DNA of 62,519 nucleotides, the filler included, from Fonticula-like sp. SCN 57-25 (Eukaryota), in the NCBI GenBank assembly GCA_001724245.1. It is 9 parts of 9 records of this genome, joined end to end, with 100 filler letters (N's around TTAATTAATTAA, not from the genome) between each part and the next. Parts side by side here need not be neighbours in the genome. Positions count along the whole stretch, not along the records: positions 55,892 to 62,519 come from MEDX01000430.1; 8 more parts are not named here. One strand, written 5' to 3'. Each line of letters starts with the position of its first letter. The first letter of the stretch is position 1. The position numbers were made by a program, and so were the translations under genes. Of the stretch, positions 1 to 62,519 are shown one piece after another. Under the pieces are notes generated by a model. That model searched no databases and was not told the origin of the DNA. It saw nothing but the letters and a program-made list of their open reading frames with translations.

Positions 1-1174
1 GCCGGGTTGACCTCGCGCTTCTTTCGCGTGACAAAGTCATACACGGTGACGCTGTCGTCCGAGTCGGAGACGATCTCGCCGAGCGTGCCAAAGACGGTCG
101 TCTTGCGCACGCACACGGCCTCGGAAAAGGCAATCATGGTGAACGCCGCCGTCTGCCCGCCCTCAAACTCCATCGCGACGACCTGGTTGTCGACGACGTC
201 GTTGTCTGACTCGTACACGCAGCGGCCGTAGGGGCCAGTGCGGAGCGCGTCGGCGACGTTTTCAATGTCGGCAATGTCAGTGACGGCGTGAAGGCCAAAG
301 GCCTCCTCGCCGCGCGCAGTCGGGTCGAGGTAGATGCGCTTGGCAGAGTAGGGACACTGGCGCTCGTGCGCGCAGTCGAGGCAGCGGAGGGCGTCGCCGG
401 CGGCGGCGGGCTTTTGCGATTTTTTAAAGTGGCGAAGCGAGCCAAAGGAGGAGACGCTGCGGCAGCGCGCGCCGCCCATCAGGTGCGTGATGATGTCAAT
501 GTCGTGGCACGACTTGGCCATCAGCGAAAAAGTTGCTTCTTTCGTGTTGCGCCAATTGCCGCGCACGTACGAGTGCGCGAAATGGGAAAAGCCGACGGGC
601 TCCTGATGCTGGATGCTCTGCACGGGGCCGATGGCGCCGCTGTCAATGATCTCCTTGATCGCGCGGTACCGCGCAGTGTAGCGGAGCACATGGCCGACGG
701 CAAACTTGACACCGGCTGCTTGAACCGCCCTTTCGATGGCGATACATTCGGGGAGCGTGATCGCCATCGGCTTTTCCAGGAGGATGTGGTAGCCTGCTCA
801 ACGTCAGAACAAAATCGAGCAAAACAAGGGACGAACCGAGAGCAGCAAACGCAATCGCGGCCTCTGAATGGTCGCGGTCGGGCGTGCAAATGGCAACGGC
901 GTCAGCGACGCGCGTCGGCAGCGAGACTATGCTCCTCCACGAGTCAAACACGCGACTCTCGGGGATGTTGTGCTTCTTGGCCAGCACCGAGCGCCGATGG
1001 GCATTGACGTCGGCCACCGCGACAATCGTTGCGCAATCAGGGCGCTCAACGGCATAGTGCGCATAAATGCAGCCACTGAAAGGTAAAGAAGCGTATGTTA
1101 GCCACGAAAGAGCGCTGTGCGGCGACGCACCGCTGGCCGGCGCCCACGATCAGGACCGTGACAGGCGGCGCCAT
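1..1174 (-). CDS. Gfo/Idh/MocA family oxidoreductase (spliced, 3' end outside window)
   Basis: Exons give VLIVGAGQR, DAVAICTPDRDH, HILLEKPMA, GHVLRY, HSYVRGNWR, AKSCHDID and GPYGRCVY; two short GT-AG introns. Confidence 0.85.
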
Positions 1175-1480
1175 GATTCTGCCATGATTTGCCATGATTG
1201 GTCAGTCAACTTTTAAACCTACCGAAACCTACCTTTATCACATCGAAATGCAGACAAACGTTGAAAAAGAGAAAAACATCAAAGAAAGCTCTCAAAATTA
1301 TTGACATCGATACAATAAATAATGCTTTTCTATATAAAAACAACTGGAACTGGTTGAAAGTGTAAAGTTTGTAACCTACAAAGAACACAAAATTGACCCA
1401 CTACACTACTAGAATCTAACTACTGTACATCAAACTACTCTATGAACAAAAACATGAACAATGCACTTTATATTGATTGT

Positions 1481-3106
1481 CTACGCCACCACCTGGTCTA
1501 TGCTTCTATCATCCTCGCGATCATCATCAACGTCTACAACCTGCGACTCGATGTGCGCCGTGAGCGCCGCCGTCGAGCTCTCGCCCATATCTTCCATATC
1601 AATCGCCCCCATCATTGTCGCATTGACAGTTCGCCTATCAAAGCTCGGCACCGCCTGATTTTCTATCCTCGCGAGCAGCTGGTAGATCGGGTACGGGCAC
1701 ACAAACTTTGACGCCGCGGCCGCGATGCCGCCCGTGAGCAGCGCAACGGGCACCATACTCAAGTTCATTCCCGTGATTTCCGCCGCAATGACGACAGTGT
1801 TGAGCGGACCCTGAGTAAAGCCCGAAAAGTACGCAACGAGTGAAAGGACGAGCACGGTTTCCTTTGCGACCCACGGGCAGAGGTAGCAAAGATAGACGCC
1901 AAAGCCGATGCCGACAGAGTGGCCCGGCACGAACGCGCCACCAGGCACGAATGACCAGCACGAGAGGAGCGTCGCGATAAACTTTAGCGGCCCGTAGCCG
2001 TAAAAGAGGACAGTGCTCGGGAAGGAGCCGGTCTCGGCCGCGTCGAGGAAAAGGCGGGAAATGTTTTCGCCGGGGCCGAAAAGCGCGCCGTCGACGGAGA
2101 GGTTGAGCAGGACGAGCACGACGCCGCAGGCGCCGGCAAAGGCGATGCTGAAGCGGCGGTGCGTCTGCGGGAAGCGGCGGCGGGCCTTGGCGCCCTCGCT
2201 CAAAAGGCGAGCGAAAAAGCCGCCCAAGAGGCCGAGCAGGATGCCAATGATGGGCGCTGCGAAATAGTCGGTGAGCTCGGCGGGGCGCCCGCGCGTGCCG
2301 AGAAAGACGTCGTTGGCAGTGGGCATGCCCCACACGGCGGCGCGGCCGAGCGCGACGGAAAGGACGGTAAGAACGCGCATGGAAAAGTGCTCGTATTCGC
2401 CCGCAACTTCTTCAATGACAAAGACAATGGCGCCGAGGGGCGCGTTGAAGAGCGCGCTGACGGCGGACGCGGCGCCGGCGACGATGGCGCCGCGCTGGTA
2501 AAAGAAGGACGTGTGCGTCAACTTGCACAGCGAGGAGCCGATCGAGGCGCCGATCTGGATCGCGGGGCCTTCCGGGCCGGCCGACGCGCCGCCAATGGCA
2601 ATAAGGGCGTGAAGCAGCCACTTGCCGACTGCGATGCGGAGCGACAAAAAGTGCTCAAAGACGCCGCCGTTCCACAGATCGTCCCACGTGTTGCGCGGCT
2701 GCCGCGTGGCGGCCTGGCCGACAAGGCGATACGCGACAAGGACGCGCGGGATCCCGCTCGCCTCGGAGCCAAGAAAGACGGAAAGGACAAGCCAAACGGA
2801 TATCATAAAGGTTGGCGTCGTTATGAGCAGCATCCACGCGGAGCTGGAATGCTCCACAACGTACTCGATAAAGGTCAGACTCACGAGGACCACCTGCATG
2901 AGGCATTGCGCGGCGAGCGCGGAAAGGGGGCCAACCATGAGGAAGGCGAGGATGCCACGCACGTCCGCCCACGTCGCGCGGTTAATGCGCTCGTAGAGCG
3001 GTAGCGTCGTCCAGTAGGCATCAGGCACGAGATCCGACAGCGGCGGCTGAACCTTGCTTTCCATGTAATGCGGCACATTGGCATGGTCATCTTTGGGATG
3101 AATCAT
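1481..3106 (-). CDS. ClC chloride channel/H+ antiporter, bacterial EriC-like type without CBS domains
   Basis: Intronless ORF with ClC signature variants ASGIP, GPEGP, FNAPLGAIVFVIEE and GGAFVP; start codon uncertain. Confidence 0.85.
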   Translation of the reverse strand: MIHPKDDHANVPHYMESKVQPPLSDLVPDAYWTTLPLYERINRATWADVRGILAFLMVGPLSALAAQCLMQVVLVSLTFIEYVVEHSSSAWMLLITTPTFMISVWLVLSVFLGSEASGIPRVLVAYRLVGQAATRQPRNTWDDLWNGGVFEHFLSLRIAVGKWLLHALIAIGGASAGPEGPAIQIGASIGSSLCKLTHTSFFYQRGAIVAGAASAVSALFNAPLGAIVFVIEEVAGEYEHFSMRVLTVLSVALGRAAVWGMPTANDVFLGTRGRPAELTDYFAAPIIGILLGLLGGFFARLLSEGAKARRRFPQTHRRFSIAFAGACGVVLVLLNLSVDGALFGPGENISRLFLDAAETGSFPSTVLFYGYGPLKFIATLLSCWSFVPGGAFVPGHSVGIGFGVYLCYLCPWVAKETVLVLSLVAYFSGFTQGPLNTVVIAAEITGMNLSMVPVALLTGGIAAAASKFVCPYPIYQLLARIENQAVPSFDRRTVNATMMGAIDMEDMGESSTAALTAHIESQVVDVDDDREDDRSIDQVVA

Positions 3107-3694
3107 GATTGCGCGCGCGCCCGCGGTAACCGCTCGGTTCAATATACAACAGAGTCAACGACGACGACGTCGCGCGCGCTCCTCTCTGCTCGCGGCCCGG
3201 CAACCTTGCTGCTAGATCCCAGTCAGCGCCGCGGTCGACCAGACTGCCCCTCAAGTGGATATTTGTTTTGAGCGTGCAAACTCTGCACGTCCCTGTCGAC
3301 CATCCGTCATCTGAGCGCGGCGGCACCCTCTATCGGCGCGCATCCGCGACGCTCCGCTGCATCCGCGCGCATCCTTGCTGTCCCTGCATCCGCAGAAGGA
3401 CCTTTCCAGACCAGCTGTCTGAAAAACACGATTTGGCGCCTTTGCCATTGAGTGACTCGTTGTTGTTGTGTGTGTATACTTTTGAGGCCATCCCCTGCGG
3501 TTGGCAATAACCGAGTTTTGGTTGGGCGACGTGCGATTACGAAGGAGACTTCAAGCGCGTGACTCTGTTGAAACCGGTCTGTATTTTGTGTGTGTTTTGC
3601 CTGCGAGTCGAACGGCCTTATTTGAAGGGGTCTTGTTTGCTCGTGTAGCTTGTCCCTGTCGACTCGCTTGATTTCTATTGATCGGACGCTAGAA

Positions 3695-5472
<1,778 letters not shown>

Positions 5473-5571
5473 ATGATGTGTATTAATAGACGGGCAAACT
5501 GTCTTTTGCTGATGATTGGGTAGGGAAACTGATAGATGAAAAAACGTACATTTACTACAAATGGAACACAT

Positions 5572-5712
5572 GTGGTACACAGTAGAGTATCAATAATCGA
5601 CTGACAGGCATTACAGTGGTACACAACAGAGTACGTAATCGACTATACACACAATTGACATGACAGTGGTACACAGTACTTTTACTATACTAGACATTGG
5701 AGTGGTACACAG
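5572..5712. repeat. Degenerate intergenic minisatellite (4x GTGGTACACA core)
   Basis: Core recurs at about 5572, 5616, 5666 and 5702, with partly similar spacers, between convergent 3' ends. Confidence 0.6.
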
Positions 5713-5753
5713 CAGCATCAAAAAAGCATTTCAAATGCAACGGGTATTCATAA

Positions 5754-8106
5754 CTAGTACTCTGTTGATGCGGTAATGAATGCGCTTGTGATTGGCAGCG
5801 CACTCGTATCGACGCCCGTATTATACCGAATCATCCTCAGCATGACATCAGGCCTCGCATCGCCATCCACAAAGTCAAGATCATCCCCAAGCGCCTCCCT
5901 AACAACCGCCGGGAAACGATAATTCCTATAATAAAACCTGTCTGCATCCCTAATTGCTGCAAACTGCCTTGCAATCCCCGCACGAAGCAGCGGCCCCACT
6001 GGTCCATCCACGTGGTCCTCACACAGCATCCCGATCCACAGGTCGACATCATTAATGTCGCCATAGAGACTTTCCAACTTGCCAGCGAGCTCCTGATTGG
6101 ACGTAATCTGGGAAAAACTGTCCAATCGCGAAAGCCCGAGCAGCTCACGTGCGTGGTTGTAATCGGGCAGGGCGTGATCGCGGCCGCGCTGGACGTTGAT
6201 CGCGGCGAGATCGCCGCCGCCGAGGCCGCGTCCGGGCGGGCCGAATAGGAAGCTGCGGACGCCTTCGACAATGTGAATGTCAATTTCTTCGGCGTGTTGG
6301 AGAAGCATTCCTCGGAAAAGTGGGTCTAATATATATCAGTATGATAAGGGATAGACAGAATTGGAACAAGAATGACTATGGATATACAGGCATGACAGAT
6401 GAACAGATATGATACAGACAATAACATGATTACGTCATTCAGAGATAGATGAACATACAGATAGACACATACAGATGATACAGATGGACATACAGATAAA
6501 CATGATACAGATAAACATACACATAGACACGATACAGATGAAACAGATGATCATATAGATAGACATGATACAGATGGACATGACCAAGATATACATGATA
6601 CAATGATTACAATGATTACGTCTCTCACAATTCCCAATGATAATCCCACAATTCGCACCCATTCCGCCGTGCTGCTCCATCAAATGCGGCGCAAACAGCG
6701 AATCCTTCAAGTCAAGCGGCCCCTCTTGAATAGACGTCAAGTCCTCTTTCAAGGGGCAGCAATGTGTGGCCAATACGGAAAAAGGCGGTGGAGAATAAAA
6801 GGTCAATTGAGGGGTCGGCGGTGACGTCATAGCCGGGGTAGGGGGGGAGGAATGTGCCTAATAAGGAAGGTGCGAATTGCTCAAAGGTGATGTATTGCAT
6901 TTCGGCTGCGACCACGTGGCGGGCGGCATTGAAGATTTCATTGTCGGTCCAGCCCTATTAGGAGTCAGTAAAGGAAAGAAAAAGAGAGGGAGGAGGAAAG
7001 TGGCCACGTGGAGAGAAACAGAGAGAGTGATCACGTGGTTATAATAAACAGAGATAATGCCATCCACGTGGTTATAATAAACAGAGATAATGCCATCCAC
7101 GTGGACATAAACAGAAAAATACCCATGTAGATAATGGTAGACATGCCCCATGAAGGAGATAGACAAGATCCAAGAAAGCATAAAGCATAATCACCACGTG
7201 GCCCATGTTCACATCATTCCACTCACGTGACCCATATTCTTTTCCCATATCCCACGTGGCCACGTACAAGTTCCGCCGTATGTTGTGCGATGAGATCCGC
7301 CACGCGATTATGCTCCCTCACGAGCAGCGTGTGCATGGCCACCAAGTGCACATTCTCATTCACCCTAAAATCACCTGCCAAAAATAGCGACACGTTCGCA
7401 AACCGACCAATCGGAAGCGTCGGCCGCGGCTGCTCTGGCACGGCAATAAACGGGTCGGCATTTGGCATCTGCGCCGAGTTGAAAGGGAGGTTGTCGCCGG
7501 CGCTCGTCAAAAGTCGGCCGCCGGAAAAGGCGCGAATGAGCGACGCACGTGGCTCGCTGCTGCCGTAGAGGACAGAGCCGTCCATGTAGGCGGTGATGGT
7601 GTTGAGGACTTGGCGGGGGTGGTCGGCGGAGGTGCCGGTGAAGCGCGCGGGCTCGGAGCGGGTGAAGGGGATCGTCACATTGCCGAGCGAGGTCGGGTCA
7701 AGGTCCTGTAAAGATGTGAGAAGGTGGGAAAGAGATAAAACTGAACTACAAATGAACTAGAAAATGACGAAAAAATGGGCAGAGACAGACTGAAAATGAC
7801 GGAAATATCATCAAAAATGTCACCAAAAAATGACCAAAAATGACGAACTTCAACCAGAAATGCTCCAAAATGTCACAAAAAAGTACCAAAAAGCACCAAT
7901 AACAATCACTAACTCAACACCAGACCTCAATATTCGTTCGTACCGGGTCGCCAGTTGGGACCGGGATGTGCATTGTCTCGGATCCCGGGTGCCTTTCCTG
8001 GAAGAATGTGAGCTCGTGATCGACGATCTGCCCCCACATGACAGTCAAAAAGTTGATATGGTCCGCGCTCGGGATTGGCGGGCCGCTATTCTTGACAATT
8101 TCGTTG
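5754..8106 (-). CDS. Animal-type heme peroxidase (peroxidase-cyclooxygenase superfamily), 5' truncated
   Basis: MWGQIVDHE (distal His), LNTITAYMDGSVLYG, LAGDFRVNEN, REHNR, FRIGH (proximal His) and AINVQRGRDH; several introns. Confidence 0.9.
6329..6645. repeat. Low-complexity intronic repeat (GATACAGAT/AGACAT-like units)
   Basis: Repeated ACAGAT/GATACA units inside a peroxidase intron. Confidence 0.6.
7000..7267. repeat. Intronic CACGTG-containing minisatellite
   Basis: 33-bp unit CACGTGGTTATAATAAACAGAGATAATGCCATC occurs twice, plus degenerate copies; about 7 CACGTG in total. Confidence 0.7.
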
Positions 8107-8206
8107 NNNNNNNNNNNNNNNNNNNNNNNNNNNNNNNNNNNNNNNNNNNNTTAATTAATTAANNNNNNNNNNNNNNNNNNNNNNNNNNNNNNNNNNNNNN
8201 NNNNNN
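8107..8206. other. Artificial contig linker (first of eight)
   Basis: N-run + TTAATTAATTAA + N-run; also at 15159-15258, 21954-22053, 28749-28848, 35537-35636, 42299-42398, 49060-49159 and 55792-55891. Confidence 0.97.
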
Positions 8207-8476
8207 TCCGCGTGAACAAGACGGACGTGAGCGCGCCCACCGCGCCGGCGCGCGCTCTGCTGAGGGACATTCTCCTGCGCGACCTTGTATCACTATGACA
8301 TATTTCGTGTAATATATTGGACTTTAAAGCAATCTTAAGGTTTGTAAAGGCGGGCTTTGTGCTATTAAATTGACGCAAAGACACCGAAATGGAGTTGGCT
8401 TTCATTTCTGTTGTATATGTACAGTTGATGATCCACATTTCATCATCACGACTGCCCCTCAAGTGGTATCGACGAG

Positions 8477-9395
8477 ATGCCGACCTGCGTCGAGTGCGGG
8501 GCGCCCGTGTCGGACCTTTACCGCCAGTTCAGCAAGGGAAAAGGGAAACATTCGGTTAACGCCATGCGTGCGCCATTCACTAGTCTTTATTTTGCCTCTT
8601 TGGACTCACCGATCCGCTCCGGCTGCCAGCATCGGTGCAAGCAGTTTGCCGACCGCTACGTCGAGTACGAGTTCATCATTATTTTCCTCGACATTGTGCT
8701 CCATCGCCCGCAGGCATACCGGCATATCCTTTTCAACAGGATACCCTACCGCGACAGCGGTCTCGATGTGCGCTTTTTGACTGTTTGTAACGCATTGGCT
8801 GACCGCGCCACAGCCGCGCCTATTCCGTGTGGCCATCGCGTTGGTTCTCTTTGACACCTACGTACGATGCGCCTACATCCTCCAACACGTACAAGAAACC
8901 CTTGCCGTATTAGACATTCTTCGCGTGTTCTTTCAATGCACGCTTGAACTGGTCGTCTTCCATGTGGGCGTCTTGATCGCCGTACGATGGCTTTACGGCA
9001 GTCACTACTCACTTTTCCGGTGCGGCGAATCGCTCGAGGTCCAATGAAACGCTCACGTTGAATATTTTTAGATATGACTATGTCACATTGGCATTGTTGG
9101 TGTCCTCTTTTGGAAAGGTTTTCTACCTCGTAATGCTCATCTGGGACTACAAGGGGTTCGACTACGTTTGGATGGTCAACCTCTTTGTCCTCAGCTCCAA
9201 TGCCGAGGCCCTATCAGGTGCGGACTTTCCGGTGCTCTGCTCAAAGGAGTATCTAACCTCTGCAATGTAGTATTTTTAGAGAGCAGCTACAGCACGTCGG
9301 CGGCGGTTCTGAGCATCGGGCTACTGCTCAGGATTGGTGTCCAAGCACTGGCCCACTGGATAATGCCGGGAACCCCGCTATGGCTTCTCAATTAA
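8477..9395 (+). CDS. ARV1: ARV1 sterol/GPI trafficking protein (spliced)
   Basis: N-terminal CVECG...C..C.QFADRYVEYE and LHRPQAYRHILFN, followed by TM segments with SSFGK and IWDY. Confidence 0.9.
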
Positions 9396-9605
9396 AGAAC
9401 ACATTTGAAGCGCACATAACTTTTTGTCGCGTTGTAAGGTTATTTTGTACAATACTATTATAAATTATCACACAAACTTTGAGGCAGTCCACTTCCCTGC
9501 CTGCGATGGATCCTCTTGTAATGATGTGTCAGCAATACCGTCACGAAAGGATTTACCGCTTCACTGCCCCATCTCGCCAAGATGTTGAGTGCACGTGTGA
9601 GCCCG

Positions 9606-11726
9606 ATGCTGTCGCGCCCCGCCACGGCGGCGGCGGTGCGCATGCCCTGGTACGCGTAGCGCCATTTTGTTGTCTGTGTTTTGCGGTTTATTATTAGCCA
9701 TAATCTCTTTGGAGGTTGCTGACCGTTTCACAGGGTGAGGGCGTACCATGCCCAGGCCGAGACGTCCGTCCTCGACGGCAAGGTCGACACCGGCTCGGCC
9801 GAGTTCCAGGAAAACCAGAAGCGCATGACGTCGCTGGTTGAGGACCTTCACGTGAAGGTGGCCAAGTTTGCCGAAGGTGCGGTTTGCGAGCTTCTTTTGA
9901 GCATTCGTGACTGACACACTTTTTGTCGTTTTGACGTGTAGGCGGTGATGAGGCTTCGCGCAAGCGCCATGTCAGCAAGGGCAAGCTCCTTCCCCGCGAG
10001 CGCGTGCACCGCCTGCTTGATCCCGGATCGCCATTCCTCGAGCTGTCGCAGTTTGCCGGCTACGAGATGACCAAGGACTATGTCCCTGCCGGCGGCATCA
10101 TCACCGGTATCGGCCGTGTCCACGGGTACGCGCGCGGCTGTTCTTGTGAAAATGGTCTCATTAACACGGCATCGTAGCACCGAGGTGATGGTTGTTGCCA
10201 ACGACGCCACCGTCAAGGGCGGCACGTACTACCCTGCGACGATCAAGAAGCACCTTCGCGCCCAGGAGATCGCCCGCGAGAACCGCCTCCCTTGCGTGTA
10301 CCTCGGTGCGCCCTTTTGTTGCTGATCTGATTTCGCTTTTTCTTTGTTTTTGTCTACTGCTATGCTGACACGGTGTCTCAGTTGACTCTGGTGGTGCCAA
10401 TTTGCCCAACCAGGCCGGCATTTTCGCGGACAAGGAGCACTTTGGCCGCATCTTTTACAACCAGGCGACGATGTCTGCCGCCGGCATCCCTCAGATTTCG
10501 GCCGTGCTGGGCTCGTGCACGGCGGGCGGCGCTTACGTCCCCGCCATGTCGGACGAGACCATCATCGTCAAGGAGCAGGGCACGATTTTCCTCGGCGGCC
10601 CGCCGCTCGTCAAGGCCGCGACCGGCGAGGTTGTGTCTGCGGAGGACCTCGGCGGTGCCGACGTGCACTGCCGCGTGTCCGGCGTGGCCGACCACTACGC
10701 GCAGAACGACGAGCACGCGCTCTCGATCGCGCGCCGCGTCGTTCGTAACCTCAACTACGTCAAGAAGCCGCAGGTGACGCTGACCGCCCCCGAAGAGCCG
10801 CTCTTCCCCGCCGAGGAGCTGTACGGCCTCGTCAGCGACAACCTCCGCAAGCCGTTCAACATCCGCAAGATCATTGCGCGCCTTGTGGACGGCAGCAAGT
10901 TTGACGAGTTCAAGGAGCTCTACGGCACCACCCTCGTGACCGGTTTCGCGCGCCTGCACGGCTACCCCGTCGGCATCATCGCCAACGACGGCATTCTCTT
11001 TGGAGAGTCCGCCGTCAAGGGTGCCCACTTTATCGAGCTGTGCTCGCAGCGCGGCATTCCCCTCGTCTTTTTGCAAAACATCACCGGCTTCATGGTCGGC
11101 CGCACTTACGAGAACGAGGGCATTGCCAAGCACGGCGCCAAGCTCGTCAACGCTGTGGCCTGCGCCGCCGTCCCCAAGTTCACCGTCATCGTCGGTGGCA
11201 GTTTTGGTGCCGGCAACTATGGCATGTGCGGCCGCGCGTACAGGTACGTTTTTTTGCGCCCTCGTTCTTTCTAGTGACGCGCGCTAATATCCATTCGGCA
11301 GCCCGCGGTTCCTCTGGATGTGGCCCAACGCCCGCATTTCCGTCATGGGAGGCGAGCAGGCCGCCGGCGTGCTCGCCACCGTCACGCGTGACCAAAAGGA
11401 GCGCAACAAGCAGACGGTGCGCACGGTTTACTCTCAATGGCAGGTGTACTAACGCGCTGATTTGCCACCATAGTGGACGGCCGAGGAGGAGGCGCGCTTC
11501 AAGCAGCCCATCATCGACCAGTACGAGAAGGAGGGACACCCCTACTTTTCGAGCGCGCGGTATGCGTAATATCTCGCTTTTGTTTTGCTTTCTAACGCCA
11601 CGTCGCAGGTTGTGGGACGACGGCATCATCGACCCCGCCGATACCCGCAAGGTGCTCGGCCTTGCGCTGAGCGCCTCGCTCAACGCGCCCATCCCCCGTA
11701 CCCAGTTTGGCGTTTTCCGTATGTAG
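9606..11726 (+). CDS. MCCC2: Methylcrotonyl-CoA carboxylase beta subunit (spliced)
   Basis: [52 protein letters not shown] and LWDDGIIDP...FGVFRM. Confidence 0.95.
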
Positions 11727-11926
11727 TGTGGGACGCGAGTGCCGTGATTTTTCGGATAATAGAGAACAAAATGAATGCTCAAAAAAGTGTTGTATTAATA
11801 TTTGCGTCGCGCGCAGTGCGATAAAAGTAACATGCTACACAGTATTAATGGTTGATGATTGATATCATACGATGAAGGAGCCCCAGTACAGTGCTCGAAT
11901 GAGAATGTGTAGAGAAAATCATAATT

Positions 11927-14146
11927 CTAGTATCCAAAACCCCCGATGTTGCCCGCCGAGTACGGGATCTGAGGGCACTGGATGTCGCGCGGGCATGCTG
12001 CGCGAAGAACGCGGTCCGCCACGCTGAATGGCACGAACGGCGGCTTCTCCACGTCGGGCATCTCGCCAAAGAGGACGCGCCCCCAAAAATGAAAGCCGTA
12101 TGCTTGCTTGCGAATGTGCGACCAGGCCTCGTCGGTGACCACATCCGCCGTAAAGTTCCGCACCTGCTGCCACCCAAACATGTTGAACCGCTCCGGCATG
12201 AGCGCGGCGACAGCGTGCTGGAACGGGCTGTTGCCATTGTTCCAAAAGCGGTTGACGAGACCGGTCAGCAGCTTGGGCCCAATGCAGTTCCAGCAATCGG
12301 GGGAGTAGGCGTCGAGCACCCAATCAAGAGCGTCGGCCAAAAACTGGCTTTGCCGTTGCATCGTCAAAAAGGCGCCGTTCACAAAGACCTCGTCGTTGTG
12401 CTCCTCCTTCTCGAAAGCGACCGTGTTCTTCAGGCCGCTCGTGGAGGCGGTCAGCACAATGTCCGTGTCCATGTAAGTCCCGCCATACTGGAAAAGAACC
12501 GCGTAGCGGAAGAAATCAGTGACATGGCTGTAGTAGAACGGGCTGTCGCGGTTGTAGACGATGCGAGCAAGAGCGAGCTCGGCATTGCTGGCCGTAGCGA
12601 GATACTCGGTACACAGGGGGACAATCTTGATCCGGTACTTGGTGCCGATGAACCACTCCTCCATGCTGCGGGAGAACTTGAGGCTGCTCACGTGAAGCAC
12701 CAGGATCGCCTGCGGGTTGTACTTGAGAATGCTTGCCGTCGAGAATCGGGTAAGAAGCTCGCGGCCGGGCGACTCTGGCATGCGCGTGATGAGCTGGTGA
12801 AAGACGGCGGTACCTGCCGGCAAGTTCAAGAGTTCGTTGTTGAGAAGATGGCAGGTCTGCGCCACTTCCCAGTTGGCCTCTGTGGCGTTGGTCATGGGCT
12901 GCTGCGCAAGGATGGGGATCATTGCTCTTGTCGTGGTCGGCGCGGTGCCGTCGAGCATCTGAATCAGGTCACCGGCCAGCTTGTAGTACTTGTCAAAGTC
13001 CGTATGCGCCTTGATATGCTCGCAGTGGGCGCGGGCCTGCTCTGGCTCCCTCTCATACGACCAGAAAGCCATCCATAGGCGAGGCGCCTCCGAGTTCATG
13101 TCCATGCCGCGGGCGAGCACCGGAAGCTCAGGGATATCGCCGATACTGGCAAGCAAACTGTGCATAGCAAAGGTGAGGGTGGATGGGCTGTAGTACATAG
13201 CGTTTGCCGTATATAGCAATGCGCGGCAAAATAACGGACGCTCAAGGCAAAAGCGCCCCCGAGAGTTGTCAAAGACGTGGATCAGCACCTTGTATATATA
13301 GCCGACCTGGATGTCAGGCGAGTTCACCCACACCCGGAGCCAAAAGTCCCAATCCTCCTGGCCGAAAAATATGGCATGACGGTACCGGTACGTCTCGAAC
13401 AATTCTCGCCGGTAGAGAGCTGACAAGTGAAGGGATTCCTGGATTCGAGCATTTGTGCCCATAAAGGTGGGAGGACTGAAAATCTTGTCCCCTTCCTGAA
13501 CGTTCGCATGGATGGCGTGAAGCTTGGTGTTGTCGATGGTCTCGCCCTGCTCCTGAAGAAAAAGCTCGACTTCGCGAAAGTAGTTGGGGTCAATTTTGCT
13601 CCCGGCGTCGAGATTCAGAAGCCACTTGCCCGCGCTGACATCGATGCCAAAATTACGTGAGGCCGGCCGGAGGGCGTTTGGCGAAGAAAGGAAAGTGACG
13701 CGGTTCGCAGCCGACGAAGCGCTTGCGGTCTTTTTGTCCTCCTCGGTGGTGTCCGGCGGCAGGCCTACGGCAAACACGCGATCGGGATACTTGTTCATGT
13801 AATTCTGCGCAGCCTCCTCGTACGCGCGGGAATGTGCCGCTGAACCTGGTTCGTTTACGACAATTACCTCGAATGATGCCGGCGGAAGTTGAAATATTGA
13901 ATCGAGAACCTCCTCCAAATGGTGGCTCTGTTTCGAGTTTAACACGACAATGGAGTAGCTCACCGGGTCGCGAGCCCTCGCTGCGTGCGCCTCCATCGTC
14001 GCCACGGGATCGATCGTCATGCGGTTGCCAATCACAGCCACGACGACTTCCCCTTCGACGTCCACTTCAACAACGGGCGCACGCCGGTACTGCAGAATGA
14101 TCAGTAGGACGCATAGCGCCAGAATGAGCGGACGCTTGCCGCGCAT
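11927..14146 (-). CDS. Type II membrane two-domain glycosyltransferase (GT2-like + GT32/DxD-like)
   Basis: N-terminal TM anchor; GT2 motifs FEVIVVN, SRNFGI, LNLDA and QEDWDFWLR; GT32 motifs SHVTDFFRYAVLFQYGGTYMDTD and WNCIGPKLLT; intronless. Confidence 0.8.
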   Translation of the reverse strand: MRGKRPLILALCVLLIILQYRRAPVVEVDVEGEVVVAVIGNRMTIDPVATMEAHAARARDPVSYSIVVLNSKQSHHLEEVLDSIFQLPPASFEVIVVNEPGSAAHSRAYEEAAQNYMNKYPDRVFAVGLPPDTTEEDKKTASASSAANRVTFLSSPNALRPASRNFGIDVSAGKWLLNLDAGSKIDPNYFREVELFLQEQGETIDNTKLHAIHANVQEGDKIFSPPTFMGTNARIQESLHLSALYRRELFETYRYRHAIFFGQEDWDFWLRVWVNSPDIQVGYIYKVLIHVFDNSRGRFCLERPLFCRALLYTANAMYYSPSTLTFAMHSLLASIGDIPELPVLARGMDMNSEAPRLWMAFWSYEREPEQARAHCEHIKAHTDFDKYYKLAGDLIQMLDGTAPTTTRAMIPILAQQPMTNATEANWEVAQTCHLLNNELLNLPAGTAVFHQLITRMPESPGRELLTRFSTASILKYNPQAILVLHVSSLKFSRSMEEWFIGTKYRIKIVPLCTEYLATASNAELALARIVYNRDSPFYYSHVTDFFRYAVLFQYGGTYMDTDIVLTASTSGLKNTVAFEKEEHNDEVFVNGAFLTMQRQSQFLADALDWVLDAYSPDCWNCIGPKLLTGLVNRFWNNGNSPFQHAVAALMPERFNMFGWQQVRNFTADVVTDEAWSHIRKQAYGFHFWGRVLFGEMPDVEKPPFVPFSVADRVLRAACPRDIQCPQIPYSAGNIGGFGY

Positions 14147-14325
14147 TCTCACCCGACCGATTTGCCGCCGGCTGCCCGCCGCACGCAGAAGTGAAAGAAA
14201 TGGGCGATCAATTGGAATTTAGACGCCAAAAGCTAGATACGCTAACCACAACCTTGTGGCAACCATGTTGACTGTCGTTTTGAATCCGACGACACTTTTG
14301 TGTTCGGTTCCAACAGCGCAGCGAG

Positions 14326-15158
14326 ATGGCGGCCGCCGTCGAGGCAGAACGGCTTCGTCGCGAGCAGAACTGGGACGCCCTGCATGGCATAGCGCGCAAG
14401 CTCGTCAATGAAGGCGACACCGGTGCGCATGCGCGCCTGGATGCGGAAAAGTCGCTGGAGAAGGCTCTCGCGCAGTTGCCGCAACCCTGTTTCAGCTCGG
14501 ACACGGCGTCGTCCATTTCGACCCGTGGCCCATTGGATGCCGAGGCGATCGCTCATATGCGGAAGCGGCTCTATGAAGGAGCGGCTGCTTCGCACGAGGA
14601 CGCTTTTATTCAGGGGACGATTTACTACTGGGTTGGCGATTACGAGTTGGCTGTTTCCACTTTGGCGCCGGCAATCAAGGACGGCCTCGGCACCCTCCTC
14701 AGCGAAAAGTTTCAAAAGGTGGCCGTACAGGCGCTGGAGGCTCACTCTCTTGCGCTTTTCAAGTTGGACCGTTTGGCAGAGGCGATCTCTTCTCTTCAGA
14801 TCGTGTCGCAGTTTGCCGCGCAGCACTCGTCGATCCTGACCACCGCCGCGCAGCAGGGCTGGATCGAGAGCGCGCTATATTTCCTTCCTTTCTTCCATGC
14901 CAAGCTAGGGTACGGCATCCTTTTTGCTGTTTATGTTGTTACAGTTGCTGCGTTTCTGTTCTCTAACGCGTGGAACGAACGTGTAGTGCTAGCGGTGCTG
15001 CCTTTACGTCTGCCCGGGAATTTCTTGAGCGCTCGGTAACGGTGGTGCCGAGCCGCCGTGTTGCCATCATGGGCCTGTATGGGTCCCTGGGCCGCAAGGC
15101 ACTGAACGATGGCGCACATGCGACGTCATCGGACACCCAACTAATTATCTCTTTGCTG
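14326..15158 (+). CDS. TPR-like helical protein, possibly TTC7/Ypp1-like (3' truncated)
   Basis: N-terminus EAERLRREQNWDAL resembles the TTC7 start; helical repeat pattern follows. Confidence 0.4.
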
Positions 15159-15258
15159 NNNNNNNNNNNNNNNNNNNNNNNNNNNNNNNNNNNNNNNNNN
15201 NNTTAATTAATTAANNNNNNNNNNNNNNNNNNNNNNNNNNNNNNNNNNNNNNNNNNNN

Positions 15259-18200
15259 CGTTGCGTTATACGCTCAGCGTGGTATATTCTTTATCACGGC
15301 GCGGATCCTCGTCGTCGACATGCTGTGCGGGCGCGTCCCCTTGGACGCCGTCACCGGATTCATCGTCTGCAACGCGCACAGGTACCAACACTGCTTTGTG
15401 TGGTATGTTATATTAACCGTATTGGTACCTTTTAGGGTGACTGAAACATCAACTGAATCGTTTATTCTTCGCCTCTATCGCCGCTCCAACAAGGTCCGTG
15501 CGGTCATTTGTTGTATATGCTGACTCACCATTCGCTTTCCCGCCCTTTTCTCGTGTGTCTATTTTGCATTTTGGTAACAATTTATGTTATTTGTACATCA
15601 ATTTGGTTCACGTTTACATTGTTTTATGTCGTTTTACTTCATTTTCATATCATGTATTGTACCATATCCCCTCTCAGCGCGGCTTCATCAAGGCCGTCTC
15701 CGAGTCAGCAGAAGACTTTTGCTCCGGCTTTAGCAAGCTCGAAAAGTCCCTCAAGTACCTCTGCCTCCGCCGCGTCCACCTGTGGCCGCGCTTTCGTGTC
15801 GAAGTGTCCGCCTCGCTAGAGAAGCACGGCGCCGACGTCGTCGAGCTCTGCCAGCGCATGACGCCTGCCATGGACCGCATCCAGGCGGCCATCCTCGAGG
15901 TCATCGATGCCTGCCTGCACGAGCTCGGCCGTGCAAACGTATCGGTACGTAAATTACTTTTATGTTTATATTTGTTTAGATATGAATTGGAATAGGCTAA
16001 AAGTAAATGTAGATTGATATGACAGACTTGACGGTGGAGAATGCAATGTTCAAGTCGTTTGATGGGATGATGCGCGCGCAGCTGGACCCGGTGTGGCACA
16101 GGCTGGGTGCGAGGACAAAAAGTCTTGTGAACGATATTAAGAGCCTGCGCAAGTTGATGGGGTGCGTTGGTGGTATTTATTGGGTGACTTTTAAGATCTT
16201 TTTCATCCTGTTCATGCCTTGTTTGAAATCGTTTTTGTGCATTTTGTAATAATTTGGTATCCTTCTCCGCCCCTTTTTTCTCGCCTTTACCTTTCTAACC
16301 TCTATCCCAAGCTACCTCACCTCGTACGACGCCGTCACCTTTCACAGCTTCCTCGAAACGCTCCTCGCCGGCTACCACTCGCTCGGCAACCAGTCCCCCT
16401 GGCTGCTCATGGACGCCGCCAACACCGTATTCGAGGTCGCCCGCGCGCGCGTATTCGACCTCAAGCCCGACGCCGCCGCGCCCACGGCTGCGCACCCGCG
16501 CGCCCTCACGGCCGCCGACGTCGTCCCGGTGCTCGAGGAAAACCCAAAGTGGGCGCTGCTCGCCGCCGTCCTCGACGAAATAAAGGCAAACCAAAAGGAG
16601 GGGGAAGAGGGCGGCGTCGTGCTCGTGGCGGTCGCCGACGACAGGACGTGCGCGCAGCTTAGAGATGTGTTGGCAAAGGGCGCAAGAAGTGTCATGGAAA
16701 GGCAGCTTGAGGGGCATTTGAGGTGGCGAAATTCGCTGCCGAGGCTCGCGACGAATGTCAAATGTGCGTATATGGCCACTTGGGAAATGTGCTGACGGTG
16801 TGTAGCGGCGCGGGCGGGTGGCGGCGGGGCGAGCGCGGCGCCGCAGGGGAGGAAGAGGAAGAGCGCGGCGGCGGCGAGGTTTGACGCAAAGAGGCAGGCG
16901 ACGGCGGCGGCGAACGAGGCAGAGACAACAGCACTCGCGGAATTGTACGCAAAGTGGTAATTTATAAGGGAATGTGGTGGATTAGAGTGAAGTTGATGGT
17001 TTTAAGTGTGGATTTGGTGTCATTTTGATGTACTTTTCGATATTTTTCTTCCTTCTCCCCTTACCTGACCAACGATTGCAGCCTTGCGTGGTTCCCCGAC
17101 AATGACAAACAGGAAAAAGCCACTTTTACCGCCCGTATGCGCCGCAACGGACCCTCTTCCGCCTCCTCTTCCACCGCTGTCCCCGACGACGCCGACGCGG
17201 ACGATGAGCCACCGGCCGACGACGAGGAAGACGACACCTTTGATATCAACCAGTTTAATGAGCATTTCGGCCTTTTAACAGGGACGCAAATTGTCATCCA
17301 CACCTACAACGACGGCCAATCGTGCGCATTTTTGACCCAAATCTGGTCAATTTCATGACTAAATTTGACGCTTTTCCTATCAAATCCAACCTAAATTTTT
17401 CCTTTCTCAGCTTGTTGTGGTCACTTCGCCCTCGCTATGTCATCATGTACGACCCCGAAGTCTCCTTTGTGCGCCAAGTGGAAGTCTTCCGCGCCGCGCA
17501 CCCTTCTTACCCCCTTCGCGTCTACTTTCTCCTCTACGACCGCTCCGTCGAAGAGCAGCGCTACCTGAGCGCCGTCAAGAAGGAGCAGACTGCCTTTGAG
17601 CGCCTCATCCGCGCCAAATCCTTCATGTCCATCGTTGACGACACGGACTACTTGGACTCTGCCGTCGACGGCCAGCCCGTCGTGAGCGCGCGGCAGGGCG
17701 GCGGCCGCGTGGTCGCCACAATCCCCTCGACAGTCATCATTGACGTGCGCGAGTTCCGCTCGTCGCTTCCTTTTTTCCTCTTCCAGCACAACATCCAAAT
17801 TGTCCCCACGACGCTCGAGGTGGGCGACTATGTGCTGTCGCCCGAAGTGTGCGTCGAGCGCAAGAGTCTCGGCGATCTTATTCAGTCCTTTGCGTCCGGT
17901 CGGCTGTATACGCAGGTCGAGAGCATGGCGCTCTACTACCGGCACCCCGTGCTGCTCATCGAGTTTGACCAGGAAAGGTCGTTTGAGCTGCAGTCGGTCA
18001 ACGACCTGCGTGATGACGTGTCAATTGCAAACCTGTCGTCAAAGCTCGTGCTGCTGCTCATCCACTTTCCCGCGCTCAGGATCCTGTGGTCGTCGAGCCC
18101 GCACCAGACGGCCGCCATGTTTGCAGAGATTAAAAAGAACATTGCAGAGCCGAGTGAAGAGGTGGCCGCGGCCATGGGGCGCGAGGAGGGGACCGTGCTC

Positions 18201-18407
18201 GATGCGGGCGGGACAATTGACTTGGTGGCGCAGGAGCTGCTGCTGAGGCTGCCGGGGGTGAACACGAGGAATTATAGGGGGATTATGAGAAAGGTGGAGA
18301 GTGTGGCGGCGCTCACGTTGCTCACGCAGGCCGAGCTGGAAGAGATTATGGGGCCGGGGCCGGCGAGGGAGCTGTTTACATTCCTGCACAAGGACGCGGC
18401 GGATTAA
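15259..18407 (+). CDS. ERCC4: DNA repair endonuclease XPF/Rad1 (5' truncated, spliced)
   Basis: RILVVDML, ENPKW, IDVREFRSSLP, LEVGDYVLSP..CVERKS..DL..S...GRL and a C-terminal HhH. Confidence 0.95.
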
Positions 18408-18661
18408 CTTTTTTGTGACTTTATTGTATTTGTATTATTGGAAGCAGGTGAGGGACAGTTTGGGTTTGTTGGTCATTATGTATTGAAATAAAGAATTACA
18501 ACATAGGAGGGATTTCCAGTAGTATGTTGCCGCTTCGACATGAGCGGCGATGACGTGGCAGCTGTGGTCGTATATTTGACCTGCAAAGCAGTGCCCAAAT
18601 TGCGAGCATGCCTTCACCGTGTTCGTATCCAGCGAGAAGGCAGCACAGCGCCAACGCTGGG

Positions 18662-19400
18662 ATTGCGTTGACGGCCAACCACTGGAGGTAGCCTCGCGGC
18701 CAGAGCCTCCTAGGTGTAACGGCACATTTCATTGACGACACGTTTATGCTACGGTCGTGCATTCTGGCCGTCCAGGATGCACCGCACCCGCACACCGGCG
18801 CTGCTATTGCTCAGCAACTGGAGGAGTTGGTGGCCGACTATGGCATTGGTCATCTGATTGTGTCGGTGACGCATGACAACGTCGCCAACATGCTATCGGC
18901 CGCATCGCTCTTTGCCAATGCCATTCAGGCCCAGCATGGCCGCAAGCCGACGTCGATTCGGTGTGCGGCGCACACACTGCAGCTCGCTGCAAACAAGATA
19001 TTATACGAAAACACTGCGGCCGTCGCCCTAGACGTCGGTCCGTCGCAGTCGGACGTGCTGCTGCTCGACGACGGTGACGATGTAAGGGACTTCGAGAGTA
19101 TCAGCAGCCCCCCTCCCCAAGCTATCGCGAATAGCTTGACCAGCATTCGGGAGGTGGTCAAATTCTTTAAGCGGTCCGGGCCGGGCAAGATCTTGGGAAG
19201 ATCAGGGCCGGCATTTCAAAAGGCGATCATCGCCGGCGTGGATCCACGTACGGCGCCTTGACCAGCGTTCTAGTGTCAACCAAGTCCTTAAAGCGGTCCA
19301 GAGCTAGCAAGACCTTCGAGCCATCAGGTCCAGCATTTTAAAAAAAGTCCATCGCAGGCGAGCAGCAGGAGAGGATCCACGCGTGGGTCACCATGGGTCA
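18662..19400 (+). pseudogene. Degenerate hAT-family transposase fragment
   Basis: IALTANHWR*..LGVTAHFID..HTGAAIA..VTHDNVANM..IRCAAHTLQL; in-frame TAG at 18689; first catalytic D replaced by N; degenerate internal duplication about 19165-19385. Confidence 0.85.
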
Positions 19401-19511
19401 CCATCAGCAGCAAATCTCAAGAAGTGTAATGCTGACTCATCTTTTCCGTATTCATTCAAGAGGCTGACGCTGCTTGGCAACAGAACGGCTTCCCCTCGTC
19501 GCCCAGCCGCC

Positions 19512-20908
19512 ATGTCATCTTGGTGGAAGGCGCTCGCGGCGTCCGCGACCGTGGCGACTGTCGTTGCGCGGTACAGCTTTGAAAGCTGGAGCGAGCTCGC
19601 CTTCTCGGCCGGCTACCACGCGTACAACTCTCGCATAGGCTACTATGTTAACTGCCTCGACGAGCCCGAGGCGGGCCATCACCAGACAGCCCCTCGCGAC
19701 TGCTCCGGTACGCGCCTTACCGACGTCCCCGCATGCGTGCGGCCTTTGTACAGCGTCACTGATCACGGGGTGTCACAGCTTACACGGTGGTACCTTTGGC
19801 GATCAAGTCGAGCAACTACGCGTACCTTATCATTGACAATGCATCGCGGACTGCGCTCGCGGTCGATCCGGCCGACCCCCGCGCAGTGCTCAGCGCTGCT
19901 GCGGCGCACGACGTCAAGCTAGAGGGCATCCTCACAACACACAGGCACTGGTACGCGCGGCATCCGCGTGTTGGTTGCGTGTCGCTCACTGGATGTCGAC
20001 GTGGCAGGGATCACAGCGGAGGGAACGCGAGGCTGTGCGAGTTGCTGCCGGGCATCCAGGTGTACGGTAGCGCCGCTGACCAGGTCGACTGCCTCACCAC
20101 CGTCGTCGCAGACGGCGACGTGCTTGACGTACGCCTTTTATTCTTTGTACATTTTGATCTCAACCGCGCCGTGGCACATTCCTGAACATGTGTATGGAAT
20201 GTCGTATATCATGAGCTGATGTACCTAGCGCATTGTATATCAAGGCGCCTTGTATGATGTTGTGTTGTATATTGTTGTTCTTTGGGGCCATTTTATGGTG
20301 TATTTGTGGGTATTTATCACTATCTGTGTTCATTGTACCTGAAGCATTTGTGATTATTGCTGCGTGTGTTTCCATCATGCTAACTTTGTTTGCAGTTTGG
20401 CGCTCTTCGCGTGACTGTCATTGCTTCTCCCTTCCACACTGTTGGCCACGTCATGTTTGCCGTCTCCGGCCGCGACTCCTCCGACACCCCCAGCCTCTTC
20501 TCCGGCGACGCCATCTTTGTCGCCGGCTGCGGCCGCTTCTTTGAAGGCAGCGCGAGCGGCCTCTTCCGCACTGTGCAGCGCCTCGCCACCGACCTGCCGC
20601 CTGACACGCTCCTCTGGCCGGGCCACGAGTACGCGCGCTCCAACCTCGCCTTTGCGCAGTATGTCGAGCCGGGCAACGCGGCGGTGGTCGAGCGGCTGGC
20701 AAAGGCGAGCATGCACGAGGAGCGCATGGAGGCGATGATCCCGTCGACGCTCGAGGAGGAGAGGCGGACAAACCCGTTCTTTAGGGCGGATGTGGTGAGG
20801 CTGCCGGGTGAGGAGGAGCAGGGAGATGGAGAGGGAGAGGAGAGGGTCATAAAGAGGCTGGAGGAGATGAGGAGGTTAAAGGACGGGTACAGGGAGAATA
20901 CCGTTTGA
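19512..20908 (+). CDS. Glyoxalase II-like metallo-hydrolase (PNKD/HAGH-like)
   Basis: NYAYLI, AVDPAD, THRHW|DHSGGN, HTVGH, LFSGDAIFVAGCGRFFEG, WPGHEY and TNPFFR. Confidence 0.9.
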
Positions 20909-21203
20909 GATTGGAATTGTTTTTGGTGTATTCCGTAATTCTTGGATAGGGTTTTATGTGTATTTCTTTGATTTTCAGCACATTTATGGGATTTTATGTG
21001 CGTTTGTGTGACTTTTCTGTGCTTTTAAGGGCCTTTTGTGCCTTTGTGATGTATTTCTAGTGCTTCTTTTTGCATACAACGTTCACCAGTAGCATCAACC
21101 GCACCGGCAATAAATAGCATTCAATGTGACAAATGGAACTAAATGCATTGTATTGGTACTGTAACAAAATTGGCCTCGCCATTTCGGCGGTGCATGCAGA
21201 GGT

Positions 21204-21953
21204 CTATTGGCCGAGCGTGCCGAGGATGCTCTTGACGAGGTTGATCTTTGAGTGATCGCCCGTCGAGATGAGATAGACAACGTCCTCCCGCCCGAGGACC
21301 CGCCTCGTTATCTCGCGCTCCGACAGGCCGCTCGACGCGAGCCCGCGGACCTTTTCTATCGTCTCCTCCAAAAAGTCAACGCGCTCCTGCAGCAGCGAGC
21401 GGCCGCCCTTGATCACGCCGCGATGCGAGCAGTACAGCGTGGAAAAGTCGAGCTTGAGGACCTTTTTCAGCGACTCTAGCTCAAGCTACGGTGCGTGTTA
21501 ATGTACAATGACAGGGTCAACTGGCGGCGCGTACGGTGGGCGTCTCGTCAAAGCGGTAGTTTTTGCGGCGCTTCGACACAAAGATGTCGCTGCCAAAGAG
21601 CATCCCCTCCTGCGGCACAAAGAGTACGTGGTGATCGGCGCAGTGCCCGCTATTCGTTCTGTTAGCTGCAAGCGCTCATATCGTGGAAAGAGGCGTACGG
21701 CGCGTGCACGAGTTTCACATCGAGGTTGGTGTCGTCGAGGTGCGTCGTTTCACCGAGCAGGTTTGACTCGGTCGAGACCTTGCACGGGTACTGCGCGCGG
21801 CCCCAGATGAACAGGCGATATACCTCTTGCGGAAGCGGCTTCTGCAGCAGCGCAATGGTGTCGGCGGGCATCTGGACGCGGAGGCCCATCTCGATCAGCT
21901 TGCCGGCATTGCCCGCGTGATCCTCGTGGTGGTGCGTGATGAGAACGCGCTCG
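21204..21953 (-). CDS. Metallo-beta-lactamase-fold hydrolase (5' truncated, spliced)
   Basis: VLITHHHEDHAGN, GHCADH, LFGSD and LYCSHRG. Confidence 0.8.
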
Positions 21954-22053
21954 NNNNNNNNNNNNNNNNNNNNNNNNNNNNNNNNNNNNNNNNNNNNTTA
22001 ATTAATTAANNNNNNNNNNNNNNNNNNNNNNNNNNNNNNNNNNNNNNNNNNNN

Positions 22054-23550
22054 GGTCTCATCGACTATGGCCCGCTCGGTACGTTGCTCAAGAACAACCT
22101 TCGCGATGCGTGGTGGAGGGATGAAGTGACGATGCGCGGCGACGTGCATCCCGTTGACACGAGCATCCTGACGCCCCCCAGCGCTCTTCGGGCGTCCGGC
22201 CACCTTGAGCACTTTACGGATCCGCTTGTCGACTGCCGCCTCTCCGGGATGCGCTTCCGCGCCGATCACGCGCCGCAGCTTGCCATCGAGGAAGGCGGTC
22301 GGATCCGGATCCGCGCCGGGTCCCCCGCGGAAGCGGAGCAGTGGGCGGCAACCGTTCGCACGCAGCACGCCCCCGGAGCACGGGTTGATGTACGCAAGAG
22401 CGATGTATTATTGTATGTTCAGGCGGGCGGCGATGCCGCGGCCGGCCTTGTTCTCGAGCCCGGCGTCCGCGTGCCCGACTTTTCGGGCCTTGCCTCGCCG
22501 GCGACCAACTCGCCTTTCCTGACGTCCCCGCGCTCGTTCAACCTCATGTTCCGCACGTGGGAGGGCTCAGTTGACGTTGTTGACGGCGCCACTTCTGCCG
22601 CGCACCGCGCGATGACGTCCTCCCCTGGCTCGCCGCCCTCGCTCACCGAGCTCCGCGGCGCCCTCGCGCAGCAGCTCGACCGCTCGTCCATGTACCTCCG
22701 CCCCGAGACAGCGCAGGGCATTTTTATGCAGTATAAGGCGTGCGCCGCCGCGCTACCCGCGTCGCCTCCGTTTGGCCTCGCGCAGGTCGGCCGCGCCTTC
22801 CGCAACGAGATCAACGTCGAGCACGGCCCCTTTCGCGCGCTCGAGTTTGAGCAGATGGAGATTGAGTTTTTTGTGCCGCCCGGCGATGACGTTACGTGGT
22901 TTGACCACTGGCGCTCGCGGAGGCTCGCCTGGTGGACGAGTCTGCTTGGCTCGCGCGCCGAGGTACGCGCCGTGGACCACCCCTCGGACAAGCTTGCGCA
23001 CTATGCACGCGCGTGCACCGACGTCGAGTTCAAGTTTCCGTGGGGCTGGGGCGAGATTGAGGGTATTGCCAACCGGGGCGACTTTGACCTGCGGTGCCAC
23101 TTTGGCGACGGCGGCGACGGCGGCGAGCCGCTGCCGTGCGTCATCGAGCCGTCGGCTGGGCTCGGTCGCGGTGTCCTGGCCGTCCTCTTTGACGCTTACG
23201 ACGAGGCGCCGAACACCGGGCGAACCGTCATGCGCATCAACCCGCGCATTGCGCCCATCCAGGCCGCTGTTCTGCCGCTTGTAAAGTCGCGGCCAGAGTT
23301 TGTGCTCGAGGCGGAGCAGGTGGCGGCGAGGCTCCGCGCGGCGGGCGTCGTCGTCAGGTTGGACGCGAACCACTCAATTGGGCGGCGTTACGCCAGGCAC
23401 GACGAGATCGGGACGCCCGTGTGCCTTACCATCGACGGTGCCGAGCCGAGTGGGACGATGACGCTGCGCGACCGCGACTCGGGGGCGCAGGAGAGAATCC
23501 ACGTGGATCACATCGTAGAAAGGGTCAAGACACTCACGGGGAGATTGTAG
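22054..23550 (+). CDS. Glycyl-tRNA synthetase, alpha2 dimeric bacterial-like form (5' truncated)
   Basis: DYGPLG, FNLMF, LRPETAQGIF, FRNEI, EFEQMEIEFF, EIEGIANRGDFDL, VIEPSAG and SIGRRYARHDEIGTP; intronless. Confidence 0.9.
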   Translation, partial: GLIDYGPLGTLLKNNLRDAWWRDEVTMRGDVHPVDTSILTPPSALRASGHLEHFTDPLVDCRLSGMRFRADHAPQLAIEEGGRIRIRAGSPAEAEQWAATVRTQHAPGARVDVRKSDVLLYVQAGGDAAAGLVLEPGVRVPDFSGLASPATNSPFLTSPRSFNLMFRTWEGSVDVVDGATSAAHRAMTSSPGSPPSLTELRGALAQQLDRSSMYLRPETAQGIFMQYKACAAALPASPPFGLAQVGRAFRNEINVEHGPFRALEFEQMEIEFFVPPGDDVTWFDHWRSRRLAWWTSLLGSRAEVRAVDHPSDKLAHYARACTDVEFKFPWGWGEIEGIANRGDFDLRCHFGDGGDGGEPLPCVIEPSAGLGRGVLAVLFDAYDEAPNTGRTVMRINPRIAPIQAAVLPLVKSRPEFVLEAEQVAARLRAAGVVVRLDANHSIGRRYARHDEIGTPVCLTIDGAEPSGTMTLRDRDSGAQERIHVDHIVERVKTLTGRL

Positions 23551-23684
23551 CATATACAAGTGATGTTTTTAATATGACATATGGATACTTATGATAATAA
23601 TACTTGCTATCAATGGACGCACACCAGTTCTCTTCTTCATGAAATATATTGAAAAATTTATAGAGTACACGCTTATCGCACTAT

Positions 23685-24863
23685 TTACTGAAACATTGGC
23701 TTTTGCGCCTGCTGCATCCTCGGCGGCGTCGGAAAGTTGCTCGACTTTAGCAGCAGCCCCTTGATGGCCTTTGCCTCCTCCCTGATCGCCCACGTTGTCT
23801 GGTATCCCGAGTTCCCTTGGTGGTGCCCTGCCACATTGCTCAGCGCGACGCCCAGCCGCAGGTCCGCCTCGGCCTCGGCCGCCACAGCGTCCGCCAGGCG
23901 CAGCGCGCCGCTCGTGAGTGCCGACAGCTTGCCCGACAGATCGCCGTCGCGCAGAGCGGCCTCGTGCGCCAAAGAGGTGTCGGCGAGCGCGCGCGCGCTG
24001 GCGCAAGTGTCAGAGGCCGCAGACGCCTTGCCGCGCATCGCATCGCTGGCAGCGGCTACGTGAAGGCGCAGATCATGAAGTAGAGGCGCGGCCACGTAGC
24101 GGTACGCGGCGGCAGTGGCTGCTGCAGCCAGTAGGAGCGAGGCAGCTGCAGACCGCCAAGTGGGCGTTGCTGGGGCGGCTTCGGGCGGCACTACTGGTGC
24201 ACCGCTTGGAGCTGGTGGGCTGGACATTACTGCGGCAGTGTTGTGCATGGGTGGGGTTGGCAATGCTGAGGCAACGTTGCTGGCTTTCGGCAAGGCTGCA
24301 GCGCCAGGGCTTGCCAATGTGGCGTTGCTGGGAGCGGGAGGGTCGGCAGCGGTTGCGGCGTCGGCCTGCTCCATCGCCGCGGCAATCTCGTCCTCTGTGA
24401 GCCCCTTCTCCTTGAGAAAAGAGCGCTTGCGCTCCAGGGTGGACTCGCGGACGCGCGGGTTCAGAAGGAACTTGACCGCCGTCGACACAAGATCATCCCG
24501 CAGGGAAGACGCACGAGTGGTTGACGAAGAGGCGGGGGATCCGGGCGCCGATGTAGTAGAAATTGCGGAAGAATCAGATTGCGGTAACAATGACGAAGAA
24601 GGTAAAGGTGTCGTCGTCGTCGATACGGGTGTAGTTGGGGACGGGATGACTGCAGCGGAAGGGGCGGCGGTTGACGCGCCGCCCGACTCGCGCGCCTGAC
24701 GTTGGCGCTCAAGGAGTTCGCGTCGGCGTGCCGCAGCGTCGGTCACAGTGTCTTTCAAAGGAGCATCAAAGGCAGAGGGAGCTTCCGAAGGAGGCGCAGA
24801 CGGAGGCGGAGACGCGCCTGCGTCCGCCGCATCGCCGGCATCTCGCCCACCGTCGTCCACCAT
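23685..24863 (-). CDS. PEX14: Peroxisomal membrane protein Pex14
   Basis: LRDDLVSTAVKFLLNPRV...FLKEKGLTEDEI (Pex14_N), a TM segment and IKGLLL near the C-terminus. Confidence 0.9.
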   Translation of the reverse strand: MVDDGGRDAGDAADAGASPPPSAPPSEAPSAFDAPLKDTVTDAAARRRELLERQRQARESGGASTAAPSAAVIPSPTTPVSTTTTPLPSSSLLPQSDSSAISTTSAPGSPASSSTTRASSLRDDLVSTAVKFLLNPRVRESTLERKRSFLKEKGLTEDEIAAAMEQADAATAADPPAPSNATLASPGAAALPKASNVASALPTPPMHNTAAVMSSPPAPSGAPVVPPEAAPATPTWRSAAASLLLAAAATAAAYRYVAAPLLHDLRLHVAAASDAMRGKASAASDTCASARALADTSLAHEAALRDGDLSGKLSALTSGALRLADAVAAEAEADLRLGVALSNVAGHHQGNSGYQTTWAIREEAKAIKGLLLKSSNFPTPPRMQQAQKPMFQ

Positions 24864-24896
24864 GACGGGTCACGTGAGTAGTCACGTGATACCACG
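24864..24896. promoter_or_regulatory. 33-bp ATG-to-ATG bidirectional interval with two GTCACGTGA E-boxes
   Basis: GTCACGTGA at 24869-24877 and 24881-24889, between the divergent PEX14 and RBM18 starts. Confidence 0.6.
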
Positions 24897-25767
24897 ATGT
24901 CAGCGCCGCAAACGGTGCGCAGTGCGCGGCATCTTGGCGCGCAGCTAACGTGTTTGGTCGCAGCCGCGTCCAAAGTTGTTTGTAGGGAACCTTGACACGC
25001 GTGTGACAGAGTGCGCACCGCTTGTTGGCTGTTTATAGTGTCTGACTATATTGATATTAGGTACAACCTCATCAAGCTGTTCGAGCAGGTTGGCACTCTG
25101 TCGAGCGTCGATCTACTGTGGCATACACAGGGGCCGCACAAGGGCGAGTCGCGTGGCATCGCATTTGTGACATTCTCAAAACTTGCTGTGCGTAGCAGTG
25201 CGGGTTGGCGCTGCCTTTACTGACACTCTGAAGGATGCCGAGCGCGCCGTGGCCAAGCTCAACGGCGTCCCCGTCCTCGGTCGCAAGATGACAGTGTCCT
25301 TTGCCAACGAAACTGTGCGCAATACTCTCTTTTCTTGAATATTTTCTCTCCTTCTTTTCATTCTTTGTTGCAACTTTGGCATATACTTTGCCACTGTGAA
25401 GATCCCTCACCCCCATTTCACCTTGCTGACTGCCGTGGCAGGTCCCGCCGCCCCACGGCCGCCGCCCGCAACGCCTTCCTCCGACCGAAGAGTCTGAGCG
25501 CGCGTCCGCCCTTGGCCGCCTCATTGTCTCGTACGCTTTGGGCTCTCCGCATGCTGCTCTTTGTGCCGCGTGTACTGACTGGATATGCGCAGGTCGCAGG
25601 CCCCAGAGGACCGGTTGCGCGCACTGGAGGCGCGCATCCAGCGACTCGATCAGGCAAAGACGACAGCGGAGGTGGCTCCGCCCGCGCCCCCGCGGCCGAC
25701 CGCGCGGTACGCGCCGTACGAGACGTCGAGACCACGAGACCACCGCGCTCCGACGGGAACGAAGTGA
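24897..25767 (+). CDS. RBM18: RRM protein, RBM18-like (spliced)
   Basis: KLFVGNLDTRVTE|YNLIKLF...GPHKGESRGIAFVTF; C-terminal LRALEARI and RYAPY. Confidence 0.75.
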
Positions 25768-26047
25768 CGCGACCGCGGAGGGCGGCCTCCAAAGTGACAT
25801 TTTTGCCCATTTTTGTACTACTAGCACCTTTTTGCGATAGCGACTCCTTCTATCGGTGTTTTTACAACTGTACTTTATCATGCGAATGAACATTCCCGCG
25901 GGATCTAGTGAATGCCGTGAATCTGTTTTAAAGGGTCTACATTGATGATAGTGATGAAATGAGGAACACGGCAATGCCATAAGGTACACGAATATGAGAA
26001 TAGTACACAGCGTTTGAGGGTTTCCCAGCTGAAAACGGCCGCGCCAT

Positions 26048-26432
26048 CTAGACGCCGGCCTTCTCCTCGAGCTTTTGCGCGCTGACGGCAAAAGGATCGC
26101 CATCCAGCATGGTCTCGTACCGGCTCTTCATCGCACGAAACTTTTTAATGTGGTAGAGCGTCTCCAGCTCCCTGCAAATATACTCGCCAAACTCGACGGC
26201 CTTTTTAACGTCGGCCTCCTCCGTGAGCGCCCGCTTGCCCATGAACGCGCGCTTGCACTTTGGCTGAAAGTACTCGTAGCCCAAAGGGTACTCGCGTCCG
26301 AGGAACAGCAGCTGTACCATAGTGGTAAGCAAAAGGCACATGAAAACGATAATATAGGCAAAGGAGGCAGCAGCGCACGGCCGCTCGACGCACCCTCTTG
26401 TAGATCGCGCGGACCTCTGGCCGTATCGACAT
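26048..26432 (-). CDS. LYRM5: LYR-motif protein LYRM5/ETFRF1
   Basis: VRAIYKR|LLFLGREYPLGYEYF...ELETLYHIKKFRAMKSRY. Confidence 0.85.
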
Positions 26433-26484
26433 CGTCACCTGATCACGTGGCCACAACCAGGGACGCTGGGACCTTGGCGCGGCC

Positions 26485-28748
26485 ATGGTCGGCAAGAATG
26501 ATCATGTGCAGGTGGCGGAGGACGCGCTCGACGCCGCCATCTCGCGCGTCCAGCAGTTGCTCTCGACGAGCCAGTCGCTTGCGCAGCTCGAGTCTGTGCG
26601 CCTTCGCGTCGCGTCCGAGATGGCGACCAAGGACGCGCAGCTCAAGACGGCAGTCCGCAATCACCTGGACAGCGCGACATCGGTGACGGCCCTCGTGGGC
26701 CAGGCGCAGTCGCTGCTGGGCTCGGTTGCCAAGAATTTGAGCTCTGTGACCGCTTTGTCGAACCAGTCGCTTTCGCTCGTGAATGACTATGCGGCGCTCC
26801 GCGATCTGCACAATCTCTATACGCGCCTGGCGAGCGCCCGGACGACAGCGCGGTCCCTGCGCACAGTCGATGAAAAGGTGAATGAGATCCGCGCGCTGAT
26901 CGAGGCTGACACCAAGAACATTATGAACGCGCGCTACATTCTGTACGTATTTATGGTGCTGTGCGATCTCGAGTCGTTCCGCGAGCGCTCCCTTCGCGAC
27001 GCATCCCGGCTGAGCCCCGAGGTTGTCGCCTCTCTCCGCGCGCGCTTTGTCGGCGTGTGGGAAGTGAGCGCGCAGTACGAGTCGCTGCTGATGGCGCTAA
27101 CGGGCAAGCTTCTCCCGCTTGCCCGCCGCAACCCGGCTGTGGTTGTAGCCGTGAGCCGCGTTGTGGACAAGGCCGAGGAGCTCGACGAGCGCACGCTTGA
27201 CGCGGCGGACGACTCGGCCGGCGGCTTTACGCGCAACTACCGCGACAAGGTGATGCATCGCCTGCGCGACGGTATCACGGAGGCATTTGAGGGTCGCCTT
27301 GCGGTGTTTTCAGACGACCTCGAGGGCGCGCTGACGAACATCACGATGCAGGTGGACGAACTGACCTTTGTGCTGGACGATGTCGTACCGCTCTTCCCGC
27401 CGTCATTTGGCATCTTTGAGCTGTTTGTGCGCGAATACCACTCGCACACGCTCGCCGCACTGGACGGCTTTGCCGCGCGTGGGCTCGAGCCCAAGCAGCT
27501 TGTGCAGGTGCTGCACTTTAGCGAGACGTACCGGGTCAATATGGCGGGTCGGCTGGGCGTGCCAGACGCGTGGCTGCAGCCACCGCTGCTGGCGGCCGGC
27601 ACCGCCGACGCGCTCTTTGACGAGTTCCGGCGCGTCGTCAAGGGCCGTCTCGGCGTGTGGACCGCAAATATCATTGTCAGCGAGCGAAACGCGTTCCGCG
27701 ACCGTGCTCAGCTGCCGCCTGTCGACACTGACGGGCGATTCGCGTCCGCCGTGCCGATTGACCTCTTTGGCCTTGCCAACCAGCAGATCGACATTGGCGC
27801 CATGTCGCGCTCGCCGCCGTTGATCCGCGCCATCACCGACCTCGTCGCGAGTGTCTTCCGCGACTACACCAACACGCACGTCGCCATGATTGAGGCTGAG
27901 GAGGCGCGCTATTTTGGCTCGGCCGAGGCTGCAGCAGCGGCGGCGGCGGTCGTCGCGGGTGTTACGGCCGCTGCAGAGGGCGAGCACGACGAGCATGACG
28001 CTCACGAGGCGCCGTCCCGGCGCGCGCCCGTCGCGCCGCACCTCTTTGAGTACCTCATCATGGAGGTGAACTCGCACGAAAAGTCGGCCGGCCTTGTCGA
28101 GCAGCTTGCGGGTTACCTCAAGAGCATCCTGCGCGGGCCAAACTGGTCGCCCGCGATGGACGAGCAGGTCGCGCAGATGGAGAACTTTTTCCGGGCGGCT
28201 TCAAGGCGTGCCGTCTCCAGCATTGTCGCCATCGTCACCGCCGACGTCAGCGGCGCCGCCGCCCTTCTCTTCACGCCAAAGTGGTACGACGGCGACCCAA
28301 TGCGCGACATCATGGCCACGTTTGCAGACTATGCGCAAGACCTCAGCGAGCGCATGGTGGAGTTTTACTTTACAAAGACAATGTACGAGCTGCTCGACTG
28401 GACGCTCATCACGTACATCAACGCGATGCTTGCGAGGTCGGCGACTTTTAAGCCAAGCGCAGCGGCGCGCTTCGAGTCCGACAGCAAGACAATCGCATCG
28501 TTTTTCGAGAAGCACCTCATCGGTTCGCGCGTCGCAAAGAGCGTCAGGATCATTATTGACATTCAGGCGCTCGCGGCCGGCGACGTCGCGGCGCTCGTCA
28601 CGCACTGCTCGCTCATAAAGACGGCGTACCCGGACATCACCCCGCACTTTGTCGAGCGGATCCTGTCCAAGAGGAGCGACCTCACAAAGGAAAAGATGCA
28701 CAGGGTGCTCATGCAGGCGGCGGGAGTTCTCTCGTCAAAGTCGGCACC
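26485..28748 (+). CDS. SEC6: Exocyst subunit Sec6/EXOC3 (3' truncated)
   Basis: DAQLKTAV, VVPLFPPSFGIF, PIDLFGLANQQI, LFTPKWY and ATFADY; long helical ORF. Confidence 0.85.
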
Positions 28749-28983
28749 NNNNNNNNNNNNNNNNNNNNNNNNNNNNNNNNNNNNNNNNNNNNTTAATTAA
28801 TTAANNNNNNNNNNNNNNNNNNNNNNNNNNNNNNNNNNNNNNNNNNNNTGCAAATAAAAGCACACACACAACATGCTGTACAGTCCAGCTAAATGACGCT
28901 GAAACCGCGCATTCCGTGCATCCACTACCTTGAAAGCACAATGTACATAGGTGTTATTTACAATGGTACAAGAGTCGGTTGAA

Positions 28984-29808
28984 TCAGAGGGCTGCGACGA
29001 GCGCCTCGTCAATGATTTTGCGAGTGCGGATGCACGCGTCGAGACACATTTCGGTGGCCTCAATGAGCGTGTTCCAGTCGACCTCGCCGCGCGAGTCGAC
29101 GTATGTTGTCTCATTGATGGACGGCATCATGGAGACGAGGAGCGATCCCTGCACCCGCTTCTGCTCGTTCGCGTCGCAGTCCATAAGAATGCGGTCCTGA
29201 ACGATGCCGGCCGAGCTCGCGACGACAGTGTCGTACAGTGCGATGCCGGCGTGCGCAAGCGCACCAGCAGCGCAAGTGATCGCAGCCGCCTCGACTGCGC
29301 CGCCATCCTCAAGGACCGTCACATAAAGATCCACGCTCAGCTTCGGGTACTCGTCGAGCCGCACAGAGTCGACAAGCGCGCTCTCGATGGTGGCGGCGAG
29401 CGCCTGCTCATCGCTGTCCTTGAAACCGAGCTTTCTCCGCGCCGACGCAAATGGCGCCCACGTTACGCAGCAGTCGAGCATGCCCTGCTCGCTGAAGAAA
29501 CGGGGGCGCTGCGGAGGGCGGGGACCATATACCGCACACATGACCTTGGTCGAGCCCACCTCCATGTAGAAAGACCCGCGCGCGTGCTCGATCACACCGG
29601 CCGATGCGTCTGAGGCACACGGTAAGCCAAGGGTAAAAGTGACCAAAATAAAGCGCGACGCACAGATTGAACGGAGCGTATCAAACCCGCGACCATCGGC
29701 GCGTTTATCTGTGAGTGGCAGAGGAGCCTCTGAGGTAGCAAGCTCGGGCACAAACGTCTCGGCGGGGCCTACCACCCTCCGGCGGTCTGGCAACGCGGGC
29801 GCCGCCAT
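28984..29808 (-). CDS. EXOSC6: Exosome RNase PH-like subunit Mtr3/EXOSC6
   Basis: DRRRVVGP, RADGR, GSFYMEVGSTKVMCAVYGPR and YPKLSVDLYVTVLEDGG; probable in-frame intron about 29609-29662. Confidence 0.8.
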   Translation of the reverse strand: MAAPALPDRRRVVGPAETFVPELATSEAPLPLTDKRADGRGFDTLRSICASRFILVTFTLGLPCASDASAGVIEHARGSFYMEVGSTKVMCAVYGPRPPQRPRFFSEQGMLDCCVTWAPFASARRKLGFKDSDEQALAATIESALVDSVRLDEYPKLSVDLYVTVLEDGGAVEAAAITCAAGALAHAGIALYDTVVASSAGIVQDRILMDCDANEQKRVQGSLLVSMMPSINETTYVDSRGEVDWNTLIEATEMCLDACIRTRKIIDEALVAAL

Positions 29809-29863
29809 GGTCCTGATTGATCTGATCTGATTGTCTGATTGGTTGATGGTCATCAAGTCCGGA

Positions 29864-29879
29864 TTTGATGATCATCAGA
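29864..29879. promoter_or_regulatory. Candidate ribosomal-protein promoter element TTTGATGATCATCAGA
   Basis: The same 16-mer lies upstream of RPL26 (45451-45466); palindromic core; variant copy TTGATGGTCATCAA at 29843-29856. Confidence 0.6.
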
Positions 29880-29966
29880 CTTGGTTGTTCGGTCTGAAGC
29901 AACGCTTGGTGAGCGTCCTCTCTCTCATCCTCCGCGCCGTCGAATCCGTCGGGAGTCATCGCCGCG

Positions 29967-31110
<1,144 letters not shown>

Positions 31111-31948
31111 AAAGTTTCACCTGCGTTGTATATCTGAATGAAGCTACTACTTAAAACCTATTCAATGCTTAGCTCACCTTTCTGTCCACCATAAAAAACG
31201 TATAGTATAGTGGCGCACATTTGCACTTGTCGAATATTTCGAATAATGCGGCCTTGGTGCACGTTGTCATATTGGCCGTGTATCCCACATTTCCGAGGGT
31301 GCATTTTGACAGTGACGTTCTTTGGCCGCGTTCCCGCCAAAATCCACTATCCACTGACGCGGGGTGTAGCCCCGTGGTCTTGTGCGACACAAAGACGTTG
31401 CACCTGATCAACGGAGCAGTGGCAGAGCAGGTTTGGGCTTTAAAAAGACCGCGGACCGGGCTTATAGCTAATTGTGCCGCGGAAAGAGAGGCCCAGTACA
31501 TCCTAATCATATGAAATCAAAAAGAAAAGTAGACCAGAGCAGAGAAAAGATGTTGAAAAACAAAGCGAGGCAAAAGGAACGCTGTCATGTACGGTGGCTG
31601 TGCACTGTCGTGGACTCGTACCATGTGTAAAATAGGGTTGCTAGCTGGGGCAGATCCCTCGCGGCGTAGAGTTGTCTTGGCCGTCCTTGCTCCTTAGCTT
31701 TCCAAAAGAGGAAGGTCCGGGAATACTCTGCCAATCAAATCGAGTCTCTTGAGCGTTGACCAATCACGAAATGATCCCGCTTTTTTTCTTTTGGTTGTTG
31801 GGGCGCTCTTCCGGTTTGCTCCCCTATTTTTGTCGTCGAGTGACGACGCCATCGTGGCCGGCCGCGAACATTGGCAGTCACCGTTGCGTCTCTTTGCTCG
31901 CTCTTCTTCTAGTTTTCATTTCTTTATCTGGTTTCTCGTGGAGCGGCC

Positions 31949-34502
31949 ATGTCGACGACGTTTGCCGTGGACGACCTGGACCACATCCTCGATGACCTGA
32001 CGGACTCGATGGCCGAGCTGGCGGCCGCGTCCACCGGGACAACCGTGCCGGCCACGCCTGATCCCAACGAGTACGTCGCGGCTGCCCTCGCTGCGGCGGA
32101 TGCTGCGGCTGCCACTGCGGCGGCTGAAAAGGAGGAGGATGCAAAGGCGCAGGCCGCTGCTGCATCACCTGCTCCGGCTTCTGATGCTGGTGCGTCAGAG
32201 GCACCGCCCAAGGAGATCGTCGTCGTGGACTATCACGCCATGGCGCGCGAGAGGCAGCAAAAAATTGAAAACAATATTCAGGAGGCGATGGTTCGGATGC
32301 AGCAGGCGAGCGTCAAGCGCTTGACAATTAGCATTTACATCAATGACATGAAGCATTCCAAGATGATCAACATTTCGTCCGAGGAGAGGTCAGAGGCCAA
32401 CGTTTTGGAAACCCTCCAGCGTGCGCACCTTGCGCTCTCCAACGACTGGACCATTTTTGAAGTCTACACTGCATTTGGCATCGGTACGCCTGTGGTTTTG
32501 CCGTGCTTTTTCTGCTAACGCATGAGCAACAGAGCGCCCTGTACGACCGAGCGAGCGGCTCACGGACGTGATGTGGACGTGGGATCGCGACGGCAAGAAT
32601 CACTTTATCATGCGCGAGTTCCCTGCCAAGAGTAGCCTTGAGGCCCCCCGCACGTCTGGCGAGTTTCCGCGCATGTCTGGCATGGCGCACATCGAGACGA
32701 AGCGCGGCAAGTGGCAGAAGCGTTTCCTTGAGCTGCGCCCCTCAAACATCCTTCACTTTAAGGACTCGAAGCTGTCGAATGAGACTGTCCTGTGCAACTG
32801 GAACGACTTTGACGTGTACACGACGGTCGAGGAGCGCAAGAAGGCGCCTACAAAGTACTGCTTTGCGCTCAAGGTTACCACGCGCATCCCGCCGCACGAC
32901 CCCGAGGACGACTTTGACTTTGTAAAGTACATCTGCGTCGACACGCCGACCGAGTACGACCACTGGATCAACCGCATCCGCAAGGCGCGCAGCGACAAGT
33001 TTTACAACGACAACCCGACGTACGTCCCTGACCGCACCCTCAAGGACGCCGTCGAGCGCGCCGCCGACGGCTTGGCGCCTTCCAGCGACGCCACGGTCGA
33101 GCGCACCGCGTCGGTGACGTCAGCGACGTCGAGCGGCGCCGCCACGGTCGAGTCGCCGTCGCCCGCCGTTGAGGCCCTGGCCGCCGCGCCCGTCCCTGTT
33201 GCTGCCGAAACTGCGCCCGAGCCGGTCGAAGAAGTCGCGTCGTCGCCACAGCAGCCGCTGCGCGTCGACACTGCTTCTCCCGTGCCCGCCCCCGAGCCCG
33301 CCGCCCCCGAGATGATTGAGGACAGCGAGCCGTTCCCCGAGCCGCCGATGAGCCGCCACATTTGCAAGGACGCCGAGTCGCCGACCGACGCCATGCGCGT
33401 CTATTCGCACTCGACGCCGCAGTGGACGCCCATCATTTCGAGCAGGCGCTCGACGATGGAGCCCGCCAAGCCCATCACGCCTGTCACGTTCACCGACGTG
33501 GACTCTGCTTGGAAGCCGGAGCCGCTCGCGCCGGTCATCGTGCCGTTCGAGCTGTCGTCCTCTGCATCGCAGCTGGCGGCTGAAGTCGTGGAACCTGTCG
33601 TGGAACCTGTTGTTCAGGCTCTTCCGGAACCTGCTCCTGCTGTTGTGGAAGCAATTCCGGAACCGGTCGTGGAGCCGGTGGTCGAGCCTGTGGTCGAGGC
33701 AATTCCCGTATTCGAAGCAATTCCCGTGGTCGAAGCTGTGCCTGTTGTCGAAACTGCGCCGGTGGTCGAGCCTGTCGTTGAAGCTGTGCCGGTGGTCGAA
33801 GCAGTGCCTGTAGTGGAAGAACCTACGCCAGTTGTCGAGGCCATTCCTGTTGTGGAAGAACCTACGCCAGTCGTCGAAACCGTCCCTGTTGTGGAAGAGG
33901 TCAAGGTGGTTGAGGCTGTTCCTGTTGTGGAAGCCACGCCTGTTGTGGAAGAGGTCAAGGTTGAGGCCACGCCTGTGGTGGAAGAGGTCAAGCCGGTGGT
34001 CGAGGAAGTTGTTGTGCCGACGCCGACTGTATCCAGGCCTGTTTCAATTGAGCTCAAGCCTGCTGAACTCAGGCCTGCTTCAATTGAACTGAAGCCTACC
34101 GAGCTTAGACCCGCCTCGATTGAGCTGAAGCCTGCTGAACTTAGGCCTGCTTCGATTGAGCTCAAGCCTGCTGTGGTTGCTCTCAAGCCTGCCGCCACGT
34201 TCATGCCGATAAAGCCCGCGTCGGTTGAGCGCCCACGTGAAATTGAGCTCAAGCCCGCCAACGTTTTTGCGCGCCCGATGGCAACGATGGCCGTGAATGC
34301 TTCGCCGGCGGCCAAGCCGGTGAATGCGACCAAGCCCGAGATTGTGCAGGCGACGCCCGCCGGGACGTCGGCGTCGGCGACGCTGCAGCCAAAGACGCAT
34401 ATGAAGCCGGGCGTGCCGGTCGGTGCCAGCGAGCGGGACGAGCTGTTTGAGCGCATGAAGCGGATTGCTGCGCGGAACCTTGCGGGCGAGCAGCAGGAAT
34501 AG
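31949..34502 (+). CDS. RA-PH domain adaptor (Grb7/MRL-like) with long P/E/V/K-rich tail
   Basis: RA-like region (WTIFEV..FGI|ERPV..SERLTDVMWTW) followed by PH (KWQKRFLELR, FDVY, APTKYCFALK, WINRIRKA). Confidence 0.75.
33580..34170 (+). repeat. Coding tandem repeats: (P)VVE(A/E/P) units followed by RPASIELKPAEL units
   Basis: Directly visible in the translation of ORF 32568..34502. Confidence 0.85.
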
Positions 34503-34705
34503 ACGATTTTATTTGCATGCGGTGAAGCGCCGCACAACGAAAAAGTTTCTGGAATTTTCTTCTTGACAAGTACACTAGCGCTTTTTCTTCATTCTTTTAC
34601 ATTATTTCGCAATTTGGTATATTGTCTGTATTCGAAACCAGTATTCGTTGCAATAAAATACACTTTTTACCCTACTTTGTGCCTTTGTTGCTCGGCCACG
34701 TCATT

Positions 34706-35427
34706 CTATTCGTCAGTGATCTCGGACGTCTTGGCGCCGGCGAGGACGCCCTTTGTTGACGGGACAGAGTCGCTGCCGTCGCGCTGGATGGCCGCCTTGA
34801 AGGCGACAGCGAGCGCCTTGAAGGCGGACTCGGCGCGGTGGTGATCGTTCTCGCCCTTGAGCACATCGACGTGCAGCGTGATGAGCGCGCAGGTAGCAAG
34901 GCTGTGCAGAAAGTGAGGCAGCATCTCGGTCGAGAGCGCGCCAAGCTTCTCGCGCTTTAGGTTAAGGCTGATGCTCGCGTAGGGGCGGCCGGAAATGTCC
35001 ACGACCGCGCGCGAGAGCGCCTCGTCAAGCGGCGCGTAGGCGTAGCCGAAACGCACGATGCCGCGGCGCTCGCCGAGAGCAGTGTTGAGCGCCTAAACAG
35101 ACGTAAAACATTAGAAAAGGGCCAAGAAATATAGAAAAGTTAAACTAAACAGACAAAAAGACTCTTTTTTTCCATACAAAATGACTCTAAGCGTACCGTT
35201 CCAAGCGCGATGCCAGCGTCCTCGACCGTGTGGTGATCGTCAATGTGGAGATCGCCCTTGCACCGCAGCGTAATGTCCATGCGGCTGTGCTTCGAGAGCT
35301 GCGCAACCATGTGGTCCAGAAAGCCAATGCCCGTGTCGACATCGTGCTTGCCCGTCCCGTCGAGGTCGATCTCGCACGCCACGCTCGTCTCCTTGGTCTC
35401 CCGCTTCACTTCGCCCCGCCGCGCCAT
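34706..35427 (-). CDS. HIS3: Imidazoleglycerol-phosphate dehydratase
   Basis: [35 protein letters not shown] and [14 protein letters not shown]; one intron. Confidence 0.97.
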
Positions 35428-35714
35428 CGTTCCACCTCACGTCCGATCAACCCCAGACTGGGCCAGGCGTTTCCTGGCATCAGGATTTTTGAAGCCAATC
35501 AAAATCAAATGACCAGTCAGCATTTTTTTTTTTAGANNNNNNNNNNNNNNNNNNNNNNNNNNNNNNNNNNNNNNNNNNNNTTAATTAATTAANNNNNNNN
35601 NNNNNNNNNNNNNNNNNNNNNNNNNNNNNNNNNNNNCTTTGGTTTCAAGGAACGAAAAGTTTTTTTTTGGGTTTTTTATTTTATAGAGTCAAGTGACGAC
35701 CTTGTTCAGGCTGT

Positions 35715-36542
35715 TCACTTCTTGGCCTTCTTGGGGGCAGCGGCAGCCGGGGCAGCGGCCGGGGCAGCAGCCTTGGCGGGAGCAGGGGCAGCGGCGGCAG
35801 CCTCAGCCTTCTTCTCCTTCTTGACCTTGGGGGCCTTCTGGGCGGACTTCTCCTCGACGACGGAAGAGATCAGCTCCTCACGCTTGGCCTCAATGCGGGC
35901 GGCGCGGCGCTCGCGGGCGAGCTTGTTCTTGGTGCGGCGGGCCTCAGCCTGCTCGCTGATGACCTTGGCGCGGGCCTTCTCGGCCTTGGCCTTGTGGATG
36001 AACTCAACGAGCACACGCTTGTTACGGAAGGTGTTACCCTTGGCCTTGAGGTAGAGATCGTGGTAAAGGAACTTGTCGATCTTCTTGGCCTCACGGTACT
36101 TGCGGAGGAGGCGACGGAGCACACGCATGCGGCGCATCCACATGACCTTCTCGGGCATGCGGGCGTCAGCAGTACCGCGGCGCTTACCGAAACCGGTGTG
36201 ACGGCCTTTGAGAAAAGAAAATTAGCAAAATGGCGGCAAAGAACAATTAAATCCGTACCCTTGCGCTTGGCATCAAGGCGGGCGCGGGTGCGCGAGCGCG
36301 AGTGGATGACCTCCGGCTTGCGGATAATAAGGCCATCCTTAATGAGCTTGCGGACGTTCTGGCGCGAGTTGGCGTTGGCAATGGTGGTAGCCTCGTTGGG
36401 GTCGAGCCAGATCTTGCGCTTGCCGCACTTGAGCACGCTGGCAGCCAGGCGCTTCTGCACACGAAGGGACACCCTGAAAAGGACAAAAAAGGGCGAATTA
36501 GTAAGAGTTTTTCGGGGATTCCTCGAGGCGAAAAACGCACAT
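35715..36542 (-). CDS. RPL19: 60S ribosomal protein L19 (eL19); start codon split by intron
   Basis: AT|intron 36474-36540|G GTG TCC gives [40 protein letters not shown]. Confidence 0.97.
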
Positions 36543-36905
36543 GGTGTTCTTTCGTGCTCTCTAGATGCCGGAGAGAAAAGAAGAAAAGAGGGCGAAAGAG
36601 CCTTTCAATCCACGTGTAAAAAGGAAAGGATGCGAAAAGAGGATTCGACCAATCAAATCGCTTGGAACTCATCCAATCGAAATCATCCAATCGGTGCAAT
36701 TTGATTTTCAGTTTGCATCTTTGTTCAGATCCCATCAGGATCCCATTGTGGGGTTGGGCGGGGGTGGAGCGGCGCTGCAAAAAGGCACTCTTCAGCATTG
36801 TTGTCGGTTGAGCCACAGAAAGCGTAAAGTGAATCGTGGAACGACCATACATGATTAAAATTTTAATAAAAACATGAAAGAAGCAAAAGCAAAACTATAT
36901 AGTGG

Positions 36906-38227
36906 CTAACTCCGGGGCGGCGGCGGCGGAGGACGCCCAAAGCCGGCCGGCGAGGCACCGCCATCTGCAACGCACATTGTTAGCAAACAATGAAATATCC
37001 TTGAAAACGGTAATCGTACTTGATTGCTGGCTGGGGTACACGCGGTTAACCTTGCTAAACGGCGGCGGCGGCGGCAAATCTAAGCGGAACTTGAGTCCCT
37101 CCTCCATCTCGTAGTTGCCCGAGGCCGACATTGGCTGGCCCGGCGGGCTCGGCGCCGGGGCGCGCGCCGGCGGCGGAGGTCCGCGCGCGGGTGGCGGTGG
37201 CCGCGACATCGGCGCGGACGGGGGCTCAGATGGCAGAGCGCGAGCCGGCGGCGGCGGGCGCGACGGCGGAGGAGCACGCGACGGAGGCGCCGGGGCCGCC
37301 GCACGAGCGGGCGGTGGTGGGCGCGAGGCCGGTGGCTCGTCCGAAGGCGAAGAAAAGGCGCCTACATTTGGCGACGTCCTGCTTGGAAGCGACGGGGCGG
37401 GGCCGCGCGACGGCGGCGGCGGGCCAGTGCGCGGCGGCGGGCCCGACGGCGGGGCCCTCGGCGGCGGTGTTACATCCTCGGAAGCGTCGTTGGATGCGGA
37501 AGGAGGCATGGCACGCGGCGGCGGGCCCGGGGGGCGCATTCCCCCCATCGGAGGCCGCCCCATCGGGAAGGCCCTCTGCGGCGGCGCCGAGTCCTCGGGA
37601 GAGTCGTTGGACGACGGCGGAGGCGCAGACCGCGGCGGCGGGCCCGGCGGGCGCATGCCGCCCATCGGGGGACGACCCATCGGAGGCGCCCTCGCCGGCG
37701 GGGGCGTCACGTCGTCCGAGGCAGCAGAGGGAGCCGCGCGCGGAGGCGGGCCCTGAGGGCGCATGCCGCCCATGGGAGGCCGTCCAAACGATGGAGCGCT
37801 CGCCGGCGGCGCATCATCGGCAGGACGAGGAGCAGGCGCACCACGCGCACCCGTCTTTTTCAAGGTGGGCATGCCGCCGGCAAAGAGGCCGCCCAGCATG
37901 GCGGGACCTGCGCCGCCGCCGCCACCACCACCGCCGCCACTGCCGCCGCTGCCGCCACCCGGGGCACCGCCGCCACCACCACCACCGCTGCTCGTTGACT
38001 TTTCTACTCGCAACGTTGTGAGCAAGCAAGCACAGGGCGCATCGGGATCAAATGTTCGTACCAGCAATCGGAGCGCTGCGGTCATTCGTAACTGTCTTCT
38101 TGAGCTTCGTGCCGCCCTGAATTGAGCTAAGCAGCGCACCGCGGTCGCTGCCCCCGGACGACTTCCCCGCAGCCGGAGGCGGAGGAGCCGCCGGCGCCGA
38201 GGGAGGAGGAGGAGGGGGAGGAGGCAT
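36906..38227 (-). CDS. WASP-interacting protein WIP/verprolin
   Basis: Poly-Pro start, WH2 RGALLSSIQGGTKLKKTVTNDRSAP, LGGLFAGGMPTLKK and C-terminal DLPPPPPF...YPS. Confidence 0.9.
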
Positions 38228-38526
38228 CACGCCAATCTACACTGCAGGCTTGTTTTGGATCTACTAAACCCACTCGCGCTGCGAAAGGGGCTGGCACCAC
38301 AAGAAATGGGCACGCGGGGTCGCAAACTGGAACAAGTGTATGCTCCTCTGCGCCACGTATCTATTCAACGGTTCCTGCCTGGGCTCGTGTCTGTCCTGCT
38401 GTTCTGCCGACAGGGCCAAAAGAAGCCGCTGATACGTCGAAACAGACAAGAGAAGGGAAAAAAAAACAGTGCTGCTGACGTCATCGATTGCAGCCAATCA
38501 CAGCCGAGGCGCGACTACTGGCGGCG

Positions 38527-39823
38527 ATGGTGCGCGCCGATGGCGGCAGCGAGGGAGCGCATGCTGACGCAGTCTTGTGCTTGATAGGGAACGTACGTGC
38601 CGTACGGCGAGCGTCCCGAATGGGCGGATATTGAGCCGGTTGAGCAAGATGACGGGCCGAACCCCGTTGCTGCGATTAACTACTCGGACGAGTGTACGCG
38701 GCGCGCGCGCTGCTTAGATCTCGTCATGCTCACGTTTGTACCTTTCCCTTGCACCAGTCCGCGACACCATGAACTACTTTCGCGCATTGTTAAAGAAGCG
38801 TGAGCATAGTGCGCGCGCGTTTGAGTTGACGTCAGATGCGGTCCGCCTCGCGTCCTCCAACTATACGATCTGGTGCGGATGCCAGTTGTACCGGCACGCT
38901 TGCTAATCTCTGCTCTACTTACAAGGCTGTACCGCCGTGAGCTGCTGTTTGCCCTCAAGGGTGACATTCGCGCGGACCTTAATCTTACGAGTGAGCTCAT
39001 CGACGAGCACCCCAAGACGTACCAGCTGTGGTGCGTGTCATTTTTCCCTCCTTTGATCTCTGCTGAATGCTGCTGTCTAGGCATCACCGCCAGGTTCTCG
39101 TGGAGCACTTGAACGGCTTCCCCGACGAGCTTGAGTTCTGCGCTCGCGCCATCGCAGATGACAGCAAGAACTACCACGCGTGGTCGTACCGGTACGTGGC
39201 ATCACATTATTTCTGCCGCTCTTACACTGTCCGCCACAGGCAATGGCTGCTTCGCCGCTTCAATGTCGGCTGGGAGCAGGAGCGCGCCTTCCTGGACAAC
39301 CAGCTAATCAGCGATGTCCGCAATAACTCTGCGTGGAACCAGCGCTACTTTTTGATCACAAACAGCCCCGTCGTCCAAACGGACCGCCCGGCCTACATTC
39401 GCAGCGAGTTTGAATTCGCCTGCCAAAAGATCCGCGTCGCGCCGTCGAACGAAAGCGTGTGGAACTTTATCCGCGGGTGCGAATCTCTCTTTTTTAGGGT
39501 GAGGCTATCGACGATGGCTAACAACGATTATGTATAGGTTGATTGATTTGCAGCCGGAACTGGAGGCGCAATTCCACGAGGAATGCGTCCAGCTTCGCGC
39601 CAAGGGCGTCTCGTGCTCGCACCTCTACGCGGCGCTCGCCGACCACCACGCTGCCAAGGGGTCCGCTGCCGACGCCGAGACAGCGCGCACGGTACGAATC
39701 GATTGAATGCGCTCCGCGAAAACTTACCAAGCGGCATTTCTCTAGCTGTTTGACGATCTCGCGGTAAAAATTGACCCTATTCGTGCAAAGTATTGGGAGT
39801 ACCGCAAGTCCCTTGTTGTCTGA
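38527..39823 (+). CDS. FNTA: Protein farnesyl/geranylgeranyltransferase alpha subunit (spliced)
   Basis: [23 protein letters not shown] repeats ([36 protein letters not shown]) and DPIRAKYW. Confidence 0.93.
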
Positions 39824-39933
39824 GAACGGGGGAAATTGGCTGTACTATGAAGAATGTTTTATATCATGAATGAACAAACGTGAAAGACACCACTGGCAAA
39901 ATTGCAATAAAAAGGCTCAGACGCTAATAGACA

Positions 39934-41215
39934 TTAACGCGGCTGCGCGTCCGCAAAGTACGGGTGCTCCACCGCCTTGTTTGCCGCTATCCTCTTGTCG
40001 GGGTTGAGCTCGAGCATCTTGCCGAGCAGATCGATGCCCACAGGGTCGAGCTTTGGTACGATGGTCTGCAGTGGCGTCGGCGCGCACTTTACAAACTCGC
40101 TCAGCGGGATTTCGGGTCGCGTGTCCGGCGGCAGACCCAGGGCCGCCTCGTCGGCCGGCGTGCCCGTCACTGCCAGATCGCGTCAGCAAAGAGGAAGGAA
40201 TATGGCGCGCGCGTACCCTTGAATATCCTGTTGAGCTGCGACACGGTAGAGTTGCCCTGGAACAGTGCACGGCCCATTGCCATTTCTATCGCAATGTAAA
40301 GGGTGAGAACAGCGGAAGAAAAAAAGGACGACGCACCAGCAAAGATGCAGCCAGCCGACCACAGGTCGATCGACATCGAGTACCGCTTCGACCCCATAAG
40401 GACGTCGGGTGCGCGGTACCATAATGTCACCACCTCGTTCGAGTACGACCGCACGGGAATACCAAACGCCCGCGCGAGTCCAAAGTCGGCAAGTTTGAGA
40501 TCGCCTCGCTAAACATCGGAAACAGATCAGCACGGAGTAACCAGGTGAAATGAGGCCAGCGCACCTTATTGATCAGTAGATTCTGAGGTTTAAGGTCGCG
40601 GTGAAGTACGCGGTTTTCGTGGCAGTAGGCAATTCCGGTCATTAGCTGAAGCATGAGCCACTGAAACACGGGTTTAGTAGAAAGCGACGGCGGCATGCCG
40701 AGACGCACCTTTATGAGGTTGGGATCCAGAGTTCCCGAGTGATGATCCATAAACTTGCGAAGGTCAGAGTCCGAGTATTCAAACACTAACGTCAGCTTCT
40801 GGTCCGTGTAGAGCACGTCGTAGAGCCTATTGGAGCATGATCAGCAAGGCGACCATGCAGAACCGGCACGCACCTGACGATGTTGACGTGACGGAGCTTT
40901 TTAAGAAGCGAGATTTCCCGAATCGCCGTGCACGGAACGCCCTTAACACAAGCGCGCACATGAATGAGCGCGCAGAATGCGGTAAATCGGCCAAAGCGCG
41001 TACCTCTTCCTCATTGTCCAGTCGAATTCGCTTGAGCGCCACCACGTCACCCGTCTCCCTGTTCTGCGCCTTGTACACCACGCCGTACGCGCCTGTTTCG
41101 CATAAAACACACAGCCCGGTGAGACAACGCACGTCGCAACGCCATACTGGCGCAAAACAGTGAAAAGGACCCGCGCACCTTCACCAAGCTTGTCGAGCTT
41201 GCTGTACTTCTCCAT
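39934..41215 (-). CDS. CDK5: Cyclin-dependent kinase, CDK5/PCTAIRE-motif type (spliced)
   Basis: [49 protein letters not shown] and [15 protein letters not shown]. Confidence 0.85.
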
Positions 41216-41290
41216 CTTCAGGTGGTTCGGGCGGCACGATTTCTGTGCACGTGACGACTTCACTCGCGACCCAAACACAGAACACCAGGA

Positions 41291-41878
41291 ATGACGTCCG
41301 TCCCGCTGTACAACGATCCGCCGGCGCTGCTCTTTAACAAGCGCTCTGCTGGTACGCAGAAATGGTCTCGTTTTAAAATGGAGCTGATCGCTGTGTTTTG
41401 GTGTGATGGTAGCCGCGGACGAATCGCTGGATGCCGCCGCGATCGCCGAGACAATCACAAACTACCTTTCGGCCTGCGAGGCAAAGGAACTGCAGTCGGT
41501 ACGAGAGATCTCAATAAAGCGAATATGCTGGTGTCTCTTTGTGTGCTCACGCGGGCGTTCAGCTTCCGGTTAAGCAGCAGCAGGATGTTCAGACGCGCGT
41601 AAAGGCGCTTCTTTCCGCCCTGGAGGCAGGCACAATCAGCGCGCCCATCCTCGAGAGGCTCAGCGACATGTCAGTGGGTATGTTTCACTTTTATTTCGGT
41701 GATCGTTGCGGTGATCGTTGTGTTAACATGAAACGCGCGTGCAGCTCTCAAAAAGTCGGACTATGCCGTGGCCAACAAGGTTCACATCGAGATCATCACT
41801 GCCTTCTACGATGAAAGCAGCTACTGGATCCTTGGCCTCAAGCGCCTCTTAGCACTGAGCATGGCATCGAGCGCATAA
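41291..41878 (+). CDS. SRA1/Sec31-C-terminal-like small protein (spliced)
   Basis: YNDPP motif at the N-terminus; C-terminal ANKVHIEII...YWILGLKRLL. Confidence 0.7.
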
Positions 41879-42398
41879 ATGGCCTCATTTTTCCCCGCAT
41901 TGTACTGCATATATCCATATAATGTTTTGATATCACTCTGTTTAGAGATGCCATTCCGATCGACATGCGCGCCGGATCGCGGACACCAAAAATCGGGCAC
42001 ATAATTGATAGACGGACACACTACGGATACAGGTATTTGAACAGACACAATATGGACACAGTGCGCACACAAACTGCACAGCATACAGCAGGCAGAGTGC
42101 GAACTACACGCCACACTTTCATGGGCCGCATGCGACATCACTGTCGCACACACTCACGAACGAGCCAACTGACCCATTCACCTCTTACCACTCTCCTCAG
42201 AAACCAAGGACCATGCGGTGCCGACGAGACCGCGGCTCGAATCAGATGCTTTCTTGTCGATCAGCGTCTTGTCGGTGATCATCTGGAGAATTGCGTTGNN
42301 NNNNNNNNNNNNNNNNNNNNNNNNNNNNNNNNNNNNNNNNNNTTAATTAATTAANNNNNNNNNNNNNNNNNNNNNNNNNNNNNNNNNNNNNNNNNNNN

Positions 42399-42550
42399 TC
42401 TACAGAATCCAAGAAGATCGCATTGGCGAAAATTCAATAACCAATGTCAAGGATGAGGCCGCCTGGACGCGCGCTCTCAAGCACTTTATGATTAATTTGA
42501 AGTGGTGCTTGCAGCAGTCGTGCCGTCCGCCGCCGCCCATCACTGCCTAG
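42399..42550 (+). CDS. 3' end of Beclin/Atg6-like gene
   Basis: YRIQEDRIGENSI...WTRALKHFMINLKW matches the Atg6 BARA C-terminus. Confidence 0.7.
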
Positions 42551-42657
42551 TTTCCCTCTGAGGATTTACTGCTATTTCGTGTACATTTGCCCGCACTCAA
42601 AATCGAATCTTTATTTGATGTATCACTCTATTGACTGATGATACACGACCTCTGCAC

Positions 42658-43765
42658 TCACTTGGGCGCAGCCTTTCCGGCGCGCAGCTCGTGGTGCTTC
42701 TTGAGCTCGCGCTGAAAGTCGCCCGTAAAGCCCACAAAGTAGGGGAACAGGAGCGACAAAAAGTTCCAGTCCAGCACCTTGGTCATCATCTTGAAGCCAA
42801 TCGTCATGAAGCCCTTGATAGACGTTGATGGGTTAGCGGCGCAGAAACAAAGTTGAGCACGCGTACTTGATCGACGACGACGACGCGGCCGGCGCCGGCA
42901 AAGATGCGGTCCACCACGACGGACGGCGGCGCCGCCATGCGCTGCGCAAACTCGAGCACGCTGACGCCCTTTGTCGTATCGTAAAAGCGCGTGTCCACGG
43001 GGGACGGGTGGATGACGAGCACGTCGATGCCAAAGGCGCGGGCCTCGGGGGCGAGGCTGCAGGCGAACGAGGTGAGGAGCGACTTGGTGCAGCCGTACAG
43101 CGTGGTCGACGGCGTCGGCACAAACATGGCGGCCGACGACGTAAAGGTGATGAGGCCCTTGAGGCCGCGGTCCATCATGTGGTTCATAAAGTGGTGCGTC
43201 AGCTTGAGCGCGCTCGTCGCGTTGCAGTCAAAGTTCTTCATCTGGCGATCCAGCGGCGAGTCGGCATACAGCGCAGAAACAACGTAGCCGGCGTTGTTGA
43301 ACAGGAGCGACACCGAGATGTCGCGCGTGGCCTCGTCAACAACGTTCAAAAAGGTGGGCTGGGCGCAAGTAAGACCTCGCATATCAAAAGGCGCGCACAC
43401 GCACCGACGACAGATCGACGCCGCACTTGCGGACCTTGACATCCCTGTAGATATCCGAAATCTCGCGATGAGCGGTCTCGAGGACCTTGTCATCAAGCGC
43501 CACCATAACAACGTTGATCTTTTGCTTGCAGAGGCGCTCGACGATAGACCTGCCGATGCCCGAGCTGGCCCCTGTCACCACCGCTAAGCGCAGCGAGTTA
43601 ATTGGCTGCATCGACTTTCGCACCGCTCGTACCCCATTCGGCATTGTAGCGCTTTTTCAAATCCTGCGGCTTAAACACAAACTCGTGCAACGCGGTGTTG
43701 ATGCCGTACGTGACGAGCGAGAATAGCATAAGCCATCCGAGGATCGAGATCACCCAGTCCAACAT
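42658..43765 (-). CDS. Short-chain dehydrogenase/reductase (17beta-HSD/3-ketoacyl-CoA reductase-like)
   Basis: N-terminal TM segment, VVTGASSGIG, LFNNAG and YGCTK catalytic motif. Confidence 0.88.
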
Positions 43766-43879
43766 GGCGGGCAGGCGGCTTGGGCGAGTGGGCTGAGCAT
43801 GCACCGACCAATCACAGCACTTGAATTTTGTACTGTCATCGCTTTCGAATCATACGACGCGATTCAAGTCTGCGGCGCC

Positions 43880-45240
43880 ATGGCACCGAGCATTGAGGCA
43901 GGCGTCGTGATCGGGCCGCTTTCGCGCGAGCACTGGGCAGTGCGCATGAACTATATCTGTTGTGCGCAAGAGGCTAACGTGCTGTTGATCAAGGGCAAGC
44001 GATGCGTCGTGATTGGCGGCGCCGGATTTATGGGGACGCACCTGGTGGAGCAGCTCGCCCGCCGCGATGCGCAGGTTGTCGTGTTTGATATGGTAAAGTA
44101 CCGCGGCACAATGCCCAAGGTAGAGAGCGTTGTTGGCGACCTGCAGGACCAGAAGGCCTTGGAGAGCGCTTTGCAGGGCGCCTTTGTGGCATTCCTGGTT
44201 GCGTCGCCGAGCCCCTTCCTCCGCGACGAGTGCGTCCTTTTCTTGCATGGCATCGTTGTATGTATATAGTGCTTACCGGTTTGCCAGGGTCATTTTTTAC
44301 AATGTGAACGTCAAGGGAACCCGCACGGTCATTGCTGCCTGCCGCGCGAGCGGCGTCAAGGTACACTGCTATATTTCCTTGGGTAGCACATTAACTCCCT
44401 TGCCCCACTATAGCGCTTGGTGCTTACCAGCAGCTGCAGCGTGCTGTGGCGTGGAGAGGACATTGTCAATGCCGACGAGTCTGCTCCCTACGCTGACCCG
44501 CCTATCGACCCGTACACGCGCACCAAGATCCAGCAAGAGCAGGTACGCGCTCGCGGCCTTCCTTTTGGTTTGCGCTCATGCAGCGCGGCTAGATCGTTCT
44601 CAGTGCAAACTCGGAGGATGGCGAGCTTATGACCGTGGCGCTCAGGCCACACAGCATCTTTGGCCCGGGCGACCAGCTAGTCCAGTCGATGCTTGAAAAG
44701 GGCCAGGAGGGTCGTCTCAAGTTCACCATCGGGTGCGCACGCTTTGTGGCTCTGCCTTTGGTTTGCTGATGTTTTGGGTTGTTGTGTAGCAACGGCAAGA
44801 ATCTGTCGGACTTTACCTATGTGGGCAATGTGGTCGCCTCGCACCTGCTTGCCGCCGAGCACCTGACGCCGGGCTCAGTGGCCTGCGGCAAGGCGTACAT
44901 CATCACCAATGACGAGCCCATTGGCTTTTGGGACTTTGCCGGGCTTCTCATGGATGAAATCAAAATGCCGCGTCCGTCAATCCACGTCCCGTACAAGCTC
45001 GTGCTGGGCATCTCTCTGTTTTTGCAAGTGCTCTTTGCGGTGCTCTCGCCGATCGTCTCGCTCAAGACAACCTTTACCCCGCAGGTAGTGCGCCTCGCCG
45101 GCACAACTCACTACTACAACTGCAACCGCGCCAAGAACGAGATTGGATACCGCCCCTTTGTCTCGATGGCCGACGGCATCAAGATTTCCGTCCAGTACGT
45201 GCTCGCGCGCCAGGCCGAGCAGCGGAACAAGAAGAAGTGA
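43880..45240 (+). CDS. NSDHL: Sterol-4-alpha-carboxylate 3-dehydrogenase (3beta-HSD/NSDHL/ERG26-like)
   Basis: VIGGAGFMG, YTRTK, LRPHSIFGPGD, DFTYVGNV and YIITNDEP. Confidence 0.85.
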
Positions 45241-45450
45241 ATGTAAAAGATACAGAATAAATCGCGACGTCCGCTGTAGACGTGGGACTCCCTAATAAAT
45301 TACAAAGTGACTCCTGCTATAACTCTTTTAAAGAACCAAGAACAAGGTCCTTTGCAATAGCATTGCACACACGCCCCCAGAGATCCGCAAAGTTGCGCAA
45401 AGTTCGTCAGTGAAAATGTGTGTCATCAAAAATGATCACGTGATTTAAAT

Positions 45451-45466
45451 TTTGATGATCATCAGA
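45451..45466. promoter_or_regulatory. Candidate ribosomal-protein promoter element TTTGATGATCATCAGA
   Basis: Identical to the motif upstream of RPL11, at a similar distance (about 90 bp) from the ATG. Confidence 0.6.
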
Positions 45467-45560
45467 TGCTGATTAGCAAACTGTTGACTTGCGCTCCACC
45501 GACGTGTGTTCGGTCCCTTTCCTCTATCCCTCTCGTCGGACGCACGGCACAGACGTGAGG

Positions 45561-46437
45561 ATGAAGTACTCGCAGGGTACGTGCTAGCTGCATTGGTGGG
45601 CTTGTGGCAATGGGTGGGACATGATGCGGAGAGAGCCGGATGCCCATTGCTGGTGGATTACGCTGTGAGGATGCGCTGGATGGCGCGTCGCCGTGGATCG
45701 TGGATGCACGCATCCGTCGCATCCATGATGATCCTGACGCGGCCATCCGCGTAATCGTCGGCTCTACAGGAGTGGGCATCCTATGCTGGTGGCGTCTGTT
45801 GCGTTTGCCGTGATGTCTTGGTCATTCTGTGTCGTGAAGGCTGTCGTTCGACTTGATCATGTTCACCGTCACAACCATCGATGTATCGTGTACTAATGAT
45901 TGTTGCTCAGACGTGAGCTCTTCGCGCCGCAAGTCGCGCAAGGCCCACTTTACCGCCCCGTCGCACCTCCGCCGCAAGATCTTGAGCGCCCCGCTCTCGA
46001 AGGAGCTCCGCGAGAAGTACCACGTACGAATGATTCTCGATTACATTACGCTAGTTGCTGATTCTCAATGTAGGTGCGCTCGCTCCCCATCCGCAAGGGC
46101 GACAAGGTCAAGGTCGTCCGCGGTGAGCACCTCCGCACTGATGGCGCCGTCCAGCAGGTTTACCGCAAGAAGTGGGTTATTCACGTTGCGGGTCTCCAGC
46201 GGACCAAGGTTAACGGTGCGTTATTTCTTTTTATGCCTCCGCGTGTGCCAGCAACTGACTGGATTTTGTCTCTTTGCGCTATTAGGCCAGACTGTGCCCG
46301 TTGGTATCCACCCCTCCAAGGTTGTGATCACCAGCATCCACCTCGACAAGGACCGCCTTGCTCTCCTCGCCCGCAAGAACGCCAGCGCTTCGGACAAGTC
46401 GAAGGGTAAGGTCAAGGAGGCGGAGGTGTCTGCTTAA
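45561..46437 (+). CDS. RPL26: 60S ribosomal protein L26 (uL24), spliced
   Basis: [36 protein letters not shown] and [11 protein letters not shown]. Confidence 0.97.
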
Positions 46438-46809
46438 GTGTTGTAGTCGTTGTGACATAAATGTGCCCAAATTCTCTTTTTGACTCGACTCAACGGATCA
46501 TGTGTTTGTCGCGTGCGCGATACATGATCATTCACTGCGGCTGAGATAGCACTATTCGGCTGTGTTTGCTTCATATTGCTTTCGTGAAAGCTATGCGTAT
46601 TCTACCACTTGTTCTCTCGCACACAGTTTACGCGGGCACTTTTACCGAAATATCGTGTTAGATTGGCTCTTTTTTCACTCAATCTCCACAGCGGGCCTTT
46701 CAGAACGGTTCAGAGGGAATCGAAACATAGTCCATAATGCAAATATCATACACAAAAGGTTGGGAAAGAATTATTACAATTTCGCAAGCAAAACAGAGCT
46801 TGCCAAAAT

Positions 46810-47527
46810 CTATGACTTGACGCAATACTTGTACTCGGGATCTCTGTACGAGTTCTCGTGCACGACGCTCGCGGAAGATGTGCGGCACCTCGCCAAGCAG
46901 AGCTCAAAAGGATCCTGTGCGTCGCGCACTACGAGGCTTGCTGCTTGGGCTACGAGGTCTCGAAGAAAAGAGCGCTGGGGTACAGACTGTGAGCGAAACA
47001 AGTCCTATCCGTTCTGCATAAATAACCATACCTCTTCAGGACGCAAGCAGCATGAAACACAAAATTCAAATGTGCTGCAGCACAATGAGGGCACGATGCA
47101 GCCGCGGCATTCGTAGCGATAAGTACTATTTGATGGAGCACAGCAGCCGTATTCGGTCGAGTTCTCCCACCGGCAAGTGTAGCCTACGTCGCTGCAGTGT
47201 AAGCGCGCGGGAGAGCAAAAAGCAATATGCTCGCACCTCGCTCGTCCGTCATAATTCTCGCCCCTTGCTTGGTATTCCGGCAAGGCTGCTTCTAAACCAA
47301 GATTTAATCCCCGTTACTTGCCGACGCCCGGCTGGTCGCACCTCGTCCGTCGGCGGATTGTCCCACCGAAATGACGTCCGCGCCGGGTCCCCTCCTCCTA
47401 ATGCAATTGATCCAAAAGAAAATCCGCCCGAGGCGTTGTGCACCACTGTGACTATCATTAATAAAAAGGCCGCCGCTAACAATACGCGGGAAATAGCCCG
47501 CCGGCTAATCAGGTGCCACATCGCCAT
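46810..47527 (-). CDS. SPRING1/C12orf49-like Cys-rich type II membrane protein (spliced)
   Basis: TM anchor, [30 protein letters not shown] and [22 protein letters not shown]. Confidence 0.85.
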
Positions 47528-47641
47528 CCCTGCATGGACGATGATGCACTGACCACATGCAAACTAGCCGCAGTTTGCAATCTCTACCTGAGCGGGATCT
47601 CCCCTTCGCGAGGCAACATTGACGCACAGGGGGCTGGCCGA

Positions 47642-49059
47642 ATGGCCAAGGTATGACCCCTTTTTTGCGTACTCGCTCGTGGACTTGACTAAGCCTTGGC
47701 AATCATTTGTGTCTTTTTCATTATTGCAGATAAGCAGCCGTGTATCAGTAAATGTCGCAGACGACGACCGCGAGACGCCTCAGCAAGAAATGGAGAAATG
47801 GGACGGATATTACGTTATTGTAAATAAGGTGTGTGCCCTTCTACGGCTTTCCTGTAGCGTGTATTCTTATAGCTGTTACTTTTTTAGAAAATCAAGGAGA
47901 AGCTCCCGTCGAACTACATTCGGACGACCAAGTACACGGTGTGGAGCTTCCTTCCTCTGAATCTGTATTCGCAATTCCGTCGCTTCTACAATATCTACTT
48001 CCTCGCCGCCGCCTTGATAGCGGTGTCCATGCCAGAGGCGTCGCCGATTTCTCCGTTCACCTCGGTGACCCCCCTGGTTGTTGTCGTGCTCGTGACGATG
48101 GTCAAGGACATCTTTGAGGACTACCTCCGCCTAAAGTACGCGCGGGCCTCGTCACCTGCCGCGGTAGTCTTACCTGCTGTATAGGGCGGACCGCGCTGCC
48201 AACAACATCGAATGCACTGTATTGCGCCCGAATGGCGAGCGCGTTGATGTGAAGAGCAAGTATATCCGCCCTGGAGACCTCATCGAGGTCAAGCGCGACA
48301 TGCCCTTTCCCGCCGACATGGTTCTCCTCGCGTCTACCCATATGGAAGTACGAATATGAACATAAACTTGCGGCTTGTGCTTACATTTCTCTTTCCCCGT
48401 TTTCAGGAAGGCCGCTGTTTCGTCGAGACTGCCCAGCTTGACGGCGAGTCGAACCTGAAGCGCCGTCTGGCCTGCTTTGATGCGGACAACTCTGGCACGC
48501 AAGACTATCAGGTGCGGCTCTTTCCCCTTGACTTTGCCGTTTTCTGACCTCTTTTTTCCCTTCAGACTCTGGTTACTTCTCTCCAGGAAGGCTACGGGCG
48601 CATCGACTGCGAGAAGCCGAACCCGCACCTCTACCGCTTTGAAGGCCGCATCGACTGGGTGGCCGGCGACGAGTCGCTCATGTTTGCCCTCAAGCCGGAG
48701 CACCTGCTGCTTCGTGGAGCCGTTCTCAAGAACACTGACAAGATTCTCGGTGCCGCCGTCTACGTCGGCAACGAGTCAAAGATCATGAAGAACACGGTCA
48801 AGTCGTCCCTCAAGTTCTCGACCATGGAAGGCCGCCTGAACGCGCTTGTCGTTGCCATCTTTCTGTTCAACGTCTTGGTGCTCGTGCTTTCCTCTGTCTT
48901 TTCTGGCATCTGGCAGGACTGGACTGGCATTGACTCGTGGTACCTTGACTGGAACCTGACTGGCGTCGAGGTCTCGTTCTACCACGCGGCCACCTACTTT
49001 GTCCTGTGGACGTACCTCATCCCGATCTCGCTCTTTGTCAGTATCGAAATGGTGCGCCT
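47642..49059 (+). CDS. P4-ATPase phospholipid flippase (3' truncated, spliced)
   Basis: [51 protein letters not shown] and [11 protein letters not shown]. Confidence 0.93.
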
Positions 49060-49159
49060 NNNNNNNNNNNNNNNNNNNNNNNNNNNNNNNNNNNNNNNNN
49101 NNNTTAATTAATTAANNNNNNNNNNNNNNNNNNNNNNNNNNNNNNNNNNNNNNNNNNNN

Positions 49160-49644
49160 CACAAAGGAAGGTCGTGAATTAACTGATGTTTGTAATTTTT
49201 AAGATTAACACTTTGATCAATAACCAACCCTATCTACACACAGTTCAACTGGTACATTTATCCAGAGGGTCTCTATCGTTCCATCAAACTTGCTGCATCT
49301 CTCAACCTGCCAATCTATGTAACAGAGAATGGCATCGCAGATGCGAAGGACACTATGCGAGAGAAGTTTATAAAACAGTACATCTACGCGATGAGTACAG
49401 CCATGAAAGAAGGGGTACAAGTCAAAGGCTTTTATTATGTACGGATTTGTGGCCAGCATTCCCGCGCATAACTAACACATTTTCTTCTAATTTGCAGTGG
49501 AGCTTCATGGATAACTTTGAGTGGAGGGAATCAAGAACCATGCGTTTCGGTCTCTTCAAGGTCGATTTTGCAACGCAGAAGCGACAATTGTACAAGGGAG
49601 CACAGGCCTACGTAGACATTGTGAAGCGATTCTTGCAAAAATAA
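49160..49644 (+). CDS. Glycoside hydrolase family 1, C-terminal exons
   Basis: WYIYPEGL, PIYVTENG (nucleophile) and GFYY|WSFMDNFEW..RFGLFKVDF. Confidence 0.9.
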
Positions 49645-49656
49645 ATGGTCACAGTT

Positions 49657-52381
49657 TCAGATTTTATTGATTCTCACGATAGCTTCCTTAACTGCATCAA
49701 CTGGTGTCACATCCGAATTTCTATCCAGTGTTGTTTGGACAATCGGTTGAACATTTGGAATAGGGAAAACTTCACTGAAGTTTCTGGGAATTTTATCCTG
49801 AGGAATGTAAAAATGATAGTTTTTGCTCGTCAACACTTTGAACTTATCGGAGTATTCTTGGACTTGGTCCTCAAACGATTTGGAACGATTTGGGTAAAAT
49901 GTTACCGTGTCGTACTTGCTCTCATTTACAAAATGCAGGTAGATGCAACCGTACATATTGTTCTCCTTCTTGAGTTGCTTCTCGGATGCACCACCCACCC
50001 AACGTAAATAAATAGCCTCCGGATCCTTCTCCATGAGCTGTCTCACCTCCTCAAAAGGCAAGAAGTGGATCATCCTGTGCGAGTGGTTTTCGAAAAGCAT
50101 TTATTGAATGGGAAGGTAAGTACAGATAAACATACACACATGAAAACGTGGATAAGCACATACACAGATGATTGAGAATACACACACACACACATAAATA
50201 AATACAGAGAGAGTGACAAACACCAAAAGTAGAACAAACGTACTTGTTCTCCCAGATGAACTTGAGTGCCGGTACGGTGTGCTTGGATGTGTACTGCAGA
50301 CATTGCTGGAATTGATAAATGTTGCTCGCAAATTGAATCATGAAATCCCTCTCATTCAAGGTCATATCCTTGAGAATGTACTGCTGCTGGGCATCAGTCA
50401 ATTCTAGACAATAGTACATTTTCATAATCTCCAGGAGCCATGTTTGGACATAGTCCAGCGAAATCTTGCCCTGAGTCTTGAGAAGCGAGTTGAAGTACTT
50501 TTGAACCTGGACAATATCTGGTACTCTGCTGAGGAAGATGAATGCCTCATCAACAAACTCTGAGATGGAATGCTGGTACTCGTCCCCATCGAGCGTAATC
50601 TTGTAGAACACATCAACCTCAATGAGCGAGGGGAGACACGCTGTGAGCATGTGGGGCACCTCAAAATAATCTAATATGGAGAGCTGTCCACGTTTCATGA
50701 CAATTGGGTTCTCCACATTCTTGGCAACCTTCTCCTCCGTGATGGGCCTATCTCGCAGCTTGTACCTGAAGACAAGAGTCTTATCAACCACAGCAATCTT
50801 TGGTGAGGGATCAAGCTCTCTCCTCTGTCTCTTCGCCAGGGGCTCCTCACCATCTGCTGCTGGAGTCCCCGTGGATGGATCATAGTCAAATATCATGACG
50901 AGACTGTAGTCCTTTTGGTGGAGCTGGTTCTTGGACTTTGAGCTCTTCTTCTTCTTCTTGGCACTCTCCTTCTTCTGCTCCTTTACGCGGGTCCTGCACA
51001 CTATTCTGGTGATGATTGTGTCCGGTCGCTCCACATGCACCTGGATGCTGCACTTGGGCTCCACAAGGGTTCCATAGAGAGTTCTGAAGCACTTGCGCTT
51101 CACCTTGAATATTTCTTCTCCGAAGCCATCCTTGTTGGTCTGCAGCTGTCCAGTGTACAGATCCATGTTACAGTTGTTCCCGCAGCTGGCCATCTGCTGC
51201 AATGATCCATCATATGCACCACCACTATCACCACCACCACTACCACCGGGCATAATGAGCAGCGGAGAGGGTGTGTGAGAAATGAGTTGCTGTTGCTGTT
51301 GAACGAATTGTTGTTGTTGAATGTGTGGTGCTGGTTGTGGTGCTGTTTGTTGCATGTGTGGTGCTTGTTGTTGCTGTTGGCCATGTGGTGGTGGTAGTAG
51401 TGATTGTTGAAGATGCGATTGTTGAATATGTGGTGGTAATGATTGTTGAAGGTGTGATGGTGGTAGTAATGATTGTTGTTGAAGGTGTGATTGTGATTGT
51501 TGTTGAAGGTGTGATTGTGATTGCTGTTGAAGATGTGCAGGTTGCTGTTGCTGGAATAGTGTAGAATTGGAGGCTGTTGTTTGTGGAGGGAGGACAATCT
51601 GGCTCTCAGACATGCGTCTGTACAGGTTCTGCGCTGCAAAAAGGGTGCTACTCGGGATCGGTGACTGAGGAGTTTGCGGATGCGGATGCGAGTGCAACTG
51701 TTGTTGTTGCTGTTGTTGCTGTTGTTGTTGTTGTTGCACTTGTTGCTTCTGAAGATGCAGATGCTGGTGCAAGTGTTGCAGATTGAGGTGGAAGGGAGGG
51801 TTGGAGAGCGTCAGCGAACCCATATTTCCACCTGTCTTGTTCAACTGTTGCTGTTGGTAATGTTGATACTGTTGCTGGTACTGTTGCTGTTGTGACTGTT
51901 GCATTTGTTGCTGGTACTGAGACTGTGGTACTTGTTGCTGGTACTGTTGATGGTATTGTGCCTGTTGTTGCTGGAGTGCCTGTGACTGGTGTGACTGATG
52001 TGACTGTTGTAGTGACTGTACCTGTGGTGCACCAGAGGAGGAGGAACTCTGTGCAGTTTGGAACAAATTGTGCTGCTGCAATTGTCCGGACACTGGACTC
52101 GCAAGGGAGGGAATCGACGAGTATCCGTACTGGAAGTTGATGTGGTTTCCGGAATACTGGCCGTGTTGCTGCTGCTGCTGCTGCTGCGAGGGCACAAGTA
52201 CGTAGTTGGAGAACGGGAGGGGCGACGCCTGCGGTTGCGACGACGACGGGCCGCCATTTGCAACTGCCGAAGCGGCAGCAGATGCCGTCGTCGGTTGCAG
52301 TAGCGTTGCCATGGGGAGCGCGTCGAGCGGATCGTCCACCGCGTAGTACGGTCCGGGGAACAGGTGGTCCGGATTGTCCAT
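49657..52381 (-). CDS. Q-rich STAT-like transcription factor (putative DNA-binding, linker and divergent SH2 domains)
   Basis: After splicing intron 50075-50243 the C-terminus reads LKFIWENKMIHFLPFEEVRQLMEKDPEAIYLRW...GCIYLHFV (SH2-like). It is preceded by ELTDAQQQYILK (linker-like), a basic KKKKK NLS-like stretch and a poly-Q N-terminus. Confidence 0.55.
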
Positions 52382-52448
52382 GCGCTGCGCTGCCGAACAG
52401 TTTTTTCGCACCTGCCTGAACTCAAGTCAACCACCGTGGTTGACTGAG

Positions 52449-55400
52449 ATGCCAAGGAGTGCGCAAGCGACGGCGGGGCGCATGGGGCCGCCGTCACAGC
52501 AGTCCGGAGTGCATGACAAGAGGAATTTTGTGCTGCTGAAACAGCGCGTGCAGCAGAAGAAAGTTGTCCCGTTTCTGCTCAACGGGTTTTCAAGCCTGCT
52601 AATCGACCGGAATCTGTATGCGAACAAGAGTGTACCAAATCTACGCGATTCGCTGCTCTACTGTCTCAGGAGATTGGAAACGCAGTATGCCGAGTACCAT
52701 GGCTTTAGTACACGAATTGACACCCCCATCCACGATGCCAAGCACCATAGTCCACAAATTGACACTTCCAAGCACCATGCTCCACAAATTCCCACATCCG
52801 TCCACCACGGCTCTAGTACACAAATTCCCACCTCCAAGCACCATGGTCCACAAATTGCCAATTCCGTCCACAATGGCCCACAAATTCCCACCTCCATCTA
52901 CGATGATCCACAAATTGCCACTCCCATCCACCATGGTCCACAAATTCCCACTTCCATCTACGATGCCAAGGAGCAGCTGTTGATTCAACAGTTGGTTGAG
53001 AAGAAGGCAACCACCAGTCAATTGCAGGACGTGTTGTTCAGGGCGCACACGAGGGCACGCAAGAGCTGCAAACCCGGTTATTTTAAGGAGGAAATTCAGG
53101 CACAGGTGGGCTGTTGGATGACAGAGATTTCGGCGAGTGACAAGGCATCGCAATTGCTGAATGCTGGTTTGGATGAGGCATGCAACACCCTCTGTGAGAT
53201 GCACATGCAGTTCCCCTTCTTCATCAGCTTGGTGTCTGATAAATCGTTCAACAAGCGGTTAACATCCAATGGCGTTCAAGTAATATGGTTGTGTCCAGAT
53301 AGCTCATTTGAAGATACTCCACTCAGCGAACTCACTCGGGAGGATGGAGAAGAAGAAGAAGTTTGTAATAGGGAAAATGCAGGAGTGGATTGTAAAGAAT
53401 CTGAAGGTGACAGGATGATGGGCCAAGAGCATGAAGTACCAGTTTCATCATTAAAAGAACCGCCTGTGGATCAAGCAGATTCATGTCAAACTGGTGAAGC
53501 TACCAATAACATGATCATGATCTCACTCAATGGAGGAAGTGAACTGAGAATAAGACATACCAAGAAGTACTTGTTCACCAATATTCAAACCAAGATGAGC
53601 GATAAGAGTTTTGAACAGTTCCAAGTGATGATAAAATATATTGCCAATCGGTACAGTCTCCTATTCATTGGATGCTCTGATGATGAAGATGAAAATCAGA
53701 TTGCGTATAATGTGAACGCAATTGGCGAAACACCGCATCCTCACTTTGCATTTATCCCACATTCCAAGAACCCTGAAATCCATTCCCCTCGTATCAAAGT
53801 GATTCGCAATGTTTGCGTGAACCCGAGTTATGTGCACAGTCCCATGGACACAATTTCCGATTTTCTCCTGTTACTCTCAAGATCTTTCTCAGATGAGGAC
53901 TATCGATCATTTCTTGACATCAAAGATTCCTCTGTGCAGCACTCAACCTTCTTCCGTCCAGATCAACGGCACGACTATCTAGAGCTGCAGACCAAATTGG
54001 AGCAACTAGCATCGCAGATCCAGATTGCAACTGCTGACTTGACCAATGTCATCGGGAGCGAAAAATATTTTAAAGATACTATTCTTGCGGACTTGGTTTC
54101 CCGATATAGCGACATGAAATGTTTCTGCGAATGGATTTATCCGAACGGTTTTGACTCTGCCGAATATGCCAACCAAATCGTGAACAAGATGATTGCACGC
54201 AGTATGGCAATGGAGAAGAATATCAAGTCTGGCAAAGATGTCCAAATCATGTTCATCGAAGAGAACATGCGTAAAGCATTGAAAGAGAGATTGGAAATAG
54301 AAGTGGAACGGTACCGCCGTCTCTTGGAGCTCATGTTACAATTTCCGAACTTGGATGTTCGAATGATACCAAGCACCCTCTTTTCTGACAACTACGGCGC
54401 ATGTAATCGCACAGAAGAGAAGGAGAAACTGTCGTTTGGTCTGGCCAAATTTGGCGAAAATATTGCGAGCTTTTATGCAAAGACAGCAAGAGGATCGGGA
54501 CGCATCTTCCATAAGCACCTAGTCTCCATGAACACTAATGATTGTTCACAAAAGGTCAAATTATTTGCAGTACGTTTTCAACCATTCAAATTTCAACAGT
54601 AATAACAATCGAAAAAAGAAATATTGGGACAAATGCACGATAAAAAGAAAGAAAACGTTTTCACGGGTGAATAATTCGCTTCCTGAGGAGCTTCGCTTAC
54701 CGGAGGATTTGGCCAACATTGTTGGCGATCGGCCAGTGCCAGAGAAGGAGTGTTTGCTCTTTGCAAAATTGCAGCAACTCAAATGCCAGCTAATGCTTCA
54801 AGGAAGAGGGTCGAAATATGAAACGATTGGCATGAACACCACACTCGAGAACTCTTCTTCCAATGCAACACCACTCTCATTACCAGTTTCTGATTCCAAT
54901 AGTGTCACAAGATCAGGATTTGCAAGCAAATTGGAATATGCAATGTTGAAAACCAAGGAAAGTGCAAAGATTGTGTTCATCAAGCACATTTCAGTGTCTA
55001 TCGAAAACGATGAGATCCATAACAACACACTCATTAATTCGTTCCAGAAGGAGTGTGAATTTGCAAAGTTTGTGACGCTCACTTGTTACACGTGTGTATT
55101 GGCTTATTTTTTTCTGTAGGAAATGTAGAGACAATGACCTGTACAATGCAAATCTTGTGAAAATTGATGATGCATTTATTGAGAACTTGGAGATGTGTCT
55201 GGTATACGAGTATATTCGCGGGAAGAATCTTTCTGAACTCGTTCACGAAGTAAACAAGAAATACGAACAAGATAACGAGGAACCACTGCTCACAATGGAG
55301 ACCAAATTATTTATTGCATTGAACATTGCGCGAGGGCTTCGCTTCATGCATGAAGAGATGAACATGGCACATCGTGACATTAAACCTGCCAATATCATGG

Positions 55401-55791
55401 TTGGCTTGGTATGTTATTGTAACAATTGGCTTCAGTTGAGTACTTACGCAACACAAGTCTGAACCGGATGCAGAGATCACCTGTGTAAAGATTGTAGATT
55501 TGGGTGGTGCCAAGGACGAATGTGATGACAATACACTCACACTGAATGGGAAAACATTGGGCACCACAAGATATCGAACACCACCATCTATTGGCGCCAC
55601 CTATTTCACAGACGACATGTACAGCCTCAGCATGACTCTTTGGGAGTTATTTGCCGAAGAAAAGCCATTCCACGCAGAGCTTTTCCAGGTAAATGAAGCT
55701 TACACCAACTTTGATATTTCAAGCTTTTCTGCTCAGAGTGGCAGCAATAGACCTGACATCAACAAACTAGGCGAAGACTGTCCTAGTCAAG
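52449..55791 (+). CDS. Degenerate SIR2-like + DUF5753/PLD-like + protein kinase fusion (spliced, 3' truncated)
   Basis: VVPFLLNGFS..VPNL, ISLNG and LLFIGCSDD (SIR2_2-like); RLLELMLQFPNLDVRMIP..LFA|KYWDKC; kinase motifs VFIK, HRDIKPAN, VDLG and DMYSL..LWEL...PF. Predicted introns 54570-54618, 55068-55119 and 55409-55457; start uncertain. Confidence 0.65.
52726..52970 (+). repeat. About 39-bp coding tandem repeat (13-aa unit like HHGPQIPTSxxxx)
   Basis: Several imperfect copies of CCACAAATT(C/G)CCAC..CC inserted within the SIR2-like domain. Confidence 0.85.
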
Positions 55792-55891
55792 NNNNNNNNN
55801 NNNNNNNNNNNNNNNNNNNNNNNNNNNNNNNNNNNTTAATTAATTAANNNNNNNNNNNNNNNNNNNNNNNNNNNNNNNNNNNNNNNNNNNN

Positions 55892-56425
55892 AATAACTTG
55901 ATCCCCTCCTTGATCCTCATAACTCGCGATATCATTCATATATCTTTGGCGCATATCATTAATACTATCATTATCGACATTTCGCCATATTCCCCGCTGA
56001 ATCTCTTCTTCCATATGTTCCAAAATTTCCCTTCCATAATGAGCGATCTCATTACTATTCGGATCTTCAAGATAATCAGACAAAAGATCTTCGGGATACA
56101 TCTTATATTTATGGTCAAATTTGTAAGTATCAATGTTTGAATACCGTCTAGGAAAATTCGTAAAAGTTGTCATATCAGTATCTTCATAAATTGGGCTGAT
56201 AAAATACATTCTACCCCTCACAACTTCAGTAGTCATTCCTTCTAACAAATTGGGCATATTACCGCCCCGAACAGCTAAATTATTACTTGAAATAAATGTA
56301 CTCAGTCTTGCCCCGCAATCACTACACAAACCCTTTATTTGATAACTTCCATTTCTTGCTGCATTAATTTCGATTGCATTCTCATGTACTTCCTTCCTTT
56401 CTCTCAAACAGTAAAATTTGTACAT
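55892..56425 (-). CDS. DUF5679-like Zn-ribbon protein with C-terminal extension (3' truncated)
   Basis: YCLRERK...RNG..IKGLCSDCGARLSTFI followed by VRGGN. Confidence 0.7.
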
Positions 56426-56438
56426 CTTTACTTCTTTA

Positions 56439-56933
56439 TTATAGATTTAAAAAATCTTCATAGTGAAATTGTAACTCTTTAGTAACGTTAATCTCGAAAC
56501 TGTCACTATCTAAATATTCATCCCCAACAGTATCAGTATCAGAATCATCTAGTTCTACCCCAGTATCAGGGATCCTATTCATACTCTGTTCCATTAAAAA
56601 TATTCTCACAGCATTTTCGAACCCATCCATCAGCTGTTTCTTGATATCACTCTCAAAATTCATCACTGGGTAGAAGAATACAATCATAATTTGCTCGATG
56701 GTAGTATAACAATCATCCCTTCTAATGTTATGGTCATAATCATACAAGTATGCACCAGTCAATAATTTTCTGACTTCCATGAGATGATGAGGTTTCATGT
56801 GAATATTACCGCAGATAAAACCTTTTAATAATTCTGGACAAACATGCCAATGATTAAAATAGTCATTGGGGGCTTCTATCCAATCTTCGTACTTTGTACC
56901 GAATTTCTCGTCACAACGCAAATTTGAAATCAT
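56439..56933 (-). CDS. Hypothetical viral protein (acidic C-terminus)
   Basis: 164-aa ORF in tandem with the neighbouring gene; TATATAAA immediately upstream. Confidence 0.65.
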   Translation of the reverse strand: MISNLRCDEKFGTKYEDWIEAPNDYFNHWHVCPELLKGFICGNIHMKPHHLMEVRKLLTGAYLYDYDHNIRRDDCYTTIEQIMIVFFYPVMNFESDIKKQLMDGFENAVRIFLMEQSMNRIPDTGVELDDSDTDTVGDEYLDSDSFEINVTKELQFHYEDFLNL

Positions 56934-57029
56934 TGTATTTTATATATACAAAAATATTATTTTCGTAATTCATTTTTTCTTCTTGAAATTTTCTTTTTAA
57001 AACATCCTAAAGAAACAGATCCAGTAGCA

Positions 57030-57742
57030 ATGGCAAAACTCAAGTTCCAGTGTTTGAAGGAGAAGAAGTCTGTCATGGCAGAGCCTACTTCTTCTAAGGA
57101 AATGAAGAACGGGGCGCTCCATGTATCGGCAAATTGCCCGGATTGTGGTACTAAAATGTACACTTTCACGGGAAAAAAAAACTAGTTGAAGGCTCTTCAA
57201 TCCCTTCATCATCATCACTTCAAGAAGGAGAGCAAGTATATTTAGCAGTTGAGAATTTCTATGTTCCTGGAAAGGGAGTTATCAATATCAAACATCCAAA
57301 GAAGTTATCCCATAGATCTTATGATATCGTCAAACGTGGCGGAAATGTTGCCCAAGCAGTAGCAGGCGCTGTTGAGGGCTCTCTAAAAGGAGCGTCAGAT
57401 CTCACTAATTCTATTGCAAATGCTGTAAATCAAGGAAAGATAACTGATCATGAAATTAATAAAGACACCGGATATATCAATGTTCAACAAGCAGAAAATA
57501 GGAATCGTGAAGCAATTGTAAACTCAACAGGATTTAACAAATACTTCCGCGAGCTTGCGCATATTCGTTATCACGATGAGGAGCAATTACCTACAAATCT
57601 CAGACTTGGTAGGTTTGGACCTTGGTATTGGGGGGCTCCATTTTCAGCTGCGATTAATTGGGGTGTAAATGCAGAGGCAAAAAAGAGAGCTGATGATGCT
57701 CTCTATGAGTATGCAATTAAAACATATCGTGGACCTTTGTAA
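57030..57742 (+). CDS. DUF5679-like protein (51 aa, 57030-57185) with -1 frame extension to 57742
   Basis: MAKLKFQCLKEKK..MKNGALHVSANCPDCGTKMYTFTGKKN*; the -1 frame is open from 57155 to 57742 with no ATG; junction G GGA AAA AAA AAC TAG. Confidence 0.75.
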
Positions 57743-57847
57743 CATAGTTATAAAGTGTCTACATTGTGACCTTTGTAAACTACGTTTATAAAGTGTCTAC
57801 ATTGTGTCCTTTGTAACATAGTTATAAAGTGTCAACATTGTGTCCTT
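57732..57847. repeat. Three tandem 36-38-bp hairpin-forming repeats
   Basis: G(A/T)CCTTTGTAAC-ATA-GTTATAAAGTGTC(T/A)ACATTGT three times; the middle copy is CTTTGTAAAC-TAC-GTTTATAAAG. Confidence 0.9.
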
Positions 57848-57858
57848 CTTTTTCATTC

Positions 57859-57882
57859 TTTATTCATAAATTTATGAATAAA
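57859..57882. terminator. Perfect 24-bp palindrome between convergent genes
   Basis: TTTATTCATAAATTTATGAATAAA equals its own reverse complement. Confidence 0.6.
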
Positions 57883-57917
57883 ATATCTCATTACTCCCTC
57901 TCTCCGTTTGTAGATTG

Positions 57918-58364
57918 TTAATCCTTCGTAGGATACATTTTATCAACGATAATCTCCTGTTTCGGCTCAGGGATTTCAGCCTCTTCTAGAATATCCTTAG
58001 TTTTCTCAATCTTCCTCTCACGCTCAAGTTCCTTCTTAATATCGCGAGGAGCGCAACCTGATAATGTCATTGTCTTAATTCGAGTAATCTCATTATCAAT
58101 CATATAATCGTAAATCAGACTCTTCAAAGTTTCCTCCTTTTCCTTGAGTTCGGCATAATGATGCTTGACTCGAAACTCTTGAATTCCAATATTTACCTCC
58201 TTTATATCAGCTCGAACATTCTTTAACTCATCAATTACATCGTCTATATCAATATCAACCTTTGAAGATTTATCGCTTTGTGAACCTTTTGATGTAGTCT
58301 TCTCTAGAGAAACCTTGACCAGATCTTCCTTGATGAAGCCCGGAGTTAAACGAGTGGGTGTCAT
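57918..58364 (-). CDS. Coiled-coil viral protein, possibly DUF5760-like
   Basis: ELKEKEETLKSLIYDYMIDNEI pattern; overlaps the ATPase 3' end. Confidence 0.55.
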   Translation of the reverse strand: MTPTRLTPGFIKEDLVKVSLEKTTSKGSQSDKSSKVDIDIDDVIDELKNVRADIKEVNIGIQEFRVKHHYAELKEKEETLKSLIYDYMIDNEITRIKTMTLSGCAPRDIKKELERERKIEKTKDILEEAEIPEPKQEIIVDKMYPTKD

Positions 58365-59100
58365 TTAGATCGATTGGTTCGTCAAAATTCTTTCTTAAAT
58401 AGAGTTTGTTTCCCTCGTTGTTCTTGTCAATAAACAAGAAATTATTAATTTCCTCTGGTTGCCCCGGTGTTTTCTCGATAGCGTAATTATACGCGCGAAC
58501 AAAATCGTTTAATTCAACGGTAGAACCGATCTGGCGGTAGATTTGTCCTAATCTTTCTCTCGTTATCCCTTTATATAAAATAAAATAATTTGATTGTTCA
58601 CGAATAATTTTTGGTGTGTTAAAAAATGCCTGTGCGAGATAAACAACGGCGCAATTCTGAGGTCTGGAGCGAATAAAATAATCAGTCATTACTGCATTGT
58701 TACTATCAGTCATGAAATCGTCAATAATAATCAAATTTTGTTTATCCGCGTCATACTCTTCAACTTTCAACATTTCAGATATACTTTCTCCAATATATGA
58801 AATACTCTCACCTATATTTTCTTCCACTTGAGCGATTGAATCCAATAAATCTTCATAGACCGGTTGATTAATATTTTTAGCGTAAATACTAATTGTATCG
58901 AATGATAACATCCCAATCAGTGACATCAACATAAAAGTCTTACCGCTGCCTGTATTTCCAATAACAGTAAGCCTAAATGGTCCATTCTTTGTAAATTGTG
59001 GAACTGAGTTATTTTTATTGCGGAATTTCCTCGTATTCTTAGTTTGTACGTGTAAAATCGGTGCTTTATCTAAAACCATCGTTTTATTCTTGGAACTCAT
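58270..59100 (-). CDS. A32-like (FtsK/HerA) genome packaging ATPase
   Basis: Walker A RLTVIGNTGSGKT, Walker B LIIIDDF, RSRPQN.AVVYLAQ and PKIIREQSNYFILY. Confidence 0.92.
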   Translation of the reverse strand: MSSKNKTMVLDKAPILHVQTKNTRKFRNKNNSVPQFTKNGPFRLTVIGNTGSGKTFMLMSLIGMLSFDTISIYAKNINQPVYEDLLDSIAQVEENIGESISYIGESISEMLKVEEYDADKQNLIIIDDFMTDSNNAVMTDYFIRSRPQNCAVVYLAQAFFNTPKIIREQSNYFILYKGITRERLGQIYRQIGSTVELNDFVRAYNYAIEKTPGQPEEINNFLFIDKNNEGNKLYLRKNFDEPIDLNDTHSFNSGLHQGRSGQGFSREDYIKRFTKR

Positions 59101-59158
59101 GATGAATCTCTTTTAATGAGAAAGAAAAAATTAATTATAAGATATTAAAAGTGTTAAC

Positions 59159-61384
59159 ATGGATATCAGATCAATATATCGAGCTCCCTATGATCGCGAT
59201 AGAAGTACTAATTGGAATTCAATATCTGATGAAGCTGAGGCTCTCGATTCCATTGTTGAATCCATGGAATCTATCGCTCTTGCAAACAAGGGTATTATTA
59301 AGCGAACAAAACAAGTTGGAAAAGATTACAAGTTAGACCCTTCAACTAATTTTACTCGCAACAGACAGTTATCTAGGCTCATTCTTCGCTTCAAAGATTC
59401 AAAAACTCCGGAAGCGATCAGAATTTATTCATTTCTTATAAATTTGGCTGCTTATGAAGCAAATGTTGCCAGTAAGGTTAAGAGTAATTTTAACCTGATC
59501 AGTAATTTAAGAGAAGATGCTGACGATGTTGATACTATGTTTACTAGCATCATCAACGCTCTGATGGCTGAAAGTCAAGAAATGATAGATTTTCTTGAAG
59601 AAAATGATATCTCCTATGAGGAGGGATTCATTCCAACCACAATTGGTAAACTTTTACAACCAAATTCAAAGCAAGCTTATGATAATAGTTTAAAGGCAAT
59701 TCTCGACGCGATCGAAATAATCGCTCCATTTATCCCTGGTGATCGAGTTAATGAACTGAATCGGGAAGATGTTTTACATAAAAATATGAATGAAATGAAA
59801 GGTTTCGTTAACAATTTGATCAATCAAATCGCTGCACTCCCACAAGCTAATGATCATAAGCAATCTCTCGAAATTCTTCTACAAATTGAAGATGCAATTC
59901 TTAAGGGCAATCTGGATTTAGAAGCAATGAAGACTTTCGTTAGATTGTTACCTGCAAATTTCAAACCTCTCAAGGACTTAATTGAAAAGGGTCTCGATAA
60001 AAAGGATATTGAACAATTGGTTGATGAGCAGCAAGGTTTACCCTCTTATCTAACAAAGGACGAGAATGATAAAATTTTTGTTGATGTTAATGATTTTATA
60101 AACCAGTTATACGGTCAAGTTTCCGGTTCATCAAAGGATGATACTATAAATTCAGATCTACTAGAACAAGTCAATGAAAACCCAAAGGTCAGGTATTTCG
60201 GAAATGTTGCTAATAATAAAGCGCGTGAACACTTAAAAATACTCTTTGTGATTGGTGATGAAAATCCTTACACATTACAAGATAGAGAAGGATACTTAGT
60301 TTATCAAGTTACAAAAGATAGTGATCTTGATAAATTACTAACACTTGATATTTCCAAAATAGACAGTCTAACAACTGAAGCAATTGAGCAATATCTCAGA
60401 TTAATTGAATATACAGGGCTTACATTTAAGGATGGATCAGAAGCTCAAAACAAAATTAACACTTTGAAAGAGATTCTTAACCCCCCACCAAAGAAAGATA
60501 TCGAAGAAGTTGAGGATATCGAAGAAGTACAGGAGGAACCAAAGGAGGAACCAAAGGAGGAACCAAAGGAGGAATCCGTTGATGAAGGCTCTTCTTCAAA
60601 GAATGAATACGATTTGAGCGGTTCTTCGGAACATATCAAAACTATATTAAAGGATTTTTCCTCACAAAAAATATTTGCAGACACATTAAGAGATATTGGG
60701 GGTAATATAACAGTACTTGGTCAACCAGCCAAGCTTGAGAAACAACTATTTTTACATCCTCGGGATAATACCGGTGATTTTTTAGTTTTAAGAAATATCG
60801 ACGGTGATATCGTTTTTGATGATATACCCAGAACATCAGCACTTCAAGCGATGTTGGAATTACCACCTGTTCAGATTGAATCATTCATTGATCAAATATC
60901 AATTGACGATGTTGATAATTTTAAGAAAATTATGGAAACGGCAGGGGTTGGTGATACTTTAAAGGTAAAGTATGTTAGGGGGATTAGAAAACTCAAGGAA
61001 GAACCACCACAAACTCCAATTTCTAAAGAATCAACTCCCCAATCTGACGAATTCTTTACACCACAACTAGAAATACCACAAACTCCCTCGAAGAAATCGA
61101 AGCGTAAATCAAAAAAGAGTGGTAAGGGATTGTTATATACAGAACTACGCGATCAAGAGGCTAAACTAGGAAATACTAGTAGACTTGCTAAAAAGCAGGC
61201 TCAACTTGTTCGATCCAAACAAACAATTGATTTTTCAAAACTGGCTAAACTTGGTATTCCTCTGAGTGTTCCAAACGCTCCCAAATTGTCACTTGCAAAG
61301 TTGAAAAATATATCTATGAATGGAAGAACCGCAAATCAGCGAAATATAGCTTTAGATGAGATTGAAAGACGTTCTAGATTGTAA
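59159..61384 (+). CDS. Large hypothetical viral protein (741 aa), possible core/structural protein
   Basis: Long ORF with an EEPK repeat and basic KKSKRKSKKSGKGLL near the C-terminus. Confidence 0.75.
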   Translation: MDIRSIYRAPYDRDRSTNWNSISDEAEALDSIVESMESIALANKGIIKRTKQVGKDYKLDPSTNFTRNRQLSRLILRFKDSKTPEAIRIYSFLINLAAYEANVASKVKSNFNLISNLREDADDVDTMFTSIINALMAESQEMIDFLEENDISYEEGFIPTTIGKLLQPNSKQAYDNSLKAILDAIEIIAPFIPGDRVNELNREDVLHKNMNEMKGFVNNLINQIAALPQANDHKQSLEILLQIEDAILKGNLDLEAMKTFVRLLPANFKPLKDLIEKGLDKKDIEQLVDEQQGLPSYLTKDENDKIFVDVNDFINQLYGQVSGSSKDDTINSDLLEQVNENPKVRYFGNVANNKAREHLKILFVIGDENPYTLQDREGYLVYQVTKDSDLDKLLTLDISKIDSLTTEAIEQYLRLIEYTGLTFKDGSEAQNKINTLKEILNPPPKKDIEEVEDIEEVQEEPKEEPKEEPKEESVDEGSSSKNEYDLSGSSEHIKTILKDFSSQKIFADTLRDIGGNITVLGQPAKLEKQLFLHPRDNTGDFLVLRNIDGDIVFDDIPRTSALQAMLELPPVQIESFIDQISIDDVDNFKKIMETAGVGDTLKVKYVRGIRKLKEEPPQTPISKESTPQSDEFFTPQLEIPQTPSKKSKRKSKKSGKGLLYTELRDQEAKLGNTSRLAKKQAQLVRSKQTIDFSKLAKLGIPLSVPNAPKLSLAKLKNISMNGRTANQRNIALDEIERRSRL

Positions 61385-61418
61385 CTAACGCTATTTTTTT
61401 TTAATAATTATTAAAAGA

Positions 61419-62252
61419 ATGGCTAATCTTTTCTTATCATCGTCAAAAGCAGAGAATGGAGCAAAGGGTAATGATTTTACGACAAGATTCCAAGTTCCCC
61501 TATCTTTTCCAGGTGGAGCAGAGAGATTCGAAGTTTATGCTGTAAAAGGGACGGCGATTAATTCTATCTTTAATATTGAAGCGCAGTATAATAACAATTT
61601 GCTAGCATATTACAATGGTTCAGTCTGGAAGGATGTTACATATCCGGATGGATCCTTTCCAATTCAAGATATAAATGAATATTTGCAAAGAGTTATGAAA
61701 ACTAACAATGATTATTTACCTCGTGATCCCGATGATCCAACCTCTGAGGATCAATTTTATATTGATATTGAGGGTGATTATAATCAGGGTATTGTCAGAG
61801 TGACAGTTTCGAATGATTATCAACTGGATTTCACAAAGTCAGATTTAAATTTCTTACTCGGATTTACAAAGAAGATTGTTACTGTTACTGAAAACAGTAC
61901 TTTACCAGTTGATATTAATCGTGGTGTCCAGTCCCTCTATGTTCACTGTGACATGACCAATTCGTCAGTGGTAGGATCCTCAACCTCCGGCGATGTTATC
62001 CTGGAATTCACATTTGCATTTACTGGACCGTCTTCATTATGCGATTTAACGCAAATTGTACCGCAACCCTTCGATCTAAAAGCGGATGTCATCAACTCGG
62101 TTCGCATTTGGATATCAGATCAGCGAGGACGCCCCGTAGATTTTAACGGTGAGGATTTCACGATTCAATTGTTAGTTAGAGAAAAACCCGGATATAAGCT
62201 ACAAAAGATTATTGAAGCGCTTGAAAAACAACAGGCTCTATCTAGACGCTAA
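61419..62252 (+). CDS. Minor capsid protein (penton, single jelly-roll) of Polinton/PLV type
   Basis: NDFTTRFQVPLSF, FNI...NN, PDGSF..DIN, LLGF, LYVHCD and INSVRIWISDQRGRPVDFNGE. Confidence 0.8.
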   Translation: MANLFLSSSKAENGAKGNDFTTRFQVPLSFPGGAERFEVYAVKGTAINSIFNIEAQYNNNLLAYYNGSVWKDVTYPDGSFPIQDINEYLQRVMKTNNDYLPRDPDDPTSEDQFYIDIEGDYNQGIVRVTVSNDYQLDFTKSDLNFLLGFTKKIVTVTENSTLPVDINRGVQSLYVHCDMTNSSVVGSSTSGDVILEFTFAFTGPSSLCDLTQIVPQPFDLKADVINSVRIWISDQRGRPVDFNGEDFTIQLLVREKPGYKLQKIIEALEKQQALSRR

Positions 62253-62299
62253 TGTTTTTCAAAGTAATTTTTTTTATCAATTATAAAGGTTTGTCAAAA

Positions 62300-62519
62300 A
62301 TGAGAGCTCTTAAAGATCCGAAGCATTTGAAGTATCGTATTCCCGGGTATACTGGAAGTACTCGGCATATTTTATCGTCACTTGAAAAATTTAAAAATCC
62401 CCCCACAGAATTAGAGGTAGAATATGATGCTTCTCTAATGTCAGATGCGGGTAATGAACCCCTTTATCCAAATAATACTACATCATTTGATCATTCCAAG
62501 GGTCCCGCTCCATTAAGTG
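62300..62519 (+). CDS. Truncated ORF downstream of penton (unknown product)
   Basis: ATG in an AAAAATG context, open to the window end: MRALKDPKHLKYRIPGYTGS... Confidence 0.55.
   Translation, partial: MRALKDPKHLKYRIPGYTGSTRHILSSLEKFKNPPTELEVEYDASLMSDAGNEPLYPNNTTSFDHSKGPAPLS

Follow-up and report, generated by a model that had tools for sequence, protein, structure and literature searches.

The window analysed here, a stretch of 62,519 nucleotides, contains eight copies of a six-frame-stop linker, TTAATTAATTAA, with runs of N on both sides and a spacing of about 6.8 kb, and thus consists of some nine contigs strung together rather than of one molecule. Its virus-like part is confined to the last of the joined contigs (55892-62519; 6.6 kb), the G+C content of which is 35%, compared with 50–63% for most of the remaining window. 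This contig encodes an A32-type packaging ATPase (Pfam PF04665; E 2.2e-10; 40.9 bits, the cut-off being 22.8), 41 relatives of which are located on contigs of either some 19-25 kb or megabase scale. All remaining genes of the contig are long ORFs without interruption. On the 6.6-kb fragment no Ulp1/adenain-like protease, integrase or protein-primed polymerase was found, none of the ORFs at 59159-61384, 61419-62252 and 62252-62518 matched a family of capsid proteins in Pfam, and the second of these ORFs matched no PDB sequence. A more distant locus with the same C-domain gene as that described below (L005) includes a Peptidase_C48 domain (E 1.2e-5), an rve integrase (E 9.5e-13) and an A32 ATPase, and in both L004 and L005 the ATPase gene adjoins the C-domain gene. 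Based on the contig's own ATPase and on the protease, ATPase and integrase of L005, the label 'Polinton-like or virophage-like element' appears reasonable for 55892-62519. Passages of PMC13215967 list DUF5679 among the domains present in more than one third of mavirus-related elements. The features of the contig that concern us are the following.

57030-57185, plus strand: zero-frame ORF of 51 amino acids, a DUF5679 zinc ribbon (CxxC...CxxC) with an ATG start and a TAG end.
57155-57742, plus strand: -1 frame ORF of 195 codons without Met, open from after a TAA (57152-57154) to a TAA at 57740-57742.
57170-57182, plus strand: slip-prone tract GGGAAAAAAAAAC, with GGG at 57170-57172 and A9 at 57173-57181.
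57183-57185, plus strand: TAG stop of the zero frame, immediately 3' of the last heptamer.
57182-57319, plus strand: -1 frame linker of 46 codons, not conserved in relatives, with a coding signature.
57185-57207, plus strand: two mutually exclusive weak hairpins, from folding.
57320-57739, plus strand: conserved, mostly helical C-terminal domain without a Pfam family (phmmer, alignment A2).
55892-56425, minus strand: paralogous one-frame gene with DUF5679 and RGGN, truncated at the 3' end where the contig stops.
58270-59100, minus strand: A32-type packaging ATPase.

The zero-frame ORF had been recognized as DUF5679-like in an earlier note on this DNA, and both its coordinates and its sequence agree with that description. 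It matches Pfam PF18930, with an E of 2.3e-7 and 31.3 bits (cut-off 27), over profile positions 2-40 of 40, the last position being reached, in frame 0, at residue 46 of 51. The ORF ends ACG(57168) GGA AAA AAA AAC TAG(57183-57185), and this 3' end contains three in-phase X_XXY_YYZ heptamers: those at 57170 (G_GGA_AAA) and 57176 (A_AAA_AAC), which were noted before, and a third at 57173 (A_AAA_AAA), which had gone unlisted. Since an in-phase heptamer exists, whatever the frame, in any A run of at least seven letters, the phase of these heptamers is no evidence. Apart from a T8 at 62268, the A9 tract is the sole A/T run of at least seven inside coding sequence on the contig; the rest of the contig shows no significant shortage of A runs (three runs of at least six A's observed, 6.7 expected; P 0.054).

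The -1 frame, which overlaps the zero-frame ORF by 31 nt (57155-57185), is open for 195 codons without a methionine, as had been described. With the base composition of the contig, by which stops make up about 7.0% of random triplets, a frame of this length would be open by chance with a probability of about 8e-7, and the 46-codon linker with one of about 0.04. The 186 codons 3' of the slip site contain neither stops nor further indels. An exhaustive phmmer search with the -1 product gave 11 matches at E <=1e-3, two of them at <=1e-10 and one at <=1e-30; the closest relative, P0044 (232 aa), has 54% identity (E 2.6e-37). Furthermore, tblastn reached four related loci, L002-L005, at E values from 2e-21 to 5e-12. 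Word-based protein searches yielded no candidate for the 51-aa ORF, and 103 candidates of which none was significant for the -1 product; these blanks are ascribed to the limits of the word index, since the exhaustive phmmer search later gave relatives. No relatives were obtained in scans of viral contigs with the -1 product, the ATPase and alignment A2, or in a scan of genome contigs with alignment A3.

Alignment A2 (11 sequences) contains a block that extends from (K/R)GGN to ...RADxALYxYA and follows the family pattern GGN...RYHDPE.LPP.LRL..FG...RAD.ALY.YA. In the window the domain reads RGGN...IANAV.QG...F.KYFRELAHIRYHD..LP..LRL.RFG...KKRADDALYEYA, and residues R138, L151, A179 and L183 are invariant in A2. 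An AlphaFold model made from the 11 sequences has a mean pLDDT of 59 and is confident in the C-terminal helices only: helices are modelled at 80-140 and 170-192, the linker is disordered, and residues 1-83 score below 50. Foldseek found no match to this model in BFVD at E <=0.001, ESM Atlas gave no usable match, and PHROGs gave nothing for the -1 product. The best hit of a profile search of PDB (E 0.31), to haemagglutinin HA2 helices, was treated as chance. The consensus of adenain-type cleavage is (M/I/L)XGG-X; the residues that precede GGN in A2 show no consistent fit to it, and a role of the GGN motif as a cut site for a Ulp1-like protease would be speculation.

Two of the relatives carry both parts of the split gene in one ATG-started frame. 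P0046 (178 aa; DUF5679 at 26.5 bits) and P0049 (161 aa, equal to L005 5815-6300; DUF5679 at 34.7 bits) each consist of a ribbon followed by the C domain, and these one-frame fusions are the best support for reading the two ORFs of the window as one gene. The earlier proposal that ribbon and -1 ORF belong together, in a predicted fusion of 237 aa, is borne out by them, and judged from these relatives DUF5679 plus the C domain is a natural single-polypeptide architecture. Eight of the 10 related proteins have an N-terminal module other than DUF5679, the alternatives in the family being a module of the NPW(L/I)xHV type or a short CxxC motif. That P0044 might be a degenerate ribbon fusion was considered and dropped, the 51-aa ORF having no similarity to the N-terminus of that protein. 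The paralog at 55892-56425 is related to the ribbon of the window (E 3e-11), and its own DUF5679 score, 26.7 bits, is just below the cut-off of 27. The same layout had been claimed for the paralog as for the split gene; DUF5679 and RGGN are indeed common to both, but the extension of the paralog has no detectable similarity to the -1 product (E 0.6).

None of the related genes is split. Each of the four related loci has one uninterrupted, ATG-started ORF (289 aa in L002, 153 in L003, 190 in L004 and 161 in L005), and each of the 10 related proteins from the database has an in-frame Met at its start. In-frame homologs that lack a conserved heptamer, the outcome by which the earlier note would have its proposal refuted, are what these 4/4 loci and 10/10 proteins display, although the comparison is a weak test, the nearest relative having no more than 54% identity.

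The tract itself was compared across assemblies, using contigs of public sequencing runs (X1 and X2/X3, k-mer-based, from runs dated 2015 to 2017) that cover parts of 55892-62519, together with L001, a contig of 4316 nt from another assembly; the public runs listed as containing the stretch include no RNA run. The X1 contig (56399-57448; depth 11.4) has two differences from the window and no gaps, and the X2 contig (55892-57506; depth 6.1) has five differences and no gaps; the figures for X3 are identical to those for X2, so that the two are apparently one data set and were counted once. L001 differs from the window at 56311-60626 by 23 substitutions, again without gaps, and has the identical GGGA9C TAG. 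The differences sit at different places in each source, and thus four distinct haplotypes, including that of the window, have A9 in common, with the provisos that X1 or L001 may derive from the window's own sample and that X1 and X2 share one study. The segment 57030-57549 is identical in every haplotype seen. Nine A's, without gaps, in four mutually differing assemblies are not an assembly error, and the break in the gene at A9 is real. A homopolymer sequencing error had been suggested as an alternative; an error of this kind, in sequencing or assembly, would conceal a sequence that truly runs in one frame. Such errors usually fall in homopolymers, and the possible origin of X1 or L001 from the sample of the window would also suit this explanation, but we regard it as very unlikely: the nine A's recur gap-free in four assemblies that differ at other sites, two of the four are k-mer-based contigs with depths of 11.4 and 6.1, and no indel was reported in the public-run contigs anywhere in 55892-62519.

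A 151-nt contig from the soil metagenome X4 aligns from 57320 down to 57173 only, and its last three letters mismatch the GGG. Given that this edge lies at the 5' end of the A run, the tract may not be constant among close relatives. Of the words of the stretch, X4 (soil) and X5 (bovine) contain small shares only, those of X4 forming four short pieces.

Sixteen of the 23 differences between the window and L001 are inside the -1 ORF, and all 16 are synonymous in the -1 frame (15 at third positions, and one TTA to CTA), compared with 1/16 and 3/16 in the other two frames. Under neutrality 22-32% would be expected to be synonymous, and 16/16 gives P <=1.5e-8. Outside the -1 ORF six of seven differences are synonymous as well, indicating that the element is an evolving, selected virus and not a decaying copy. 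The 16 differences are packed as follows.

57550-57691, plus strand: tract of 142 nt that holds the 16 differences from L001, with 11% divergence against 0.17% elsewhere.

This is probably a recombination tract; nine of its 16 differences are inside the range of a minor X2/X3 contig (57588-57777; nine other letters). Since the changes are packed in a recombination-like tract, the constraint that they reveal may have acted in an unsplit ancestor, and may predate the break. The invariance of 57030-57549, for its part, suggests that the break may be young.

Codon usage, scored after training on the contig's remaining genes, points to frame 0 for the ribbon (+4.2 bits) and the -1 frame both for the linker (+15.2 bits, compared with -13.2 and -11.9 in the other frames) and for the C domain (+54.2 bits), so that the preference switches from frame 0 to -1 right after the A9 tract. 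By its homologs, its population variation and its codon usage, the -1 ORF is a real, constrained protein-coding region. A reading of TAG as a sense codon was rejected: the zero frame would then continue as non-homologous sequence with several TAA and TAG codons and one TGA, and the conserved domain lies in the -1 frame.

We consider it improbable that expression of the -1 ORF is separate from that of the ribbon, whether through non-AUG initiation or through a short intron by which the last part of the ribbon ORF would be taken out. Independence of the domain from the ribbon is suggested by the N-termini of eight of the 10 relatives, which are not DUF5679, and 21 formal GT...AG intervals would join the frames free of stops. 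However, upstream of the conserved domain the -1 frame contains no ATG, CTG, GTG, TTG or ACG codon, and every one of the 21 candidate introns cuts the DUF5679 domain, which is matched in frame 0 to the end of its profile. In addition, the other genes of the contig are all long uninterrupted ORFs, and the -1 frame is open exactly back to its overlap with the ribbon ORF.

Because the tract is real, the fusion is a natural one and the -1 frame is constrained and coding, the fusion is most likely still made by slippage. On balance we favour a genuine split gene on this Polinton-like or virophage-like contig, decoded by slippage at GGGA9C. Standard decoding would yield a free DUF5679 zinc-ribbon protein of 51 aa, and a one-base backward slip on GGGA9C (57170-57182) would join the ribbon to the 186-codon continuation; the predicted product of 237 aa (51 + 186 codons) would consist of the ribbon, a linker of about 46 residues and the helical domain. 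That the fusion protein is made, and by which route, we infer from the sequence. The arrangement looks young and lineage-specific, like a tolerated or compensated indel that was put to use rather than an old conserved signal.

The slip could take place at either of two stages. In one route, RNA polymerase would stutter on the nine A's, so that a fraction of the mRNAs would be one A longer; in the other, ribosomes would shift by -1 on the in-phase A_AAA_AAC or G_GGA_AAA just before the TAG. Each is less than probable when taken singly. Slippage by RNA polymerase, which the earlier note had listed as an alternative, is, although tentative, slightly ahead of ribosomal frameshifting, which we hold to be somewhat more doubtful, as the run exceeds the length required for a ribosomal site and the structure downstream of it is weak. 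In mammalian cells, RNA polymerase II can restore the frame at runs of A8-A9. The tract has the length, about nine or more A or T in the coding strand, that passages of PMC5009743 give for sites of polymerase slippage; the same passages describe runs of nine A or T as efficient slippage sites of polymerase in bacteria, cite polymerase slippage for human TGFBR2 and ATRX, and place the A_AAA_AAC as well as the G_GGA_AAA type among the shiftiest heptamers for mammalian ribosomes.

The structure downstream of the tract bears on the second route. The hairpin that had been proposed as a stimulator, GUUGAAG-GCU-CUUCAAU (57185-57201), exists, but at -3.9 kcal/mol it appears too weak for that purpose, and only 2 nt separate it from the last heptamer. 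The best local fold pairs 57187-57192 with 57202-57207 instead (-5.7 kcal/mol; 5/200 shuffles as good or better), and a wider fold of 131 nt has a z of -0.94. Rfam has no match in 56900-57900, and hence no frameshift element there. Among nested folds, only weak candidate stimulators were seen. Classical programmed -1 ribosomal frameshifting alone, as the earlier note had proposed, in which an evolved heptamer and hairpin would fix the proportion of 51-aa and 237-aa products, is contained in the slippage reading as a special case and is in our estimation unlikely. The site has three in-phase heptamers, and passages of PMC5009743 rate the types of two of them as highly shift-prone on eukaryotic ribosomes; the zero-frame stop follows the heptamers directly, the overlap of the frames is centred on the site, and the local hairpin is somewhat better than its shuffled counterparts. 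Against this stand the low stability of both hairpins and the poor score of the larger fold, the short spacer, the lack of an Rfam element, the automatic phase of heptamers in any such A run, and the retention of the site in 0/4 related loci. As a putative canonical, conserved -1 frameshift signal, the tract is not shared by the relatives compared, and the structure downstream of it is of doubtful strength.

The same lack of a split among the relatives is compatible with a quite different explanation, namely a recent, uncompensated one-base frameshift by which the fusion was lost in the bioreactor lineage, leaving the 51-aa ribbon alone to be made. The downstream ORF would then be intact through youth or through import by recombination, and the paralog may cover the function. 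Indels prefer homopolymers, so that a break exactly at A9 looks mutational; the invariance of 57030-57549 fits a recent origin, the synonymous differences are confined to the probable recombination tract, a second gene with DUF5679 and RGGN lies 600 nt away, and the holders of the allele come from few studies, X1 and X2 even from a single one. We nevertheless think this explanation possible rather than probable. The broken allele is the sole one assembled in the four haplotypes, with runs from 2015 to 2017, and it is linked to two different downstream haplotypes, from which it follows that it persisted through recombination. The domain is very strongly constrained (16 synonymous differences, no nonsynonymous), the rest of the element is under purifying selection too (6/7 synonymous), the 186 codons beyond the break are without stops or further indels, and the extension of the paralog is not homologous to the C domain.

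Among RNA viruses, retroelements, phages and IS elements, recoding through a ribosomal frameshift or a slip of the polymerase is a familiar phenomenon, and the split gene, if decoded by slippage as we favour, would share features with several such systems. Like the phage G/GT genes, it belongs to a dsDNA virus and to a structural or packaging neighbourhood, and would pair a short product with a C-terminal fusion made via a -1 shift at a G_GGA_AAN or A_AAA_AAN site near the end of the short ORF. Unlike G/GT, in which the frameshift is kept across very distant phages, none of the four related loci here is split; moreover, the proteins are unrelated and the host in the present case is presumably a eukaryote. 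The dnaX gene of Thermus thermophilus and bacterial IS elements, as described in passages of PMC5009743, have in common with the present tract a run of nine A's (or T's) and, if the polymerase stutters here too, two products from one gene, but a bacterial RNA polymerase is at work there, and in dnaX the slip gives the shorter product, in contrast to the longer one that it would give here. In the A_AAA_AAC and U_UUA_AAC sites of retroviruses and coronaviruses the heptamer type, the phase and the overlapping ORFs are alike; those sites, again according to parts of PMC5009743, are conserved and have a stable pseudoknot or stem-loop 5-9 nt downstream; here none of the four related loci has the site, and weak hairpins only were seen.

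In evolutionary status the present break appears closest, by analogy, to the 'savior' indel of herpes simplex virus TK, which is likewise a lineage-specific homopolymer indel in a eukaryotic dsDNA virus and in which, as passages of PMC5009743 report, a little full-length product is restored by compensatory frameshifting on a G run. That indel is drug-selected and concerns a G7 or G8 run (same passages of PMC5009743), whereas the broken allele in this study dominates natural populations.

Our literature search turned up no description of recoding in a Polinton-like virus or a virophage, the nearest item being the suggestion for the adintovirus Penton in the accessible part of PMC11071296. The likeness consists of a computationally suggested -1 ribosomal frameshift that gives an alternative C-terminus within the polinton/adenovirus-related assemblage; the gene is a different one, and the passages concerned give a KnotInFrame prediction only. 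In the present case, unlike that of Penton, the downstream frame is a conserved domain with constraint at the population level.

A further and bolder version of the slippage reading is that a virus of a microbial eukaryote deliberately uses the slip at GGGA9C to make two proteins, a free ribbon in abundance and, less often, a ribbon-linked protein of the virion or of packaging, in an arrangement that arose a short time ago from an unsplit ancestor. This we put forward as a tentative possibility only; if true, no earlier recoding event would have been described in this assemblage of viruses. Should the fusion be made by slippage at all, the site would be a young recoding site with unsplit relatives for comparison, and would help in studying how homopolymer indels yield such sites. 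Under any of the explanations, gene callers miss a 195-codon ORF that has no Met, and this ORF belongs to a conserved family which is without a Pfam model and which, in related elements, lies beside the packaging ATPase.

The C domain, which is encoded at window 57320–57739 within the Met-less −1 ORF (57155–57742, + strand), represents a family that is conserved but has no model in Pfam. The N-terminal modules of its members are interchangeable, being a DUF5679 ribbon, an NPW(L/I)xHV module or a short CxxC. An alignment of 11 C-domain protein sequences (A2) further revealed a (K/R)GGN motif, which might be a protease site; the residues after it are rich in Ala, Gly and Val. In three related elements (contigs L003, L004 and L005), the gene directly upstream of the C-domain gene is small and encodes a Gly-rich protein whose tail is rich in Arg and Lys, as listed here.

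Gly-rich protein genes and C-domain genes in the related elements
L003 3–275, Gly-rich protein gene, tail RRRRVRRRRG
L003 298–759, C-domain gene
L004 425–616, Gly-rich protein gene, tail GGRRRRSRK
L004 665–1237, C-domain gene
L005 5523–5786, Gly-rich protein gene, tail GYGKKKYKK
L005 5815–6300, C-domain gene

The Gly-rich protein resembles a DNA-condensing core protein, and in L004 and L005 the packaging ATPase gene is located just upstream of the gene for it. The presence of the core-like gene (L003–L005) and the ATPase gene (L004 and L005) beside the C-domain gene thus suggests that the C-domain protein is part of a virion or packaging module. The ATPase ORF of the window encodes 276 amino acids and so exceeds its relatives by about 35–45; among the 41 relatives listed, the majority have 225–262. 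At its 3′ end, 95 nt (58270–58364) are shared with the beginning of the minus-strand ORF that follows (57918–58364).

Between 60545 and 62118, 38 positions (2.4%) distinguish the window from the haplotype assembled from the public runs X2/X3, counted here as one data set, against only five in 55892–57506. This uneven divergence, together with the 142-nt tract at 57550–57691, speaks for a virus population that is mosaic and undergoes recombination. A 151-nt contig from the soil metagenome run X4 matches window 57173–57320, with three other letters; the final three letters of this contig mismatch the GGG that precedes the A run. A close relative may differ exactly at the shift site.

Tandem repeats on the virus-like contig (55892–62519) include the following.

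57734–57847, 36-nt repeat, 3.1 copies, 87% matches, consensus CCTTTGTAACATAGTTATAAAGTGTCTACATTGTGT
60497–60574, two short in-frame repeats, 18 nt × 2.1 and 12 nt × 3.7

The former begins within the final codons of the −1 ORF and occupies the gap up to the next gene; the X2/X3 contigs break at this repeat. The latter encode the internal EEPK repeats of a 741-aa ORF.

About nine contigs, each roughly 6.8 kb long and apparently ordered by length, are strung together in the window, which contains eight copies of a six-frame-stop linker with N runs on both sides.

8151, 15203, 21998, 28793, 35581, 42343, 49104 and 55836, N-flanked linker TTAATTAATTAA

ORFs that adjoin across a linker, such as the kinase-like ORFs at 55094–55847, are unrelated to the virus-like contig.
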